NCBI GenBank assembly: GCA_021463645.1 | Contig: JAJTYI010000004.1 | Location: forward strand, 46,277-110,276 | DNA length: 64,000 nucleotides | Reading direction: 5' to 3' | From: a bacterium | GTDB taxonomy: Bacteria; Patescibacteriota; Dojkabacteria; B142; OLB20 | Part shown: positions 1-64,000 of the stretch, piece by piece | Layout of the letters: every line of letters begins with the position of its first letter | Position numbering within the stretch: the stretch's first letter is position 1 | Made by a program: the position numbers and the translations under genes | The notes under the pieces: model-generated | The model's input: only the letters and a program-made list of their open reading frames with translations | Database searches by the model: none | Told to the model about the DNA's origin: nothing

Positions 1-226
1 ATCATTCAACTAGCAAAGGATACTTTGAGGTTCTCCCTGACAAAGTTAAATGGAATCTGATATATGCAGGGATAACTAGTAGTAGATTCACTACGTTCAT
101 CAACTACTAGTAAAACTCCTCTCCGCGGCATTAATTTTTCGACAATAAGAAATAATTTCTTAGGTTCTCTCAAAGAATTACTTCATCTCTAAATTTCTCA
201 ATCTCTTAATATTTTCCCCCAAATTC

Positions 227-235
227 TGCTATAAT
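227..235 (+). promoter_or_regulatory. candidate extended -10 promoter (TGcTATAAT) for the tRNA-Asp transcription unit
   Basis: tgctataat at 227-235; no clear -35; about 135 nt upstream of tRNA-Asp, so the leader would include the tRNA 5' fragment at 268-314. Confidence 0.35.
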
Positions 236-267
236 CTATCCGTTCTATACAAGTAGTCAATAGTCAC

Positions 268-314
268 AAAGCGGGATTGTCCTCCTTCGTAAAACTACGG
301 AGGATAAATAGCTC
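268..314 (+). repeat. partial copy of the tRNA-Asp 5' end (5-nt flank + positions 1-8) interrupted by a 29-nt hairpin
   Basis: aaagcgggattgt at 268-280 is identical to 366-378; then hairpin cctcc...ggagg (281-303); then agctc (310-314), which matches D-stem positions 9-13. Confidence 0.5.
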
Positions 315-370
315 TCGTTTATTTGGGTATTAGACTTTATTGTTCTTAAAAACTTAATAGACAAGAAAGC

Positions 371-444
371 GGGATTGTAGCTCAACTGGTTAGAGCACAC
401 GCCTGTCACGCGTGAGGTTGCGGGTTCGAGTCCCGTCGGTCCCG
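371..444 (+). tRNA. tRNA-Asp (anticodon GUC)
   Basis: Cloverleaf by eye: acceptor gggattg/cggtccc, D arm gctc/gagc, anticodon stem cacgc/gcgtg with loop cuGUCac, T arm gcggg-ttcgagt-cccgt, discriminator G; CCA not encoded; T-run follows. Confidence 0.9.
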
Positions 445-497
445 CTTTTTTGTCTATGGTTGTTCGTTTTCTCATTTTTCCTGTAAACATTATTTAT

Positions 498-547
498 CTG
501 TCACCCCGTACAGAATAAATTCTTACGGGGCAAGCGCGTGAGGTTGC
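498..547 (+). repeat. internal tRNA-Asp fragment (anticodon loop plus positions 38-50) split by a 31-nt hairpin
   Basis: ctgtcac (498-504) matches 403-409; cgcgtgaggttgc (535-547) is identical to 409-421; between them lies the near-perfect hairpin ccccgtacagaat/attcttacgggg (504-530). Confidence 0.6.
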
Positions 548-728
548 CATTCACCTTGATGAGGGGGAGGGATGTTCAGTAATGCTAATTCCCTTAGATT
601 GCAATAATATCTTTGAAATATTCTAAAAATCCTTATTAGGACTAGGTCCTTTTAATGTAATTATTGAAAGTGTCTGTACTTAGTTCTTCGAAGTTCTCAA
701 TATGACAAAATATATCCAAATTACACTT

Positions 729-2159
729 TTAATTATTAATAATCCTCTCAATATTTTCTTTAGACTCGCATTTCCTTGTAGCAGTTTGATCAGAATCATA
801 AAAAGTATAAACAGGGGAACATGTCCTACCTAAATCATTGTAAACAAGATTTAAATATATCCATACCTCTCTACCATTACTATTAGTTGTAGTTACATCT
901 GGATTACCAAACTTCTCTGTTAAATCAATCTTATACCTACTATCTGCATCACCCCAAGCATCCCACTCACTATAGCTGATCTCTCCTGTAGAGGTATTCT
1001 CTTCAACTACATCGTTATCACCTTCTTCCTTTGATACATCATCAGCTTCTTCTCTCTCTGCAGTATCCTCTTGTACAACCACCTCCTTTGAACCACTCCC
1101 TTCAGATATGTTTGTAATATACTCCTTTACTTCTTCTTGAGTCATTGGTTCATAATCTTTGTTAATGCTTTTTATCCAATCTTCTACCTCGGCTTTCTCT
1201 AATTCTGCAATTGTAAGTTCTCCTGGATATTTAGTATTCTTAATAACTTGAAACGGAGGATGGTATTCAAAATTTTTAAGGTCTATCCCTATAACTTTGC
1301 CCTCCTGGGCACTTGCCCTAAATTCTTCAAGCCCTAAATTGACTGCCTCAAATTTTCCAATAGCTTTCTCTAGATTACCAGGGATATTGGCAATTGTTAA
1401 AACGGTAGCAATAGGTTCGGTTGCTGTTCTTACATCTTTTACAAAAGAAGATACTTTATTTTTATCTCCAAGGGCGATTTGAGCTCCATCCTCAGTAACC
1501 TCTAATGCTAAATCTACGCCCGTAACAACTACCGTCACCTGTGCCAGAGTACCAGCAGTAGCAAATCCTGCAGCACCTCCAGTCGCCACAACCCCACCAA
1601 CATAAACAGCAACTTTACATGAATCTTTAATCACTATTGCTTGATTTTCTAATTTCTCAAATGCGTCTCCCGCTTCTCCCCATGCTTCCCTAGTTGCCAT
1701 GTCCTGTGATTGATTAAGTATTAATTGAGCTTTTTTAACATCTACTCCAAAATGTTGAGCTAACGTTCGTATCGTTCTGCCTGCTGGAGCACTCTCGATT
1801 ACTGCTTGTACTTCCCGAGTATCATACGCATATGCTTTTGAGGATAAGTAAAATGAAGTTCTTTCTTTAGATATCTCACTAGCATTCTCTTCTAATTCTA
1901 ATACCTTGCCTTCTAATACTCCCCACTGTTGAATAAGGGAATTCACCTCTTCGTTCCAATTATCATAACTTTCATATTCCTTTGCATTAACCAAAACATT
2001 ATCAGTATTATATCTTAATGCTAGATACTCTTTTGATATACTTAATGTATTCTCATAAACTATCTGTTCTGTTTTATCATTATCTCTTATTAGGAAATAT
2101 CCTAGTAAAAAGAGAACAATAATCCCTAACAAGAAAAGCCCTAGATTTCTTTTAGACAT
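729..2159 (-). CDS. hypothetical membrane-anchored protein (N-terminal TM, Gly/Ala/Val-rich centre, acidic linker)
   Basis: 476-aa ORF; hydrophobic N-terminus LGLFLLGIIVLFLLGYFLI; no family recognised. Confidence 0.6.
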   Translation of the reverse strand: MSKRNLGLFLLGIIVLFLLGYFLIRDNDKTEQIVYENTLSISKEYLALRYNTDNVLVNAKEYESYDNWNEEVNSLIQQWGVLEGKVLELEENASEISKERTSFYLSSKAYAYDTREVQAVIESAPAGRTIRTLAQHFGVDVKKAQLILNQSQDMATREAWGEAGDAFEKLENQAIVIKDSCKVAVYVGGVVATGGAAGFATAGTLAQVTVVVTGVDLALEVTEDGAQIALGDKNKVSSFVKDVRTATEPIATVLTIANIPGNLEKAIGKFEAVNLGLEEFRASAQEGKVIGIDLKNFEYHPPFQVIKNTKYPGELTIAELEKAEVEDWIKSINKDYEPMTQEEVKEYITNISEGSGSKEVVVQEDTAEREEADDVSKEEGDNDVVEENTSTGEISYSEWDAWGDADSRYKIDLTEKFGNPDVTTTNSNGREVWIYLNLVYNDLGRTCSPVYTFYDSDQTATRKCESKENIERIINN

Positions 2160-2403
2160 AGTATTATGAAAAATAATTAGATATCCGTATTTTAATATAA
2201 AAAGTGTAATATTTATATATTATTAATCAAAATATAATTAATATATATAAAAGAGCAATTGGTTTAATGTATCGTTGATCTACCCCTATAAAAAATTTAT
2301 TATTTTAGGTTTCAGATGTGTATGTTCCATCTTGTGACTTAGTGAAAACATTTTACCCCTTTCTCTCCCATGCTATACTTTCCCACTAATTAAACTAATC
2401 TAT

Positions 2404-3180
2404 ATGCCAAAACACTTTATTAGCGCAATTGTTCCTGCCTATAATGAGGAAAAGACAATTGCTACAGTATTAGCGGTAATATTGAAATCTCCCAAAGTTG
2501 ATGAGGTGATTTGTATTAACGATGGCTCTACTGATAACACTCTAGAAGAAATTAATAATTTCAAAAATAAGATTCAAATTATCGAAATCCATCAGAATCA
2601 AGGCAAAGGGAATGCGATGGCAGAAGGAATAAAAAAAGCCACAGGGGATATTATTCTATTCCTGGATGCGGATTTTACAAATCTAACGACCGAACATATT
2701 GAAACTTTATTGAACCCAATATTAAACAGTAACTACAGAGTGGTGATGGGGATCTTGGAAGTTAAACCAATACATAAGATATTCTCAAATCTTACTGGGC
2801 AAAGAGCTTATTATAAGGAAGATTTATTACCACATTTGAAATACATCTCAAAATCAAAATATGGCGCAGAGACATATTTAAATGTAGTTTTTAATAAAGA
2901 TGAGACAAAGAAAGTTGTGATTAAAGGATTGCTAAGCCTTCCGAAGTACCAAAAATTAGACCAAAACACTGCCTTAAATACGTATATAAAAGAAGGAGTA
3001 GATATAGCGCGAGTTCTGACTGACAAATCAATTTTATCTAAGCAAGGTGCTAAGATTCTAAAGGAGCTTGAAGATGTGAGTGAAGTTAAGACTCTAAAGA
3101 AGAAAATAAAAGAGATTCCTGATATTGAGGTTAGACAGATTCTGGAGAAATATGTTCTGAGGCATATTAGAGATCTGTAA
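2404..3180 (+). CDS. family 2 glycosyltransferase (GT-A fold)
   Basis: IVPAYNEE...INDGSTDNT...LDADF motifs typical of GT2; candidate TGcTATACT -10 upstream near 2370. Confidence 0.8.
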   Translation: MPKHFISAIVPAYNEEKTIATVLAVILKSPKVDEVICINDGSTDNTLEEINNFKNKIQIIEIHQNQGKGNAMAEGIKKATGDIILFLDADFTNLTTEHIETLLNPILNSNYRVVMGILEVKPIHKIFSNLTGQRAYYKEDLLPHLKYISKSKYGAETYLNVVFNKDETKKVVIKGLLSLPKYQKLDQNTALNTYIKEGVDIARVLTDKSILSKQGAKILKELEDVSEVKTLKKKIKEIPDIEVRQILEKYVLRHIRDL

Positions 3181-3199
3181 TTATATTGTTGAAAGTCTT

Positions 3200-4045
3200 T
3201 TAATTACTTATACTTCCGCGGATATTTAAATAGATTCTTCCGTGGTCTCTAGAGAAGCTTGCCTTCACTTGGTAACCATCTTCTATCCAACTCATTAGTC
3301 CTGACTCTGAGTTGTATTGATAATCTTCTTTGTTTTCGTAAACACCTTTGTATTTCTCTATCAGGATGCCGAATTCGTCAATATCGTCAATGCCGTCTTT
3401 GTTTTCATCCCCACTATCTAATACAGTAAAGTACTTGGTATATTCAGTTTGCCCCCCAACCTGATTAAGAAGACCGTATGAGTTTTCTTCCTCTACAAAC
3501 ATCGTATCCTCAATAAATAAACTGGGGAATGTGTCAAAATACTTATTTTCTTTTGTAAATTCGTCGTTTGGGAAATACACTTGAACATAAGCAGTTTCGT
3601 CAGAGTCATAATGTGCTGCAGTTACCCTGTATTTTCCAATTAGTCCTTTTACCATATCAGGTATAGGGAATTCTTCAACAATTTCTTGGTCAAAGATGCT
3701 TTTATAATAATCCAAAAATTCTGATTGAGAAGCTTCGGTATAAAAGACTACATTGTGGTAGCTGAAGTCTTTATCGTCAAATGTAGAAATATTCCTGGAA
3801 TCCCAATTATTATAGAGCTTGCTAGAGCTCACTTCTGTGACTTTATACAGTGGGACATCATTAACCGGATAGTCGTCTAATAGATATTCAAATTCTGAAA
3901 CTTCCGCACTTGTGGCACTGGAACTTGATGATTCGCTATTTTCGTCTGTGCTATCTTCTTTCGGAAGATTAGTCATGAGAAAAATAAAAATTATAAGCAC
4001 AATTACTAAGACTAGGGATAAAAAAAGTTTCGAAATGTTTTTCAT
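3200..4045 (-). CDS. hypothetical secreted or membrane-anchored protein
   Basis: 281-aa ORF with N-terminal TM/signal anchor and a Ser-rich linker. Confidence 0.55.
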   Translation of the reverse strand: MKNISKLFLSLVLVIVLIIFIFLMTNLPKEDSTDENSESSSSSATSAEVSEFEYLLDDYPVNDVPLYKVTEVSSSKLYNNWDSRNISTFDDKDFSYHNVVFYTEASQSEFLDYYKSIFDQEIVEEFPIPDMVKGLIGKYRVTAAHYDSDETAYVQVYFPNDEFTKENKYFDTFPSLFIEDTMFVEEENSYGLLNQVGGQTEYTKYFTVLDSGDENKDGIDDIDEFGILIEKYKGVYENKEDYQYNSESGLMSWIEDGYQVKASFSRDHGRIYLNIRGSISN

Positions 4046-4179
4046 ATTGACTGTCAGATAGGTTAATTAGATATTTTAACGAGATTATATCACTTTCCAT
4101 ATATTTTCTCTCTAAGTTAATTATTATTTCGGTTTCAAATAAGTTAAAATCCTTAATAGTTGTTTATAGTTTGTTGCCA

Positions 4180-4770
4180 ATGATGAAAAAAGTTCTAATA
4201 TTCGACTTCGATGGAGTTCTTGCAAATACTATGCAGCTTCACCTTAAGTTGTCACGGAAATTTTTCCCAGATGTTACAGAACAGGATCATATTAATCATG
4301 GGAAATCTAATCCAATCATAAAACCAGCTATTAGATATGAGAAGGAACATTATCCAATATATTTTGATATGTATAACAAAAGGGTAGTAGAGACTGAGGT
4401 TTACCCTTTATATGATTTCCTGAAAAAATACAATGACAGAACAATTGTGATTTGTAGTAGTTCTCCGAGAGGGGGTATTGAAAACTTTCTTTCTACGAAA
4501 AAAATTAGCAAGTTGATAGATGATATTTATGATGTGCACTTGAATCCAAGTAAAGTGGAAAAACTACAGTTGATAATGGATAAATATGAGGTAAAGCCCG
4601 TAGATTGTATATTTGTGACTGACACAGTTGGAGACATAAATGAAGCTAGGAAACTCAATATCGATGCAATAGGGGTTACTTGGGGACTACATTCGAGAGA
4701 AATATTAGAAGAAGCTAATCCACTAGCCATTATCGATAAAATCGAAGAATTGGATGATTTACTAAAATAA
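4180..4770 (+). CDS. HAD-superfamily hydrolase (phosphatase-like)
   Basis: DxDGV motif IFDFDGVLANT near the N-terminus; the ATG at 4180 is preferred over the TTG at 4171. Confidence 0.7.
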   Translation: MMKKVLIFDFDGVLANTMQLHLKLSRKFFPDVTEQDHINHGKSNPIIKPAIRYEKEHYPIYFDMYNKRVVETEVYPLYDFLKKYNDRTIVICSSSPRGGIENFLSTKKISKLIDDIYDVHLNPSKVEKLQLIMDKYEVKPVDCIFVTDTVGDINEARKLNIDAIGVTWGLHSREILEEANPLAIIDKIEELDDLLK

Positions 4771-5238
4771 TGCCCAGATTACAAAGGTACTTATCAAAAC
4801 CGTGACTAGTTCGATGTAAATATGTTTCGATTTATGGAATTGATTAATCTTTGATTTCACGGACTTATTTTCTGGTTGTGGATGTATTTGAGTAAATGAA
4901 AACTCTTTTGAATGAAAAGGAGCTAGCCAATGAACACCAATTGTCATCCCGAATGTATCTAATATCAAGTGAAGTAAACCAGATATTAGGATTGACTGAG
5001 AATAAATGTGAGGAGAGGGCTCTAAATACCAGACAATTGTTGCTAATACCACCCAGAGAAATGGGTAATGTGTAATATCATTATGGTGGTCGGAAATCTT
5101 CCTCCAGATTAAATTAATATCCGGAAGCAATGAGAGTCCAATATTCAATGGAACTGTTAAATTTGAATCTACTCCAGTGATATTTGATAACGCAACTCCG
5201 ATTGAAGCCCCAACGAGTGCATGTGATAGGAAGGTCAT
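4762..5238 (-). CDS. membrane-bound metal-dependent hydrolase, YdjM/DUF457-like
   Basis: MTFLSHALVG..., LLPDIN, HxxDITH and LHLILDTF motifs in a multi-TM 158-aa protein. Confidence 0.6.
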   Translation of the reverse strand: MTFLSHALVGASIGVALSNITGVDSNLTVPLNIGLSLLPDINLIWRKISDHHNDITHYPFLWVVLATIVWYLEPSPHIYSQSILISGLLHLILDTFGMTIGVHWLAPFHSKEFSFTQIHPQPENKSVKSKINQFHKSKHIYIELVTVLISTFVIWALF

Positions 5239-6710
5239 TTGTAATTAAGACGTGGTGATTTAATTCGAGTTATTATTATACCAAATATAAAAATAATGGC
5301 TCCAACTATTAATGAGATGAGATAACCATTGCCAGTTGGCACCAAAGTTATGTTAATCCCTAATGTAATTTGAGGATAAGTTATGACCTGTTCATCAGTA
5401 GTTGTTGCTACTATTGTCACTGTATGCAAACCATTCTCAATATATGAGAATGTACATTCGAAGTTCCCTTCTGCGTCTGCAGTGGTTTTGCAAATCTTAG
5501 GTTCAGAATTAACTGTAATCTTCACAAATGCCAATGGGTGTGTTATCCCTTTAAATTTAATATTGTTGTTGTAAGGGTAATAATATGTAAAGACATTAGT
5601 TAATATGTAGATAGCGTTAATATTTGTAATCCTCATATCTATTGCTGGAGTTAGTGTCACTGTAGGTTGGGGCGTGTTTGTTGGAACTAATGTAGGGGTA
5701 GGGGTATTTGTAGGGTAAACAATTGCAGGACCAGCACAGCGATAGCCAATATCTTCGTTGCTTCCTACATCAGCCACACTTAGACTCATTGTGAAAATAC
5801 CACCATCGATTAAGCTTGTCCATGAACCTCCACGTAATGCAATTCTCAAACCAGCGGATACTTCATCATCACCAAATGTTCAGATCCGTCCAACCCCATG
5901 AGTTGAATTATATGATGAATCCAAGGGTCTTATGATGTCGTAAGAAAGCATGCCATAACCGTCGATGTCTGTGAATTCTCCCCAACCTCCAGATGTTCCA
6001 TCATCAGCAGTAGTGCTTAAAGTCGGCATATTTACACGAGGTATCACACTATCAGCATCGTCTATGCGAAGATGTTCCCACACATTCCCAGACAAATCCC
6101 ATATTTCAGTTCCATTCGATAATATAATTTTAGATTTTTCATCTCGAGATGTTCCGTATTCAGGATTTTCACCATCATAACTAACTCCATCTATAACGCC
6201 AACATTACCTCTTTTTAATCCTCCTAATCCTGCAATTGTAGAACCCATAACACCGTCAATCCAGTTTGCAGATTGAAGTTCTGCGTTTCGAGTAATTGTC
6301 ATCCATTCATCATTTTTTATCAAATATGTTCCTGCAGGACAAGCATTCTCTGCTTGATTGTGACTGATGTGTACAATTGGAGCACCTTCTGCAGTTGAAA
6401 CAACTTTGTTAGGATCAAAGGAAATGATGTCCCGATAATCCAAACCGAAACCAGAATTCGCAACAGCACCGCAAGCTTCTGCTGTATCACCAAGGCCATC
6501 TCCAGTACAGTCTTATTTAGCTTCAAATTGCATCACTGAGAACTCTTCAGTATTGTATAGAGCATTCCCTGGTACGTTTTGCCACCCAGTTCCTGGGGCA
6601 ACACTTGTGTTAATATCTTCAGTCGATTGAGCTTTTGTATTTATCAATTCTCTCGAATACACTAGGAATATTAATGGTAATACAACAATGATGATAACTA
6701 TTTTCTGCAT
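5235..6710 (-). pseudogene. FGE-sulfatase (SUMF1/DUF323, C-type-lectin fold) surface protein interrupted by two in-frame stops
   Basis: Three ORFs (6513-6710, 5880-6443, 5235-5849) share one reading frame; they are separated only by TAA (6513-6515) and TGA (5880-5882); motifs FSVMQFEAK, GNVWEH, RGGSW, IGYRCA; then a PT-rich linker, an Ig-like region and LVPTG + TM + basic tail. Confidence 0.7.
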
Positions 6711-6856
6711 TTATAATCTCTGGAATTTTAAGTTCATCTAAACTATAACAAATATCAAATATCTAATAAAACTAGATTTACATGTCAATTTGAATAGAAA
6801 TTCTATACTCAAAGTGATATATAATGTGCCTATATATTAATTTATTTTTCTTTGAT

Positions 6857-7786
6857 ATGATCCATACAGAATTCAAACTGAACAATGGAAATACTATGCC
6901 ATCGTTTGGTCTAGGTACTTGGAGATCGGAAAAAGGAGTTGTAGCAGAAGCTGTTAAATACGCGTTACTCGAAGCCGATTACAAACATATTGATTGTGCG
7001 GCTGTTTATGGCAATGAAAAAGAAATTGGTGAAGCGTTTGGGGAGGTTTTCAAATCTGGCAAAGTGAAAAGGGAAGATATTTTTATTACCAGCAAGTTAT
7101 GGAATACTAACCACAAAAAAGAAAATGTCGAAAAAGCCTGCAAGCAAACACTAAAAGACCTGAAGCTGGACTATTTAGATTTATATTTGATCCACTGGGG
7201 GATAGCTTTCGAACCTGGAGATAATAATGAACCGTTAGATAGTGAAGGTTACATCAGAACTGAAAATGTCTCACTTAGAGAAACTTGGGAAGCGATGGAG
7301 AATCTAGTTGAAAAAGGGTTGGTGAAATCTATTGGGGTTTCAAATTTTTCAACACAGTTAATCCTTGAGTTGCTGTCATTCGCAAAAATACGACCTGCAG
7401 TTAATCAAATTGAAGTGCATCCTTATAATACCCAGGATCTATTTCTGAAGTATATGAAGCACGAGGATATTCTAGTAACAGCATATTCTCCAATGGGTTC
7501 ACCAGGTGGACGAGATGAAGGTGAGGATTCTTTGTTGGAAGATGATGTTATCTTGGAACTTGCAAAGAAATATAAAAAATCACCTGCCCAAATTGCATTA
7601 AATTGGGGTATCAGTCGGGGTGTTGTAATCATTCCAAAAAGTACCACAAAAGCTAGAATCAAAGAAAACAAACAAGCCCTTGATTTCGAGATGACTCCAG
7701 AGGATCATGATAAAATCTCGAAATTAAATCGAGACTACAGATTCGTCGACCCAATTAAATGGTGGAGAGTGCCTTATTTTAAGTAA
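6857..7786 (+). CDS. aldo/keto reductase
   Basis: LNNGNTMPSFGLGTW, HIDCAAVYGNE and LYLIHW motifs; the ATG at 6857 is preferred to 6824. Confidence 0.85.
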   Translation: MIHTEFKLNNGNTMPSFGLGTWRSEKGVVAEAVKYALLEADYKHIDCAAVYGNEKEIGEAFGEVFKSGKVKREDIFITSKLWNTNHKKENVEKACKQTLKDLKLDYLDLYLIHWGIAFEPGDNNEPLDSEGYIRTENVSLRETWEAMENLVEKGLVKSIGVSNFSTQLILELLSFAKIRPAVNQIEVHPYNTQDLFLKYMKHEDILVTAYSPMGSPGGRDEGEDSLLEDDVILELAKKYKKSPAQIALNWGISRGVVIIPKSTTKARIKENKQALDFEMTPEDHDKISKLNRDYRFVDPIKWWRVPYFK

Positions 7787-7794
7787 TCCTTATT

Positions 7795-9123
7795 TTAGAG
7801 TAAATACATCTCGTCTAGTTTGAGTAGGGTCTTTGTCTCTTTTGTGACTATGTTGTATATTCTAATATCAGTTTTGTAATCATCGAAAACCCAGTCTGCC
7901 ACAGGACATGATAATTCTTCTGGTTGTTCAAGTCCCTTAGTTGGATCACATTCGGTTAAACCATATCCAAGTAAATTTTCATTATCCATTAGATGCGAAT
8001 TTGCAGGGATGTCTGAATACTTCACTAGAGTTGTGGTATCACCAGACAAATCTGCTATGTAAGCCAAATGCTTTTCCTCTTTATAAACGTTTAGTAGGGC
8101 AGTTTTATTACTTATGTCAATATTATAGATTTCTCCAAAAGTTGATTTATCATTAATACGATACAAATCTACGAAACTGAACTTACCATCTGGTGTGATT
8201 GTGTACTTCCTTATAGTCACTTGTGTGTTATTCTCATTCTTTACCAATGAGACAAGTGAACTATCGTCAATCCAACGAGTCCTAAATGCTCCCTCAGCTT
8301 CAATTAATTTACTACCAGTTGATGTAAAAACAACCATACCTCCATTGTAGCTTGGAGGCACTAGTTTCGGTTCAGTAAAGAAATCATTTGTAGTTGTATC
8401 TTGATAAATAATATAACTTTCCGAATTGTTCGGAGCGAAGTAACCGTCGTCTTCTGCCATTGGTCCGCGTCCTCCCATTGTTAGTTCAAATTCAAATATT
8501 TTGGTTACTTTTGGATTGATCAATGTTCCTTTGTACAAAACGGATGAAGTTTCTTCAAAAGATTTAGTGTATAGATTATTACTTGTCGGATGGTAGTATC
8601 CAAATGATAAATTCTCAGGTAAATCATTAAGGGTCCCATCAGATACTTTTAGTAGTTTGCGTGAATTACCCCAAACAGCAATATATTGCTGGGTATCGTC
8701 AATTATGAGATTATTATAATCGCATAATTCTTCTTTCTCATATAACACGGATATTTCTCCGTCAGGACTAATATTATGCATCTTACAATCAGCCAATACC
8801 TTTAATTCTCTTGGCTCGATTGTGGGTGTCACTACTAAAAGTGTGGGTCGGGTTATAGTTTCCCCAGTGGCTTGATCGGTTGTATCTGACTCCTGTGGAA
8901 TGGAAATTGTCTGATTCTTTGAGATTAAATAATAAGCAACAAGTCCTCCCAAGATAGCGAGAATGACTATTAGTAAGCCAATCTCTAGTAAGTTTTTCTT
9001 TGATTTAGGTATTGAAGTTGTAGCAGATATGGGAGTTGTTATTGGTGGATTTATAGTAGTTGTAGATTCTAATTGCTCATTCGAGATAGGCGTTGTGTCG
9101 GAACTATTTTCAAAATTATCCAT
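7795..9123 (-). CDS. hypothetical membrane-anchored protein (possible beta-propeller ectodomain)
   Basis: 442-aa ORF; single TM after a Thr/Pro-rich N-terminus; no family recognised. Confidence 0.55.
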   Translation of the reverse strand: MDNFENSSDTTPISNEQLESTTTINPPITTPISATTSIPKSKKNLLEIGLLIVILAILGGLVAYYLISKNQTISIPQESDTTDQATGETITRPTLLVVTPTIEPRELKVLADCKMHNISPDGEISVLYEKEELCDYNNLIIDDTQQYIAVWGNSRKLLKVSDGTLNDLPENLSFGYYHPTSNNLYTKSFEETSSVLYKGTLINPKVTKIFEFELTMGGRGPMAEDDGYFAPNNSESYIIYQDTTTNDFFTEPKLVPPSYNGGMVVFTSTGSKLIEAEGAFRTRWIDDSSLVSLVKNENNTQVTIRKYTITPDGKFSFVDLYRINDKSTFGEIYNIDISNKTALLNVYKEEKHLAYIADLSGDTTTLVKYSDIPANSHLMDNENLLGYGLTECDPTKGLEQPEELSCPVADWVFDDYKTDIRIYNIVTKETKTLLKLDEMYLL

Positions 9124-9159
9124 TAATGGGAAAAATAATATTTATGAATACAGATTAGC

Positions 9160-9190
9160 ACAAAAAAACACGCATGTTTAATGCGTGTTT
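9160..9190 (-). terminator. intrinsic terminator downstream of the YtxH-like gene
   Basis: Hairpin aaacacgcat/atgcgtgttt (9166-9190), followed on the minus strand by a T-run (complement of the A-run at 9162-9168). Confidence 0.6.
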
Positions 9191-9212
9191 TAATTTATTG
9201 AGGAAGTGAATA

Positions 9213-9464
9213 TTATCTTTTCAATTCTTCGACTTTTTTCTCAACTTCTTTTTTCATTTCTTCTGTTTTCTCTTTCATATCTGTTTTGACTTCTGTACCT
9301 TTCTTTTCGATACTGTCCTTTGTCTCGTCGATTTTGTTTTTGATATCTTTTCTGGTTTCTTTACCTGATTTAGGGGCAAGCATAAGACCGGCTAGAACTC
9401 CTGCTCCGATTGCTGAAGCAACCACACTTGCTTGCTTTACAATTTTATTCACGCTGTTTGGCAT
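9213..9464 (-). CDS. YtxH-like small membrane/stress protein
   Basis: N-terminal GAGVLAGLMLAPKSGKETRKD motif followed by a Lys/Glu-rich helix. Confidence 0.6.
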   Translation of the reverse strand: MPNSVNKIVKQASVVASAIGAGVLAGLMLAPKSGKETRKDIKNKIDETKDSIEKKGTEVKTDMKEKTEEMKKEVEKKVEELKR

Positions 9465-9519
9465 TTTATTGACTGTTAAAGTTAATTAATTTATGTCTAA
9501 TGATATGCTAATTTAACTA

Positions 9520-10602
9520 TTACTGCAAGTTTACAGGTAGCTGTGGTAGGCTTTCTCGAGTAAATGTGTTCTCACCAATATATTGAAAAATAGCTCGATC
9601 TTGGAATTCCTTGAGATTAGTAGCACCACTGTAACTGAAAGCCGAACGAAGCCCTGCCGCAAAGTTTTCAATAACATATTTGACATCACCCTTATATGGT
9701 ACGTTCATACTGATACCTTCAATACTTCTGTGAGCTTTTTTTATACCATGATCTTTCATGTATTCTGCAGAAGCCTGACCCCTGTAAGTTTTAACACCAT
9801 TGATCACTCTCCCAGGTGTTTCTGTTGTGCCAGCAAAAATTGAACCACTCATTACTAAATCTGCCCCAGCTGCTAAGGCAAGTGCTACATCTCCAGGGTA
9901 TTTGATGCCTGCATCTGCAATGATAGTGACGTCTTTGGCAAGGGTCGCATCAAGTATTGCTGATAATTGAGGCGTGCCAGTACTTGCTTGTTGTCTTGTA
10001 TCACATGCACTTCCATTTCCGACACCTAGTTTGATTATGTCTATACCCGCATCTATATACATTCTGGTAACATCGTATGTGCAAATACTACCTGCTATCA
10101 CATAGATTTCAGGGAACTTCTTTTTAATTTTTATTGCTTGCTCAACGATTTTCTTCATACCACCCTGTGCTACATCAATCAAAACAACTTTGGCACCGTT
10201 TGAAACATATTTATTTGCTTCTTCAGTTGCATTAGCTAGCCCAACTGAATAAACACAAGAAATGTTTTCCTCAGAGAGGGATTTACAGATTGCAAGATTA
10301 TCTTTAAATTCTATTTCTGTATGTGCACGTGGTAATGTTCCTAATGCGCCGAGATCATGTAATGTGCGGATCATGAGTTCTCCGCTGACACTGTCCATCG
10401 CAGCCGTCATAATTGGCACCTTAAGCTTAAAAGGACCGAAATTAACTGATGTGTCTACCTGATTTCGAGAGCTGACTTCTGAAACTTGCTGTAAAAGCAA
10501 CACATTTCTGTAATTTAAACCCATAACGGGCGCGAAAGTCTGGGTGGGAAGGTTTGGCCAATCAGCCGTTTTTCCTCCACCTATATAAAATTTGTGTGAC
10601 AT
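9520..10602 (-). CDS. IMP dehydrogenase/GMP reductase family protein (no CBS insert)
   Basis: TIM-barrel IMPDH-like motifs: MDSVSG, catalytic-loop-like GVGNGSACDTR, GSIFAGT. Confidence 0.8.
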   Translation of the reverse strand: MSHKFYIGGGKTADWPNLPTQTFAPVMGLNYRNVLLLQQVSEVSSRNQVDTSVNFGPFKLKVPIMTAAMDSVSGELMIRTLHDLGALGTLPRAHTEIEFKDNLAICKSLSEENISCVYSVGLANATEEANKYVSNGAKVVLIDVAQGGMKKIVEQAIKIKKKFPEIYVIAGSICTYDVTRMYIDAGIDIIKLGVGNGSACDTRQQASTGTPQLSAILDATLAKDVTIIADAGIKYPGDVALALAAGADLVMSGSIFAGTTETPGRVINGVKTYRGQASAEYMKDHGIKKAHRSIEGISMNVPYKGDVKYVIENFAAGLRSAFSYSGATNLKEFQDRAIFQYIGENTFTRESLPQLPVNLQ

Positions 10603-10713
10603 ATTGGGGATTATTTAAAAGATATTCTTACATAAAATCTGAAAAAAGGTAAGAGGTCTAATATTAATATCTCATTTTTGATATGATTTATTATAATTTC
10701 TTATTAATTAATA

Positions 10714-11328
10714 ATGAACCAGGCTGAAATGAATCAACCTATACAAAAATCGGGGAGTAATAAGACAATTTTTATTGTACTTGCTGTTGCGATATTTTTA
10801 TTCCTTTGTTTTTGTTGTTCGGTTTTTATGGCAATAGCTCTATTTGGAACAAATACAAAGACTTATGATGAAGTTGAAGATTTTCCAGTTTTTGAATCTG
10901 AGGAATTCGAAGAAGACTCAGATAGTGACTATGTCGGTGTTGAATACTTGAATATGGATGAAAAATCAAATATAGACGGAATAGAATTAAGCATTACTGA
11001 GCTTGACCAGGCATATCAACCTGATCAAGATTATTTGTTTTTAGACCCATCCAAGAAATATTATGCAGTCGAAGTATATTTAGTTAATAATTCCGGAGAA
11101 TCTCATTATTACTCTGATTATGATTTTAAATTAAAAGATTCAGATAGTTACACATACCCTAATATATTTTCAGGTTCAAAAGTACCCAGTTTAGCATCAG
11201 GGACATTACCAGCAGGTGGTGAAGTAAGAGGATGGGTGACATTCGAGGTTCCTCAAACAAATGAAGATTTTACTCTGGTCTATTCTGATTTATCGTCCAA
11301 TCGTTCAGTTGAGTTTTCACTAAGATAA
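10714..11328 (+). CDS. membrane-anchored DUF4352-like extracellular protein
   Basis: N-terminal TM; C-terminal beta-sandwich-like region with the GWVTFEVP motif. Confidence 0.5.
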   Translation: MNQAEMNQPIQKSGSNKTIFIVLAVAIFLFLCFCCSVFMAIALFGTNTKTYDEVEDFPVFESEEFEEDSDSDYVGVEYLNMDEKSNIDGIELSITELDQAYQPDQDYLFLDPSKKYYAVEVYLVNNSGESHYYSDYDFKLKDSDSYTYPNIFSGSKVPSLASGTLPAGGEVRGWVTFEVPQTNEDFTLVYSDLSSNRSVEFSLR

Positions 11329-11329
11329 T

Positions 11330-12169
11330 ATGGATTACAGTAAAGTTGAACTTGATGCACTTCGCAAACTCTCTTATGAGTTAAAAATAGATGTGATAAA
11401 GATGCTCGATAAAGCTGATTCTGGTCATATAGGAGGTGCTTTTAGTATTGCAGACATTGTAACTTGTCTATATTTCAAAGTAGCTAATCTTGATCCGCAA
11501 AATCCTGATTGGGATGAAAGAGATTACATAATGCTTTCAAACGGACATGTTTGTCCGATTCTATATGCTGCTCTTGCAAGAAAAGGTTTCTTCCCCAAAG
11601 AAGAACTGAATAACCTTCGTAAAATCGACTCACTTCTACAGGGACATCCTAAATTAGGAATTCCGGGAGTTGAGAATACAAGCGGATTACTAGGTCAGGG
11701 ACTTTCACAGGGTGTAGGGATTGCCTTAGGTTTAACGATGGACTCAAAACCCAACAAAGTATATGTAATCACTTCAGATGGTGAACACCAAGAAGGTCAG
11801 ACATGGGAGGCAATCATGTCCGCTAATAAGTGGAGTCTAAACAACCTTGTGGTCATTGTAGATAGGAATCACGTTCAAATTGATGGCAATACTGAGGACA
11901 TCATGCCTTTAGGAAATTTAAAAGAAAAATATGAGAGTTTCGGTTGGATAGCACTTGATATTAATGGTCATGATTACAACGAAATATTACAAACATTCGA
12001 TTTTGTTAAGAAAATTGATCAACCTGTCGCCATCATCGCACACACAATAGCAGGTGAAGATATTAGTTTTATGGAACGACTTTATAAATATCATGATTGG
12101 AAAGATGATCCTGTAGAAGTTGAAAAAGCACTAAAGGAACTTCAAGCTGAATTGGATAAATTTAACTAG
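11330..12169 (+). CDS. tkt: transketolase, N-terminal (thiamine-diphosphate-binding) subunit
   Basis: GHIGGAFS, LSNGH and SDGEHQEG motifs; split-gene arrangement with the next ORF. Confidence 0.9.
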   Translation: MDYSKVELDALRKLSYELKIDVIKMLDKADSGHIGGAFSIADIVTCLYFKVANLDPQNPDWDERDYIMLSNGHVCPILYAALARKGFFPKEELNNLRKIDSLLQGHPKLGIPGVENTSGLLGQGLSQGVGIALGLTMDSKPNKVYVITSDGEHQEGQTWEAIMSANKWSLNNLVVIVDRNHVQIDGNTEDIMPLGNLKEKYESFGWIALDINGHDYNEILQTFDFVKKIDQPVAIIAHTIAGEDISFMERLYKYHDWKDDPVEVEKALKELQAELDKFN

Positions 12170-12181
12170 TTTAAACACAAG

Positions 12182-13144
12182 ATGGATTATTTGTTAGAAA
12201 AATATAAAAACGAGTCTGAACTTGAGAAAATGGCAACTCGAGAAGCTTTTGGTGTGGCGATTGTATCTGTGGCAAATGAAAACGACGATGTTGTGGTATT
12301 GAATGCAGATCTTCCAGGTTCGTTAAAATTAAACGACTTTATGGAGGTATTCCCAGAGAGGTATTTACAAATTGGAGTTGCAGAGCAGAATATGGCGAGT
12401 ATAGCAATTGGTTTGAGCCATTATGGCAAAATTCCTTTTATTACCTCATTTGCGGCATTTAGTCCTGGATTGAATATTGCACAAATTAGAATCGGTTCGA
12501 TTAAAAACCAAAATTTCAAAGTTGTTTCATCTCATTACGGTTTTCATGTCGGTCCAGATGGAGCATCCGCACAGATGGAGAGTGACATCGCTATGATGAA
12601 AGCTATCCCTAACATGGTAATTGTCAATCCTGCTGACTACAATCAAACAAAAACCATGACACATTTGATTTCAAGAGCTAAGGGACCGATATATATGAAA
12701 CTCACAAGAGAAAAATTTCCAGTTTTCCTGAAAGAAGACGCACATACTGAGATTGGAAAAGTTCAGAAACTTTTATCAGGGGATAAATTAACCGTAATCG
12801 CAACTGGATCTATGGTCTATGAAACTCTTCAAGCTGTACTAGAAGTGGATAAAGATGGTGGAAAAGTCGAATTATTAAATCTCCATACTATCAAACCACT
12901 AGACAAAGAAGGTATTTTAGAGTCGGTTCGTAAAACTGGAAAACTGTTGATTGTAGAAGAGCATAATATTTGGGGTGGTGCCGGAGAGAGCATTTCCAGA
13001 ATTGTTGCGGAAAATCATCCCGTATTTACAAAAATAGTTGGCATTTACGATACTTTCGGTGAGTCTGGAAGTCATCGAAAATTGTGGGAGAAGTATGAAA
13101 TTGATAGAGTGGCAATCGCTAGTCAGATTAGGGAAATTATTTAG
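12182..13144 (+). CDS. tkt: transketolase, C-terminal (pyrimidine-binding) subunit
   Basis: FPERYLQIGVAEQNM motif; immediately downstream of the N-terminal subunit. Confidence 0.9.
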   Translation: MDYLLEKYKNESELEKMATREAFGVAIVSVANENDDVVVLNADLPGSLKLNDFMEVFPERYLQIGVAEQNMASIAIGLSHYGKIPFITSFAAFSPGLNIAQIRIGSIKNQNFKVVSSHYGFHVGPDGASAQMESDIAMMKAIPNMVIVNPADYNQTKTMTHLISRAKGPIYMKLTREKFPVFLKEDAHTEIGKVQKLLSGDKLTVIATGSMVYETLQAVLEVDKDGGKVELLNLHTIKPLDKEGILESVRKTGKLLIVEEHNIWGGAGESISRIVAENHPVFTKIVGIYDTFGESGSHRKLWEKYEIDRVAIASQIREII

Positions 13145-13925
13145 ACTTCTTTGCTTTCATAAATCCAGTTCCATTCTCAAACTTCGGTGCAATTATTTCC
13201 ACTTCAAAATCTGCTGATTCAAAATGCTTAACCAAATCCTTGTATGAATATTCGGGATGCGTATGATACTCCAAGATGATATTGTCGAACTTCTCTTTCA
13301 AGAATGTGGTATCTGAATTAAGTAAAATATCATATTCTGAACCTTCACAATCCATTTTCAAGATATGACATTTTTTAATCTTTTCTTCTTTCATAAAGTT
13401 TTTGAGAGACATACTTGGAGATTTTTCATCCATGGATTCTTCATTTTGTGCAATAAAGCTCTGGCTAAGACTGATGTTTTTTGTTTTCAGATATTGTTCT
13501 GTTTCTGAACTGTGAAGTGCTAACCGATAGGGCTTAATATTGCTTAATGAACTGTTTTTGATATTTTCTAAAACTAAATCATAATTTTCTTTAACAGGCT
13601 CAATCGCATAAACTTTCGAATTCAAGTATTTTTTTGCAGCCCAGATTGAGTAATCTCCGATATACGCACCAATATCAATAATTGTTGGATTTTGAGCGAC
13701 CAGTTCCTCATCAATCTGATAATCTTCATCAATATACGTTTCTTTTACAACCCATAAATCGAATTTGTTTCTTAACTTGAACGAAGCACCGTCGTCGAGT
13801 TTTAGAACCGTTTCCTTGTTAAAAGTCATATTCCAAAGAACTTTGAGGGGAACTTTGAGGAGTAGGGTTTTAATAGAAATCAGGTAATATTTTATTCTTT
13901 TGATTAAATTTATAGTCATATTCAT
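13137..13925 (-). CDS. FkbM-family SAM-dependent methyltransferase
   Basis: IIDIGAYIGDYS and LKMDCEGSEYDIL motifs; start uncertain (13946, 13925 or 13919). Confidence 0.7.
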   Translation of the reverse strand: MNMTINLIKRIKYYLISIKTLLLKVPLKVLWNMTFNKETVLKLDDGASFKLRNKFDLWVVKETYIDEDYQIDEELVAQNPTIIDIGAYIGDYSIWAAKKYLNSKVYAIEPVKENYDLVLENIKNSSLSNIKPYRLALHSSETEQYLKTKNISLSQSFIAQNEESMDEKSPSMSLKNFMKEEKIKKCHILKMDCEGSEYDILLNSDTTFLKEKFDNIILEYHTHPEYSYKDLVKHFESADFEVEIIAPKFENGTGFMKAKKSK

Positions 13926-15748
13926 AATTCGTTTATATTTACACATCTAGATTCACTCCATACTGAACCCTTCTCACGGCCAAGTACACAAGAGAACTCA
14001 TTCATAGGCAATTGTCTTTCTTTTTTGTATATTCTAACTGTTGGATGATCATATACCCAGAAAGCTTCTTCTGCTTTACTATCATTGATTTCAATTCCAA
14101 AAATTTCTGGATAAGATGAGACCTCTTTTATTAATTTATACCCTAGAGAACCATCATCCAGAGCGGAATAATACGATGTCATAATAGGGTGTCTATCAGG
14201 AAGCTCACCGATTGTCATTCGTGCTCGGTCACTACTTAAAAATATATAATCCGTCTTACTAAGTATTTCGAAAAGATAAGGAATCTTCGTATGATCGTCT
14301 GGATTGTAAACAGCGAGTTCAGTTGCATTGTATAGATGAGGAGGAGGTACCAACGTTTTAAATGGTATACCGTCGTCCCAGTGTTCAACAACTGCAGTGC
14401 TATTTGCTGGGACATTCTCATAAATCCAGTCTGATGCTTCAATCCTAGTTGTGGTTGTTCTATATATGTTCGTAAACGCGTAAGCCCAAAGCAGTGTAGG
14501 TAAAAACACCAATGCCAAAACAATATAATAAATTCGTTTATTGACTTTCTTTAGTTGGTAAATTGCTAAAGCTGCAAAAATAGTGAGGAATGGGAGTATC
14601 GCCAGTAAATATCTAAACGACTTTACAAAATTTCCGCCTCTGTATATGAAATCACCAATTATCCAGATAAATGCTATTAATAATGGGGATGTAAGTGGTG
14701 TAAGAAGTTGCTTTAATTTGTAATGGTGCTTCAGATATAGAATCTGTTCATAAACAAAATATCCAAGTCCAAAGATCGCACTTATTCCTATCGGAATACC
14801 AAGTCCCCATACTATTATATTTTTCAAAGGAAATAGGTATGGGGTAGTTTCGAACCATTGCATCGAAGGCGGGAATATAACTTCACCTGTAATCGCAGAT
14901 CTTTGGAAATTAAGAGACTCGAGGAAGCTTTTATTCAAGGTGATATCCAACCAACTAGCATCATTAAATATATATGGGGAGGCTAACCGGAAGACGACAT
15001 AAATTGTGATAAGGATTAGAAGAGCAAAATCAACAACATAAAACATATTTCTTGGAAGTGAAAATCTTTTTAACTGTTGTAGGAATTTCATAGCTAAAGC
15101 AACACCAATCATCAATCCAAATACTGCAGCTGAGATTTTACTTGCAAGGGCAAGTCCCATTGAGATTCCTATTAAAATGCTAAGAGAAATATTAATCATA
15201 GGTGATCTAACCTTTAGAAAAATTATTAATAGAAGGAATGTAATTAAGACAAAAAATGTTTCGTACGTATCGGTTGTGAAAAAATGACTTTGTTGAATTG
15301 GCATAACTGCTACTGCATAGAATAACGCCGCAATTAATCCAAGACGTTTTCGATAGATATTGTTACCAATTAAAAATATTAATAGGAGGTTTCCAATATC
15401 TAGAATTCCGCTTAAAGTTCTGCCGACCAGGTGGAGATTGTTATAATCTCCTAATTCCAAACTATCGGCAACATATTTCACGAAAAATAGAGGAAGTGTC
15501 CCGTAAATGTAAGAACCAAAGTTATTGTTGTAAGGGGAAAGTGGAGATGTCTGCGGATCAAGATACTCTTCAAAGTCTTCAGGCCACTGCACGGCAATGG
15601 CTACCATTGTCATATATCTCTCATCGGGGTGAAGGTGTGCAAAATTATCCCAATTTGTTCCGGTAAACCTAAAATAAGAAGCTAAAAGAACAATTAATAC
15701 AAGTAATACAATCTCGTAAAAATTTAGTTTTGTTAAATATTTCTTCAT
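13922..15748 (-). CDS. GT-C fold membrane glycosyltransferase (ArnT/PMT/DUF2298-like)
   Basis: 608 aa, more than 10 predicted TM helices, HPDERY motif in the first loop. Confidence 0.65.
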   Translation of the reverse strand: MKKYLTKLNFYEIVLLVLIVLLASYFRFTGTNWDNFAHLHPDERYMTMVAIAVQWPEDFEEYLDPQTSPLSPYNNNFGSYIYGTLPLFFVKYVADSLELGDYNNLHLVGRTLSGILDIGNLLLIFLIGNNIYRKRLGLIAALFYAVAVMPIQQSHFFTTDTYETFFVLITFLLLIIFLKVRSPMINISLSILIGISMGLALASKISAAVFGLMIGVALAMKFLQQLKRFSLPRNMFYVVDFALLILITIYVVFRLASPYIFNDASWLDITLNKSFLESLNFQRSAITGEVIFPPSMQWFETTPYLFPLKNIIVWGLGIPIGISAIFGLGYFVYEQILYLKHHYKLKQLLTPLTSPLLIAFIWIIGDFIYRGGNFVKSFRYLLAILPFLTIFAALAIYQLKKVNKRIYYIVLALVFLPTLLWAYAFTNIYRTTTTRIEASDWIYENVPANSTAVVEHWDDGIPFKTLVPPPHLYNATELAVYNPDDHTKIPYLFEILSKTDYIFLSSDRARMTIGELPDRHPIMTSYYSALDDGSLGYKLIKEVSSYPEIFGIEINDSKAEEAFWVYDHPTVRIYKKERQLPMNEFSCVLGREKGSVWSESRCVNINEL

Positions 15749-15752
15749 TTAA

Positions 15753-17357
15753 TTATTGATACAAATAAAGAGTATCATTTATTCCTTCTATGGTTAATGA
15801 TTTTTGGTCAAGTTGATTATAATCAACTTCATTCTCACATTCTACATTAGGAATAGCTTTATCTGTGAGAATCGCGGAATTCTTAGAATCGACAATACAT
15901 AGATCTTTGGTAAAAATTACTTCAATATCTTTCATAAAATATCCGCTACCATTGAGTATCGGGAGAAATGGTTCTTTATCTAGTTCAAAAAGATAAAGCT
16001 TTTCCTTTGGGGGTTCGATTTCTCTGTTTAGAGTAGTATATAGTTCGTAAAGTATTACGGATTTGTTATCGGCTTTAGTTTTATAATAGTCGTATTGAAA
16101 GAGCAATCCACTTATCAATAGAATCAAAACCACTATTAATGAATATTTTTTATTGAAAAAACTAACTCTATTATAAAGTAGTAAGAATAGCATTGGTGGG
16201 ATTAACACACTCGCTCGGTATAATGAGAAAACCATGTCAGGACCTGCGTAACCATGTGTTGAAACGGATGAGTGGAATACTGCAATTACCCAAACCAGAA
16301 ATACAACCCCAAGCAATCTAAACTTAAATAGAAGTGCAGATACCAAGGTGAGAATCCAAATTAGTGTGAAAACTGGGGAAACGAAATTTAAACCATCACT
16401 GAACCCGAAGATTGTTCGAACAATTAGCTCCGTTTTTTCTTTGTCCAGAACTTCCTTATTATTTTCAAACCGCAAGTCCCCTCTGTATGCGAGTGATACT
16501 ACTAATGACACGGCCAGTGTAATTAGTGATGACAAAATTATTGTTTTATGCTTTTTACTAGATTTCTGTATTATTAGGAAATACAATCCGAATAAAAATA
16601 TTAGTGGAATATATGCAAGTGCAGTTGTGTATGAAGAGATTATAAGTAATCCCGAAATTAGGAAAATCAAAATATTGCGGACGTTAATCTGTAACTTCAT
16701 ATTCAACAAAGTTGAAAACAAAATTAACCCGAGTCCGATTGGATAAAATGCTTGTTCGAAGGTTAGATTTAAGTAGTTAAAAAAATGAAAATGAAAAGGA
16801 ATGATTAATAACATCGAAACCAAGTTCTCTCGGATTTTTTTAGTTGAGGAGATCCATTTTGCCGAGACCGATAAAAATAAGACTTGTCCAATTAGAAAGT
16901 ATATATAGTTACCTAGATGTAGGGCGAAGACACTATTACCAACTAAGCTAGGAATTAAAGGCATTAAGAATTGTCTTGCAGGGTAACCTAGAAAGCAATT
17001 TTGAAAATATCCCCAGTCTTCCGAAACTGAGAAATTATTAATTGCACAGCTTACTTGTTGGGTCGCTTCCAAGCTTATGTTTTCAGGCCTGGACATATAG
17101 AAGATTCCAACAACATTTAATATTAGAAAAATAACAATCGGTACTATGAAATGACCTTTAGATACTTTTTTCAGTAAACCAAAAAATTCAAGAATTGTGT
17201 GCGTGATAAGTAGGACTCCCAACATGTACCATAATACAATCCCTACTTTTCCTAATGAGGAATCAAAATAATATGAAAGTTCTAGGGTGATAATATAAAT
17301 ACAGAAGATGATGAAGGTTAGGAATGGTAAATATCTCTTCAAAATTGATTTATTCAT
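15753..17357 (-). CDS. polytopic integral membrane protein (possible GT-C or polymerase-like)
   Basis: 534 aa, many TM segments, located inside the glycosylation cluster; no motif recognised. Confidence 0.55.
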   Translation of the reverse strand: MNKSILKRYLPFLTFIIFCIYIITLELSYYFDSSLGKVGIVLWYMLGVLLITHTILEFFGLLKKVSKGHFIVPIVIFLILNVVGIFYMSRPENISLEATQQVSCAINNFSVSEDWGYFQNCFLGYPARQFLMPLIPSLVGNSVFALHLGNYIYFLIGQVLFLSVSAKWISSTKKIRENLVSMLLIIPFHFHFFNYLNLTFEQAFYPIGLGLILFSTLLNMKLQINVRNILIFLISGLLIISSYTTALAYIPLIFLFGLYFLIIQKSSKKHKTIILSSLITLAVSLVVSLAYRGDLRFENNKEVLDKEKTELIVRTIFGFSDGLNFVSPVFTLIWILTLVSALLFKFRLLGVVFLVWVIAVFHSSVSTHGYAGPDMVFSLYRASVLIPPMLFLLLYNRVSFFNKKYSLIVVLILLISGLLFQYDYYKTKADNKSVILYELYTTLNREIEPPKEKLYLFELDKEPFLPILNGSGYFMKDIEVIFTKDLCIVDSKNSAILTDKAIPNVECENEVDYNQLDQKSLTIEGINDTLYLYQ

Positions 17358-18480
17358 CTCTTTTCAACAAGTCTTTATATAAATTCAGGTTTGTCTCAAT
17401 CACACTTTTTTTATTGAATTTATGGAGAGCGTCCATAGAGTAGGATTTATCTTTGTTTAAAACACTGATAATTTTCTTCGCTAAATCTTCACTATCAGCA
17501 ATCTTTGCGATTTCACCCATACCAGTTGTTTGAATAGGTACTCTGACACCCGGCAAATCGGTAGCCACAACAGGTGTCCCCTCCAGCATAGCTTCAACTT
17601 GTACCATGCCAAAAGCCTCGGTAGAGTTTGTACTGGCCACAACTAAAACATCAATGTTTTTGAAATAATAGGGCATTGCGTTCGGATCGATTTGCCCTAA
17701 TAAATGTATTTTATCTTCGTATTTATTGAACAATGGTTTTAGTTTTTCTAAATATTTTTCTTCTCCCACCGCGTTAATGGTACCTACAATGAAAAGTTCC
17801 GCGGTCGAAAATATTTTCCAAATTGTTGGTAATGCATTTACCATATAGTCGATACCTTTATCAGCAGCGATTCTGGTTGCCATGCCAATTCGAGGATGGG
17901 GAGAATTCTCTAACTCGTTTATTTTAATTATATGTTTCTTATTCAGTTCTACTATGGGTAATACCTCTACGGTATTTTTATAATATCCTTTCAGAACTCT
18001 AGAATGCTTGGCAAAATCTAGTGTAAATGAAGCTACGGTGTCTGATAATCTTAAAACCAGATGATGGTTAATATCTATAATTTTGTCTAGTAATTTACTT
18101 CCGAAAAATTTGGGTAGTGTGATATCGCAAACATAAGTTGTGACTATTGGCTTACGAAACAACTTTGCCAGTATTACCACTGGAAGCGCTTCTATGGATG
18201 GGAGATTATTATGCAATACATCAGCCTCCTTCAATGGTTTCCAAGCATCAATAATGATTTTATGCAAAATCATGCCTTTATTAATTTTGAATAGATAAGG
18301 AGTTCTTATGACTTTTACTCCTTTGATAATTTCTTTGTTCTTTAGATTTTTATCATGTTGTGCACACAAAATTGTGACATTATGTCCAAGTTCTACATAT
18401 TCTTCAGCTAAACGCTGGAAATAAAGTGTGAGTCCACTGACATGAGGGTGATAATAAGTAGTTAACATTACAATATTCAT
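17350..18480 (-). CDS. family 4 (GT-B, group 1) glycosyltransferase
   Basis: EAFGMVQVEAMLEGTPVVATDLPG motif; 376 aa. Confidence 0.85.
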   Translation of the reverse strand: MNIVMLTTYYHPHVSGLTLYFQRLAEEYVELGHNVTILCAQHDKNLKNKEIIKGVKVIRTPYLFKINKGMILHKIIIDAWKPLKEADVLHNNLPSIEALPVVILAKLFRKPIVTTYVCDITLPKFFGSKLLDKIIDINHHLVLRLSDTVASFTLDFAKHSRVLKGYYKNTVEVLPIVELNKKHIIKINELENSPHPRIGMATRIAADKGIDYMVNALPTIWKIFSTAELFIVGTINAVGEEKYLEKLKPLFNKYEDKIHLLGQIDPNAMPYYFKNIDVLVVASTNSTEAFGMVQVEAMLEGTPVVATDLPGVRVPIQTTGMGEIAKIADSEDLAKKIISVLNKDKSYSMDALHKFNKKSVIETNLNLYKDLLKRDE

Positions 18481-20210
18481 GTGTTTTTCTTAAAAATTGT
18501 TACAGTAGGTTGATCAAAAACTCTAAATGTTTCATCGTAGTTCAAAGGCATAAATATTCCTCCACTATAAAAACTAATATCAAATAAGTCTTCTAGATAT
18601 GTGGTTCTGGTGAATTCAGCAACTTTGACGAACCCCAATTCTCCCTCAAAAAGTTGTTCATAGTGTCGATATCCGTTTGGGAATTCGTCTTTTAGTCGAA
18701 CTCTTGTAGGATATATTCTCTCGGCGGGCACAATGACATACTCTGACTCATCCATCAACTTGTTAAGTGATTCCAATTCAGCTTGATCGTTTATTCCATC
18801 GTCAAGATTGTAGTAGTCATACTCGGTAATTCTGTGATTGCCGACAGCTCCATTGAACGCAGTCATTCCAATATCGTAGACTTCTCCTGCAAAAGTATCG
18901 CTGTTATTGGAATATTCTTTTAACCACTTTGCAGCTTCAAGTCGAGGGTCGGGTTTAAGATAGATTGTAAAGAAATTCAACCCTTGAATAATTGCAAATA
19001 TTGAAACCACAAGTAATGTGGACTTTGAAATCAATCTAATCATTTTATGACGTTTATACGAAAGATTTACCAGAACTATGACGAAGGCAATTATTAGAAA
19101 AGGAATTGAAGGAACCATATATCGACTCCATTTAACAAACATTGTTAAGTGGAAGGCGGTGTAACCTAGCCCGATAAGTGTGAATACAATAATAGGAAGT
19201 TTGGACTTGGATTCGTTTTTGAAAATGTACCTTAGACCATACCTAAGACAATAAATAATCAAATAAAACAGTGCAAATAACGAGAAAATCGTAAGTGGCC
19301 AACTTATCAGACTTGGGAAAACGTACAAAACTTGATATACGAATGGAATGGTTTCTAAGAATTGTTGTGTGTAGAAAACAGGCAGTGTGCCTCTTGCAAC
19401 AGAGCTTTCATAATTAAGTGAATTTCTGAAGTTTTGGTAATCTAGAAAAATAAATGGATTTGTGAGAACGAAAATAAGGATTGATAACAGGACTGCTGAA
19501 AAGAATTTGTTATTAAGAAATTTGAAAGGGAATTTGATAATAAATTTCAACTTATTTGTATCATCAGTTCTTCCTTTGAGAATAACGAAGAAATGGATCA
19601 TTAGAAATACCGCTACCAAAAAGAGACTGACTATTTTTGTTCCTACAGAAAGTCCCATTATGACTGCTATGAATACATAGTTGAGGAATGAAGGCTTATT
19701 TAATAATTTGAGTGCCAGAAATGTAAACAACAAGTACTCAAATGTAAGAAATGATTCAAATGTTGTGAAGTGTGCAAATTGGATTAAACCCGGAGAGAAA
19801 GCTGCCAATGCAACAGCAAGTATTGAATATGTTTCAATTTTGTTAGTTTTTTTAATTGATTCACCATCCTTGAGCAATATTGAAAAAAGTAGGTTTTTAG
19901 TGATGAAGTAGATTAGATACAAACTAATAGTAGAAAAGATAGCGCTTAATAACCTTCCGAATAATAGTGAAGTGTCGAAATCCCCCTTCGAAACGATATA
20001 AATCATATAAATGGGAAAGCTTCCGTAAGCAAAAAAGTCAGGATTATAGTCACCTCTAATAAAATTAATATTTGAAGTGGCTATTGCTATGTTCCTTTCA
20101 TCTGGATGAAAGAAATTTTGATTTCCCCAGTCGAGATTGTAGAAACGTAAGAATGCACCGAGAAGGATTATTAAAAGTAGTAATATTTTATATTTGGAAA
20201 ACCTCTTCAC
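18477..20210 (-). CDS. GT-C fold membrane glycosyltransferase (ArnT/PMT/DUF2298-like), paralog of 13922-15748
   Basis: 577 aa, polytopic, FHPDERN motif after the first TM. Confidence 0.65.
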   Translation of the reverse strand: MKRFSKYKILLLLIILLGAFLRFYNLDWGNQNFFHPDERNIAIATSNINFIRGDYNPDFFAYGSFPIYMIYIVSKGDFDTSLLFGRLLSAIFSTISLYLIYFITKNLLFSILLKDGESIKKTNKIETYSILAVALAAFSPGLIQFAHFTTFESFLTFEYLLFTFLALKLLNKPSFLNYVFIAVIMGLSVGTKIVSLFLVAVFLMIHFFVILKGRTDDTNKLKFIIKFPFKFLNNKFFSAVLLSILIFVLTNPFIFLDYQNFRNSLNYESSVARGTLPVFYTQQFLETIPFVYQVLYVFPSLISWPLTIFSLFALFYLIIYCLRYGLRYIFKNESKSKLPIIVFTLIGLGYTAFHLTMFVKWSRYMVPSIPFLIIAFVIVLVNLSYKRHKMIRLISKSTLLVVSIFAIIQGLNFFTIYLKPDPRLEAAKWLKEYSNNSDTFAGEVYDIGMTAFNGAVGNHRITEYDYYNLDDGINDQAELESLNKLMDESEYVIVPAERIYPTRVRLKDEFPNGYRHYEQLFEGELGFVKVAEFTRTTYLEDLFDISFYSGGIFMPLNYDETFRVFDQPTVTIFKKNT

Positions 20211-20268
20211 GTCAGAAATAAATCATGAGGCAATTATAACTTGCTTCTTAAAAAACTCCAATCATCGT

Positions 20269-20427
20269 TTACATCCCGATAGTTATGTCGGGTCTTTTTG
20301 TCTTGGCATGATCTGACAAACTATAGTCCTTTTTTGCTATCTTTCTCTTGCGATATAAATATGTAGTAATGCTACTTCCAATCGCGGTGACCAAAGTGAT
20401 GAGGAGGATTTGACCAGTATTATCCAT
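20269..20427 (-). CDS. possible 52-aa small membrane protein (below the ORF-track cutoff)
   Basis: Hand translation: MDNTGQILLITLVTAIGSSITTYLYRKRKIAKKDYSLSDHAKTKRPDITIGM; one TM plus a basic tail; no other support. Confidence 0.25.
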   Translation of the reverse strand: MDNTGQILLITLVTAIGSSITTYLYRKRKIAKKDYSLSDHAKTKRPDITIGM

Positions 20428-20539
20428 AATATTATTAAATATAACTAATAATACAATTAATATTGATAAAATTCATCTTTTGAATTTCCAGATACCTAAT
20501 ATTTCTGATATATTACTCCTTGTTTTTATCGATTTTATG

Positions 20540-21223
20540 AACCTATCTGACTTAAATACAAATATAATAATCGATTTTGATAGTACCTTTGTAAAACTTG
20601 AAGGACTGGAGGAACTCGCAAAAATTACTTTAAATGGAAATACTCGTAAACAAGAAATAATAAACAAAATTGAAGAGATAACAAATCAAGGTATGACTGG
20701 AAAAATCAGCTTCCAAGATTCTTTGGATTCCAGACTGAAAATGTTCCAGTCATCTAGAAGTGATATAGCTAGTTTAGTAGCTTTGTTAAAAGAAAATATT
20801 ACAGAATCTATTATTAGAAATAAGGAGTTTTTTCAAGATAACTCCTCGCGTATTTATATAATTTCTGGTGGTTTTGAAGAATGGATTGTTCCAATCGTGA
20901 AAGGATTCGGAATTAACGAAAAGAATGTTTTGTCCAACAAGTTTATTTATAATTTAGAGGATAAAATCTCAGGAATTGATAGAGATATTGCATTATGTAA
21001 GACTGGTGGAAAAATTGAATGTGTAAAAAATCTGAAACTATCTGGTAATAAAGTTATGATAGGAGATGGTTATACTGATTACGAAGTAAAAAAAAGTGGA
21101 GAAGTAGATAAGTTTGTACTTTTCACAGAAAATGTTCACAGAAAAGAACTTGATGATTATGCTGACTACACATCCAAGAGTTGGGAAGACGTACTCGCTT
21201 TTTTGGAAAGTCTTCACTCATAA
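20540..21223 (+). CDS. HAD-superfamily phosphoserine-phosphatase-like hydrolase
   Basis: IIDFDSTF (DxDST) motif; GDGYTD near the C-terminus; the ATG at 20540 is preferred to 20480. Confidence 0.65.
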   Translation, partial: NLSDLNTNIIIDFDSTFVKLEGLEELAKITLNGNTRKQEIINKIEEITNQGMTGKISFQDSLDSRLKMFQSSRSDIASLVALLKENITESIIRNKEFFQDNSSRIYIISGGFEEWIVPIVKGFGINEKNVLSNKFIYNLEDKISGIDRDIALCKTGGKIECVKNLKLSGNKVMIGDGYTDYEVKKSGEVDKFVLFTENVHRKELDDYADYTSKSWEDVLAFLESLHS

Positions 21224-21316
21224 ATCCCGTAATGTAAATTCCTCTAAAATTATTTAACATCGCTTTGCGCTTGTGTTAGATTATTAATAATATCTATTTT
21301 TTGATACCGTAACTCT

Positions 21317-24064
21317 ATGAATACTTCATACGATAAAAGAACCAAAACGCTTATTATAGCTGCTGTTGCAAGTCTTTTTGTGTTTCTTATGTTGATACTT
21401 GGTGTGTACCTTTTCCAAAAAAGAGAAGTCGCACCTGATGACAGTGATGCTGCAGTTGAACCAGTTGTTACAGAGTGGAGAGTGGGCGATATTTGGAAAC
21501 AAAAACCAGCCCAAAAGGAAACATTCCAAATACCAACTAATTTCAAAGAAGGTACAGTTAAAATCGAAACACAATGGGGTTGGAGTGCGGGAAATACTAG
21601 TTGTATAGTTCAAATGAACGAAACTCACGAATTAAAAATTCCTGGATTAAATAAAACGATTGTAATGGAAGATCTAGGTAATGGTACCGATCAGGCTGAT
21701 TGTACTGCGGAGATTAATGCATTGAAAGCTTTGGGTTACACCAATGCTCAAATCGGACCATTTAATTTACCACACGCTGACGAAACAAAAGATAACACAT
21801 GGTTTCCTGCCACTCCAAAGGTAGTGACCGGGAATTGGGATAGCTCGAAAGGAGCTTTGGTCGTAGATATAAATTTTACCGGATTGGATGGACCACCAGA
21901 AGAGTGGTGTAATAGAACAACCGGAACAGATAAGGATGATCCAATTTGTAATGGTTCCCATGAGTATAGGGTAAGAGTAATTTGGAATGCTGTTGAGGAT
22001 ACACCAACACCAACTCCTACACGTACACCTACACCAACACCAACTCGAACACCTACACCAACAGTGACACCATCACTAACTCCTACTCCAGAGCCTTTAA
22101 AAGCTAATCTTGGAGACTTCGTATGGCGAGATAACAACAAAAATGGTATTCAAGATGATGGAGAACCAGGAATTGAGGGGGTTACAGTTAACTTGTATAC
22201 AGAGACAGGTACTACAGCGATTGCAACGCTCCAGACAGATGAATTAGGTAATTATACATTTAGAAATATTGACGCTGGGAAATATATTGTTGAATTTGAA
22301 GACATTCCTAGTTACACCCGAACAGGTGCAAACTTAGGGTCGAATAATGATAAAGATAGCGATGCAAACGTAGTTTCAGGAAAAACTGAGGTCATCACTT
22401 TAACTGCTGGACAGACAGACAATTCGTGGGATGCAGGTTACTATCTGCAAGTTGGAAAGATTGGAGACTGTGTTTGGGAAGATATAAACAAAGATGGTAT
22501 ACAAGACACCTCTGAAACGACTGGTGTACCTGGTGTAACGGTTGGTCTTTATAGTAGTGCAACTTCAACTACAGCACTACAGACAGACACCACGGATAAT
22601 ACAGGATGTTATCTGTTTGATAACGTAGAAGCAGGAACATACGTGGTCAAATTCACACTTCCTGCTGGCTATGCGTATAGTCCTGAAGGCGCTGGTACAG
22701 ATTCTTGTAAAGACAGTGACGCAAACATATCAACTGGTTATACAGGAAACATAACACTAGATGCAGGAGAAACCGATCTTTGCTGGGATGCTGGTCTATT
22801 TAGATTAAATCCGCAAATTCAAATTATCAAATCAGAAATTGCTGATCATAATAATGCTACTGATTTCCAAATCATAGCCTCAGGAGGTAACGCAACGTTC
22901 CATATTACGGTTACAAATACAGGCGAAATTGATTTGAAAGATGTAGTTGTAACAGATGCGATGGCACCAGGGTGTGCTAGGAACATCTCAACAGAAGACT
23001 TAGCCGACAGTACACCTGTAGGTGTTCTCAAGGTTGATCAAAGCGTTACTTACTCATGTCAAGATACGAATGTTACTGAATCCTATACTAATGTTGCCGA
23101 AGTGATAGGAACACCTATCGATGGAAGGTCCCCTGTTGAGGATGAAGATGATAGTGAAGTTGTATTAGCTGGAACTCCGGCAATTAGAGTACAGAAATCT
23201 GAAGTAGAAAATCACTCAGTGGCTCAAGATACTCAAACTGTTGAAAAAGGTGGTACAGCAACTTTCTACATTACTGTAACTAATATCGGTGCAGTTGCAT
23301 TGGAAAATGTGAATGTTACTGATCCATTGGCATTATCATGTGCAAGATATCTTACGGAAGATGATGGTACAGCCGATACTCTTCAAGTATCACTTGCCAT
23401 TGGAGAATCGAAATCATTTACATGTACCCAAGCAAATGTGAACTCAGGTTTTGTAAATGTTGTTACAGTAACTGCCAAATCAGTAGATACTGAAGAGGTC
23501 GTCACAGATGACGATCCTACGACAGTAGTAGTACCAGGGAATGTTACAGTAACCAAAACCTCTGCACCAACATGTCAAGCAGATACATCTGCGACAGTTG
23601 TCTACACAGTGACTGTAACAAATCCAACCTCTGAAAGTAGAGTATTGGAAATTACAGACATATTAGATGAGAAAGTTACTGGAGATATGCTTAGTGTGAG
23701 TTCCATCTCCGCAGGTGGTGTGTATAATGCCGACCTGAATGAAATTGTATGGGCAGATACAAATATGGCTGCAAACGAAACTAAGACCTTTACCTATTCA
23801 GTTACAGTTCAAAACGCTGATTTCGGGACCTATGTTAATACCGTGATAGTGAAACAGGATGGAATAGAAGTCGGTAGAGCAGTACACACTGTAAATGTAA
23901 TGTGTCTTCCAGCCACAGGAATACTAGGTGATAATACAAACAGGATTATCATACCAGTAATAGCAATAATTTCGGGAATTGCATTCTTCGCACTAGGTGG
24001 TCACATATATGTTGGAAATCTAATCGGTAAAAGAAAAACCAATGGTGGGATTTTAACAGATTAG
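21317..24064 (+). CDS. large cell-surface protein: 2 SdrD-B/Cna-B-like repeats, 3 or more DUF11-like repeats, LPATG sorting signal
   Basis: N-terminal TM/signal; GDFVWRDNNKNGIQD and GDCVWEDINKDGIQD repeats; ATFHITVTNTG and ATFYITVTNIG repeats; LPATG (23906-23920) + TM + KRK tail. Confidence 0.85.
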   Translation: MNTSYDKRTKTLIIAAVASLFVFLMLILGVYLFQKREVAPDDSDAAVEPVVTEWRVGDIWKQKPAQKETFQIPTNFKEGTVKIETQWGWSAGNTSCIVQMNETHELKIPGLNKTIVMEDLGNGTDQADCTAEINALKALGYTNAQIGPFNLPHADETKDNTWFPATPKVVTGNWDSSKGALVVDINFTGLDGPPEEWCNRTTGTDKDDPICNGSHEYRVRVIWNAVEDTPTPTPTRTPTPTPTRTPTPTVTPSLTPTPEPLKANLGDFVWRDNNKNGIQDDGEPGIEGVTVNLYTETGTTAIATLQTDELGNYTFRNIDAGKYIVEFEDIPSYTRTGANLGSNNDKDSDANVVSGKTEVITLTAGQTDNSWDAGYYLQVGKIGDCVWEDINKDGIQDTSETTGVPGVTVGLYSSATSTTALQTDTTDNTGCYLFDNVEAGTYVVKFTLPAGYAYSPEGAGTDSCKDSDANISTGYTGNITLDAGETDLCWDAGLFRLNPQIQIIKSEIADHNNATDFQIIASGGNATFHITVTNTGEIDLKDVVVTDAMAPGCARNISTEDLADSTPVGVLKVDQSVTYSCQDTNVTESYTNVAEVIGTPIDGRSPVEDEDDSEVVLAGTPAIRVQKSEVENHSVAQDTQTVEKGGTATFYITVTNIGAVALENVNVTDPLALSCARYLTEDDGTADTLQVSLAIGESKSFTCTQANVNSGFVNVVTVTAKSVDTEEVVTDDDPTTVVVPGNVTVTKTSAPTCQADTSATVVYTVTVTNPTSESRVLEITDILDEKVTGDMLSVSSISAGGVYNADLNEIVWADTNMAANETKTFTYSVTVQNADFGTYVNTVIVKQDGIEVGRAVHTVNVMCLPATGILGDNTNRIIIPVIAIISGIAFFALGGHIYVGNLIGKRKTNGGILTD
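22001..22096 (+). repeat. Pro/Thr-rich tandem linker (TPTPTPTR units) inside the adhesin gene
   Basis: acaccaacaccaactc recurs at 22001 and 22031; encodes TPTPTPTRTPTPTPTRTPTPTVTPSLTPTPEP. Confidence 0.8.
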
Positions 24065-24081
24065 GATTTACTGATACAATC

Positions 24082-24113
24082 TAGGGTGTCGCAGTAGCGG
24101 CACCCTATTTTTT
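24082..24113 (+). terminator. intrinsic terminator after the adhesin gene
   Basis: tagggtg...cacccta hairpin followed by tttttt. Confidence 0.7.
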
Positions 24114-24127
24114 ATAAAATTAAAATT

Positions 24128-25156
24128 ATGAACTGGAATAAAAAGAATGTATTAATTACTGGTGGTGCAGGTTTCATTGGGTCTAATTTAGCCAAATATC
24201 TGCTTCAGAACAAAGCAAACGTAACCATCTTTGATAATTTCTCCAGAAACAATGTAGAGAAAAATCTTCCATGGCTTGAATCCTTCGGTGGAGGCATACA
24301 AGTCATTAGAGGTGATGTCAGGGATGAATTGTCGGTTACCAAGGCAGTCCAGGGCAAAGATTTTGTCTTCCATGAAGCAGCTCAAGCAGCAGTAACTGAT
24401 TCTGTAGTAAATCCAATTGAAGATTTTGAAATCAATGCAAGAGGGACACTGAATGTTCTGGATGCGACGAGACAACACAGTCCTGACGCAGTCTTTGTTT
24501 TCGCCTCTACAAATAAAGTTTATGGAGGATTAGAAGAATTTAATGTTGAGGAGAAAAACGGTAGATATGCGTTTTCAGATGATGCTCTATTAGAGGGTGT
24601 TTCAGAAGATGTTAATCTCGATTTCCATTCTCCATATGGTTGTTCGAAAGGAAGCGCGGACCAATATGTTCGTGATTTTTCTAGAATTTACGGATTAAAA
24701 ACTCTAGTATTTAGACAGTCATGTATATATGGACAAAGACAATGGGGAACCGAAGATCAGGGTTGGGTTTTTCATTTCTTAAGAACTGCTTATCAGAAAG
24801 AAACTATAAAAATATTTGGTGATGGGAAACAGGTTAGAGACTTACTCTATATTGATGATCTTCTTCGCGCTTACGAAATGGCAATCGACAACTTGGAAAC
24901 CACATCGGGTAAAATTTACAATGTTGGTGGTGGACTTGTGAATTCTGTCTCTTTAATTGAAGCATTAGATGTCATCGAATCAATCCTTCAATCCAAGGTC
25001 AAAACTGAATATTTCCCATGGCGACCTGGAGATCAAAAAGTGTTTATCAGCAATAACAACAAGGCATTAAATGATTTTGGATGGGCACCTCAAACAAGTG
25101 TCCATGAAGGAATTGGTAAATTGTATAACTGGGTTCAGGAATTATCTAAAGCGTAA
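24128..25156 (+). CDS. NAD-dependent sugar epimerase/dehydratase (CDP-paratose 2-epimerase-like SDR)
   Basis: TGGAGFIGSN Rossmann motif, YGCSK catalytic motif, WGTEDQGWV. Confidence 0.8.
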   Translation: MNWNKKNVLITGGAGFIGSNLAKYLLQNKANVTIFDNFSRNNVEKNLPWLESFGGGIQVIRGDVRDELSVTKAVQGKDFVFHEAAQAAVTDSVVNPIEDFEINARGTLNVLDATRQHSPDAVFVFASTNKVYGGLEEFNVEEKNGRYAFSDDALLEGVSEDVNLDFHSPYGCSKGSADQYVRDFSRIYGLKTLVFRQSCIYGQRQWGTEDQGWVFHFLRTAYQKETIKIFGDGKQVRDLLYIDDLLRAYEMAIDNLETTSGKIYNVGGGLVNSVSLIEALDVIESILQSKVKTEYFPWRPGDQKVFISNNNKALNDFGWAPQTSVHEGIGKLYNWVQELSKA

Positions 25157-26930
25157 CTGTTTTGTCTACCAGTTTGGCTGACTCTAAGTTGTTAACCGAG
25201 GAAATCCACAACTCTCCATTACTTACGTAGTTGAAAATTTCCTTAGTTAACCACCGATAATCGATAGATTCTGCGTCAGTCTGAACTAATATTTTCATAA
25301 CCTTTGAAAAAGGATCCACAAGAACAAGCTCTTTCTTGCCTTCGATGTTTCTGATATAAGTTATGTTGTTAGTCTCCGGTTGGAAATGAAATGTAGATTT
25401 CTCAATATTGTCATTTGTAATTCTTTCGATTTGTTCGCCAGAATAACTATGAATAAATAACTCACCGTCGAGAGTTAATGCTAAGATATTTCCATCATCA
25501 TTTACTGCTTTTGGTTGAGATACTCGTTCTTCATCACCTGTATTAAATTTTATAAGGTTCGTCGTACGATTGAAGCGGATATTGTTAGTGTAAATTCCTT
25601 CTTCGGTTATATTTGACTGTTCTTTACTTACAAAGCTAAATATAAATTGATTACCATCTTGGGAAAGTAATGAATCTTGTAATTCTCTATTCGATAGGTC
25701 GTATAAAATACTTTCTTGATTATCGTCCAAATTGGTTTTTATAATCTTACTTTCACTATCGGTTTCTCTTATAAAAATTCTAATATCTTTTCTATAATTA
25801 ACTAAGTCTAATTTCCTCGCTGGCTGATCAGTCTTTGTCGATATTAACTTTGTCTCTTCTCCTAGGAAATCAACCCAATGAACAATGCTTGCTTTATCAA
25901 CTTGGTTTTTTAGAAAGTATACCTTTTCATTTCTTTCATCTATCCATGGATTTGTGTTCATACCATCTACTGTGAGTTGTTTAGCATCGCTCCCATCGTA
26001 ATTACTCAGGAATATTTGTTTTCCAAGTGCAGTTTCTTTCACGAATGTAATCTTTCCATCGGGAACAAGTTTGACAGTTAAATCAGGATTTATCCCTGGA
26101 TGTAGATTTACAAGAGTGTATATTTGTTTCAAGAAACCTTCTTTTTCGAACAAAATTTCTTTCTCATAAATTGAAAGTTCGTCAATCGCTAACATACCTT
26201 TATCGTCTGTACTAAGCTCAGTGTCATTACCTATGGTGACTTGAGTATTTGCGAGTGACGTGGAATCTAACCAATTCTGGATATAGATTTTGAAAGTTGA
26301 AGAAGGTTCTAACTTGATATCATATTTATTTTCAATATTTGGTTCTACTATCAAATCGATGACTTCGTCTACATAATAACTGGATGCAACTTTAAGCTTG
26401 TAAAGTCCTGTTTTCTTGTTTTCTAATTTCAGTTCAATAGACTTTTCATCAATTTTACTTGTTTTTTCAGTTAATTCTTTATCATCTAATAAAAATTTAA
26501 GCTCGTTAAGTTGAAGTTCACTCACATCACTCATGGTTACAGTTAAATTTGCAAGTGTTGCATCTGTCAATTCGACACTAAGGGTATTAACGCCATTATC
26601 AATAGTAATTGATTCTACGAGATTTAAGTGTTTGTCAGAGGTAACAATAATTTCATTGTTTCCTAACTTGAGTTCTTGTATTTTGTAGAATCCATTATTT
26701 CCAGTTATAGCACAGTTGTCTTTGATACATACATTTGCCCCAATAATTGGGTTTTTATTCTTATCAAAAATGTAACCCTCTAGAGAACTATCAAAAAGTC
26801 TTTTATCGAGTCCTAGTCCAAAAATTAATACACACAATGTTAATAGTATGACAGTTCCTAATGGTAGGAGTATCAAGGATTTGTATCTCTTGAAAACTGA
26901 TGTTTTTGACAGATGTACTTTCTTGGGCAT
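25146..26930 (-). CDS. hypothetical membrane-anchored protein (CarboxypepD_reg-like repeats + TolB-like propeller region)
   Basis: 594 aa; N-terminal TM; GANVCIKDNCAITGNNGFYKI resembles carboxypeptidase-regulatory-like domains. Confidence 0.55.
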   Translation of the reverse strand: MPKKVHLSKTSVFKRYKSLILLPLGTVILLTLCVLIFGLGLDKRLFDSSLEGYIFDKNKNPIIGANVCIKDNCAITGNNGFYKIQELKLGNNEIIVTSDKHLNLVESITIDNGVNTLSVELTDATLANLTVTMSDVSELQLNELKFLLDDKELTEKTSKIDEKSIELKLENKKTGLYKLKVASSYYVDEVIDLIVEPNIENKYDIKLEPSSTFKIYIQNWLDSTSLANTQVTIGNDTELSTDDKGMLAIDELSIYEKEILFEKEGFLKQIYTLVNLHPGINPDLTVKLVPDGKITFVKETALGKQIFLSNYDGSDAKQLTVDGMNTNPWIDERNEKVYFLKNQVDKASIVHWVDFLGEETKLISTKTDQPARKLDLVNYRKDIRIFIRETDSESKIIKTNLDDNQESILYDLSNRELQDSLLSQDGNQFIFSFVSKEQSNITEEGIYTNNIRFNRTTNLIKFNTGDEERVSQPKAVNDDGNILALTLDGELFIHSYSGEQIERITNDNIEKSTFHFQPETNNITYIRNIEGKKELVLVDPFSKVMKILVQTDAESIDYRWLTKEIFNYVSNGELWISSVNNLESAKLVDKTVTL

Positions 26931-27007
26931 GTTTATTATTGATTGACAGGGATACTGTATTCATTCTATCTTTAATTTACCTACTCTTCAATTTTTACTT
27001 AAATCTT

Positions 27008-27661
27008 ATGAAAATTGTTATTAAAAAGCCAAAAATAAATCTGTCGAAAGTCAAACTAAATAAAACAAACCATAGTATTGCTAATATATTTAGATACTTT
27101 TATGACTTTGATGAATTTGTCAAAATGTATTTACCTTTGAATGAGATTAAATTACTTGTGTTTCTATTAATTGCCAGCGTTATTACATTTTCTACATACT
27201 TTTTAACCTCATATATTCGCGCGGATGATTTAACAATAAATGAAATCGCAAAACAAGTGGCATTTCTTAATTATGCAATGTGGGGTGCTTACATAATGTT
27301 TGTTTTGGGAATAAATCTTCTGATTGTTTTGTTATTTAGGGTTCTTAAGATTAAACAAGATGATAAAAAATTCTTATTAAATCAAATCACAATAGCAATT
27401 GCAGGGTACTTATTTATGAGAATCGTGGCGATGGTTATAATTTTGTTAGATGAGAAACTTCCTTTTGAAATTAATTTCGAATACAGCTTTTTTAACTTTA
27501 ATCTACTGACAATACTTTTTATCGCTCAGATTTCCTTAGCGCTTGTAATTTATAATCTTTTAATTAGGAATCTTCCTGAAAAGATGAAAAGTAGAAAACT
27601 TTTAACAATGATTCTGGCAGTGATTTATGTAGCTAGTTTGTGGACTCTGACCGCCCCTTAA
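27008..27661 (+). CDS. hypothetical polytopic membrane protein
   Basis: Hydrophobic ORF; the ATG at 27008 avoids overlap with the divergent gene start at 26930. Confidence 0.45.
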   Translation: MKIVIKKPKINLSKVKLNKTNHSIANIFRYFYDFDEFVKMYLPLNEIKLLVFLLIASVITFSTYFLTSYIRADDLTINEIAKQVAFLNYAMWGAYIMFVLGINLLIVLLFRVLKIKQDDKKFLLNQITIAIAGYLFMRIVAMVIILLDEKLPFEINFEYSFFNFNLLTILFIAQISLALVIYNLLIRNLPEKMKSRKLLTMILAVIYVASLWTLTAP

Positions 27662-28410
27662 ACCTTCGGTATAAGTAATTTGTACTGATCGATGTTGTCT
27701 ATAGTGGAATACTCCTGAACAAAATGCCAAAAAGTTGAAGAATTATTTGTCTTTTCGTTGGTGGTTTCTATTAAGCCTGACGAGATGTAGTAATTATCAA
27801 CAACATCTGCATTAGGATAGTAAACATACCACACTGGTAGGTCTGAATTAATGAAATTATCTAATACTGGAATGATATTTTTATATTCAAAATCTATTTC
27901 ATAATTATTATTATTCAAATTTCTGTAATCTACATTTCCGATATTTGAGTTTTCTCCTACAAGTTCGTAGTTTAAGGCTATAACAGGGATATCAAATTCT
28001 GAATTATCCATCATATTGGTGAATGTGAATGTAGGAATAATTAACTTTTCTTCTGGAAGATATGCCCAAAGAGCTGATACTCGTATTGATTTCAGATTTA
28101 GTGTCCCATCTGATTCGGTTTCTCTTACTATTAGTTCCTTTCCAACATCTGTGACGATTTCAATTAAAATTTGCTTTGAAGCGCATTGCTCGCATGTTGA
28201 TTCTTCGCTATCCTTCAGTTGGTTGTTGTTGTTATCGTAGTAGAGGTTGATTTTTTGATTATCAATCAAGAGTGAATCTGCTAGATCATAATCCTGCGCT
28301 GAGATATCACTGCCTTCGTTGCTCATCACGAAGAAGAATAGTGTCAGTACTAGAAAACTAACTATCGATAATGACAAAACCATAAGTTGTATACGTTTAC
28401 GTAACTTCAT
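27658..28410 (-). CDS. hypothetical secreted protein
   Basis: 250 aa with an N-terminal signal/TM; Asn-rich; no family recognised. Confidence 0.5.
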   Translation of the reverse strand: MKLRKRIQLMVLSLSIVSFLVLTLFFFVMSNEGSDISAQDYDLADSLLIDNQKINLYYDNNNNQLKDSEESTCEQCASKQILIEIVTDVGKELIVRETESDGTLNLKSIRVSALWAYLPEEKLIIPTFTFTNMMDNSEFDIPVIALNYELVGENSNIGNVDYRNLNNNNYEIDFEYKNIIPVLDNFINSDLPVWYVYYPNADVVDNYYISSGLIETTNEKTNNSSTFWHFVQEYSTIDNIDQYKLLIPKV

Positions 28411-28455
28411 ATTTGAATTTCTTATTTAAGCGAATTTAGATTCTAACATATAAAT

Positions 28456-29127
28456 ATGAAAAACTTATTAATTATTGAAGATGATCTTCAACTTGCATTT
28501 ACTCTAAGAGAGTCTCTAAAACAACATGGATTTAATACTACCATAGTAGACAACGGTAGAAAAGGTTACAAATACGCGATATCGAAACATTTTGATTGTC
28601 TTCTCGTTGACTTTAAGCTCCCTGAAATGAATGGTGATGAGATTATCAATAATCTCAGAGTTAGAGATATTGAAACTCCAGTACTTATGTTGACAGGTCA
28701 GGCATCCTCAGAACATCTTGCTAAAAGCTTTCGAATCGGTGTAGATGATTACCTGTCAAAACCTTTCTCCCATATCGAATTGACTGCACGTATTGAAAGG
28801 TTAATCAGCAAACCCCCTATGCAGAGATACTCAACTCATAAAATTGGCGAAATTGAAATCGATTTTCAAGGAATGTGTATTCGCAAAGATGCATTTTGTG
28901 AATCCTTAACAAAGAGGGAGCACAAACTACTAGAGTTTCTGATACTAAACAAAAATTGCATGGTATCTAGGGATAGGCTTGTTTCAAATGTTTGGCTTGA
29001 TAAGCCAGATATTACCCATAACACTGTTGATTGTTATATCTCGAACCTGCGAAAAAAACTAAAAAGAATAAAAGCAAAGGATTTCATCGAGACCTCGCAC
29101 GGTTATGGTTATCTTTGTAGGATTTAA
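28456..29127 (+). CDS. OmpR-family response regulator
   Basis: Receiver domain (DD...D...K pattern) plus winged-helix C-terminus (VDCYISNLRKKL...GYGY). Confidence 0.85.
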   Translation: MKNLLIIEDDLQLAFTLRESLKQHGFNTTIVDNGRKGYKYAISKHFDCLLVDFKLPEMNGDEIINNLRVRDIETPVLMLTGQASSEHLAKSFRIGVDDYLSKPFSHIELTARIERLISKPPMQRYSTHKIGEIEIDFQGMCIRKDAFCESLTKREHKLLEFLILNKNCMVSRDRLVSNVWLDKPDITHNTVDCYISNLRKKLKRIKAKDFIETSHGYGYLCRI

Positions 29128-29786
29128 ATTGGAAGTATAATTTTTACTAAGGTCCCTATACCGCTTAGGGATTGAAACTTCAGCACTCCCCCAAACCTGT
29201 TTTCAATGATATCTTTAGTTACTGGGAGACCAATACCAAAATGGGAGTCTTTTTCTGAATATCCATAATTAAAAATTTCTTTAATTAAATTATTGTCAAC
29301 TCCAATTCCATTGTCCAAGATTGTAATCACCAGTTTGTTTTGTAATTTGTTTATTGAAATTTTTATTTTCTTCGGTTTATGAGGGTTTTTCTCTAAAAGG
29401 GCATCAATTGAGTTCGAGATGATATTAGTTATTACTCTGTCCAATAAGAGTTTGTCATAATTAATCGCAAACTCCTCTTGTACGTCATACAAAAGCAATA
29501 TTTTGTTTTGTTCGATTATGAAGCCGAATTTATTTGTAACAATTTTACGTACAAACTCTTCTACTGAATACTTGGTGTTTTTATTATCAAAAAAATAGGA
29601 ATTATGGATTCTAGATATTGAGTGCAAGAATTCAAGTGAGTCAAGTGTTGCCACTATTGTCTTCTCGAGTTTGCGAGGATTCGTATAAATATGAGATTTC
29701 ATATTCTCTAGACTGATACCAATATTCGTAAGTGGGCTTGCAATGTCATGGATAAATACTTCAAGTTCGGTTGGTGCTCTGTTCAT
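29124..29786 (-). CDS. sensorless cytoplasmic histidine kinase (DHp + HATPase_c only)
   Basis: H-box FIHDIASPL; N/G boxes NIISNSIDA, DNGIGV, GIGLPV; no TM or sensor domain; 4-nt convergent overlap with the regulator gene. Confidence 0.8.
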   Translation of the reverse strand: MNRAPTELEVFIHDIASPLTNIGISLENMKSHIYTNPRKLEKTIVATLDSLEFLHSISRIHNSYFFDNKNTKYSVEEFVRKIVTNKFGFIIEQNKILLLYDVQEEFAINYDKLLLDRVITNIISNSIDALLEKNPHKPKKIKISINKLQNKLVITILDNGIGVDNNLIKEIFNYGYSEKDSHFGIGLPVTKDIIENRFGGVLKFQSLSGIGTLVKIILPI

Positions 29787-29939
29787 ATGCTCTCAATAAA
29801 ATATATAAAGTGTAGAGCATTGATGTGATTATATTGTTTGTTCACTCTGACAACTTTGGATTCAAACGCAAAATATTAGAATCCGTGAAAAAAGATGAAA
29901 AAAATAGGGAAAAACATTATAATAGAGAGCATTCAGCGG

Positions 29940-29945
29940 TATAAT
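29940..29945 (+). promoter_or_regulatory. candidate -10 box (TATAAT) for the tRNA-Arg transcription unit
   Basis: ggtataatg at 29938-29946; a second tataat lies at 29918-29923; no clear -35. Confidence 0.3.
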
Positions 29946-29975
29946 GCTGATGTTTCGAAAATATAAGCAATAAAT

Positions 29976-30146
29976 GCGCTGATAGCTCAATGGATAGAGC
30001 AACTGCCTTCTCCCGATGATTTGGACGAAGCGGAGCGAGTCTATAAATCATCGAGGATCCCGTAGATATGATTTGTGAAGGATCGGGATCCACGTCATTG
30101 TAATGCTCACTAAGTTCGCATACAATGAGCGGGATAAGCAGTAGGT
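29976..30146 (+). pseudogene. truncated tRNA-Arg(UCU) copy (positions 1-47, no T arm or 3' acceptor) with a 124-nt structured insert in the anticodon loop
   Basis: 29965-30011 is identical to 30154-30200; 30136-30146 is identical to 30201-30211; the insert at 30012-30135 has three 7-9 bp helices plus terminal tcccg/cggga pairing. Confidence 0.65.
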
Positions 30147-30164
30147 AACACAAAAGCAATAAAT

Positions 30165-30237
30165 GCGCTGATAGCTCAATGGATAGAGCAACTGCCTTCT
30201 AAGCAGTAGGTTGCAAGTTCGAATCTTGCTCAGCGCA
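30165..30237 (+). tRNA. tRNA-Arg (anticodon UCU)
   Basis: Cloverleaf by eye: acceptor gcgctga/tcagcgc, D arm gctc/gagc, anticodon stem actgc/gcagt with loop cuUCUaa, T arm gcaag-ttcgaat-cttgc, discriminator A; flanks gcaataaat/atttattgc extend the acceptor helix; T-run follows. Confidence 0.9.
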
Positions 30238-30271
30238 TTTATTGCTTTTTTATATAGTTGGAATATTTTCC

Positions 30272-30493
30272 TTAAATAGGTTTTGCAGGAGCTAATGGAT
30301 CTGATTCCTTTACCCAGTGATTATTTGGTTGCCCATTTACTGAAGGGCCTTCATAATTGTATGTTCCTGGTTCAGCGTACGGATCATCAACTTTGGTTCT
30401 AATATAATTGCCAGGGGGTATAGGTACACCAAGAACGTCTACCTCGTAACCCAATTCAGGCACTTCTACCACATTCCCAAGTGGTACTTCCAT
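30272..30493 (-). CDS. hypothetical small Pro/Gly-rich protein
   Basis: 73-aa ORF only; no family recognised. Confidence 0.35.
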   Translation of the reverse strand: MEVPLGNVVEVPELGYEVDVLGVPIPPGNYIRTKVDDPYAEPGTYNYEGPSVNGQPNNHWVKESDPLAPAKPI

Positions 30494-30654
30494 TTTGTAA
30501 GTATAATATATATTAACTACTTCTATATTCTTCCATATACTATCTCATTCATAAAATAAATTAAAGTAATCGTCATCTATACGTGGATAATGAAGGTGTT
30601 GATTCCTCTCTACTTTGAGTCTACTATAAATTATTAGTTTATTAATGACACATC

Positions 30655-31242
30655 ATGAAAATTGAAAAGAGAGTTCTTAACTGGAAATATTTTATCGGTT
30701 GGAAATTGTTTATGTATATATCTTTTCTATTGGTATATTTCAATTGTTTTTATTTCGTTCGGCAATACACGAGATTGAATATGGAAGTAGACATGCTGAA
30801 ACAAGAGGTATACGCAGTTAATCAATTAGTTGAAACTATGAAAAGTGAACCCGAAGATTCACATATATATGCAATTCTTACCGAGATTGGCAGTGATTAT
30901 ATCGAATACGATTACGTGAGTTACTATGATGGATTTGATGCTACACATATTGCACAGGAAAATGGTGCCTGTGAAGATGTCTCTGTAATAGATTGTGATT
31001 TTCCAATTTCCGGACCTATTCTTGAAAATAATGCTGAGAAATTAAATAAGATGCCCATCAATGAAATAACCATCTTTAGGGTTAAAACTGGTCAGTTCAC
31101 GGATGAATCGGTTTCTCGAAATGAATTTAGTAATTACTACGCAACGCTATTAGAGGAGGGAAAGTTAGAAGTTAGAATAACATACGAGTACGATAAGGAA
31201 TTAAGAGAGAATGTTGTAACTTCTGTTATGCTTGCTTATTAA
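30655..31242 (+). CDS. hypothetical membrane-anchored protein
   Basis: 195-aa ORF with one N-terminal TM. Confidence 0.5.
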   Translation: MKIEKRVLNWKYFIGWKLFMYISFLLVYFNCFYFVRQYTRLNMEVDMLKQEVYAVNQLVETMKSEPEDSHIYAILTEIGSDYIEYDYVSYYDGFDATHIAQENGACEDVSVIDCDFPISGPILENNAEKLNKMPINEITIFRVKTGQFTDESVSRNEFSNYYATLLEEGKLEVRITYEYDKELRENVVTSVMLAY

Positions 31243-31269
31243 TTTGAGCGGTTCTGTGAATTCTCGTGA

Positions 31270-31875
31270 CTAAAGGGTGACGATACGTGACGATAGGGAC
31301 TTATCAGTAGGTTTATTGAGAATATGTTCAAGATAACCTATGTCATCGTTTGACATCCATTCGTTTTCAGATTCTTCGTCTAATATCACTGGCATCCTTT
31401 CATGTACATCTCCAACATCTTTATTAGCTTCCCTAGTTATGATTGAACAAGTTGTCAGAATTTCACCTTGAGGATCTTTCCACTCAGAATAAATCCCAGC
31501 CATTGCAAAGTATTTTTTCCCTTTAAGTTGGAAAAGATTCGCATTTTTCTTCTCGTCCCACTCGTAAAAGCCTGTGGCTGGTATCAGACATCTGGTTTTT
31601 CGAATAGCTGATTTAAACGAAGGTTTCTCGAAAATTGTCTCCGATCTTGAATTTATCATTTTATATCCAATTTTTGGATCTTTAGCCCAAGCAGGAATAA
31701 AACCCCATTTCATTCCGTATAATTTATTCCTTTTTTGGTCGCGAATAATCGTAGGTATAAACTGACCAGGTTTAACGTTTGTGTTGATGGATAAAGGGAA
31801 ATCGTCATCCTTGTGTTTTATACCAAAGCGAGGATAAAAATCTTCATCTGGAGCTAGGTGGAATCTGCCACACAT
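31270..31875 (-). CDS. SOS-response-associated peptidase (SRAP/YedK family)
   Basis: N-terminal MCGRF with catalytic Cys2; conserved Trp/His-containing core; 201 aa. Confidence 0.85.
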   Translation of the reverse strand: MCGRFHLAPDEDFYPRFGIKHKDDDFPLSINTNVKPGQFIPTIIRDQKRNKLYGMKWGFIPAWAKDPKIGYKMINSRSETIFEKPSFKSAIRKTRCLIPATGFYEWDEKKNANLFQLKGKKYFAMAGIYSEWKDPQGEILTTCSIITREANKDVGDVHERMPVILDEESENEWMSNDDIGYLEHILNKPTDKSLSSRIVTL

Positions 31876-32064
31876 ATTAATATAAAACTAATAATATTAA
31901 TATTAATTACATCGGCAATAAATGTAAACCATTCTAGAATGCCGTTGTATGGTTTAAGATATAGTTTCCTGTTATAATGTACCAAGTAAGGAAGAATATA
32001 TAGGCAATACACGTCAAATTACACTAGAATTTTCCCTGAAAATTTTATTTTTTTATAAACAACA

Positions 32065-32271
32065 ATGGCAAACGGTACAGTAAAAACTGTCACTGACAAA
32101 GGCTTCGGGTTTATAAGTAGAGAAGATGCCGACAAAGACGTTTTCTATCATGAAAGCGTTCTAGAAGGTGATTTAGCTACTAGAAAACTTAGAGTTGGAG
32201 ACAAAGTTGAGTTTGATATTGAAGAAACTCAAAAAGGTCTAAGTGCATCAAATATCAAATTGGTTGAGTAA
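32065..32271 (+). CDS. csp: cold-shock domain protein
   Basis: GTVKTVTDKGFGFI (RNP1-like) and VFYH (RNP2-like) motifs; 68 aa; long 5' UTR region. Confidence 0.9.
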   Translation: MANGTVKTVTDKGFGFISREDADKDVFYHESVLEGDLATRKLRVGDKVEFDIEETQKGLSASNIKLVE

Positions 32272-32291
32272 ACCATATTGATTTCAAATTA

Positions 32292-32318
32292 AGAGCAGAC
32301 AGGTGTCTGCTCTTTTTT
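32292..32318 (+). terminator. intrinsic terminator after csp
   Basis: agagcagac-aggt-gtctgctct hairpin followed by tttttt. Confidence 0.7.
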
Positions 32319-32991
32319 ATTGGATTGAACTGAGATCTGTATTAATCCCAAAAAGTCTATCTCCCGCATCGCCTAACCCGGGTATGATATAGGCATGTTC
32401 GTTTAGTTTTTCGTCTAATCCTGCGCATATTATTTCCACTTCCGGGAATTTTTTATAGATAGCTTCTGCTCCAGGTAGAGCAGTAATTAAACTCAAAACT
32501 TGGATTTTTCCTTTAAAGCCGTGTTTCTCTTTTACTGATTTGAGTGCCGAAATCATTGAACCACCAGTGGCTAACATTGGGTCCATAACTAAGACTCTAT
32601 CAGTTTTTGGACTCATTTCTTCAAGTCGGTCCAAATAGAAATTGGGTTCGATATTATTGGGATCTTCTTCGTTTCGCTTCATTCCAAGACAGTGGAATTC
32701 GCCATCAGGGTAGAATTCCATTGCTGAAGAAAGCATCCCTAGACTTGCTCGTAGAATTGAGATGAATGCGATTTTTTCTCCAATTGTTTCACCCTCAAAA
32801 TCAATTCCAGTTTGAGTCGGAACTATATTAGCTTTCATTTCTACATCACTTAATGCTTCGTAGATTAAAAGTTTTGAGATGTCGTACAAATAGATTCTGA
32901 ATAGTTGAGAATTTGTGTTGATGTTTCTCAATTTTGTAATCAAATCGCTGACCATTGGGGTATTGATTACCCTCACATTATGCTTTTTCAT
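32317..32991 (-). CDS. upp: uracil phosphoribosyltransferase
   Basis: VLVMDPMLATGGS PRPP-binding motif and YIIPGLGDAGDR C-terminal motif; the ATG at 32991 is preferred. Confidence 0.85.
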   Translation of the reverse strand: MKKHNVRVINTPMVSDLITKLRNINTNSQLFRIYLYDISKLLIYEALSDVEMKANIVPTQTGIDFEGETIGEKIAFISILRASLGMLSSAMEFYPDGEFHCLGMKRNEEDPNNIEPNFYLDRLEEMSPKTDRVLVMDPMLATGGSMISALKSVKEKHGFKGKIQVLSLITALPGAEAIYKKFPEVEIICAGLDEKLNEHAYIIPGLGDAGDRLFGINTDLSSIQ

Positions 32992-33019
32992 TAATAATAA
33001 ATAATAATTAGGACTTAAG

Positions 33020-33421
33020 CTAATTAACGACCAATTCGTCAAAACCTGTATTAGGATCTAATTTCGTTATGAATTCCAAATCGTTCATCACTAGAAACAT
33101 TAGTTCCACTGTGGTATGTACTATGCAACCATCTACGAGGTGACCACCTACAACAACACCATCTTTCTGTCCTCCTGCGATATGAATGTGTAGGTGGTCA
33201 CCGTTTTTACCAATAGTTCCAATTAGTGAAACAATTTCTACTTTGCCGTATTCTTTGATTACTGGTTTTCCATCCTGAACATCAGTTCTAATAACTAATT
33301 TACTTAAACTTCCGACTGCGTTAACAATGCAGGCTGCAGAAAAATGATTCTCCTTTGCAATTCGCTTAATCTCGAGCTTAAGATCTGAACCTTTATGTAA
33401 TCTTTCGACAAATGTTTTCAT
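33020..33421 (-). CDS. PPC (DUF296) domain protein
   Basis: 133 aa; GSL...EIVSL.G...HLHI pattern typical of PPC/DUF296. Confidence 0.65.
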   Translation of the reverse strand: MKTFVERLHKGSDLKLEIKRIAKENHFSAACIVNAVGSLSKLVIRTDVQDGKPVIKEYGKVEIVSLIGTIGKNGDHLHIHIAGGQKDGVVVGGHLVDGCIVHTTVELMFLVMNDLEFITKLDPNTGFDELVVN

Positions 33422-33435
33422 TGTTTAATATTTAA

Positions 33436-34527
33436 TTAGTTAATTTCACTATAATCACTAAAATCGACTTCTTTTACAGCTTCTTCCCAGATATCGTTCG
33501 TGTAAATATCCTCTATATTGAAGTCTTCTCCTTCTTTCACTTCCTTTACAAACTCTCTAGCGATTTCTACCGTATTCTCAAGTTTATCTTCATCAATAAA
33601 GAACAAACCTTCAGATGTACCTTTGTCAGCAATGAATAATTTCGCCATCTGCTCCATACTTTTTAGCTGATGAGGTCTTGCGGTTACGTCATTTTCTGTA
33701 AAGTCCATGCCAATCATATCGATTGCTTCCTCTTGATTCATAATTGCATAGTCCCAACCTTTCATACTCGCTCTGAGAAATCTGACTAAGACATCTTCAT
33801 TTTCATCAAGAAATTCTTTTCTCACAAAAAGACCATCTTGAAGCATACCTGCACCTGAGTCTTCTAAATCAAAGATTGTTAAATCTTCTTCTTTTAGTCC
33901 AGATTCAAAAACTAGCTCTAATTCGTTATATTTCATAGCCGATGCTAGGTGTATTTCGTCATTTAGAAGTTGGTTCATATCGAATGCTTGCGAAATTATT
34001 TCTACATCTTTGTCTCTATCAAGTCCTTGTTTTGCAATGAATGCGAAAGGTTCAGTTTCATTTCCTCCTGGCCATACACCAATCTTTTTCCCTGCGATGT
34101 CAGCTGGGTTTACAATTCCAGAAGATTTTTTTGCTACCAAAACCATACCTGTACTTTGAAGTCCTTGGCCGATATTTACCAACTCTTCACCTTTTGCAAT
34201 TGCAGGTAAAACATTACCGGTCCATGCGACTGCAATGTCAGCATCATCTGCAATTAAAACATCTACTGGGTTAATTCCTACACCACCTGATTTGATCTCT
34301 ACTTCGATATTTTCATCTTCGTAATAACCTTTCTCTAGTGCAGTGAAATATCCTGCAAATTGAGCTTGTGGAACCCATTTTAATTGTAAGACTATCTTGT
34401 CCTTTTCTCCGTCGTCGTTTTCTGTGTCAGCTGATTTATTGTTGTACATATATATGCTTCCAACAGCAATAAACGCCAGAATTAGAACGAAAACCCATTT
34501 GCCTGGGGAGCTTTTGCTTTCCGTCAT
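33436..34527 (-). CDS. ABC transporter substrate-binding protein, NMT1/THI5-like (NitT/TauT family)
   Basis: N-terminal TM/lipobox-like region; QLKWVPQAQFAGYFTALEKGYY motif. Confidence 0.75.
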   Translation of the reverse strand: MTESKSSPGKWVFVLILAFIAVGSIYMYNNKSADTENDDGEKDKIVLQLKWVPQAQFAGYFTALEKGYYEDENIEVEIKSGGVGINPVDVLIADDADIAVAWTGNVLPAIAKGEELVNIGQGLQSTGMVLVAKKSSGIVNPADIAGKKIGVWPGGNETEPFAFIAKQGLDRDKDVEIISQAFDMNQLLNDEIHLASAMKYNELELVFESGLKEEDLTIFDLEDSGAGMLQDGLFVRKEFLDENEDVLVRFLRASMKGWDYAIMNQEEAIDMIGMDFTENDVTARPHQLKSMEQMAKLFIADKGTSEGLFFIDEDKLENTVEIAREFVKEVKEGEDFNIEDIYTNDIWEEAVKEVDFSDYSEIN

Positions 34528-34554
34528 CTTAAAAAAATAAAAAATAAAAATATA

Positions 34555-35313
34555 TTAATTCCACTTTATAAATAATCTCTTCGCGATTTCTATCGTGAAG
34601 TAGAACAAACTTCCACTAATTACTATGAAAAATATTCCTGCCCAAACCATCGGAAGATCATAGAAACCTTTTCTAGCTAGTATGAACTGACCTATTCCTC
34701 CGTGTGCTCCGAAAAATTCGCTAACAATTGCAGTAGTTATGGCATTTACGACATTTAGTTTCAGGACTGTGAAAATTGCTGGCAAACTCGCAGGGAAAAT
34801 TAGTTTGATAAAGGTTATTGGCTTACTTGAATTATAGCTGTCAAAAAGTCTTTTGTAGTCTCCGTTTACTCGTTTGAAAGCAGTGGTTGCCACAATTAAC
34901 ATTGGAAAGAAACATAATATAGCAACAATGATAGTTTTTGCGTTTTGATCTGTACCGATAAATCCGCCTAGAATCGCAGCGAGTGCAATCAAAGGCACTG
35001 CATTCACAATAACCCCTAAACTTATTACTGAATCGGAGATTTTTTTATAGGAAAATATCACAATTGAGGTCAATAAAGCGAGGAGATTTCCCCAAAACCA
35101 TCCATAGAGAACTTCTTCGGAGGTGTATTTCAGTTCTTTCAGTAATGTATCATAGTTATTCGTGATAACTGGAAGAATTTCAGAAGGAGCTACTAATACG
35201 ATGGCACTTATATCAGAATATTTAACAAACAGTTCCCAAAAGATGAAAAACACACCCAGGGAAAGTGCCATCACAATTAAATTTTTAAGATTTTTAAACG
35301 ATTTCTTCTTCAT
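34555..35313 (-). CDS. ABC transporter permease (NitT/TauT family)
   Basis: Six-TM BPD_transp_1-like protein in an operon with the ATPase. Confidence 0.8.
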   Translation of the reverse strand: MKKKSFKNLKNLIVMALSLGVFFIFWELFVKYSDISAIVLVAPSEILPVITNNYDTLLKELKYTSEEVLYGWFWGNLLALLTSIVIFSYKKISDSVISLGVIVNAVPLIALAAILGGFIGTDQNAKTIIVAILCFFPMLIVATTAFKRVNGDYKRLFDSYNSSKPITFIKLIFPASLPAIFTVLKLNVVNAITTAIVSEFFGAHGGIGQFILARKGFYDLPMVWAGIFFIVISGSLFYFTIEIAKRLFIKWN

Positions 35314-36085
35314 TTTCCAATAATGAGCGAATTTGATTGATATACTTGTAAAACTTCATACTTCCCAATTCCTTCTTTCTAGGATATGGCAAATCTACAT
35401 TGATGATTTTTTTAATTCTTCCTGGCTGTTTGGTGAGTACTATGATTCTCTCTGAAAGATAAATTGCTTCTTCAATACTGTGGGTAACAAAGACGATGGT
35501 TTTCCCCGTCTCTTTCCATACACTAAGTAATTCGTCATTCATTTTTCTGCGATTTATTTCATCCAATGCTCCGAAAGGCTCATCCATTAATAGGATCTCT
35601 GGGTCATATGCAAGTGCTCGAGCGATTGAAACTTTCTGCTGCATTCCGCCTGATAGTTGATCCGGATGATAACTTGCGTACTTTTCAAGTTCGACCATTT
35701 TCAACAACTTCTTGACGCGCTTTTTAATCTCAGCTTTGTTTAACCCGATAATTTCCAATGGCAAGCTTACATTTTTCTCGAGATTCCTCCATTGCAAAAG
35801 TGTTGGTTTCTGGAAAACGAAGCCGATTTTCCTTTGTTCTCTGGCTTTTTTGGGTGAGCTACCCAGTACCTTCACGTCACCTCTTGTCTCGGAATACGAG
35901 AGATCTAGAGTGTCGCTTATGACTTTCAGTATGGTCGATTTTCCACAACCCGAAGGTCCTACGATGGAAATAAATTCTCCATTTTTCACATCGAACGATA
36001 CTTTTGATACGGCTTCAAGACCGATTTTTAGATCATTGTATAGAATTGACAATTCCTTTAATTCGATACTGTTATTCTTTTGCAT
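35294..36085 (-). CDS. ABC transporter ATP-binding protein
   Basis: Walker A GPSGCGKST, signature LSGGMQQ, Walker B LLMDEP; the ATG at 36085 is preferred to 36181. Confidence 0.85.
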   Translation of the reverse strand: MQKNNSIELKELSILYNDLKIGLEAVSKVSFDVKNGEFISIVGPSGCGKSTILKVISDTLDLSYSETRGDVKVLGSSPKKAREQRKIGFVFQKPTLLQWRNLEKNVSLPLEIIGLNKAEIKKRVKKLLKMVELEKYASYHPDQLSGGMQQKVSIARALAYDPEILLMDEPFGALDEINRRKMNDELLSVWKETGKTIVFVTHSIEEAIYLSERIIVLTKQPGRIKKIINVDLPYPRKKELGSMKFYKYINQIRSLLENEEEIV

Positions 36086-36860
36086 AGCGATATTTGTTAA
36101 TGATGGTTTTTTCAATCTCGAGCATCGATTTGAAAAATAATATTGAAACTGTGCATAGCATAAATAGACTTGCCCATACACGAGTAGTTATTTGATTATT
36201 AAATGAGTTGTAAATGTCTTTTCCAATCCCACCACTTACAGTCAAAGGGAGTTCTGCGATTATTGATGTCACTATGGATGCAGTTGTTAAGATTTTCATT
36301 GTTGTAATCAAATCAGGCAGTATCGAAGGCAAAAATAGTTTCTTTATAACTTCTATTTTTTTTGCATTGTATGATGAGAACAAAGCAAAATAGTTGGCGG
36401 ATAAACTGGAAATTGTGCTTTCAACTGTGACGATTACAGGAAAAATTGTGAATAATACGATTATAATGATTTTTGTTTCGAAACCATAACCAAGCAAGGC
36501 TGCAACTACTGGTGCGAAGGCTGGTACTGGTAACAATTGAGAAATTAAAATGAATGGAGAGAAGATTGTTTTAAGAATTTTAAATTGATGAAAAATTATC
36601 CCTAGTAATGTGCCTAAAATTACAGAAATGGAAAATCCGATTAATGCATCGCGGAAACTAAGAAGTGTTTTTATGAGTAATGTGTATTTTCCCGAGGTAA
36701 AGTCACTTGTTAAATAATCGAATATTTGACTCGGTTTTGGAAGTATTCTTTTGGGTATCTCGAAGTTAATTACAATTTGTTCCCAAATAAATAATATTAG
36801 TAGAATCAGTGAAATTTTTATTAAATAAGAAAGTATTTTTTTATTTTTCTTTTTCATCAT
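36072..36860 (-). CDS. ABC transporter permease (second permease gene)
   Basis: Polytopic BPD_transp_1-like protein; first gene of the operon. Confidence 0.8.
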   Translation of the reverse strand: MMKKKNKKILSYLIKISLILLILFIWEQIVINFEIPKRILPKPSQIFDYLTSDFTSGKYTLLIKTLLSFRDALIGFSISVILGTLLGIIFHQFKILKTIFSPFILISQLLPVPAFAPVVAALLGYGFETKIIIIVLFTIFPVIVTVESTISSLSANYFALFSSYNAKKIEVIKKLFLPSILPDLITTMKILTTASIVTSIIAELPLTVSGGIGKDIYNSFNNQITTRVWASLFMLCTVSILFFKSMLEIEKTIINKYRYAKE

Positions 36861-36872
36861 GCCTGTTTTAGG

Positions 36873-36899
36873 CCAAAAAAAAAGGAGCCTTTGGCTCCT
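36873..36899 (-). terminator. intrinsic-terminator-like hairpin + U9 tract in the 5' leader of the ABC operon (candidate attenuator)
   Basis: Minus strand reads aggagcc-aaa-ggctcct then ttttttttt, ending about 13 nt before the ATG at 36860; no minus-strand gene lies upstream of it. Confidence 0.6.
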
Positions 36900-36970
36900 A
36901 ATAAACTAGTATGTATTGATTAGTAATTTCTTGCGTTGAAAATTAGTCATTAATAAATCATATTTTTATA

Positions 36971-36998
36971 ATTATAGTTTAGAAAAAGCCAAAGTCAA
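36971..36998 (-). promoter_or_regulatory. sigma70-like promoter for the ABC operon leader
   Basis: Minus strand reads TTGACT (36998-36993), 16-nt spacer, TATAAT (36976-36971). Confidence 0.55.
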
Positions 36999-37106
36999 TA
37001 GAAAAAAATTAGTAAATGAAATTACTTTTGGAAAAGTCTATTAATGTTGATATCCCATTTATACAAAAACTTTGAACTAGTATAATTAATAAATATTCAA
37101 TCTATC

Positions 37107-37610
37107 ATGAGCACTGGAAAATTATTCTTATTTTGTGGACTTCCTGGAACAGGGAAAACCACACTTGCGAAAAAATTAGAGAAAGAAAAGCCAATAGTGA
37201 GACTTTGCCCAGACGATTGGGTTTACGACTTAATGGAAGATAAAACCAATATCCCTGAAATGGACAGGATTAGAGAAATTGTAGAATCAAGACAATGGAT
37301 TCAAGCCAAGAAATTACTACAATTAGGGAACACAGTTCTACTTGAAAATGGCTTTTGGTCAATTGAAGAAAGAGAGAGGTATAGAACAGAGGCAAAAAAT
37401 ATCGGAGCAGAAGTCACTATTTACTTATTCAAAGCTGATCTAGAACTTCTGAAACATCGCTTAGCTAAAAGAAACGCCGAAGCACCTAAAGGAGTATTTA
37501 ATATTTCGATGGAGAACATTGAAAAGTGGTATTCTGAGTTTGAAGTGCCTTCCTTGGAAGAATTGAAACGTTACGACAGTTATAAGATTATTGAGAATAA
37601 AAATGAGTGA
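37107..37610 (+). CDS. P-loop kinase (AAA_33/zeta-toxin-like fold)
   Basis: Walker A GLPGTGKTT; 167 aa. Confidence 0.6.
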   Translation: MSTGKLFLFCGLPGTGKTTLAKKLEKEKPIVRLCPDDWVYDLMEDKTNIPEMDRIREIVESRQWIQAKKLLQLGNTVLLENGFWSIEERERYRTEAKNIGAEVTIYLFKADLELLKHRLAKRNAEAPKGVFNISMENIEKWYSEFEVPSLEELKRYDSYKIIENKNE

Positions 37611-38799
37611 ACAGAAAAGCAAAATATACGATGTTGTGATAGTTGGAGCAGGTCCGTCTGGTGGACAATGTGCCAGGTTATTGACACAGAAAGGACATAA
37701 AGTCCTCATTGTTGATCGAGTTAGAGATTTAAGCTTAAACAATTTCTCAAGTGCTGGTGCACCACTAAGCATTTTGGAGGAGTTCGAACTCCCTAAAAGC
37801 GTTGTTGCAACTTACTGGAACAAATTAACTCTAGTATCAACTAACTTTGAGAAGAAATGGATTTCCCCAGAAGACAAAGGAGTTGTGATGGACTTTACAA
37901 AACTACGGGAGTTCTTACTTGATGAGGTACAGAAGCATCATGGCGAGGTGAAGTTGGGTTGGGAATACAAAAGACACAAAACACTTGGTGACGGAAGTTT
38001 AGAGATTAGTTTATATAATTCTATTAATAAAAAAATCGAGAATGTGGTGACCGATGTTTTAGTCGATGGAACAGGAAGTGCTAGATCGATTACTGGAAAG
38101 AGAGACAATCCGAAGAATTATGTTCAAGGAATAGGACTTGAATTCATTGTGAAAACTAAAAAAGAGATAGATTCTAAAGATTTTCAATTTTTCCTGGGGT
38201 ACAAATATATCTCAAATGGCTATGGCTGGATTTTCCCAATGAGCAATAAGGAATATAAAATTGGCGTTGCCTGGTACCCTCAATATCTCAAAAAACCAAT
38301 CCAACCTGCAGAATATATTGAGAAGATAATCGAGGACTATCTCGGACTGGATAAAAAAGAATATACAATCACAGAAAAACACGGAGGTACGCTTTTCTAC
38401 AACTCGAAAAGAAAAGATACATATCAAAATGGCAGGGTAGTAGGCATAGGTGATGTCGTATCCTCTGTTAATTGGTTAGGAGGAGAAGGGATTAGATACG
38501 GGATGAGAAATGCCACACTAGCGACAAAATACATAGATGAAGCAATTCGGAAGAATGAATTCGTTTTCAGTCAATACGAGAAGGAAGCCAAAGGTTATCT
38601 CAGAAAGGAATATTGGATTGCAGAAAAACTTTCAAAACTTGTGTATGGCAAATTAAGTGATAGAAATATAACTAGAGGGGTTAAAGTTGTTTCATTGTTC
38701 CATTTCGATGAAATATTAAGTGTTTTATTTGAAAACCAATACTCGAGATTGTTCGTAGTTATAAATAGATATCTGAGGAAAAAATTCTTTAAGAGATGA
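37591..38799 (+). CDS. FAD-dependent oxidoreductase (geranylgeranyl-reductase family)
   Basis: VVIVGAGPSGG dinucleotide-binding motif; GIGDVV near the C-terminal part; 20-nt overlap with the upstream gene. Confidence 0.7.
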   Translation: MRIKMSEQKSKIYDVVIVGAGPSGGQCARLLTQKGHKVLIVDRVRDLSLNNFSSAGAPLSILEEFELPKSVVATYWNKLTLVSTNFEKKWISPEDKGVVMDFTKLREFLLDEVQKHHGEVKLGWEYKRHKTLGDGSLEISLYNSINKKIENVVTDVLVDGTGSARSITGKRDNPKNYVQGIGLEFIVKTKKEIDSKDFQFFLGYKYISNGYGWIFPMSNKEYKIGVAWYPQYLKKPIQPAEYIEKIIEDYLGLDKKEYTITEKHGGTLFYNSKRKDTYQNGRVVGIGDVVSSVNWLGGEGIRYGMRNATLATKYIDEAIRKNEFVFSQYEKEAKGYLRKEYWIAEKLSKLVYGKLSDRNITRGVKVVSLFHFDEILSVLFENQYSRLFVVINRYLRKKFFKR

Positions 38800-38991
38800 A
38801 CATACAATTACTGACATCAATATGTCCTAACCCATACACATATATTTGCTCCTGGAATCACCGAAAAACACTCAAAATGTGTTAAAATGACAGTGTTTAA
38901 CTTCCCCCTTGAAGCATGAACTTATAAATCCTATTATTTGAGGATTTTCATGTATTCGAGGAAATTAAGATTATAAAATTAGATTAAGAGA

Positions 38992-39306
38992 ATGCCAGAA
39001 TTTTCTAGACCAAAATACGAACATGAAGGCGCATCTCGGATAGATACACTGCCTGATGGTCCGGTACGGATTTTTAGGGAATATAAGGATTATGGTCAGG
39101 AATTTAAGCCGTACTGGTATTTTGGACAGTTAGATTCATTGGGTGGATTACAAAAGGTAGGGAAGTTCATTAAGCCGATTGAAGGTGTGTTTACAATTTT
39201 AGACGCAGAAATTGCACCATATTTATCTGGATATGTGACTGTTCAACAAGGAATCAATATATACGGTGTTCATTCTAGTACGAATGCTTATCATATACGA
39301 GAATGA
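38992..39306 (+). CDS. hypothetical protein
   Basis: 104-aa ORF; no family recognised. Confidence 0.4.
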   Translation: MPEFSRPKYEHEGASRIDTLPDGPVRIFREYKDYGQEFKPYWYFGQLDSLGGLQKVGKFIKPIEGVFTILDAEIAPYLSGYVTVQQGINIYGVHSSTNAYHIRE

Positions 39307-39358
39307 TTGATTAGAAATAATACTAATATTAATGCTAAATAAAATAATACTATAAGTT

Positions 39359-41230
39359 ATGGACCAGAACAAAATTAGAAACATAGCAATAATTGCCCAC
39401 GTAGATCATGGGAAGACAACTCTTGTTGATGCGTTTTTGAAGCAGACTCATGTTTTTCGTGAAAACCAAGATGAGATGAATCAGAGCATGATCCTTGATA
39501 CTGGAGATTTGGAGAGAGAAAAGGGGATTACAATCAAAGCGAAAAATGTTTCTGTTGAATACAACGGCTATCACATAAATATTATCGATACTCCTGGACA
39601 TGCCGATTTTGGAGGGGAAGTAGAAAGAACTTTGAACATGGCAGAGGGTTGTTTAATAATCGTTGATGCACAAGAAGGTCCTATGCCTCAAACAAGATTT
39701 GTTTTGAAAAAAGCATTAGAATTCAAGTTGAAACCTATTGTTGTAATTAATAAGATTGATAAAACCGCTGCTAATCTACATAAAACACTGTCAAGAATTC
39801 AAGATTTGTTTCTAACATTGGCTACAGAGGATGATCAACTCGAATTCCCAGTATTCTATGCAATTGCAAGAGATGGGAAAGTTTGGGATGAAATTCCAGA
39901 TGATACAAATTCCGATGCGAATATTAAAGGTTTGCTAGATAAGATTGTTGAATATATCCCTGCGCCAGAGGGTGATGCACAAGCACCCTTTAAATTTCAG
40001 ATAACTTCAGTTGATTATGATTCACACGTCGGAAATTATCTAATCGGTAAGGTTTTGAGTGGAACTATAAAGTTAGAAGATGGCGTTGTTGTATCTCTCC
40101 CCGGACCCGAAAAACCTGAAATTCAAACGCGAGGGAAAGTTAAGCAAATTCTAGTGAAACAAGGTTTGGGATTTACACCAGTTGAGAAAGCATCTACAGG
40201 AGAGATTGTTGCCTTGGTAGGAATCGACTCAAGAGCAATCGGTGCTACCGTCAGTACTCCTGATAATATCGAACCATTACCTGTTATAGAAATTTCCGAA
40301 CCATCAGTAAGAATTAAGATTGAAGCGAATACTTCTCCATTTGTAGGAAAAGACGGAGAATTTGTAACCGCAAAGCAATTACAGCAAAGACTTGAGAAAG
40401 AAGCAGTTCAAAATATTTCATTAAATATTGAGAAAACAGATCAAGGTTCGTTTTACGTCGCCGGAAGAGGTGATTTACAACTATCAATCTTACTAGAAGA
40501 GTTGCGTAGAGAGGGTTTCGAACTTCAGGTCAGACGACCAGAGGTCATCACTAAAGTGATAGATGGCAAGAAATACGAGCCACTTGAGGAACTATTCATT
40601 GAAGTACCTGAAGAATATGGAGGAACAGTATTAAATACTGTAAGTGGTAGAAAAGGCGAGATGATTTCTATGGATACCGACGCAGGTAGAACTTATTTCT
40701 CATATAAAATTTTGACATCAAATCTACTTGGTTTACGAAATATTCTTATCACCGAAACCAAGGGGAACTTGATAATGCATAACTCTATGTTAGAGTTTGT
40801 CGAGCAAGGTCCAAAGGTTGAGTTTTTCAGAAGGGGAGCAATAGTTTCTTCTGACACAGGAGTAACAGCAGCATATTCACTTAATACTATTCAGGAAAGA
40901 GGAGAATTATTCGTAGTTCCAGCTACTGAAGTCTATGAAGGTATGATCATTGGAATCAATAAATACGAAGAAGATCTAGAGGTTAATCCTACAAAAGAAA
41001 GAGCTAAATCAGGAGTTAGGAGAAATCAGGCTGAAATTACGCAAATACAGCTCAAGGCTCCAAAGCAACTCACGCTTGAGTTTGCACTATTTTTCTTAGC
41101 GAAAGATGAAATTCTTGAGGTAACCCCCAAGAATCTACGCTTAAGAAAACAATATTTGACTAAAACTGAGAGAATCTGGTCAAAACGTAAGAATTTGTCG
41201 GAGATTGCTAAACAAAACCTAGCAGTTTAA
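39359..41230 (+). CDS. typA: translational GTPase TypA/BipA
   Basis: [17 protein letters not shown] (G1), DTPGHADF (G3), NKID (G4); 623 aa, with length and domain order as in BipA. Confidence 0.9.
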
Positions 41231-41347
41231 GACATCATTCACGGATATTTCCACCTTTATACATACATACCTGGGAAACCAAGATTCCTTTCTTGCTCGG
41301 CTATTACTCATGATATATAATAAGATAATTAATACATCACTGATTAA

Positions 41348-42523
41348 GTGAAATTTTTCCTCGAGCAATTAAATAAATTCCAAAACAATGATCTTGCCAA
41401 ACTCTTAGTAATTGCAATATTGCTTCGACTGGTTTTATTCTTAGTGATGCTTAGTACTAGGATACAGGCTGATTATTATCAAAACTCGGGAGAAGCTCTA
41501 AACTCAATGTTAAATATCTGGGTAATGTGGGATTCTGGTTGGTATCTTGACATTATTAATAGTGGTTATCATTTATCAACAATTACTATAGGGCCTGAGG
41601 CCGGACAAGCAAATTATGCATTCTTTCCTCTTTATCCCTTGCTGACAAAATTCTTAGGAATGATTTTTCTAGGAAATTATGTACTTGCGGGAGTAATTAT
41701 CTCCAATATCTCTTGGATTGCAGGAATTGTTTATCTATACAAATTGACAAAGGAGTTATTTAATAGTACGGCTGGTCTGCAGGCCGTAAAGTTTATGATC
41801 GTTTTCCCCACAGCATTTTTGTTTAGTGCAATGTTTACAGAAAGTCTGTTCTTTGCTCTACTTTGTGCGACTTTGTATTACTCATTGCAAACAAATTGGA
41901 AATTATCGTTAATCTTGGCAATCCTTTTAGCTCTCACAAGGAACATGGGTATTTGGGTTGTTATTCCCATGTTCTTTTTCTATCTTGAGAAGAATATTAA
42001 AGATGAGAAATATGATTTGAGAAATATTGTGAAAGCAATCTGGTCTCCAAATATATTGACTTTGTTCTGTATACCCTTATCAGTCTTCTGCTTTATGTAT
42101 TACATCTCAACAATTACTGGTGACATTTTTTCGGTAATTGAGATTCAAGGAGCATGGGGAAGGGAGCTTTCTAATCCGATGATGAATATATTACGAGGTT
42201 TGCAAGGAGGTTTTGAAGGGATGTTCGTGAGTATTTTTACAATCATCTGTCTCGTTTTTTTTGTCTTGGGTTATTCAAGGATACCGAAAAGTTTGTTTAT
42301 ATTAGGATTATTAATGTTTATATTTCCTCTATTAAATAGTCCTCAAGTATTTCATCTACTTTCTTTACCAAGGTATATATTGGTAATTTTGCCTCTTTAC
42401 ATAGTATTCGCAACCTTAATTAAAAAGGATACTCAACTTGAGAAAATAATACTAGCGTCATGTCTGATACTTCAGACATTCTTGGCTATACAATGGACAA
42501 CGTATAATGTACTTTTAGTTTGA
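41348..42523 (+). CDS. polytopic membrane protein, PIG-V/GT-C mannosyltransferase-like
   Basis: WDSGWYLDIINSGY motif after the first TM; about 10 TM helices; GTG start. Confidence 0.5.
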   Translation: MKFFLEQLNKFQNNDLAKLLVIAILLRLVLFLVMLSTRIQADYYQNSGEALNSMLNIWVMWDSGWYLDIINSGYHLSTITIGPEAGQANYAFFPLYPLLTKFLGMIFLGNYVLAGVIISNISWIAGIVYLYKLTKELFNSTAGLQAVKFMIVFPTAFLFSAMFTESLFFALLCATLYYSLQTNWKLSLILAILLALTRNMGIWVVIPMFFFYLEKNIKDEKYDLRNIVKAIWSPNILTLFCIPLSVFCFMYYISTITGDIFSVIEIQGAWGRELSNPMMNILRGLQGGFEGMFVSIFTIICLVFFVLGYSRIPKSLFILGLLMFIFPLLNSPQVFHLLSLPRYILVILPLYIVFATLIKKDTQLEKIILASCLILQTFLAIQWTTYNVLLV

Positions 42524-42796
42524 TTAACATAATCAACTAAACTTGATTAACCTCTTCTATATTTATTGCTACTTTTACTGCACAAACGTCAAAGATTTCC
42601 CTTTCTCCGCCATTCCACTCCATTAAAACCGACTATCTCTGCATCATAATAGACTATATAACAGATTTCCTTGTTTCGGTTAAACCTATAACCATAATAC
42701 AGAAAAATTTAACAGATAGAATTATCTTTGCGGGGATTGTCTAATTAGCCTTCCATATGGTATTATTCAACACATATTTATTAGTTATATATCATC

Positions 42797-43006
42797 ATGG
42801 GAATTATTGGAGGTTGTCCGGGCTCAGTCTTGGGACTTCATAACTTTGGTCGATGGACTGTATCAAGTATTGATTCATCAAGTGGTGGAGAAGGTGAAAA
42901 TAATGGAAGAGGAACAGGAGTATTTCAGAAAACTTTGGTTACAATGGTTAGATATTGCATAAATCCAGGTTGTAATGCCGTAGATACAAAGGTTGTGAGA
43001 AAATAA
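42797..43006 (+). CDS. hypothetical small Gly/Cys-containing protein
   Basis: 69-aa ORF only. Confidence 0.3.
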   Translation: MGIIGGCPGSVLGLHNFGRWTVSSIDSSSGGEGENNGRGTGVFQKTLVTMVRYCINPGCNAVDTKVVRK

Positions 43007-43127
43007 TCTGAAATAAATTTCTGATTACGGGGAAGTAGAATCACTCAAATACTTTTGACCTTAAACTCAATTGCGAATAAGATTTACTCCCCACTAATGT
43101 TACATAATGACCTGTTCTTGGCTAGCC

Positions 43128-44309
43128 TTATTGAACAAACGTCAACGCTTTCCCCATCTTATTCCCTCTGCCAGTTCTACCGATTCTATGAACATAGTCG
43201 GTGTAGTTGTCAGGAGCTTCGAAGTTTATCACATGTGATACGTTTGGGATGTCGAGGCCACGAGCCGCAACATCAGTGGCAACTAGAATATTCACTCTGT
43301 TCTCTTTGAAATTTTTAAGTGATCTTTGTCTCTGATACTGTGTTTTGTCTCCGTGTATTGACTCTGCTTTGAAGCCTCGTCTTTGTAAATCCTCTGATAA
43401 TCGGTGTACACCCATTTTGGTTCTTCCGAATATCAACACTTTTTCGAATTCTTCTTTGATTAACATATCGTGAAGAACTTCCATTTTGTTCTGACCATAG
43501 GCGACTTTGACAACATCTTGATCAACATGATCAGCTGTTTCTCTAGTTTTCACTGAGACCATTACTGGATCTTTTGAATGACTTCTGATCAACCCCTCGA
43601 TTTTGTTATCGAGTGTGGCTGAGAAGAAAAGAGATTGTCGACTTTGTGGTAATTGGCTTAAAATGAATTTAATATCATCTACAAAGCCCATATCAAACAT
43701 ACGATCAACTTCGTCTAGAACAATATTTGTGAATCTACTGAAGTTTAAAGCACGTCTTTTTTCTAAGTCTAAAAGTCTACCTGGTGTACCAATTACGAAT
43801 TGATTATTCATTCTCAACTTATATATTTGTTGATTGATACTGGTTCCTCCGATACATACAACTTTGTTTACACCAATTCTGTAGGTAAGTGCATGCAGAT
43901 CCTCTTCGATCTGAACAGCAAGCTCTCTAGTTGGTGCGATAATAAGTACCTTTTCGTTTTCTAAATTCATAACCTTCTCTAACATCGGCACTAAGAATGC
44001 TAATGTTTTTCCAGTTCCAGTATTTGCAATACCGATAAGATCTTTACCTTGAAGTAAATGCGGAATCGCTTGATCTTGAATAGGCATTGGTTTATGAAAA
44101 CCTTTGTATTTCAGATTTGATTTAAGTTCGGGACTAATATTGAAGTCCTCGAAAGTAAATTTCGGTTCGTAGACATTTTCTTCGACAGAAGATGTAATTT
44201 TATTAATAAATAAGCTTGGGTTTACACCTTTGCTTACTTTGCGATTACTGCGTCGATTAAATCTATTCCTTCGACCATGGCTCGCTTGCCCAAAACGTTG
44301 CGTATACAT
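43128..44309 (-). CDS. DEAD-box ATP-dependent RNA helicase
   Basis: Q motif, AxTGTGKT, PTRELA, DEVD (DEAD variant), SAT and HRIGRTGR motifs. Confidence 0.9.
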   Translation of the reverse strand: MYTQRFGQASHGRRNRFNRRSNRKVSKGVNPSLFINKITSSVEENVYEPKFTFEDFNISPELKSNLKYKGFHKPMPIQDQAIPHLLQGKDLIGIANTGTGKTLAFLVPMLEKVMNLENEKVLIIAPTRELAVQIEEDLHALTYRIGVNKVVCIGGTSINQQIYKLRMNNQFVIGTPGRLLDLEKRRALNFSRFTNIVLDEVDRMFDMGFVDDIKFILSQLPQSRQSLFFSATLDNKIEGLIRSHSKDPVMVSVKTRETADHVDQDVVKVAYGQNKMEVLHDMLIKEEFEKVLIFGRTKMGVHRLSEDLQRRGFKAESIHGDKTQYQRQRSLKNFKENRVNILVATDVAARGLDIPNVSHVINFEAPDNYTDYVHRIGRTGRGNKMGKALTFVQ

Positions 44310-44586
44310 TTATGTATATATAAAGAATTTAACTAAATTCCAGTTTAATGATGAAATAACCTGCTTGTGGCAGTCAGGTTCGAAGGAGATATGCTTATGC
44401 AGAGTAACTTGTACTTTTTTGTCCTAAAAACCTTTATGATTCAAATCAAAATGGCTAGATAGATTATATCACTATTCTTTCGTTTATGGTAATCGACAAT
44501 AAAAACTATTATTCAGAGAATGAAGAAAAAATCCTTAAATTTAATATTATAATGTATAATCGCAATATATTTATTAATTTAATATT

Positions 44587-44877
44587 ATGAGTATTTCGGG
44601 TTCACCAGAAGGTGGAGGTCAAAACATCGTAGAATTAGTTGTTCAAATGCAATTCGATTCCTTTTACTCTCGCTTGGATCCGGAGATTAGAATAGATAAC
44701 AGTCTATATCTTTTGTCTAATCAGGACTGGTATGTTTTGCGAGGTTGTTTCCGAGCTGGTTGTATAACCTATCAAGAAGGCAAGAAACTTAAAACAGATA
44801 CAAATCCTTACAATTTTCTTGCTAAAGAAGCTGGGTGGCAAGCAATGAATGATATTTCATTATCCCCAGGAATATGA
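44587..44877 (+). CDS. hypothetical protein
   Basis: 96-aa ORF only. Confidence 0.35.
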   Translation: MSISGSPEGGGQNIVELVVQMQFDSFYSRLDPEIRIDNSLYLLSNQDWYVLRGCFRAGCITYQEGKKLKTDTNPYNFLAKEAGWQAMNDISLSPGI

Positions 44878-45132
44878 TAAAAATCTAAGTTCATAGTTTG
44901 CTAAGTAAAATTTGTGTGTGAAGGTTCCTTTTAAAAATGTAATTTGGTTCTTACCTTTCATTTTGTTAACACTTTTGAAGCATAGGAAGTCGAGAAAACA
45001 TATTATAAAACAGAATTTAAGTTGAGTTTAGTTGAGGGGAGGATGAAGTTTTATTGATACCTAAAGTGCAAGTTTAGGCAGTAAAAATAGAGGCAAGTTT
45101 ATCGTTTATCGAGAACATGGTTACTCAATTTA

Positions 45133-45336
45133 TTAATATAAATTAGTGGCACCTTTCATTTTGTATCTTTCTTCAAGTTCTTCCCATGAAAGTGCTGAAA
45201 CTGGTTTTGTCCAAGCTAGTGTAACTTCGTTTAACGATGTAGCTTTTATATTGTCTACGGTAGTGGTGTAGAATCTTGGCTGGTAAACACCGTCTAATAC
45301 TTTTGTCTCAAAATGTGTACTTTGTCTATTTCTCAT
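45133..45336 (-). CDS. hypothetical small protein
   Basis: 67-aa ORF; in tandem with 45380-45586. Confidence 0.4.
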   Translation of the reverse strand: MRNRQSTHFETKVLDGVYQPRFYTTTVDNIKATSLNEVTLAWTKPVSALSWEELEERYKMKGATNLY

Positions 45337-45379
45337 TGTGGGTAGTTAATAATTAAAAATATATTAATTTGTGTAATTC

Positions 45380-45586
45380 TTAAAGCATTTCAACAATCAT
45401 GTAATCTGTTGGAAGTTCTGATAACCAATCTTTTGTAGCCTTGTAAGTTGCACCGTTACTTTTTGGAGTATTTTTCTTTTCAATAACTGTTCGAAAAGCA
45501 AGCTTTGGTCCTGACATTTTTATAAATTTTGACTTGATGCTATCAAGTTCTTGTTCTTGTGAGATTGTTTTATTTACTTTGTACAT
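45380..45586 (-). CDS. hypothetical small protein
   Basis: 68-aa ORF; in tandem with 45133-45336. Confidence 0.4.
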   Translation of the reverse strand: MYKVNKTISQEQELDSIKSKFIKMSGPKLAFRTVIEKKNTPKSNGATYKATKDWLSELPTDYMIVEML

Positions 45587-45662
45587 AATGGTTAATTAAA
45601 AATTATGTACATAGTGTAGTTAAACTCTATGAAAGAAACATTTTAGAATTGTAATGATTGTG

Positions 45663-47513
45663 TTAAGAATTTTGCTTGAGGGGAAGTGTATAACTGAAAG
45701 TTGCACCTTTTCCGAATTCACTCTCTACATTAATTTGTCCATGATGAGCTTTCACAATTTCTTTCGATATAAATAGTCCGAGTCCGAGGCCTTCAATATT
45801 TCCTTTTGCCTTGTCGATTTGAAAGAATTTCGTAAATATTTTATCTAATTTTTCTGGGTGTATACCTTTACCAAAATCTTGTACAGATATTTTTACTTCA
45901 TCGTTTTCATCCTCAATTCTAACAATTATTTTACCTTTACTTGGAGAGTGTTTAATAGCATTCGTAAGTAAATTCATTGTGACTTGATTGATTCGATTTG
46001 GGTCCGCTTCAATCAATTTATCTGAAATCGTGCTTTCAAACTTTACTGTTCGACCCTTTAATATGGGATTTACAGCTAATATTGATTTCTTGACGTGGTC
46101 GACAATATCGAATTCTTTTATATTAAGTTTGAATTTATTGGTTTCGATTCTGCTGATGTCTAGCATAACATTAAGTAAATCGGTGAGCTTATTCACTTCG
46201 CGAGTTAGCACTGACATATATTTAGGGAAATCCTTATAATTATTAACCGTGGATTTTTGATTGAGTAGTTGTAGGTATCCTTTGATTATTGTCAATGGGG
46301 TTTTTATTTCGTGACTAGCGATACTAATAAATTCGTCCTTTTTTCTTTCTAATTTCTTTTGCTCGGTAAGGTCTACAAATAAGAATAGGAAAGACTTTTC
46401 ATCGGGATCAACTATAATTCCGCTAAGTAATACCGGGACAAGTGAACCATCTTTGTGTGCGATTTCGATTTCGATCGGACCCCCATAGCCGTATTTGAGG
46501 ATCTTCTTGATTGTGTCAGATTTTTGTTGGTGGTATGTGACAGGTACTACAGATATCAAGTCTAAATTTTTCTCTTTGACTTCACTCATCTTATAACCCA
46601 ACATTTTTAGGAATTTACGATTTGCATTCGTAATATGTCTTTCCGAATCAGTGAAAATTAAACCAACGATGTTAGAGTGAATGAAATTTGAGAATAAGAC
46701 TTGTTCTTTTTTTGCGCTCTTTTCGGATTTCTTCTTATCGGAGATATCTGTAGCAGAGATTATTAGAAATGGGTTTGAGTCGTCTGTATTTATCAGCGTA
46801 ACAATTACATTAACGTATATCTTGGTTTTTTCAGACAGGTGGAGTATATCTTCATAATTAGAAGTTTTGAGATCTGTAATATTCTCAATAGTTTTTATTA
46901 AATGTTCTTTTGAACCTGTAGAGTTGTTCCAAGGTGAACACTCGTAAATCTTCTTCCCTAGTAATTCATTTTCACCACCGGGAACTAATATTGAAAATGC
47001 TTTGTTTACTTCTAGCACTGTTCCATCTGTACTTGTTACTGCGAAGATTGTAGTGTTTTCTTCTGTAACATATTTAAATTTTTGTCTGGCATATTCTAGG
47101 TTTCTAGACGTCTTTCGTAGTTCTTTAAGATTATTAATAAATTTGGAGGTAACATATGCGATTATCAGTGACTGTATGAAAAACTCAATAGTAGGGACGA
47201 GGTAGGCAAAATCTGTTAATTTGAATGTTCCTGATGGTTGCATAAGGAAATAATGTGAACCGAGAGTGGTGATAATAACAGCAGAAAGACCAGCGTAAAA
47301 CTTCCCACTCATTGAATGTAAGATAACTACTAGTGTAAGAAGCTGAAAAGGGGCAGGGTACAGCCCTATTTCCAAATGAGTTCTGGAGAATATGATTATT
47401 GATGTAGTGACAATAGGTGAAAGTAAATATATATAAAACTTCAATATATTTAGAAAAGCGGATTTAAACATTAATTTCTCTTTTTTTTCTTTAATTGCTT
47501 TCTGGAACTCCAT
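45663..47513 (-). CDS. sensor histidine kinase (membrane DUF4118-like N-terminus, 2 PAS-like regions, HisKA, HATPase_c)
   Basis: H-box SIASHEIKTPLTIIKGYLQLL; N box LLTNAIKHS; G boxes DFGKGI, GLGLGL. Confidence 0.85.
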   Translation of the reverse strand: MEFQKAIKEKKEKLMFKSAFLNILKFYIYLLSPIVTTSIIIFSRTHLEIGLYPAPFQLLTLVVILHSMSGKFYAGLSAVIITTLGSHYFLMQPSGTFKLTDFAYLVPTIEFFIQSLIIAYVTSKFINNLKELRKTSRNLEYARQKFKYVTEENTTIFAVTSTDGTVLEVNKAFSILVPGGENELLGKKIYECSPWNNSTGSKEHLIKTIENITDLKTSNYEDILHLSEKTKIYVNVIVTLINTDDSNPFLIISATDISDKKKSEKSAKKEQVLFSNFIHSNIVGLIFTDSERHITNANRKFLKMLGYKMSEVKEKNLDLISVVPVTYHQQKSDTIKKILKYGYGGPIEIEIAHKDGSLVPVLLSGIIVDPDEKSFLFLFVDLTEQKKLERKKDEFISIASHEIKTPLTIIKGYLQLLNQKSTVNNYKDFPKYMSVLTREVNKLTDLLNVMLDISRIETNKFKLNIKEFDIVDHVKKSILAVNPILKGRTVKFESTISDKLIEADPNRINQVTMNLLTNAIKHSPSKGKIIVRIEDENDEVKISVQDFGKGIHPEKLDKIFTKFFQIDKAKGNIEGLGLGLFISKEIVKAHHGQINVESEFGKGATFSYTLPLKQNS

Positions 47514-47553
47514 TAATTTTTATATATATTCGTAAGATGTAGTAGAATTAATT

Positions 47554-47766
47554 ATGAAAAATAAAAATGATTTAAAAGCAAAAATACATAAAACCAAAAG
47601 CTCTATCACTGTAATTTCTGGTTATCTGCAGATGCTTAATGCAAATTTAATGAAATCTGAAGAACTTGAATTTATTGAAAAAAATCAAAAGTTAATTCAA
47701 AAAGCTAGTGATTCTTGTACCTCTTTGCTTGAACAAATCCAAAGTATCGAAAAAGACCTGAGTTAG
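47554..47766 (+). CDS. free-standing DHp (HisKA-like) mini-protein with conserved His
   Basis: KIHKTKSSITVISGYLQMLN aligns residue-for-residue with the adjacent kinase H-box ASHEIKTPLTIIKGYLQLLN; a second helix follows; 70 aa. Confidence 0.5.
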   Translation: MKNKNDLKAKIHKTKSSITVISGYLQMLNANLMKSEELEFIEKNQKLIQKASDSCTSLLEQIQSIEKDLS

Positions 47767-48443
47767 GTCTCAATCATCCTGTAGCCAAAACCTCTCAAAG
47801 ATTGTATGTAGCTAGTGTTTTTGTCCTCTAACTTCTTTCTCAATTTAGCAATATGAACGTCAACTATTCTGGTATCAATATCTGCAGAGTATCCCCAAAC
47901 AGAAAAGAGAATCTTGTCTCTAGTGCAAACTTTGTGACTATTTAGCATCAAGTACTGAAGTAATTGGAATTCTTTCCCGGTCAATGTAATCGGTTTACCA
48001 GCTTTTGTTACTTCGAGTGTTTCTGGATTTAGTACAAGGTCTTGGATTTTTAATATTTGTTTTTCATCCTCAATACCAGTATTGCGAAGCTTACTTTTAA
48101 CTCTAGCTATAAGCTCATCATTGTTGAATGGTTTGGTGATATAGTCGTCTGCACCCATATTTAGACAACGAATCAACATGTCTTTTGAATCATCCCCGGT
48201 AAGAATAACAATAGGTAATGTCTCGTGTATTTTACGAATTTCCCCACAAAGGGAAGAACCATGTATGTCTTCTAATCCTAAATCAAGGAGGATGAGTTTC
48301 GGGGTTTCATTCTTGAGGTATTTGAGTCCAGCAAGACCAGAGGTAAAGCCTTTTACGTTCATTTCTTCTGTTGTTTTGAATAACTCCTGCAAATATTCAA
48401 GGAGTTGTTTGTCGTCGTCAATTACTACTATTGTTGGTACCAT
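47763..48443 (-). CDS. OmpR-family response regulator
   Basis: Receiver domain (VVIDDD...LDLGL...K) plus winged helix (VDVHIAKLRKKL...GFGY); start at 48443 (MVPTIVV) or 48476. Confidence 0.85.
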   Translation of the reverse strand: MVPTIVVIDDDKQLLEYLQELFKTTEEMNVKGFTSGLAGLKYLKNETPKLILLDLGLEDIHGSSLCGEIRKIHETLPIVILTGDDSKDMLIRCLNMGADDYITKPFNNDELIARVKSKLRNTGIEDEKQILKIQDLVLNPETLEVTKAGKPITLTGKEFQLLQYLMLNSHKVCTRDKILFSVWGYSADIDTRIVDVHIAKLRKKLEDKNTSYIQSLRGFGYRMIET

Positions 48444-48801
48444 CTGATAGTTCTTTAATTTTAGATTGAAACTCAATTATATCAAATGGTTTCTTTAAAT
48501 AGTCGTTTACTTCAAGTTTTTTCACTACTTCGTCAAGATTTGTATCTGCAGAAACCACTAAAATCGGGACTTTGGGGTATTTCTTTTTCGTTTCTATGAT
48601 AACATCGTCGGCTTTTCCGTCACTAAGCCAGTAATCCATGATTACTATGTCTACTTTTTCCGTAGACATGAGCTCTTTGACACTTTCTTGGTTATCGCAT
48701 TTCATAACTTCGAAGTCCATATCCTCTAACATGATCTCCATAAGATCTTGTATTCCTGGATCGTCTTCGCAAACTAGTACATTCATTTCATCATCATACA
48801 T
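48418..48801 (-). CDS. single-domain (CheY-like) response regulator
   Basis: 127 aa; receiver only (VLVCEDD...IVIMDYWL...KP). Confidence 0.8.
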   Translation of the reverse strand: MYDDEMNVLVCEDDPGIQDLMEIMLEDMDFEVMKCDNQESVKELMSTEKVDIVIMDYWLSDGKADDVIIETKKKYPKVPILVVSADTNLDEVVKKLEVNDYLKKPFDIIEFQSKIKELSDGTNNSSN

Positions 48802-48970
48802 TTGAATTAACTCGCATAAATTATAAACTATTATAGGTGATGGATTGTGAAGCTTCTGTTAATTTTGTGTAAATTCGGCTTCTATTTTGATTTTCCATCA
48901 CTTTTTTCATCGCTAGAATTACTTCTAGCAGGTGTTGACTTGAATATTTCAACATCAATCATCTTTTGAA

Positions 48971-49510
48971 TCAAAGTCGCGCTTCCTCTGGCATAAATAT
49001 ATTCGCTAGGACATAATTCTTCGTACTAACAAGTTCGTCAATTTGCATCAAGTAAATATGTCCAAAATTATAAGCTCTCCCGACAAATGATTTTTCAATT
49101 CTAATGTGGTCAAAGTCATTCATTGTTAAAAGTAACTTGTTTCTATAAAAGAATCCTTCTTTAACTAATATCTTTCCTGGTATTTGGTCGATTGTATTCA
49201 AAGTAGTCTTTTGAATTGAGCCAGGTATTAATGTGTAACTTACAGATTGATAATTAAGGTAGCTCAGAACGAAATATACAAGATAAAAACCGACAAATAA
49301 ACTTATTACAATCATATTTACAGGTATTGCAATCGAGTCGAGGTAATCTGAAAGAAACATCATTAATAATATGAATACAAATAGTAATACAGCTAGTAAT
49401 ACAAATACCGAGAATAGGTTCGTGTAGAGAGGGATTACACTCCTTTTAATTAGTAATTCCTCTGATGGTTCTCTAACTACTTCTTCCTTAACTTCGGGAT
49501 CGTTATTCAC
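48971..49510 (-). CDS. membrane protein with bacterial PH (bPH_2/YdbT-like) domain
   Basis: Two TM helices followed by an approximately 80-aa region resembling membrane-flanked bPH domains; GTG start. Confidence 0.4.
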   Translation of the reverse strand: MNNDPEVKEEVVREPSEELLIKRSVIPLYTNLFSVFVLLAVLLFVFILLMMFLSDYLDSIAIPVNMIVISLFVGFYLVYFVLSYLNYQSVSYTLIPGSIQKTTLNTIDQIPGKILVKEGFFYRNKLLLTMNDFDHIRIEKSFVGRAYNFGHIYLMQIDELVSTKNYVLANIFMPEEARL

Positions 49511-49646
49511 TTATTATTGTCAATTAATTATTATTTTCTATTAAGTATATGGGGGAAAGTTTGAGAGAAAGTATTTGTACTGTAAAGATTTTGTAAATCA
49601 CTCATATTATGCGTATATGAATGAATAAAACTGTTTCGGTGTTATA

Positions 49647-49859
49647 ATGAATGTTATGAATGAAGTTCGCAATGATCCGGATATGGATAGGATTACATAC
49701 GCTTTAGTTGGCGCTGTTTTGGGTATGATAGTAGGATTATTTGTAACTGAAATACATGACAAAATTCCTGGTTATCTTCCCTTAGTAACGGCAGGTATTA
49801 GTTCGGTTATTGGTTGGCGACGTGGTGGGAGCGCAACTCAAAAAACACATTCTGTATAA
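49647..49859 (+). CDS. small glycine-zipper membrane protein
   Basis: 70 aa; YALVGAVLGMIVGLFVT and LVTAGISSVIGW helices. Confidence 0.45.
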   Translation: MNVMNEVRNDPDMDRITYALVGAVLGMIVGLFVTEIHDKIPGYLPLVTAGISSVIGWRRGGSATQKTHSV

Positions 49860-49911
49860 AATATAATTGTAAGTAATAATTCTCACAATTATTGGAATTT
49901 AGTTTATTAAT

Positions 49912-50337
49912 ATGAAAAAAGTTACAAAAGCATTGCTGGTTCCATTAAATCAATATGGCGAAATTCTAATACAGGATCGTGAGGGTTTTAAACCACCTAG
50001 ATGGGGATTTTTCGGAGGGAGTGTCGAAAAGGGAGAGTCAATTAAGGAAGCACTGATTCGAGAAACAATTGAGGAACTAGGAATCGATATTTCCAGCGAA
50101 GAGCTCTTAGAAGTGGGAAATTTCACGGATGAAATAGATGGGAAATTCGTCACGAGATATGTCCATCTGTTAAATGTCGATAAAGATAATTGGATTTTCG
50201 AGGTCAAAGAAGGGAAAAGTGGGAAGTGGGTGGATGTTGACGAGATGTTAAGGTTGATTCAGGGCGCTTCTGGTGAGGCAGGGTTGAATATTGCACTGGG
50301 CATTAAAAAATTCCTTACCGACAAATTTCCTAATTAA
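49912..50337 (+). CDS. NUDIX hydrolase
   Basis: Nudix box GGSVEKGESIKEALIRETIEELGI. Confidence 0.8.
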   Translation: MKKVTKALLVPLNQYGEILIQDREGFKPPRWGFFGGSVEKGESIKEALIRETIEELGIDISSEELLEVGNFTDEIDGKFVTRYVHLLNVDKDNWIFEVKEGKSGKWVDVDEMLRLIQGASGEAGLNIALGIKKFLTDKFPN

Positions 50338-50429
50338 AACTTCTTCTTTCATTACCCAAATATTAATTTCTCCGAAGAATGTTTTTAACTATAAATTACG
50401 AAAGAGTGATATAATAGGTATATATTATT

Positions 50430-50681
50430 TTGGTAAAAATGGCAAATCCAAACTTTGATAGATCAGGCTTAAGACAACAAGTCCCAGATAAGGACCCCAT
50501 AGTCGACATGCTTGAGAATCGTGAAGGGTGTGGAAAACGAGCTTTTAAAGGAGCTGTAGGTGCAATTGCTGGGTTGATACTGGGAGGTCTTATTGTAACG
50601 ATATTACCAGACAATAGTGGTTTAGAACTTATGGTTCCCACGATAACAACAGCTGTCGGAGCAGGAGTAGGACTAAAATAA
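50430..50681 (+). CDS. small glycine-zipper membrane protein (paralog-like of 49647-49859)
   Basis: 83 aa; GAVGAIAGLILGGLIVT and ITTAVGAGVGL helices; a terminator follows. Confidence 0.45.
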   Translation: MVKMANPNFDRSGLRQQVPDKDPIVDMLENREGCGKRAFKGAVGAIAGLILGGLIVTILPDNSGLELMVPTITTAVGAGVGLK

Positions 50682-50706
50682 ATTCGATTATAAATATAAT
50701 TAAAGA

Positions 50707-50730
50707 AGGCAGTCATCGACTGCCTTTTTT
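50707..50730. terminator. bidirectional intrinsic terminator between convergent genes
   Basis: ggcagtc-atc-gactgcc hairpin flanked by an A-rich 5' side and a T7 3' side. Confidence 0.7.
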
Positions 50731-50748
50731 TATATTTTGAAATAATTC

Positions 50749-52104
50749 TTATAGAAAGATCGTCTCCTCTCTCTTCGGTCCCATCGCTATAACCAAAATG
50801 GGTAATCCTACATAGTCACTAACATATTTTAAGAAAATTTGTGCATTTTTTGGAATCTCTGACTCTTTTCGAGCTTCCATCATAGCTTTCTGATCCCATG
50901 TTTTGAACTCTTTATAAACTGGTTTTACTTTCAATAAATATTCTTGATCTGGTCTATAATCAACAGGTTTTCCATTGATTTCATACCCTATACAAACCAT
51001 GACAGGAGTATCTTTGTAGACTATATCCATGTGAGTTAGGCCCAAGTGTGTTGTGTACCCAGCTTTTTGATAATATTTGATCGCTGGTAAATCCAGGTAA
51101 GCTATTCCTCTTGGACGTTTTGTGGTTGCCCCGTATTCATTTGCATCCTCACGCACTCTATTTGCAAATTCACCTTCAACTAAAGTTGGGATTTTCCTAA
51201 TTCCGACACTAGACATATATGTTGCTTTGATAACCGCTACTCGTTTTTCAATCTGGAATGAGTCGATTGTTCCTTCTGTGGAGTAGGTAACACCACCAAG
51301 TGTACAGTCAGAAGCGGTAACGTCAGGATAGACTCCGTATCTCATATCTAATCCAATTGCCTGTGATTTTTCGAAAACATAAGCGTAATCTTTTGTATTT
51401 GCCCATGTTTCTTTGATAAATCCCGAAACATCTTCAATGTATTTCTTTAATTTCGAAGCGTGAGTCTTCAATTCGTTAATGAATTCTTTCTCTGAGCCCA
51501 CGAAAGTTGTAGTGCCATCTAATCTCTTCGCTTCCATTTTCGCCAAATCAAAACCTAATCCTTTAATCAGGTTTTTATAAAGTTTATAGTGATCTTTGAT
51601 TTTCTTTTTATCCCATTTCTTCAAATCCCTCATTCTTAGTGGATGTCTGAGTATCACATCCATATATGCAGGACTGATTCCTCGTCCAGTTGACCCTTTT
51701 CCACCTGATTGGTAATTACTTAATGCGGTTTCAAAAGCTCTGTGAGTATCTAGGGAAAGTGCTGCCATTTCATCAATCTTTATTTCGGCAATAATCTTGC
51801 CTCCGCTAGCTTTTTTCACTTCTTCAATCTCCATAAGTAAATCGTTTGGATTTAAGACCATGCCTTTTCCAAGTACACAGACAACATTTTTTACGAATAC
51901 ACCTGAGGGTAACTGATGGAGTGCAAGTTTTACATCATCGAATGCCACCGTGTGACCAGCGTTTGATCCTCCATTGTCACGATAAAGTACAACCTTACCC
52001 TTTTTTGCAAATTTATGTACATATTCATCAACAAATCTTCCTTTACCTTCGTCTCCATAAGCACCTCCGCAAAATCCGATGCTGTTTTTTCTTGGTTTAT
52101 TCAT
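50749..52104 (-). CDS. purA: adenylosuccinate synthetase
   Basis: GGAYGDEGKGRFVDEY P-loop-like motif and GGSNAGHTV motif; 451 aa. Confidence 0.9.
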   Translation of the reverse strand: MNKPRKNSIGFCGGAYGDEGKGRFVDEYVHKFAKKGKVVLYRDNGGSNAGHTVAFDDVKLALHQLPSGVFVKNVVCVLGKGMVLNPNDLLMEIEEVKKASGGKIIAEIKIDEMAALSLDTHRAFETALSNYQSGGKGSTGRGISPAYMDVILRHPLRMRDLKKWDKKKIKDHYKLYKNLIKGLGFDLAKMEAKRLDGTTTFVGSEKEFINELKTHASKLKKYIEDVSGFIKETWANTKDYAYVFEKSQAIGLDMRYGVYPDVTASDCTLGGVTYSTEGTIDSFQIEKRVAVIKATYMSSVGIRKIPTLVEGEFANRVREDANEYGATTKRPRGIAYLDLPAIKYYQKAGYTTHLGLTHMDIVYKDTPVMVCIGYEINGKPVDYRPDQEYLLKVKPVYKEFKTWDQKAMMEARKESEIPKNAQIFLKYVSDYVGLPILVIAMGPKREETIFL

Positions 52105-52129
52105 TAGAAAAATTAAAGAATTAAAATAA

Positions 52130-53503
52130 TTAGAATTTGATTAATTTAATAGCGTCGTCAACAACACTTTCGCAATAACCTGTATATGTTCTTGGATTCA
52201 GCATCAAAATCTCATTCTTAACATTTTTCGGAATATCCATTTCTTTTATCATCTTAATCCATGCCTTCTCGGATAACTTTTTGCCCATCATCTGTTCTTT
52301 TACCAAATTAAATGAATTCTCGATATTATTTTTCCTAAGTAATATCTGTAAAGGGTCTGCAAGGATAGACCAATTAGACATGAGATGATGTTCGATTTCC
52401 TCAAAATTAGGATGGATTTTTGAGAAACCTCTTGAGGCACTTTTGATGACAATCAAAGAATGTCCTAAAGCGGGACCGATATTTCTCACAATCGTGCTAT
52501 TTGATAGATCACGTTGAAGTCGTGAAATTGGTAAAGTGCGATTTAGTGCTTCAATAATTCCGTTGGCAATTTGTGCATTGCCTTCGCTATTTTCAAAGTT
52601 AATGGGGTTTACCTTTTGTGCCATTGTTGAAGATCCAACTGATTTGCTATCAGGTTTTTGCTTTATCCAATCGTCACTAATGTAGCGCCACATATCTTGA
52701 TTGAAATCAATCATAATTGAGTTCATCTGGTGTATTAATGAAAGCAGCTCGACAACATCGTCGTATGGATTTATCTGTGTAGTGAATTCGTTGAACTCGA
52801 GGTCCACAGATTCGACGAATTCTTTAGAAAATTTCATCCAATTAATTTGAGGCTCGGAGTATAGGTGTGCATTCCATCCACCAATTGCTCCGCCAAGTTT
52901 TCCCGTAAGATTATTCCTCTCTATCTTCTTATATATTTTGAACAATCGTGTTGCATAGACTGCGATTTCTTTGCCTAAAGTGGTTGGGACTGCATCTTGA
53001 CCATGGGTTCGAGCCATCATCACGGTAGATTTCGTTTCTTTTGAAAATTGAACTAATTCGGAAATGAGACTTTGGAGTTCTTTCATCAAAACCTCGGAAA
53101 CTGAATATTTGAGCATCAATCTGTAAGCGATGTTGTTTACGTCTTCCGAGGTGAGGCAAAAATGAATCTTTTCGATTAATTCTTCAAGATTAATTTCTTT
53201 GAGTTTCTCACGGAGTAATAATTCAATCGCTTTTACATCATGATGAACTACCTCTTCAAATTCCTTCGCTTTTTGAATATCTTGGTCATCAAGATTCGTG
53301 ATTATTTTTATCAGGTTCGATATTTCAATTTTATTGAGTTTTCTAATTACTCCGACCTCTGACAATTTGAGTAAATAACGAATTTCTATTTCAACACGGT
53401 ATTTGATCAATGCTGATTCAGAGAGGTAATTTGAGAGGGGTGCAACAAGTTGTCCGTATCGGTCGGCTAGGGGAGACAATCCTTTGTGGAGTCTTAAACT
53501 CAA
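52130..53503 (-). CDS. purB: adenylosuccinate lyase
   Basis: Fumarate-lyase signature GSSTMAQKVNP; 457 aa; TTG start in the ORF track. Confidence 0.9.
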   Translation of the reverse strand: MSLRLHKGLSPLADRYGQLVAPLSNYLSESALIKYRVEIEIRYLLKLSEVGVIRKLNKIEISNLIKIITNLDDQDIQKAKEFEEVVHHDVKAIELLLREKLKEINLEELIEKIHFCLTSEDVNNIAYRLMLKYSVSEVLMKELQSLISELVQFSKETKSTVMMARTHGQDAVPTTLGKEIAVYATRLFKIYKKIERNNLTGKLGGAIGGWNAHLYSEPQINWMKFSKEFVESVDLEFNEFTTQINPYDDVVELLSLIHQMNSIMIDFNQDMWRYISDDWIKQKPDSKSVGSSTMAQKVNPINFENSEGNAQIANGIIEALNRTLPISRLQRDLSNSTIVRNIGPALGHSLIVIKSASRGFSKIHPNFEEIEHHLMSNWSILADPLQILLRKNNIENSFNLVKEQMMGKKLSEKAWIKMIKEMDIPKNVKNEILMLNPRTYTGYCESVVDDAIKLIKF

Positions 53504-53942
53504 AAAATTTCCCTAATAATTATTCGCCACAAGTGAATTATACTTCTAAACTAGTTGTCTAGCAAAGTCAAAAGTTATAGTTATTATTAAATCCCTGCAT
53601 AATCATTTCCATCAGTAACTTAGGCGTTTTCAAATAATTTACAATGGGATTAATTAAAATTTACAATCGGAGGATATAATAATTAATACCTTGGTAACTA
53701 TTCTAAATATTTTAATTTTTAAATTAAAACCATGAGTACCGATCGTATTGTAAATGATGATATTATTGAAGGTGAAGATATAACCGGGGAGAGTGGTGAA
53801 CCATTCCCAGATATAGATTAAACAAACCAACACAAAATTTTAGGTTGAAAATAACAAGAATACTGGGAACTATCTAAAATTTAAGTCCTCTCTGGAAGAT
53901 AGGTACATAAATTTGAATAAAATCTGGCCACACGTTAAGCGT

Positions 53943-54155
53943 TTAGATTGTATGGTCTTTCCTGTATTCTAATATGTCCCCTGGTTGGCAATCGAGTGCT
54001 TTGCAAATACTCTCTAAGGTTGAGAAGCGAACTGCTTTTGCTTTTCCGTTCTTTAAAATTGAGAGATTTGCCATGGTTATGCCTACTTTCTGAGCTAGTT
54101 CGGTGACGCTCATCTTCCTTTTTGCTAGCATTACATCGATATTGATTATTATTGC
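53943..54155 (-). CDS. XRE-family (YozG-like) helix-turn-helix regulator
   Basis: IINIDVMLAKRKMSVTELAQKVGITMANLSILKNGKAKAVRFSTL; the ATG at 54155 gives the typical ~70-aa length. Confidence 0.75.
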   Translation of the reverse strand, partial: AIIINIDVMLAKRKMSVTELAQKVGITMANLSILKNGKAKAVRFSTLESICKALDCQPGDILEYRKDHTI

Positions 54156-54183
54156 CATATCGTTAATTAGTGGTTTTATTGTT

Positions 54184-54864
54184 ATGGTTGATATGCGATT
54201 GCCTTGGATTCTGAACATCTTCCCTTATGCTCTTTCGTTGGTATTCATGTTACTAATCAAAATCTCTCCAAATAAACATAAGGTTAGGGCTGAGAATATG
54301 TTAATCCAGTCCCGACTAGCAGTTAATTATGTAATAAAAAATAAGCCAGTATTAATTATCGTTTTGTTGGCTGGAATTTTAGGTGGTTATGCAATCAGTA
54401 TTAAAACACTTGCTGGATCTTTTGTTGATGTTTTTGACTCGTCTCCGCAGATTATTGCTTGGTTAGTATCGCTGGTTTTTCTTTCACGAGCGATAGGTAA
54501 GAAATTTGCAGTAAATGTCGAGAAAGTAGGCTATAAGGTTTTGTTCGTGTTGTTATTGGTATCCCTTGTAATATTGGCATATGCACCAAATGTTATTGTC
54601 GCAGGAATTGCACTAATTGCAGGGAATTTTATCCTAGGAGTATTGTTGATCTTACTTAATAGTGTTCTTGTCGAGGAGACGATTGATGGAATTGAAGCGA
54701 GTGTACTTTCACTACGAAATTTATTAGTTAGAACTTTCTCAAGTGGCTATTTATTCCTTTTTGGTCTCCTACTGGCGAGAATTGAATTCGGAAATGTAAT
54801 CTTATTAACTATCCTGATGTTTCTAGTACTCGGACTAATCTACTATCGCTATTCGGTCAAGTAA
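54184..54864 (+). CDS. polytopic membrane protein resembling the C-terminal half of an MFS transporter (possibly truncated)
   Basis: About 6 TM helices; the annotated 5' end overlaps the HTH gene on the other strand, so the start is uncertain. Confidence 0.4.
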   Translation: MVDMRLPWILNIFPYALSLVFMLLIKISPNKHKVRAENMLIQSRLAVNYVIKNKPVLIIVLLAGILGGYAISIKTLAGSFVDVFDSSPQIIAWLVSLVFLSRAIGKKFAVNVEKVGYKVLFVLLLVSLVILAYAPNVIVAGIALIAGNFILGVLLILLNSVLVEETIDGIEASVLSLRNLLVRTFSSGYLFLFGLLLARIEFGNVILLTILMFLVLGLIYYRYSVK

Positions 54865-54893
54865 ACAAAAGTTGTCTAGGTTGAAATGCTCCT

Positions 54894-56330
54894 TTAAAAC
54901 CGATTCCACAAAACCTGGTTTGTAATTTCGTGATGGTATAAAACCTCTCCATTTTTAATAGTTTTGCCAAGGTCTTTTGGGCTTCTATTTGCAACGATTT
55001 GCTTTTGTTCTACGTACTTTGATTTTGCATATTCTCCTAGAACGTTACCAACAAATTCCGATGCTTTGAATTGTTTAATGGCATCTTGGATAGAGTCCGG
55101 AAGTACCCTTGTGCGCTGTCTTTTGTCTTCGTCTGTCTCTAAATCTTCACCTTCGAGGCCTGTTTTTAAAAGAACAAGCGCAACAGCATAAGGGTTTGTG
55201 TCTGGGCTCACAGAGCGTATTTCGATGCGAGTGGATTTCTGTGTTGCGAGAGGAATCCTAATCATAGAACTTCTATCAGTATATGAGTATTTTATTTGAT
55301 TTGGTGCTTCAAAATGTGGATCAAGTCTACGGTAGGCATTTACACTAGCATTTAGAATTAAACAGATGTCGTTGGCATGGTTTAGAATTCTTGATATAAA
55401 TTCCCATGCTGTTTTTGATAATTTCGACTCATTATTCTCGTCATAAAACAAGTTTTTACCAGATTTATGTAATGATAAATTTATATGCATTCCATTTCCG
55501 TTAATCCCCACGACTGGTTTGGGTAGGAACGATGCAGTCATTTCCATATTATGTGCGATTTGACGACAAACAAGCTTATAAAGTTGTATTTGGTCGCATG
55601 CTAGTAATGCATCGGTATAGGAGAAGTTCAATTCAAACTGAGAAGGTGCGACTTCGGGATGATCTTTCTCATTTTCAAAACCAAGTGCTCGCTGAGCTTC
55701 TGCCGCTCTGTCTATGAATAATTTCAATGTATCAGTTGGTAGTGTATGATAATATCCACCTTCTGATGCTTCCTGGAAACCTTCTTTCTCGTCGAATGAT
55801 TGTTCTGCATATTGTCCACTAAGCAAAAAGCCTTCCAGTTCTGGTGCGACAAAATATTCTAGTTTATTTTTCTTATACATCTCTTGTAGTGTGAGATGTA
55901 GCGAATATCGAAAATCACAAGAATATGGTGAACCATCTTGTTCGCAGACATATCCAAACATAATCACTTTTCCTGGTCCAAATACATCACTAGGTAGCCA
56001 TCTAAAAGAGTACCAATCAGGTTTTAATCGAAGGTCGGATTGGTCAATAGTTGAAAACCCTCGAATGGATGAGCCATCAAAAGTAAGTCCATCTAAATTT
56101 TTTATAAAATAATCTTTGTCATAATCGAGCATATGAAAACGTCCTTCGATATCTGAGAAGCAAAGGGTGACGGCTTTGAGACGGGGTTCGCTTATTAAGT
56201 ATTCAATATAATGCTTTCGTACACTCGTCTCGGTTTCTCTATTTGTAAAGCGTCTTTTCGCTTCGAGGTTTAGATTTTGTAATTCGTCATAAGGAATTTC
56301 TAGGAAATTTCGTAATTGAGCTGAGTCCAC
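54894..56330 (-). CDS. glnA: glutamine synthetase
   Basis: NGNGMHINLSL and NAYRRL motifs; 478 aa; GTG start in the ORF track. Confidence 0.85.
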   Translation of the reverse strand: MDSAQLRNFLEIPYDELQNLNLEAKRRFTNRETETSVRKHYIEYLISEPRLKAVTLCFSDIEGRFHMLDYDKDYFIKNLDGLTFDGSSIRGFSTIDQSDLRLKPDWYSFRWLPSDVFGPGKVIMFGYVCEQDGSPYSCDFRYSLHLTLQEMYKKNKLEYFVAPELEGFLLSGQYAEQSFDEKEGFQEASEGGYYHTLPTDTLKLFIDRAAEAQRALGFENEKDHPEVAPSQFELNFSYTDALLACDQIQLYKLVCRQIAHNMEMTASFLPKPVVGINGNGMHINLSLHKSGKNLFYDENNESKLSKTAWEFISRILNHANDICLILNASVNAYRRLDPHFEAPNQIKYSYTDRSSMIRIPLATQKSTRIEIRSVSPDTNPYAVALVLLKTGLEGEDLETDEDKRQRTRVLPDSIQDAIKQFKASEFVGNVLGEYAKSKYVEQKQIVANRSPKDLGKTIKNGEVLYHHEITNQVLWNRF

Positions 56331-56545
56331 AGATTTAAAATAAAAAGTAATAAAATAAGAATAAAACTAATCCGAATAAATGTAAAATGAAAATTAATTA
56401 CATTAAAAATAAACTCGGTACAGAAAATATGGAGTGTAGTGGTGGGGTATTTATATCTTCAGGATTTGGATGATAGTCAAAAACCTTTTGGTATGTTAAC
56501 ATCCAAATGTCATGAATAAACAAATTTTTGTCAAAATCTTCAATT

Positions 56546-56646
56546 ATTACTACTCCCACTAAGGGAGGAGTAATTTGACATAAACAAACCAAATACTTAC
56601 CTCCCAAACGGGAGGTTTTTTTATCTCCTGTGAGGGAGATTTTTTA
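56546..56646 (+). promoter_or_regulatory. three tandem CUCCC/GGGAG hairpins, the last two with U-tracts (candidate sRNA or attenuator)
   Basis: H1 56546-56574 (attactactccc/gggaggagtaat); H2 56599-56616 (acctccc/gggaggt) + T7; H3 56623-56640 (atctcc/ggagat) + T5; ends 18 nt before the ATG at 56664. Confidence 0.5.
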
Positions 56647-56663
56647 TTTATTAATATATTTCG

Positions 56664-58112
56664 ATGGATATTCAAACAGAAATTTTAAATATTAGGTCTG
56701 AAAATGATTTGACGAGGACAGCACAAGAGAGGCGAAGTGGTGAATTGTTCGCAACAGCAGTTGAGAGAGTATTACCGCAATGTGATCATTTCTCGGATCC
56801 TGAGGCCGGTTTGGTGGGGGTAGAAGTGGAGACAATATTAACAGATAAGAATGGTCATCTAATTGATGAGGTTACTAGAGATAGTTTTCTTCAAAGAGTC
56901 AATGCCATCTGTACAGAGGATCAAGTACCAATTTCGTTCCAATCGGAACTTGGCGCGGCACAAATTGAGACAAATCAAGGTTCAAATGCTTTATTTTCTC
57001 TGGAGAGGATTGAAATCGATACGGTCTCGAATCTCTTTGTCCAGATTGATAAAGCAATCCAAGAGGCAAATGATGGTCTTGGTATTACGTCGCTGAACCT
57101 TGGTTTTCATCCTACGGCTGAAGTAGTCAATGTCCCCCGTACAAATAAACCCAAATACGAAATTGTTCCACAATTTCACGATTCAAATAGAGTTCCTAGT
57201 TCGATGAGGTTGAGTGGGGATTTAGGTCTTGCTACAGAACCAGATGCCACCGTGGCAGCATTAACAAATTCAATACAGTTTAATCTATCAATGCCAAATG
57301 TCCCAGCTGCTATAAAAGCAATGAATTTGATGTTTCAGATGACTCCAATGATGTTAGCCATAGGAGGTAATGCTGGAATAGCTCAAGCTAGAGATACCAG
57401 TTGGTCAGACTTCAGAAATCATGTTTGGGAAATGACTCATAGAACAAAATCAGGTAGAAGAGTCTTTCTCCCGGAAGATTACATACTATCTCCTCAAGAT
57501 TTGTTTCGACGAATGGCAAGATTTCCTTTAATTCTTGACCCAGAGGAACCGAAGTCGGCATTGGAAATTGCAACAGGGACGAATTGGCTAGCTGCGAAAC
57601 TAAAATTCCTCTGTGATTCTGATATTAACTTGAATAAATTGTTATTAGAATTTCGACCATTATCGTTACAGCAAACTCCAGAGGAAAATGCTGCAATGTT
57701 TTTACTTTCGCTAGGGAGATTGAAACTAGGAATGGAAACCTATGAACCTTTATTTGATGATTTTGATATAGTTAGGGTGAATGGTGAATTGGCATCGAGA
57801 CGTGGTATGGGAGCAAGTTTAGTAACTCATAAATGGAAAGGAACAGGTTGGGAAAGAACGCTAGTGGAAGGAGCAGAAATACGTGAGCTTGAAATTCATC
57901 ATGCAGCTATGGGGTTATGCATGACAGGTGATGGGAAGGTCTCAGTGAATCGATACCAGAAATTTAGAAATTTCTTTGAAGGAATTATAAGTGCCCAGAA
58001 CCCAACGGAGAGATTGAAAACAAATTTAGGGACTACATGGGAATTTGGAAACGAGATGGAGAGGAGAGAACACCTTCGAGATACATTAATTAATTCCAAT
58101 GTCTTGCGATGA
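56664..58112 (+). CDS. glutamate-cysteine-ligase family 2 (GCS2/YbdK-like) carboxylate-amine ligase
   Basis: VGVEVETILTD N-terminal motif and overall GCS2-like pattern; 482 aa. Confidence 0.6.
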   Translation: MDIQTEILNIRSENDLTRTAQERRSGELFATAVERVLPQCDHFSDPEAGLVGVEVETILTDKNGHLIDEVTRDSFLQRVNAICTEDQVPISFQSELGAAQIETNQGSNALFSLERIEIDTVSNLFVQIDKAIQEANDGLGITSLNLGFHPTAEVVNVPRTNKPKYEIVPQFHDSNRVPSSMRLSGDLGLATEPDATVAALTNSIQFNLSMPNVPAAIKAMNLMFQMTPMMLAIGGNAGIAQARDTSWSDFRNHVWEMTHRTKSGRRVFLPEDYILSPQDLFRRMARFPLILDPEEPKSALEIATGTNWLAAKLKFLCDSDINLNKLLLEFRPLSLQQTPEENAAMFLLSLGRLKLGMETYEPLFDDFDIVRVNGELASRRGMGASLVTHKWKGTGWERTLVEGAEIRELEIHHAAMGLCMTGDGKVSVNRYQKFRNFFEGIISAQNPTERLKTNLGTTWEFGNEMERREHLRDTLINSNVLR

Positions 58113-58238
58113 GATATCTGTAGATTTTTCAAAACCTTTACATTCGCTTAAGACCAGGTTAATGCTTAGAGCATATAATATTTATTCTCCAATTGTAATC
58201 TGCAGATAGGAGACTATATAAATTGTTAAATTATTCTC

Positions 58239-58463
58239 ATGAATAATCAAAACAACAATAGTAACAATAAAGATAGGAGTAATAAGAATAATAATGGTAG
58301 GGGAAGTCAATATAGTGATGATTCCTCTAACATCGATATAAATGAAAGGAACAAGCAGAGAAACAATGAATTCTCTAATACTGATCAAAGAGAATACATA
58401 GAACAGCAGAATTATAACCAATCAGGAAATAACAATAACGACGGAAGATCAGACAGAGCATAA
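58239..58463 (+). CDS. Asn-rich low-complexity small protein
   Basis: 74-aa ORF (MNNQNNNSNNKDRSNKNNNGRG...); followed by a plus-strand terminator; competes with an antisense hydrophobic ORF. Confidence 0.35.
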   Translation: MNNQNNNSNNKDRSNKNNNGRGSQYSDDSSNIDINERNKQRNNEFSNTDQREYIEQQNYNQSGNNNNDGRSDRA

Positions 58464-58489
58464 TTGCTAGTTTGATTTTGTACTAACAA

Positions 58490-58514
58490 CTGGGGGAGAA
58501 ATCCCCCGGTTTTG
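58490..58514 (+). terminator. intrinsic terminator
   Basis: ctggggga-gaaa-tcccccgg hairpin followed by tttt. Confidence 0.55.
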
Positions 58515-58565
58515 ATTACTAATAAAAAATTCTTGAATCAATAACATCTTTGGGAAGACTAGTTT

Positions 58566-59357
58566 TTATTGACCAACTGGATTTGTCTTCTTTGCGTTAT
58601 TAATAATTTCTAGTTTGCGCATCTTTATCCTTCTAAATTGCATAGCACTATAGGCAATAGTTAATGCTATAGGTAGTACAAAAAGCGATGGGAAGAAATA
58701 ATACATTAATAAAAGTTGCCTGAAAATCACAAAGATAGTTCCAGGTATTGAATCGCAATATGGGATAAACCCGACACTATGACAACCCGATAATGACAAA
58801 GGGGCGATGATATTGTAGATCAGCCCTGGTAAGAAGAGGATTAGTAAATCGTTGATAATTATTTTTATTTTCTCTTCAAGTGATAGTTTTGTCTTTTGAA
58901 TGATTGTAATTTCTTCAGGGGTTTTAATAATTTGCGATTTACGAATAGAGTTTTTGTACAAGATTGAAAAAACAACCGATGCCAATGTTGGTAATGCGAG
59001 CGGGAATGGTAGTAAATAATAATAAAAAGAAATTATAAAAAGAATGCTTAAGAAGTTCCCGGTAGAGTCACATTCTGGTAAAAAACTTGTAGATTCACAA
59101 TGATCTCCGGAAAATATTACACTTAATATACCCAAAAATGCTGGTAATAGAATTATTAGAATTAATATTTTCCTGTGTTTGCTTCGTTGCTCAGGTGTCA
59201 TTTGAATTTGGGGTTTGACGTCTTTCCCTTGAGTTGAATTTGTTGGAGGCTGATCTGGGGGTATTATTTCTCGCCCAGAGTCCGATAATTTATCCTTTAC
59301 GTTAGTATTAAAATCATTCTTTTGAGTATTAGATAACTGGATTTTTGTGGTATCCAC
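58566..59357 (-). CDS. hypothetical membrane protein with an internally duplicated Cys-pair module
   Basis: Two copies of TM-Cx8C-TM (HCESTSFLPEC and GCHSVGFIPYC), each followed by a YY(Y)-x-(L/F)-(L/F)-P motif; GTG start. Confidence 0.55.
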   Translation of the reverse strand: MDTTKIQLSNTQKNDFNTNVKDKLSDSGREIIPPDQPPTNSTQGKDVKPQIQMTPEQRSKHRKILILIILLPAFLGILSVIFSGDHCESTSFLPECDSTGNFLSILFIISFYYYLLPFPLALPTLASVVFSILYKNSIRKSQIIKTPEEITIIQKTKLSLEEKIKIIINDLLILFLPGLIYNIIAPLSLSGCHSVGFIPYCDSIPGTIFVIFRQLLLMYYFFPSLFVLPIALTIAYSAMQFRRIKMRKLEIINNAKKTNPVGQ

Positions 59358-59378
59358 TATTGAAATATGAAAGATTGA

Positions 59379-59915
59379 TTAATAAGGTTCCAACTCCCTG
59401 AAGTGACCTCTGGATTTCTTTTTTCTGTTTTTATAATACCAATATGTACCAACAATAAGACTTATGGGTAAACCGAAAGGTACTGGTAGTAAAAAGTAAT
59501 AATCCATGTTGTTTACGAAATCTGGTACACCTTCACATTGAAACATACTACAATTGCCTGTCTTGTAATGCTCGACTAAATAATCAATAAGTTGCCAAGG
59601 CAAAACGAAGTAAATTAAATATAAAGCAATAATAAATATATATTGTCGGGATACCACGTCTATGGATTTTCTACTTATAATAAGAGCGGAAACTAATGAT
59701 AATATTGTTGGTACGAGAAGAAAATATGGCCTAAAATAATATAAAAATAAATAACCACCAACCCCTTCTAGGGGTGAATCAATTTGAATTTGGAAATAAC
59801 TTAATAAAAGATATATTAATCCTGGAAATAAGAAGATTATAAGCGTCGTTATAATCACTTTTCTATTTAAAGGAGGAAGTTCAATTAAATTTTTTTTAAC
59901 CTCTGTATTTTTCAT
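59379..59915 (-). CDS. hypothetical membrane protein, single-module paralog of 58566-59357
   Basis: GNCSMFQCEGVPDFVNNMDYYFLLPVPFGLP matches the module of the neighbouring gene. Confidence 0.55.
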   Translation of the reverse strand: MKNTEVKKNLIELPPLNRKVIITTLIIFLFPGLIYLLLSYFQIQIDSPLEGVGGYLFLYYFRPYFLLVPTILSLVSALIISRKSIDVVSRQYIFIIALYLIYFVLPWQLIDYLVEHYKTGNCSMFQCEGVPDFVNNMDYYFLLPVPFGLPISLIVGTYWYYKNRKKKSRGHFRELEPY

Positions 59916-60205
59916 AAACAAAGAGTATATATATTAAATGTTAGTATTATAATACATATTAACTAGAAGACTTCAATTATTAATATTACTCAAGAGGTCT
60001 CCCGTTCTCTATTTTGATATTAGCTATAAAGATACTCTGAAAAATAATCTACAAGATTTAATTCACTAAATTTAAAATTCGACACTATCGCTAACTTTGT
60101 CTTCTCTATTACCTCCGATTTGATTTGGTAATTGAATTTTTCAAACAGGTATATCATGTGACAAAGAAAAAGTCTTTCGTTCCTAATATAAATTAGTCAT
60201 TTTAA

Positions 60206-60844
60206 ATGCTCCATAAAAACACAAATCTGACCCTCTACATAGTCCGCCATGGTGAAAGTGAAATTAATCTCGAGAGAAATTTAGTTGTAGGACAATCCCA
60301 TGAATCACCTCTCACTCCAAAGGGCGAAAAACAAGCTGCTAAATTAGGACTTACTTTAAAACGTAAGCGCATAAAATTTGATTTTGTCTATTCATCCTCC
60401 TCTATGAGGGCCTACCAGACAGCGCAGATTACCACAGAGAAAATTGGATTCGATCCTGATGAAATAAAGAAGGATGACAGGATTGTGGAATATAGTGTCG
60501 GAGATTGGGCAGGTGGAAAACGTGATGAAATCTATACCTCTGAAGTAACTAAATCTATGAATTTAATGGGTCCATATTTCACTCCTCCTAAAGGTGAGTC
60601 GTTGGTAATGGTGCAACGGAGAGTGATGCAATGGCTTTTTGATGAGATAATTTACAACGAAAACTATATCGGGAAGACTCTGGATATTGGCGTTTTTACT
60701 CACTCCATGATTATTAGAGTCCTTTTGCACTATATCATGGGGTTCAATGATCGCCTGATTTATAGAATTAAAATCAACAATACTGGCTTATCAATAGTGC
60801 GTTTTACTGAAGCGGGGTGGTATGTGGATGGGGTGAACTTATAA
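60206..60844 (+). CDS. histidine phosphatase (phosphoglycerate-mutase-like) family protein
   Basis: LYIVRHGESE catalytic RHG motif; a downstream His (FTHS). Confidence 0.8.
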   Translation: MLHKNTNLTLYIVRHGESEINLERNLVVGQSHESPLTPKGEKQAAKLGLTLKRKRIKFDFVYSSSSMRAYQTAQITTEKIGFDPDEIKKDDRIVEYSVGDWAGGKRDEIYTSEVTKSMNLMGPYFTPPKGESLVMVQRRVMQWLFDEIIYNENYIGKTLDIGVFTHSMIIRVLLHYIMGFNDRLIYRIKINNTGLSIVRFTEAGWYVDGVNL

Positions 60845-60948
60845 CTTTGTGTTGATTTCCCCTGATTTTCTTTATTAAGTTTCCTACCCTATATATAATT
60901 GATTTTGTATAAATTAAATAAATAGAAAATTTCTTATTAATCGATGCA

Positions 60949-61353
60949 TTGGAAAGAGAATTCTTAATTGACTTATTGTTTTCACTCATTTGTGGGCTTG
61001 TCATAGGTTTCGAACGTGAGAGAAGAAACAAACCAGCAGGAATTAGTACCCACACTTTAGTTATCGGAGCAGCTATGCTTTTTACATTTCTCTCAAGGAC
61101 AGTAAACGCAGGTGATCCCACCAGAATCGCAGCACAAATTGTATCTGGGGTAGGTTTTCTGGGAGCAGGGATAATATTAAAATCAGAAACAACAGGAAAA
61201 GTTACCAATCTAACTACAGCAGCAAGTGTATGGTATTCGGCAGCAATTGGAATGGCTCTGGGCTTTAACTATCATTTTATTGGATTGGTGGCGACCTTAT
61301 ACGTTGTGATTATTAACAGGATTCCAAACTTTAGGAGGGATAAGGATAAATAA
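60949..61353 (+). CDS. MgtC/SapB family membrane protein
   Basis: GLVIGFERERRNKPAGISTHTLV and QIVSGVGFLGAGIIL motifs; TTG start. Confidence 0.8.
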   Translation: MEREFLIDLLFSLICGLVIGFERERRNKPAGISTHTLVIGAAMLFTFLSRTVNAGDPTRIAAQIVSGVGFLGAGIILKSETTGKVTNLTTAASVWYSAAIGMALGFNYHFIGLVATLYVVIINRIPNFRRDKDK

Positions 61354-61373
61354 TAATTTATTAACTCTATTGC

Positions 61374-61808
61374 ATGGAATTAAAACGAGTTCCGTTTTTC
61401 AATTCGAACGACTTCAATAAATCGTTTAGTTTACGTGTTGCAATGTTAGTGCAGGTTTCTGATAAATATCTCATGATTGTTAATGAAAATGATACTCGAT
61501 TTAAACATCCAGGAGGGCATGTGAACTCCGAAGAATCGCTAATTGAAGCCATAATCAGAGAGGTTATGGAGGAGACTGGTATCGACTTGAAAAATGATGA
61601 TTTAATTCCTTTCAAATATGATCTGGTTAATATTGACGGAAATCTTATGATAACTGGTTACTCTAAAATTGAAATAGAACAGAAGGTAGCGGAGAGTGTT
61701 TTGGCTAACTCTCCTTTGAAATCGAGATTATTTAAAACAGAAGAGTTAAACGAGGATAATACGTATAACTCTGAGATCGAGGTTATCCAATTCTTTATCA
61801 GTAATTAG
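61374..61808 (+). CDS. NUDIX hydrolase
   Basis: Nudix box GGHVNSEESLIEAIIREVMEETGI. Confidence 0.7.
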   Translation: MELKRVPFFNSNDFNKSFSLRVAMLVQVSDKYLMIVNENDTRFKHPGGHVNSEESLIEAIIREVMEETGIDLKNDDLIPFKYDLVNIDGNLMITGYSKIEIEQKVAESVLANSPLKSRLFKTEELNEDNTYNSEIEVIQFFISN

Positions 61809-61906
61809 TAAAATTGTTTTTCTTAAACTAGACTTTCAGTAAATTATTGATTCTGACTATCACGAAAATGATAATTACCTTTGGACATTCTCGAAGATAA
61901 ACACAA

Positions 61907-62140
61907 TTAAATCCTAATTCTTTTCCATCTATCATCGACTTTTTTGTACTTGCTCTTTACTGCACTCCAAGCAACTTTTGCAGCGACCTCTTCCTTAGAC
62001 TCATTTGGATTTTTCCTTTTCGACTTCTCTTTATAAAATTCTTCCGCACTATTATACGTATCTTGGTAAATCTCTTGTGCATCAAGCGGTAAATTATTTC
62101 TAACACCTTTTGGTAGTTCTCTTTTGCTTTTGTAAGGCAT
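61907..62140 (-). CDS. ChaB-family protein
   Basis: MPYKSKRELPKGVRNNLPLDAQEIYQDTYNSA resembles ChaB N-termini; 77 aa. Confidence 0.7.
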   Translation of the reverse strand: MPYKSKRELPKGVRNNLPLDAQEIYQDTYNSAEEFYKEKSKRKNPNESKEEVAAKVAWSAVKSKYKKVDDRWKRIRI

Positions 62141-62220
62141 GATTAAATTTATAATATAATTAATAATAACCCCATTATGTTTAATATAATTTAAATTAAA
62201 GTAACAATTTTGTAATAAAC

Positions 62221-62742
62221 ATGATTGAGAAACATATACTCGGGAATTTCATTCCTAAGGATATAAAACACATAATATTGGGAAGCTTTTACTCAAAGGG
62301 TTTGGGGTTTAATCCCGGATACGATTGGTATTATGGGAGTAAGTACAATCAGTTGTGGAAGATTCTTGAGAAAGTCTATGAAGTTCCACTAAAAGATAAA
62401 GATTCAAAAATTAAACTATTTAATGATTTGAAGATTGGTTGTGGGGATATCATCGAAAGTTGCGAGAGAAAGCATAATAATAGTTCTGATTTAAACCTAA
62501 TAAACATAACTTACAATTACTCTATTGTTGAGATTTTAAACAAAAATAATTTATCAAAAGTGTTTTTCACGAGCGCATTTGTTGAACAAAGATTTAATAA
62601 ATTCTTTTTACCAAAACTTAAGCCTAGTTTAAGTACTGAGTTTGTGAAGTTACCCTCGCCCTCTCCTCGTTATGCAAGAATTTCTCTAGAAGAAAAAGTG
62701 AGGATTTATAAGCAGTTATTGCCTAAGATAGTCGTAAATTAA
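62221..62742 (+). CDS. uracil-DNA-glycosylase superfamily protein (family 6, hypoxanthine-DNA-glycosylase-like)
   Basis: ILGSF...WYYGSKYNQLWKIL and LPSPSPRYA motifs. Confidence 0.5.
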   Translation: MIEKHILGNFIPKDIKHIILGSFYSKGLGFNPGYDWYYGSKYNQLWKILEKVYEVPLKDKDSKIKLFNDLKIGCGDIIESCERKHNNSSDLNLINITYNYSIVEILNKNNLSKVFFTSAFVEQRFNKFFLPKLKPSLSTEFVKLPSPSPRYARISLEEKVRIYKQLLPKIVVN

Positions 62743-63309
62743 TTGCCAAGAATTTAACGAAATAACCTTTAATCCAGTTTCTTTGTTATAACGATTGAGC
62801 CAAATCAATTTCCCCTTGTATGTTTCAACATTGGTTCCGAAAGATGGAAGATGGTTATCAATGAAAATCCCATTTTCATCATATGAGTTGTTTAGATGTC
62901 TTAGCTTCCAAGCATCTTCAGAATTGCTTGGTTCAGGAAAAACTATTTTTTGGATGGGGAATTGATTCTTTTTTAACCATTCCTCTGTAATATCTTTAAG
63001 TTTTGGCATTCTTGAGGTCATGTAGAGCTTGACTGGAAAGTCCTGAGAAAGTTTCTCAATAACTTCTAGGGAATCCGGAACTCTTGGTAAATTAAGCAAA
63101 AATTCTTCGCTTTGCATTGTCTTTAACAAAAATTCTTGTGCTTCAATTGATTGCCACTCTGGAACGTTTCCCGGTTGTTCATATTTGGTTAGTAATTCCC
63201 ACACCGGGTCTGGATGTTTAAATTTCTCACGCATTATGGACATAGCAGCAGAAGCTGTCTCTGCTAATGTATCGTCAATGTCTAGAATTAATTCGTTTGA
63301 ATTTGCCAT
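62716..63309 (-). CDS. HAD-like hydrolase (deoxyribonucleotidase-like)
   Basis: LILDIDDTLAE DxDxT motif. Confidence 0.45.
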   Translation of the reverse strand: MANSNELILDIDDTLAETASAAMSIMREKFKHPDPVWELLTKYEQPGNVPEWQSIEAQEFLLKTMQSEEFLLNLPRVPDSLEVIEKLSQDFPVKLYMTSRMPKLKDITEEWLKKNQFPIQKIVFPEPSNSEDAWKLRHLNNSYDENGIFIDNHLPSFGTNVETYKGKLIWLNRYNKETGLKVISLNSWQLIYDYLRQ

Positions 63310-64000
63310 TAAGAGCCAATAATTTTACCTGCTAAATCTAAATAATCTTTAGTCATTTTTGTGTGTGAGAAATATTTCTCCACATGACTTCTACATGCTT
63401 CAGGATCAATTTTATCTACATCGTCCATTCGTGCTTGCATTTCTTCAAGTGTGTCTACTAAGTAACCAGTCTTTCCGTCCACTACTAATTCTGGCATAGA
63501 TCCACGTCTATTTACAATAACTGGAGTGCCACATGCCATCGCCTCCACAACAGCCAGACCGAAAGGTTCTTCCCAATTCAACCAGAGCAGCAGTCCTTTC
63601 GCATTTTTTAGTAGTTTGTTTTTGCCTTTGTGATCGACTTCCCCGATGAATTTAATTTGCTTGCCATCAATCAAAGGAGCAATCTCTTCATCATAATATT
63701 TTTTATCAACAGTATCTACTTTCGCAGCGATTACGAGCTTATGTTTTGTCTTTTTAATCGTTTCGCAAATCTCTTTTATGCCTTTTTCGGGGGATACTCT
63801 TCCTAAAAAAGCGAAATACTTCCTGTCTTCCTTTTCCCCAACTTCGAACTTACTCACATCGATACCGTTGTAAATCGTTTTGACCCAGTTTAAATCCGGC
63901 ATGGCTTTCCTTTGATTGTCCGAAATAGAAATATAATTATGTTCTGGGTGGTCCGCATACGTGTACCTTTCGTGAATTGAGGTTATGGGTCCGTGTATTG
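63309..64000 (-). CDS. family 1/4 (GT-B) glycosyltransferase, 5' end beyond the window
   Basis: EPFGLAVVEAMACGTPVIV motif; the reading frame stays open from 63902 to the window edge (…HERYTYADHPEHNYISISDNQRKAMPDLNW…). Confidence 0.8.
   Translation of the reverse strand, partial: IHGPITSIHERYTYADHPEHNYISISDNQRKAMPDLNWVKTIYNGIDVSKFEVGEKEDRKYFAFLGRVSPEKGIKEICETIKKTKHKLVIAAKVDTVDKKYYDEEIAPLIDGKQIKFIGEVDHKGKNKLLKNAKGLLLWLNWEEPFGLAVVEAMACGTPVIVNRRGSMPELVVDGKTGYLVDTLEEMQARMDDVDKIDPEACRSHVEKYFSHTKMTKDYLDLAGKIIGS

Follow-up and report, generated by a model that had tools for sequence, protein, structure and literature searches.

In the bacterial DNA analysed here (a stretch of 64,000 nucleotides, hereafter the window), an intact tRNA-Arg(UCU) gene is preceded by a partial copy of a tRNA-Arg gene whose anticodon loop is interrupted by an insert, and the comparison with related loci indicates that this insert, embedded in what is left of a tRNA-Arg gene laden with inserts, is a structured RNA module that is conserved and apparently new. 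The explanation that we favour, and hold with moderate confidence, is that the locus combines a live tRNA-Arg(UCU) with a fragment of an older gene, and that this fragment provides a structured leader RNA under selection, which would be freed by processing of the tRNA. The anatomy of the locus, the conservation, covariation and strand of the insert, and the turnover of the locus are documented below. Related loci are named by working labels (L and a number) where they have to be told apart.

Anatomy of the tRNA-Arg(UCU) locus

The locus occupies an intergenic region of 486 nt. On its upstream side lie the genes of a histidine kinase and a response regulator, which are divergently transcribed, and on its downstream side a convergent 73-aa ORF without Pfam match and a SRAP peptidase gene. 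Of six neighbouring proteins that were scanned, one has a histidine-kinase ATPase domain, one matches SRAP, and the other four gave no family match; the assignments of response regulator, cold-shock protein and UPRTase are from precomputed Pfam marks of related loci. A homologue with 99% identity to the adjacent response regulator is assigned by NCBI to Candidatus Dojkabacteria (CPR/Patescibacteria).

A repeat search of the window gave an exact 47-nt direct repeat (29965-30011 and 30154-30200), which sits within a 54-nt repeat of 94% identity (29958-30011 and 30147-30200) with a spacing of 189 nt, and a 12-nt repeat, TAAGCAGTAGGT, at 30135-30146 and 30200-30211. The repeated sequence covers the leader and positions 1-36 and 37-47 of the tRNA, and 142 nt (124 + 18) lie between the two copies. 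Both repeats, the 124-nt insert and its hairpins are found at the coordinates given for them in the earlier note on this DNA. The upstream copy (Table 1) comprises the acceptor 5' strand, the D arm, the 5' strand of the anticodon stem and CTTCT in its first part. Its leader is repeated at 94% in 30147-30164, and the same junction (29958-29975) also precedes the first tRNA or tRNA fragment in L060 and L062.

For the intact gene, ARAGORN calls a tRNA-Arg(TCT) at 30164-30238 and the Rfam tRNA model (RF00005) matches 30165-30237 with 77.4 bits. The complementarity between flank and trailer noticed earlier turned out to be a perfect 20-nt inverted repeat (30152-30171 and 30230-30249) followed by a T-run; the leader/trailer pairing lengthens the acceptor stem of the live tRNA-Arg by 13 bp, and it covaries in L077 and L079. 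Among the relatives compared, the length of the linker is kept at 15-18 nt. It had also been suggested that the upstream 5' copy could pair with the single 3' half, and the minimum free energy (MFE) fold of 29965-30250 (-102.5 kcal/mol, z = -5.4), a thermodynamic prediction only, does contain this pairing.

Upstream of the first tRNA-like piece, a promoter scan detected ATGAAA-17-TATAAT with 10/12 matches at 29895-29923, and a second TATAAT was read from the sequence at 29941-29946. This promoter block is near-identical in L051, L060, L062, L066, L069, L072 and L075 despite saturated fourfold sites.

Table 1. Features of the tRNA-Arg(UCU) locus, in positions of the window
Feature	Position	Strand	Evidence
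Promoter block with two TATAAT boxes, 5' of the first tRNA-like piece	29895-29946	+	Promoter scan; relatives
Leader of the upstream copy, aaaatataagcaataaat; ancestral promoter-to-tRNA junction	29958-29975	+	
Upstream pseudo-tRNA, positions 1-36, identical to the live gene	29976-30011	+	Within the 47-nt repeat
P0, 5' strand: anticodon stem, loop nucleotides and first two insert bases	30002-30013	+	Pairs with 30132-30142
Anticodon-loop insert (AC-insert), 124 nt, four-way junction	30012-30135	+	Consensus fold; relatives
Hairpin H1, 13 pairs	30014-30053	+	4 pairs compensatory, 3 with one-sided G-U
Hairpin H2, invariant 8-bp stem and variable 21-nt loop	30055-30091	+	
Hairpin H3, also promoter-like TTGTAA-17-TACAAT (30098-30126)	30093-30131	+	Promoter scan, 9/12 matches
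Upstream pseudo-tRNA, positions 37-47 (aagcagtaggt); the copy ends here	30136-30146	+	Repeat
Linker and leader of the live tRNA; leader pairs with trailer	30147-30164	+	Inverted repeat
Intact tRNA-Arg(UCU), 'T-type', acceptor GCGCTGA/TCAGCGC	30165-30237	+	ARAGORN; Rfam
Trailer complementary to the leader, then T-run	30238-30255	+	20-nt inverted repeat

Extent and predicted fold of the insert

The insert lies at position 36/37 of tRNA-Arg, or at 35/36 given a 1-nt T/T ambiguity at its boundaries, and its length is 114-128 nt across all copies. The copy of the window folds at -41.5 kcal/mol (z = -3.05), a stability reached by 1 of 200 shuffled sequences, with hairpin arms at 30014-30022/30045-30053, 30052-30062/30084-30094 and 30088-30102/30121-30135. 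In the consensus fold, P0 is formed by the anticodon stem, U33-A38, U34-A37, U36-A and two C-G pairs, all 10 pairs being invariant or near-invariant, and the three hairpins H1, H2 and H3 are linked by single A residues. Two G-C to G-U changes and one mismatch are the only deviations seen in the H2 stem, and three pairs of H3 show compensatory changes in L044.

Independent assemblies of the locus

For comparison, contigs were gathered by exact-protein look-ups of the neighbouring genes. Two differences in 5,076 nt set the JGI contig L001 apart from the window and mark it as a separate assembly carrying the same structure, and the intergenic 486 nt are identical in both. A Logan contig from another run (L002) covers the promoter, the full 5' half, the insert and positions 37-46, and the contigs L075 and L076 cover the insert, positions 37-47, the linker and the intact tRNA. 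Other Logan contigs, assembled with k=31, end within the repeat, as a genuine repeat longer than k would lead one to expect. An assembly artefact, a concern raised in the earlier note, is therefore excluded for the structure of repeat and insert.

Related loci and their layouts

Relatives were obtained in two ways. One metagenome scan gave 37 matches, two of which are true relatives (L051 and L044), the remaining 35 being GC-rich coding sequence matched by chance; through homologues of the kinase and the regulator, a further seven lineages could then be added with their syntenic loci. Besides the window, 7 genomes or strains have the insert, which is present in six lineages, with copies in L001, L002, L075/76, L051/64/65, L072/73/74, L069-71, L077/78 and L044/80. 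In the window, L075, L051, L069, L072, L074 and L077 it has the conserved promoter on its 5' side and an intact tRNA-Arg(UCU) on its 3' side, and the sole exception to this context is L044, from a GC-richer organism, which has no tRNA nearby. The promoter block is strongly conserved in the syntenic loci, while the layout downstream of it varies.

L075 and L076 belong to the same species level as the window (95.6% nucleotide identity) and carry a different structured module, D-ins2, in place of the leader, the acceptor strand and the 5' part of the D arm; this module is followed by GATTAGAGCAACTGCCTTCT, the insert with one difference, positions 37-47, the linker and the intact tRNA. In L069 and in unit 1 of L072, too, another module takes the place of positions 1 to about 23 of the pseudo-tRNA. 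The number of tandem units 5' of the intact tRNA is two in L072 and L073, and one in L074, which represents the same species in another sample. The loci L069-71 consist of D-ins2, a diverged insert and then a tRNA with the acceptor GCGCCAG.

Nested layouts are found in two loci. L051 starts with acceptor and D stem and has an insert of 88 nt in the D loop, after which come the insert-bearing anticodon arm and positions 37-47; next is an intact tRNA whose acceptor is of another type and, about 60 nt further on, a T-loop-insert remnant with a 3' acceptor strand. This outer 3' acceptor strand matches the outer 5' strand, so that the two enclose the inner tRNA. L077, whose regulator is 47% identical, is nested like L051 with a different outer acceptor type, and its 356-nt region is predicted to fold as a tRNA-shaped scaffold bearing the inner tRNA on a long stem (z = -5.95). 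The inner intact tRNA has its own leader and trailer in both loci.

Some loci keep other pieces. In L060/61 and L079 only a D-loop insert fragment precedes the intact tRNA, and in L062/63 the intact tRNA is followed by a T-loop insert and an old 3' end; L060 and L062 differ in this way with 92% amino-acid identity in the regulator. The insert is absent at this locus in the close relatives L060/61 and L062/63 and in L079, and hence it must be dispensable or replaceable. The distant unit in L044 and L080 has its own TATAAT about 20 nt on its 5' side and continues from an anticodon arm with a diverged insert into the variable loop, the 5' strand of the T stem and the start of a T-loop insert; its tRNA sequence extends to about position 56 and includes neither the acceptor strands nor the 5' strand of the D arm. 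The sequence of L044 is re-confirmed by L080. No intact tRNA copy occurs in the approximately 2 kb recovered for L044, and no homologues of its neighbouring ORF were found, so that it offers no route to more distant loci.

The units of the Dojkabacteria-clade loci all stop at tRNA position 46/47, and this common endpoint implies that they descend from one event. L002 is a recombinant, with a window-like left side and a right side like that of L069 (another linker and another tRNA-Arg 5' end); gene exchange between lineages thus does take place at the locus and could account for part of the conservation. These layouts show the insert to be part of an older tRNA-Arg(UCU) gene with structured inserts in its loops (D, anticodon and T), and the locus has been repeatedly reshuffled with one intact tRNA copy always kept.

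The exact 47-nt copy of the 5' half stands outside this conserved design. It is strain-specific, as L075, 95.6% identical, has another module at that place, and because the junction of the window is the ancestral one of L060 and L062 and L075 keeps D-ins2, the best explanation of the copy is that the fragment and the live gene recently recombined, by gene conversion or unequal crossing-over. The same process also accounts for the two units of L072 against the one of L074. The idea put forward earlier, that the 5' half serves as a decoy in the folding of the tRNA precursor, does not hold as a conserved function, for the acceptor/D-arm part is missing in L075, L069, unit 1 of L072 and L044.

Conservation, covariation and strand

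The fourfold sites of the adjacent response-regulator gene are saturated, with identities of 0.33-0.44 between the window and L051, L069 and L072. Against this background the inserts of the same four loci are 82-92% identical. The H2 loop has an identity of 48-71% between species of the clade, the 39 nt of H3 are the same in the window, L051 and unit 2 of L072 (100% identity), and the base pairs near the junction are invariant with L044 included. The contrast of a near-neutral H2 loop with an invariant H3 on a saturated background argues for selection rather than recent transfer. The invariance of H3 taken by itself could reflect a promoter at the DNA level instead of an RNA role.

Over 8 distinct sequences, 97.3% of the cells are paired in the consensus fold, compared with 33-39% when the partners are slid. 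Compensatory changes occur in seven pairs, a number reached by none of 500 shuffles; as this covariation rests on 8 distinct sequences and most double changes come from L044, it is good support for the structure, short of statistical proof. In addition, nine G-U cells are valid solely on the + strand, which is the strand of the tRNA, and they point to an RNA made in the direction of the tRNA. The tRNA-derived flanks have gained pair-breaking mutations in L069 and in unit 1 of L072 while the insert core is intact there, which argues that selection acts on the insert core and not on tRNA-likeness, and the fold is preserved in the distant copy of L044/L080. Plain decay of a duplication, the fallback of the earlier note, is refuted by these data, since between species at synonymous saturation the insert core is conserved to the same degree as the tRNA and has undergone compensatory changes.

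Searches for known elements

The insert had been described as no recognised RNA class, and a cmscan of 29800-30400 against Rfam 15 at E <= 10 agrees with this, giving nothing for the insert and only RF00005 on the intact gene. Rfam scans of L044, L060, L062, L065, L069 and L072 (E <= 0.1 to 0.5) gave tRNA matches only and no group I intron. The site itself suits a group I intron, since the anticodon loop of tRNA-Arg is a known target at 36/37 (PMC13011429) and the insert is there (or at 35/36); however, RF00028 gives no match to the catalytic core (P3-P9), the last letters of the insert are ...GGGAT or, with the boundary moved by 1 nt, ...CGGGA, so that a terminal G is lacking, its 114-128 nt compare with the roughly 200 nt or more required and amount to half of the smallest group I introns, and the host copies are incomplete, those of the clade being without an adjoining T arm and 3' acceptor strand. 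As to introns of the bulge-helix-bulge (BHB) kind, inspection of the consensus fold reveals P0 as an almost continuous helix with single-nt irregularities, in which two 3-nt bulges 4 bp apart are not present. The earlier proposal of a relic of an intron-bearing allele is thus half right: the relic part stands, as the relatives show a fragment of an older insert-bearing tRNA-Arg gene, while the insert is neither a group I intron nor, by inspection of its fold, a BHB intron.

Further copies of the insert in the window were not found: blastn of the insert against the 64-kb window gave no second copy, and a covariance model run over 180 kb of window and related loci matched this locus alone. A MITE or insertion sequence was rejected with one copy in the window and a terminal inverted repeat of only 4-5 bp. 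The insert is also absent from viral contigs (searched with three patterns), phage genomes and plasmids. No recombinase domain occurs in the six neighbouring proteins scanned or in the Pfam marks around related loci, and among the neighbouring genes there is no recombinase, transposase or reverse transcriptase. The notion of a small element that inserts into anticodon loops is accordingly not supported, the insert being single-copy and absent from the phage, plasmid and viral collections, with clade units that share the endpoint 46/47.

An attachment-site remnant was rejected likewise, given that the 142 nt between the copies hold no mobile element and the repeat is not the 3' part of the tRNA; two weak matches to a displaced tRNA 3' fragment as the far attachment site, at about 51.3 kb inside an ORF, are due to chance. 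A scan of a genome collection for tRNA-Arg(UCU) 5' halves plus a non-A base gave 6 matches in unrelated phyla, none with the insert and none in Dojkabacteria. An 80-aa reverse-strand ORF over the insert (29917-30159) was discarded, for L069 has a deletion of about 10 nt and the conservation tracks helices, not codons.

The tRNA-Asp locus of the window

The only other tRNA of the window is a tRNA-Asp at 371-444. A 13-nt copy of its leader and 5' end, with a hairpin after it, lies 98 nt upstream; on the downstream side, at 126 nt, there is an internal fragment of 13 nt, preceded by a CCCCGTA...TACGGGG hairpin; and its leader and trailer form an 18-nt inverted repeat. The CCCCGTA...TACGGGG stem motif is also found in D-loop inserts of the Arg locus in relatives. 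A REP-like origin of the CCCGT...ACGGG hairpins was rejected, there being one occurrence in 64 kb, beside the tRNA-Asp, and GCGAAGC is not enriched in the window. Since tRNA-Asp and tRNA-Arg follow the same pattern, self-fragments, hairpin modules and long leader/trailer stems may be general in the tRNA loci of the lineage.

Proposed mechanism and alternative explanations

In the explanation that we favour, the upstream piece would be the fragment of an older tRNA-Arg(UCU) gene in which a conserved RNA of about 124 nt, folded as the four-way junction of P0 and H1 to H3, interrupts the anticodon loop at 36/37. With a conserved promoter 5' of the fragment and RNA constraints on the tRNA strand, a single transcript most likely spans fragment, insert and tRNA. 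Cleavage by RNase P at the tRNA 5' end would then set the structured leader free as an RNA of its own, of about 190 nt in this strain. The junction core is kept by selection, from which we infer that the module acts as an RNA; its candidate roles are in the folding, the survival or stability, or the processing of the precursor, or else in the binding of a protein. H3 may double as a second promoter for the tRNA.

This last point leads to the alternative of a regulatory cassette at the DNA level, in which H3 is a sigma-70 promoter for tRNA-Arg beside the upstream promoters and the hairpins are secondary. In the window, L051, L069, L072 and L077, the promoter-like sequence of H3 retains its -35, 17-nt spacer and -10; this -10 lies a constant 34-38 nt from the tRNA 5' end, and H3 is the most conserved segment of the insert. 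However, a promoter leaves the compensatory changes of H1 and H3 and the strand-specific G-U pairs unexplained, its spacer is normally not 100% conserved, and in L044 the -10 box reads CACAAT with no tRNA downstream; as the whole explanation we regard it as rather unlikely. A promoter role of H3 and an RNA role are mutually compatible. We think it quite unlikely, too, that the insert is a genuine intron or other intervening sequence of a kind as yet undescribed in bacteria, removed by protein (for example by an RNase III-like staggered cut and ligation) or by its own chemistry, whose copies have been stranded in dead genes. Such an origin would suit the position at the classic tRNA-Arg intron site 36/37 and the richness of Patescibacteria in tRNA introns (PMC13011429), the junctions, which face each other across P0 in the consensus fold and, as we read it, with a 2-bp offset on one boundary choice, and the further structured inserts of relatives in the D and T loops, always in loops. 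Yet the insert-bearing copies are all partial and none could yield a tRNA, an intact copy lies alongside except in L044 (about 2 kb), and the small size, the lack of a terminal G and of a group I match, and the absence of BHB geometry on inspection also speak against it.

A neutral relic, in which a decaying duplicate and filler have no present function and the apparent conservation stems from recombination among lineages, would fit with lineages that keep different pieces of the old gene, some of them without the insert, with the rearrangement between close relatives (L060 and L062) and with the recombinant L002; but the difference between a near-neutral H2 loop and an invariant junction and H3, the compensatory and G-U changes, and the fold kept in the distant L044/L080 make it very unlikely. 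The locus might instead be the footprint of an integrative or mobile element targeting tRNA-Arg(UCU), with the repeats as att duplications or the 189-bp unit as a cassette. Partial tRNA genes are usually remnants of integration (PMC9897764), the period is 189 nt with a varying number of units, and in L051 and L077 an intact tRNA with leader and trailer lies inside an older gene. Nevertheless, only 124 + 18 nt separate the repeats, the 5' part and not the 3' part is duplicated, the neighbours include no recombinase, the unit is single-copy and there are no viral, phage or plasmid matches, so that we consider this origin highly improbable.

Comparison with known systems

Intervening sequences (IVS) of bacterial rRNA are excised by RNase III without re-ligation. 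Like them, the insert is a stem-closed structured element at the hairpin tip of a stable-RNA gene (P0 extends the anticodon stem), is patchy across strains and species, and is well conserved in sequence where found; unlike them, it has a tRNA as host, in which a cut without ligation destroys function, and the host copy is already non-functional. Some non-coding RNAs mature by way of a neighbouring tRNA, such as the sRNAs of tRNA-operon spacers, or MALAT1/mascRNA with its 3' ends defined by RNase P. The present locus resembles them in having a structured RNA directly 5' of a tRNA on the same strand and under the same promoter, with a 3' end predicted to be set by RNase P cleavage, and differs in that its RNA is built on a tRNA anticodon arm.

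With the group I introns of tRNA anticodon loops (PMC13011429), the insert shares the type of host gene, the site 36/37, the phylum and the nature of a structured RNA. Group I introns in bacterial tRNAs have a mean length of 257 bp (PMC13011429), in contrast to the 114-128 nt without RF00028 match, terminal G or P3-P9 core found here, and as the host copy of the insert is always truncated, splicing could give no tRNA. Archaeal tRNA genes may contain several non-canonical introns, and split tRNA genes are known in Thermoproteales and Nanoarchaeum (PMC4090602, PMC4033280). Inserts in the D, anticodon, variable or T loop and a gene in pieces recall these systems; however, the organism is a bacterium, no BHB is seen at the junctions by inspection, the position is not 37/38, and the pieces cannot make a complete tRNA. 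The locus differs from the attL/attR remnants of element integration, the usual source of partial tRNA genes (PMC9897764), in that no kb-scale element and no integrase accompany the copies, the 5' part is duplicated instead of the 3' part, and the intervening 124 nt are a conserved RNA fold.

Implications

A bolder view of the locus is that it reflects a large tRNA-shaped RNA of CPR bacteria, with tRNA-Arg on a long stem at the position of the variable arm, or a new class of non-group-I bacterial tRNA intervening sequences that host enzymes would handle; we put it forward tentatively, as a possibility of rather low probability. The insert may then be one of several expansion modules in the D, anticodon and T loops. 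Observations relevant to a tRNA-in-tRNA scaffold are the nested fold of L077, the outer acceptor strands of L051, and the self-fragments, hairpins and leader/trailer stem of tRNA-Asp.

The rearrangements observed at the locus, namely swaps of alleles of different acceptor-stem type, tandem units and nested copies, show that an essential tRNA gene present in a single copy can become a rearrangement hot spot in these tiny genomes. Loci of this kind mislead tRNA annotation by their tRNA fragments and break short-read assemblies, and they offer a handle on the rise and death of bacterial tRNA introns and expansion segments. If the module is a functional RNA, it would represent a new family in Dojkabacteria (CPR/Patescibacteria), which are among the least understood bacterial groups, and one born from a tRNA anticodon arm at the intron insertion site of tRNA-Arg.

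Modules and nesting at the tRNA-Arg locus

Besides the insert in the anticodon loop, the older, insert-laden tRNA-Arg(UCU) gene whose remnants lie at the same locus in relatives (the old tRNA-Arg gene) carries at its D-loop position two more conserved structured modules, D-ins1 and D-ins2, and a further insert in its T loop (Table). Three different acceptor types precede D-ins1 across the loci. The T-loop insert interrupts the old gene at position 56/57, behind GTTC; its first hairpin together with CTAGC is common to the related locus L062 and to L044, which comes from a GC-richer organism, and its 3' end is common to L051, L062 and L077.

At two related loci, L051 (1311-1722, minus strand) and L077 (4994-5341), an outer tRNA-Arg-like gene encloses an intact tRNA-Arg(UCU), and the inner tRNA has in both cases its own leader and trailer, which pair with each other. 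The outer acceptor strands also match, 5' GCGCTGA with 3' TCAGCGC in L051 and 5' GCGCCAG with 3' CTGGCGC in L077, and the predicted fold of the L077 region is a tRNA within a tRNA.

Coordinates of the features at the tRNA-Asp locus and of the modules in the old tRNA-Arg gene
Feature	Description	Position
tRNA-Asp repeat 1	13 nt, AAAGCGGGATTGT; leader and tRNA-Asp positions 1-8	window 268-280 and 366-378
tRNA-Asp hairpin 1	after the upstream AAAGCGGGATTGT copy	window 281-303
tRNA-Asp repeat 2	13 nt, CGCGTGAGGTTGC	window 409-421 and 535-547
tRNA-Asp hairpin 2	CCCCGTA..TACGGGG, 5' of the downstream CGCGTGAGGTTGC copy	window 504-530
tRNA-Asp inverted repeat	18 nt, leader/trailer	window 357-374 / 440-457
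D-ins1	~88 nt, with GCGAAGC motifs	L051 1620-1708; L060 2698-2787; L079 ~5745-5840
D-ins2	~120-140 nt	L075 4995-5112; L072 2706-2845; L069 205-264
T-loop insert		L062 2608-2706; L044 334 to ~480; remnants in L051 and L077

Polymorphism of units and alleles

The number of tandem units, each an anticodon-arm fragment with its insert, varies within one species, with two in L072 and L073 versus one in L074. Closely related strains of the window's species (the window; L002, a Logan contig from another run; and L075, 95.6% identical) are distinguished either by the allele of the downstream tRNA or by the module upstream. In related genomes this one locus holds the intact tRNA-Arg(UCU) gene in at least four alleles, GCGCTGA, GCGCGGG, GCGCGGA and GCGCCAG (window, L060, L062, L051, L069, L077), whose acceptor stems are different while positions 8-47 are identical; between GCGCTGA and GCGCGGG, the two alleles that were read right through, the T stem is different as well. 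In the close relatives L060 and L062 the live gene is represented by different alleles.

Convergent with the tRNA-Arg gene of the window lies an ORF of 73 aa (30272-30493, minus strand), for which no Pfam match was found; an ORF of 70-74 aa adjoins the tRNA locus at the equivalent place in relatives.

Other loci

The tRNA-Asp locus of the window (268-547; tRNA at 371-444) has the same architecture as the tRNA-Arg locus, and a TATAAT lies about 35 nt 5' of its upstream tRNA fragment.

In an Ignavibacteriaceae MAG (L017, 1796-1902, minus strand), a 5' half of tRNA-Arg(UCU) breaks off directly behind the anticodon, and a different, complete tRNA-Arg(TCT) comes 12 nt further on; the layout resembles that of the window's tRNA-Arg locus, and the phylum is unrelated. 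Matches to the tRNA model with an internal insertion were also seen in Polyangiaceae (L022 870-993, 124 nt) and elsewhere in L017 (2988-3102, 115 nt), and in a Planctomycetia MAG (L018, ~3295-3700) a tRNA-Arg(UCU) 5' half precedes an insertion with an ORF. None of these three insertions gave a group I intron match.

Pairing of leader and trailer

The acceptor stem of the tRNA-Arg gene is lengthened by 7-13 bp through pairing of leader and trailer (window 30152-30171 / 30230-30249, with equivalents in L077, L079 and L051), and this pairing covaries across loci, as GCAATAAAT/ATTTATTGC, GCAATGAAT/ATTCATTGC and AATAATGAAT/ATTCATTATT. Such an extension is unusual among bacterial pre-tRNAs and suggests a double-strand-specific processing step or a role as terminator.

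Follow-up and report, generated by a model that had tools for sequence, protein, structure and literature searches.

A free-standing 70-residue DHp hairpin encoded antisense in a conserved kinase-receiver cassette of Candidatus Dojkabacteria: a candidate phosphotransfer or phosphatase module

What could be the function of a protein which consists of the histidine-bearing hairpin of a sensor kinase and carries no ATPase domain? This question is raised by a short ORF in a 64,000-nt stretch of DNA (referred to here as the window), located on the plus strand between a PAS kinase and two response regulators which are encoded on the opposite strand. A first-pass annotation had described its product as a free-standing DHp mini-protein, and the coordinates and gene relations given there all held on re-examination. 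The features concerned are the following.

45663..47513, minus strand: sensor kinase of the cassette, 616 aa, with a DUF4118 membrane domain, PAS, HisKA (H-box SHEIKTPLTIIKGYLQLL) and HATPase_c (Pfam); adjoins the mini-protein gene at all loci
47514..47553, no strand: divergent spacer of 40 nt from kinase start to mini-protein start, with a -10-like TAGAAT at 47543-47548
47554..47766, plus strand: mini-protein gene, 70 aa, ATG start, DHp-only, probably HisKA-derived (ORF, homologues, dN/dS, AlphaFold2 and hhalign)
47587..47637, plus strand: H-box and putative receiver-docking ridge, residues 12-28, HKTKSSITVISGYLQML (zero-entropy columns in alignment A5)
47763..48443, minus strand: OmpR-type response regulator, 226 aa (Response_reg and Trans_reg_C; Pfam), convergent with the mini-protein gene
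48418..48801, minus strand: single-domain receiver, 127 aa, with acidic pocket E12 and D13, Asp (IMDYW), Ser and Lys intact (Pfam Response_reg, E 5.5e-17)

The mini-protein ORF is a real gene, far beyond chance. The identical protein sequence occurs on at least 23 contigs, and each of the seven close homologues is 70 aa long, with +0 the only frame that is open in all of them. Among these seven, 19, 10 and 46 variable columns fall at codon positions 1, 2 and 3, respectively. Pooled dN/dS of the gene is about 0.18 while the other frames gave values of 0.28-1.9, each with stop codons, and Fisher tests of synonymous versus nonsynonymous change gave p values from 1e-4 to 4e-9. Conservation under purifying selection, which the first-pass annotation had proposed as a check on the ORF, is thus borne out by the dN/dS value, the single open frame and the constant length. 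A chance ORF or a kinase pseudogene fragment is ruled out by this constant length, the frame-specific dN/dS and the kept synteny (see below). Nor was there support for a non-coding element in the gap, whether a structured RNA or another kind, as judged by the absence of any Rfam match in the region of the gene (the scan returned just two tRNAs, located elsewhere) and by the presence of stops in all minus-strand frames. No terminator-like site was found in 45400-49200. Of 40 gene starts inspected in the window, only 3 showed a Shine-Dalgarno-like motif, a weak one each time; the absence of such a motif is therefore not evidence against translation of the mini-protein.

The same gene environment was recovered at every locus with sufficient flank, including 7 divergent clades at 28-45% identity, so that synteny in relatives, a further check proposed earlier, was upheld. 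The cassette is composed, in order, of the single receiver, the OmpR-type regulator, the mini-protein gene on the opposite strand and the DUF4118-PAS-HisKA-HATPase kinase, the four partner genes spanning about 3.1 kb in the window (45663-48801). The kinase carries a full HExxTP motif. Both cassette receivers have intact phospho-acceptor sites, and the catalytic residues of the single receiver are kept in an alignment of 9 orthologues. This receiver carries a Tyr at the switch position and no FATGUY motif; the intermediate-receiver criteria of PMC9981736 (FATGUY motif, variable switch Tyr) gave no discrimination in its case. The OmpR-type regulator, with a dN/dS of about 0.015 and cluster members named "response regulator transcription factor" (Candidatus Dojkabacteria bacterium), probably starts at ATG 48443, giving the 226 aa called in all relatives, and not at TTG 48476.

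Both boundaries of the mini-protein gene were confirmed as first described: a 40-nt spacer (47514-47553) separates it from the divergent kinase, and its 3′ end overlaps the convergent OmpR-type gene by 4 nt (47763-47766), where the stops TAG (plus) and TAA (minus) overlap. Across loci, the distance from the mini-protein start to the kinase start is 34-58 nt. In the spacer, a promoter scan matched TTTATA-18-TAGAAT, in a scan not enriched over shuffles. The TAGAAT hexamer (47543-47548) lies 5 nt before the ATG and is kept in close relatives, and a TAnAAT-like hexamer occurs at -11/-12 in 9 of 12 loci, divergent ones included. This proximity to the start codon suggests that the mini-protein mRNA may be leaderless. 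A feature absent from the first-pass annotation is that the gene lies antisense inside an apparent receiver-regulator-kinase operon. Such a position, with a start 34-58 nt from that of the kinase, implies overlapping and possibly mutually interfering transcription, and suggests expression anticorrelated with that of the kinase.

AlphaFold2 predicts a hairpin of two antiparallel helices, the first of which bears the His (helices 2-32 and 38-69, loop 33-37, mean pLDDT 94.8), in agreement with the second helix that had been proposed and with the hairpin prediction that had been suggested as a check. The top Foldseek matches in the PDB were kinase DHp domains (TM 0.80, rmsd 1.3 Å), with non-significant E-values, as a hairpin would be expected to give. 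The chain ends at residue 70, straight after helix 2, and has no C-terminal alpha/beta pseudo-CA domain; the absence of an ATPase domain, also part of the initial description, was confirmed by the lack of a Pfam HATPase_c match in the 70 aa. A continuous a/d hydrophobic seam runs along both helices, which makes oligomerisation likely.

Kinship to the neighbouring kinase was observed at two levels. BLASTP aligned the mini-protein with it over HKTKSSITVISGYLQMLN / HEIKTPLTIIKGYLQLLN (10/18 identities, pairwise E 9e-6), and hhalign of the family profile against the kinase DHp gave a probability of 95.6% (E 1.1e-8, 49 columns) with His on His, substantiating the H-box likeness noted at first. Helix 2, as judged from the alignments, differs strongly from kinase helix 2. 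The Pfam searches recommended in the first-pass annotation gave a divided answer. HisKA (PF00512) scored 18.5 bits on the window protein (E 0.0021), under the 26.9-bit cutoff, but was matched by 17 of 18 family members at E ≤ 1 (best 2e-6), and one member (P0038) carries a precomputed PF00512 match. Hpt (PF01627) did not match the window protein at E ≤ 10 and did not rank among the top 25 of 39 families by frequency of matches in the scan of family members; the Spo0B-type SPOB_a gave weak matches to 3 of 18. DHp regions of PhoR and VanS were weakly matched by 25/32 and 12/32 members, respectively. The probable ancestor of the mini-protein is a kinase DHp from the subfamily of its neighbour, and the description of the protein as a free-standing, HisKA-derived hairpin protein, with purifying selection, an invariant His and no ATPase domain, stands.

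To what extent is this a family of its own? An exhaustive HMMER search of 1.84 billion representative proteins, together with two profile searches, returned only 61-84-aa proteins and neither kinases nor fusions, and a third profile search added no further or fused members. The family comprises about 30 sequence clusters, all of 61-84 aa and free of fusions to other domains; its named members belong to Candidatus Dojkabacteria (CPR). A scan of genome contigs yielded one true family locus (L020) and Limisphaera full-length kinases with a VISGYLQML motif in common, while a metagenome scan with alignment A4 yielded two close loci and further full-length kinases. Judged by its sequences, the family is narrow and free-standing, and is evolving independently as natural genes.

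The pattern of conservation gives access to the possible role of the protein. In the 32-member alignment A5, the only invariant columns are His12, Ser16, Gly23, Tyr24 and Gln26. His12 (codon 47587-47589), the putative phospho-acceptor, is kept in 32/32 members and aligned with the kinase His, as had been claimed. All five residues lie outside the heptad core, as an exposed stripe along helix 1 (i, i+4, i+11, i+12 and i+14, with Thr, Ser or Ala at i+7), and the matching kinase positions H, T, T, G, Y and Q are invariant in 9/9 cassette kinases. Core positions show conservative variation. The full H-box H-(E/D)-x-x-(T/N)-P is not present in any of the 32 members; the box reads H-K-T-K-S-S in the window protein and HxxKS(S/Y/H) in the family, with Ser always at His+4 and Pro never at His+5. 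At His+1 we found K in 15 members, S in 7, E, N and D in 3 each and T in 1, hence an acidic residue in 6/32. In HisKA kinases, the acid adjacent to the His activates it for autophosphorylation, Thr or Asn at +4 serves with the His in the phosphatase reaction by placing and activating the hydrolytic water, and it is chiefly the receiver Asp on which phosphotransfer relies (PMC7005713). Covariation of the mini-protein with kinase and receivers over 9 cassettes was phylogenetically confounded and underpowered. A mostly conserved core Cys is located one turn from the His.

The variable His+1 position bears directly on whether His12 could be phosphorylated from ATP in trans, the mini-protein being one half of a split kinase and the ATPase domain being supplied by the cassette kinase or by a 220-aa sensor-less kinase (29124-29786). 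There is precedent for such an arrangement, since EnvZ works in vitro with its two domains as separate polypeptides, and 3.66% of HisKA proteins in a SMART survey lack HATPase_c and were proposed as possible split kinases (PMC3591291). However, the acid which activates the His toward ATP is present in so few members, and no ATPase-only protein occurs in the cassettes or the window: the only HATPase_c proteins there (45663-47513 and 29124-29786) each carry their own H-box. On these two grounds we judged a split kinase very improbable. The split CheA Hik36/Hik43 was considered as a comparison and found irrelevant.

The location of the invariant residues is equally informative about a second alternative, in which the hairpin would heterodimerise with the kinase DHp in place of the second kinase subunit. 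The mixed bundle, with one ATPase domain and one competent His, would lower or retune kinase/phosphatase output by dominant-negative titration. The homology and similar core hydrophobics of the two DHp domains, and the tight linkage and divergent orientation at all loci, could be expected of such a pair. Direct kinase-kinase contact is the basis of the effect of RetS on GacS, a natural parallel. RetS is described as blocking GacS autophosphorylation (PMC4866733). Nevertheless, the invariant residues are exposed and not in the core or interface, where variation is conservative, and helix 2, which in kinases makes much of the DHp dimer interface, is unlike its kinase counterpart. Close relatives show changes at the ends and in the loop of the mini-protein but none in the kinase DHp. 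Moreover, a pure binder would need neither the invariant His nor the Ser. Heterodimerisation thus seems quite improbable, if less so than a split kinase.

From its sequence, the mini-protein most likely passes or removes phosphate between the cassette regulators. The first-pass annotation had raised two roles, a His-Asp-His-Asp relay and a heterodimerising modulator of the kinase. Three observations tip the balance toward a role which depends on phospho-His and on receiver docking (phosphotransferase and/or phosphatase), and away from that of a pure kinase-binding modulator: the exposed stripe shared with the kinase, the loss of the autokinase acid and the intact phospho-acceptor sites of both receivers. 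The specific version that we put forward, with a chance of being correct that falls slightly short of even, is that of a DHp-only module which would dock the cassette receivers and exchange phosphoryl groups via His12, as a minimal Spo0B/ChpT-like phosphotransferase. The gene, presumed to be expressed, would yield nothing but a histidine-kinase DHp hairpin, and two hairpins would pair into a four-helix bundle. This bundle would offer receivers a kinase-like helix-1 ridge composed of the His, small or polar residues at +4 and +7, Gly at +11, Tyr at +12 and Gln at +14. Having no ATPase domain and no conserved acid at His+1, the protein cannot make phosphoryl groups itself, and it would take them from, or give them to, receiver aspartates only. 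It would act as a second-histidine (H2) module between the single receiver and the OmpR-type regulator, with phosphate presumably flowing from kinase to receiver, to His12 and to the OmpR regulator in a reversible way; docking, His12 phosphorylation and this direction are all conjectural. Some phosphatase activity is probable via the invariant Ser at His+4.

Several observations speak for and against such a relay. The cassette encodes just the four components that a His-Asp-His-Asp relay requires, kept in all loci examined, and ChpT, a dimeric DHp-based phosphotransferase, and HK853 without its CA domain are precedents. On the other hand, the kinase shares the helix-1 ridge and could therefore phosphorylate the OmpR regulator directly, so that an obligate relay is unnecessary. 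Anticorrelated expression, as suggested by the antisense position, would be more in keeping with an antagonist than with a relay partner present in stoichiometric amounts, and the invariant Ser at His+4 suits a phosphatase equally well. Furthermore, Spo0B and ChpT keep a pseudo-ATPase domain and an Asp at His+1, and the mini-protein has neither.

A further alternative is that the mini-protein dimer is a dedicated phosphatase, or a kinase-mimicking decoy, for the OmpR regulator and/or the single receiver. It would reset or dampen the pathway by hydrolysis through Ser16 and His12 or by receiver sequestration, and the antisense position (spacer of 34-58 nt to the kinase start) would cause mini-protein and kinase to be expressed in a reciprocal manner. 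The invariant His and Ser at His+4 occupy the positions which serve the hydrolytic water in HisKA kinases, and an HK853 fragment without the CA domain retains phosphatase activity on its regulator in vitro (PMC7005713). Loss of the kinase-specific acid at His+1 and a docking ridge identical to that of the kinase point in the same direction. The Myxococcus RedCDEF 'four-component' system combines two receiver proteins with a kinase and with a kinase-like protein which does not autophosphorylate; the latter accepts phosphate from one of the receiver proteins and acts as a phosphatase on the other (PMC2755868). RedE, however, is described as a protein resembling a histidine kinase, not a 70-aa hairpin, RedD is a dual receiver, and lineage and domain set are unrelated. 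The cassette kinase, with its full HExxTP, should already be a bifunctional phosphatase, and characterised phosphatases have Thr or Asn at +4, not Ser. Constant co-inheritance of the single receiver would be unexplained unless that receiver is the target, and absolute invariance of the His suits phospho-acceptance at least as well. We therefore regard a dedicated phosphatase or decoy as unlikely, while a closer competitor of the phosphotransferase than either of the other two alternatives.

How does the proposed phosphotransferase compare with known systems? Spo0B (Bacillus) and ChpT (Caulobacter) are thought to have derived from histidine kinases through decay of the ATPase domain, and their genes are not known to be linked to partner genes. 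Like the mini-protein, both are kinase-derived DHp-type hairpins with a phosphorylatable His, putatively so in the mini-protein, and no autokinase activity. Each works between an output regulator and a receiver that is single or intermediate, and the mini-protein cassette likewise pairs a single receiver with a DNA-binding regulator; in addition, the ChpT H-box HDFISP (PDB 4fmt) carries Ser at His+4. In contrast to the 70-aa mini-protein, which has a variable His+1 and lacks a second domain, they are about 190-250 aa long with a C-terminal pseudo-ATPase (CA-like) domain and Asp at His+1. Similarity at the profile level is negligible, both for the ChpT DHp (hhalign E 0.017, probability 2.7%) and for Spo0B (best SPOB_a E 0.0018), and ordinary HisKA kinases are plainly nearer to the mini-protein (E 1e-8).

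Domain A of EnvZ is a homodimeric four-helix bundle. This 67-aa fragment and HK853 without its CA domain resemble the mini-protein in size and content as bare DHp hairpins, but are laboratory truncations keeping the complete H(E/D)xx(T/N)P, whereas the mini-protein represents a natural gene family with HxxKS(S/Y/H). HPt domains (Ypd1, ArcB-C, LuxU), with the motif HxxKG(S/A)S, have the H2 phosphotransfer role proposed here. The HxxKSS of the mini-protein resembles this motif, a likeness partly inherited from HisKA (HE[IL][KR]T); a small residue is found at His+4 (PMC6341664). HPt domains are monomeric four-helix bundles of about 120 aa which are not homologous to DHp, in contrast to the two helices and 70 aa of the mini-protein. 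Sda is a 46-aa helical hairpin which binds the KinA DHp and is encoded apart from the kinase; unlike the mini-protein it does not derive from a DHp and lacks a catalytic His. When all PDB sequences were searched with the family profile, only an HK853-type kinase and two weak, unrelated IKK-beta peptides were returned, and not Sda. Stand-alone HisKA phosphotransfer proteins, or HisKA proteins without HATPase_c, are an existing category in two-component system censuses (PMC4618731, PMC3591291). That class lumps all HisKA proteins lacking HATPase_c, whereas the mini-proteins form a hairpin-only family in a fixed four-gene context, and full-text literature searches found no characterised natural hairpin-only family (about 65-70 aa) in such a context.

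In evolutionary terms, the family would mark the end point of ATPase-domain decay, where the domain is wholly lost and a self-sufficient 70-aa module is left. Should the phosphotransferase reading be true, this would be the smallest natural module of its kind, and the pseudo-ATPase domain of Spo0B and ChpT would be dispensable in nature. The reading can be extended further: the hairpin would be the second histidine of a four-protein phosphorelay and its smallest known component, the antisense placement would act as a built-in genetic toggle making expression of kinase and shuttle mutually exclusive, and the core Cys could add redox control. We consider this extended form, drawn from the sequence, doubtful as a whole. 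In any case, the mini-protein may serve as a minimal natural system for studying which features a DHp must have to recognise receivers and to transfer or strip phosphate, and with the four partners within about 3.1 kb, in vitro reconstitution should be straightforward. The locus indicates that a lineage of the candidate phyla radiation, the Candidatus Dojkabacteria with their ultra-small genomes, keeps a four-component signalling cassette. It also flags a small-protein family which current annotation misses or misnames: members are left as hypothetical or are mislabelled, with JGI names including 'signal transduction histidine kinase' and 'HisH'.

The first-pass annotation described a 70-aa DHp-only (HisKA-like) ORF lying between a PAS kinase and two response regulators, and the locus is as described in coordinates, start and stop. 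The four genes of this cassette are:

47554-47766, + strand: mini gene, ATG start, 70 codons, TAG stop
45663-47513, - strand: cassette kinase of 616 aa, with DUF4118, PAS, HisKA and HATPase_c (Pfam)
47763-48443, - strand: OmpR-type regulator, starting at the ATG picked by all gene callers in relatives
48418-48801, - strand: single-domain receiver of 127 aa, upstream of and overlapping the OmpR-type regulator

The mini gene is indeed divergent from the kinase, with 40 nt between the two starts, and the 4-nt overlap also reported is formed by its last 4 nt and the stop codon of the convergent OmpR-type regulator.

The ORF 47554-47766(+) is a genuine gene. An identical mini-protein is encoded on at least 23 contigs from independent metagenomes, and in seven homologue clusters at 74-94% identity the length is exactly 70 aa in all seven. 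When seven orthologous DNA sequences are compared, stops are absent from the annotated frame alone, and the variable columns are distributed over codon positions 1/2/3 as 19/10/46. The proposed check of dN/dS in relatives revealed purifying selection, with a pooled value of 0.18 (Nei-Gojobori; Fisher p from 1e-4 to 4e-9 for synonymous versus nonsynonymous change), whereas the five other frames, each interrupted by stops, gave 0.28-1.9. Constraint does act on the mini gene, though more loosely than on its cassette neighbours (regulator about 0.015, receiver 0.02-0.07, kinase 0.03-0.14). The absence of a Shine-Dalgarno motif is no objection, since of 40 window gene starts examined over 25 nt upstream (e.g. 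10714, 24128, 39359, 47554) no more than 3 carry even a weak one; translation initiation in the source genome appears to be independent of such pairing.

The likeness of the mini-protein H-box to that of the adjacent kinase was recovered by BLASTP, which aligned HKTKSSITVISGYLQMLN with HEIKTPLTIIKGYLQLLN at 10/18 identities (pairwise E 9e-6). Pfam HisKA matches 17/18 family members (best E 2e-6), the window mini-protein itself scoring below threshold (18.5 bits, E 0.0021; cutoff 26.9). The second helix is likewise supported by AlphaFold2 on the family alignment, which predicts helices 2-32 and 38-69 with a mean pLDDT of 94.8. Foldseek's best PDB matches lay in LOV-histidine-kinase chimeras, at their DHp domains (TM 0.80, rmsd 1.3 A), though without significant E-values, the norm for an isolated hairpin. 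By hhalign, the family profile aligned to the DHp of the neighbouring kinase, His on His, with 95.6% probability (E 1.1e-8), and its best PDB sequence was an HK853-type kinase (E 0.047). In contrast, the family shows next to no sequence similarity to ChpT (E 0.017, probability 2.7%) and marginal similarity to the Spo0B helical domain, in 3/18 members. These comparisons indicate that the mini-protein is, as judged from profiles and predicted fold, a HisKA-type DHp without anything else, and that ordinary kinases stand nearer to it than the known phosphotransferases of the DHp type do. The VISGYLQ(M/A)L motif of the mini-protein is also present in full-length kinases of unrelated bacteria (loci L018/L019/L027 of Limisphaera, and L030), among them a Limisphaera receiver-kinase fusion (IHDINGPLTVISGYLQMLNQRL) and a PhoR-like kinase, and is thus a feature of a HisKA subtype and not unique to the family.

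As to synteny in relatives, the same cassette occurs at every locus with enough flank: the window, the close relatives L001-L008 and L010-L015, and the divergent clades L020, L021, L022, L023, L024 and L031/L032, with 28-45% identity to the window mini-protein. The order is single receiver, OmpR-type regulator, opposite-strand mini gene and DUF4118-PAS-HisKA-HATPase kinase, the mini gene abutting or overlapping the 3' end of the regulator. In one variant, L020, the receiver follows the kinase instead of preceding the regulator. In L021 (5618-5860(-)) and L023 (5619-5867(-)) a small Transgly_assoc gene, for a GlsB/YeaQ-type membrane stress protein, is inserted between mini gene and kinase on the kinase strand. 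Both receivers retain the acidic pocket, phospho-acceptor Asp, Ser/Thr and Lys in 9/9 cassettes.

Only His12 (the putative phospho-acceptor), Ser16, Gly23, Tyr24 and Gln26 are invariant in the 32-member family alignment, Leu25 and Lys43 being nearly so. The heptad assignment made here from the alignment data places the a/d core, by hydrophobic periodicity, at residues 7, 11, 14, 18, 21, 25, 28 and 32 of helix 1 and 41, 44, 48, 51, 55, 58, 62, 65 and 69 of helix 2. By this assignment none of the five invariant residues would occupy a core position; they would line up as an exposed stripe (i, i+4, i+11, i+12, i+14), where i+7 is Thr, Ser or Ala. The corresponding positions are invariantly H, T, T, G, Y and Q in 9/9 cassette kinases. 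In EnvZ/OmpR rewiring and in the HK853-RR468 complex, helix-1 positions His+7, +11 and +12 are receiver-specificity contacts. Because selection is strongest on exposed and not on interface residues, and helix 2 is strongly unlike that of the kinase, a mini-protein that heterodimerises with the kinase as a modulator seems improbable. Cys55 (47716-47718) is Cys in 26/32 members and otherwise Ser, Thr, Asn or Tyr; its predicted place is an a/d core position that shares a layer with His+2, one turn from His12, and a pair facing each other in a putative dimer might permit disulfide or redox control.

His+1 is variable and mostly non-acidic (K15 S7 E3 N3 D3 T1 in the 32 members), and Pro occurs at His+5 in none of them. 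In PMC7005713, attack of the His on ATP is attributed to activation by the adjoining acid, the phosphatase reaction to Thr/Asn at +4 acting with the His, and phosphotransfer chiefly to the receiver Asp; an HK853 version without the CA domain retains phosphatase activity. Read with these roles, the conservation pattern indicates that the needs of autophosphorylation have been lost and those of receiver docking, phosphotransfer and dephosphorylation probably kept. That the mini-protein is half of a split kinase is very unlikely, since an ATPase-only partner is absent from the window and the cassettes and the family has not conserved an acid at His+1.

We tentatively favour, with slightly less than even confidence, a homodimeric, receiver-docking H2 element exchanging phosphoryl groups at His12, a minimal analogue of Spo0B/ChpT. 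The mini-protein would pair into a homodimeric four-helix bundle that docks both cassette receivers, phosphoryl groups would be exchanged between His12 and the docked receivers, and as H2 it would link the single-domain receiver to the OmpR-type regulator. The main rival, a dedicated phosphatase or decoy for the cassette receivers, we consider rather unlikely, although several points speak for it: Ser at His+4 is invariant; the docking ridge is identical to that of the kinase, which is perhaps not insulated from the OmpR regulator; the antisense mini gene suggests expression reciprocal to the kinase; and RedCDEF provides a precedent, in which a non-autophosphorylating kinase-like protein receives phosphate from one receiver protein and strips another (PMC2755868). 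A direct test is within reach, as four purified proteins would suffice.

The mini start and the divergent start upstream of it are separated by 34-58 nt, or by 133-140 nt at loci that carry the Transgly_assoc gene. We infer that two independent divergent promoters do not fit the 34-58-nt spacer; because of this, transcripts of the kinase probably run antisense through the mini gene, whether they begin at a promoter inside the receiver-regulator genes or arise by read-through from them. A -10-like TA(A/G)AAT (TATACT in L024) lies 5-6 nt 5' of the mini ATG in 9/12 loci, divergent ones included (window 47543-47548; L007, L010, L014, L015, L017, L021, L022, L024), which suggests a leaderless transcript. 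Such a promoter is a hypothesis only, since neither promoter nor terminator counts exceeded the shuffled expectation. In non-window relatives, a TTTACA...TGTAAA inverted repeat is also found just upstream.

With a close-homologue profile, HMMER run exhaustively against 1.84 billion representative proteins gave 13 matches at E <= 1e-3, all of 61-71 aa and none a kinase. Profile searches of a 5.8-billion-protein set returned 29, then 21 proteins, all of 61-84 aa, with no fusion to another domain and no further member in the second search. No curated family covers the mini-proteins: NCBIfam gives only weak matches to the DHp regions of PhoR (25/32 members) and VanS (12/32), and in the source records they appear as 'hypothetical protein' or under automatic mislabels. 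'Stand-alone HisKA' proteins are already a class in TCS censuses (PMC4618731, PMC3591291), and HisKA proteins without HATPase_c made up 3.66% in a SMART survey (PMC3591291). Full-text literature searches found no characterised natural family made of the hairpin alone. The mini-protein does not form a category of its own, though it is remarkably small and clean; it is a putative DHp-based phosphotransfer or phosphatase module, set within a fixed four-gene neighbourhood of a CPR lineage.

NCBI assigns the name Candidatus Dojkabacteria bacterium to members of the 90% cluster of the OmpR-type regulator, and two mini-protein homologues carry it as well; the window G+C is 35%. L020, titled uncultured Candidatus Saccharibacteria bacterium at NCBI, has a full cassette with a 68-aa member, so that either the family is not confined to Dojkabacteria or the MAG has been labelled imprecisely.

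Directly 3' of the kinase, on its strand, are two small ORFs of 67 aa (45133-45336(-)) and 68 aa (45380-45586(-)) without a Pfam match, which may share the cassette's transcription unit or regulon. Both are also called in L001, L003, L005, L007, L008, L010, L014, L015 and L024, and L011/L012 have a shorter counterpart of the second, of 45 aa. The receiver gene is directly preceded, on its own strand, by a gene for a hydrophobic 179-aa protein with no Pfam family (48971-49510(-)), which is called as 209-213 aa in relatives and is cassette-adjacent in close relatives and L024. Elsewhere in the window, a further two-component pair consists of an OmpR-type regulator (Response_reg and Trans_reg_C, 28456-29127(+)) and a convergent 220-aa kinase (29124-29786(-)) overlapping it by 4 nt. 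This kinase is without a sensor domain and Pfam detects HATPase_c alone; its N-terminal H-box FIHDIASPLTNI reads H-D-x-x-S-P, and both the mini-protein and ChpT likewise have Ser at His+4.
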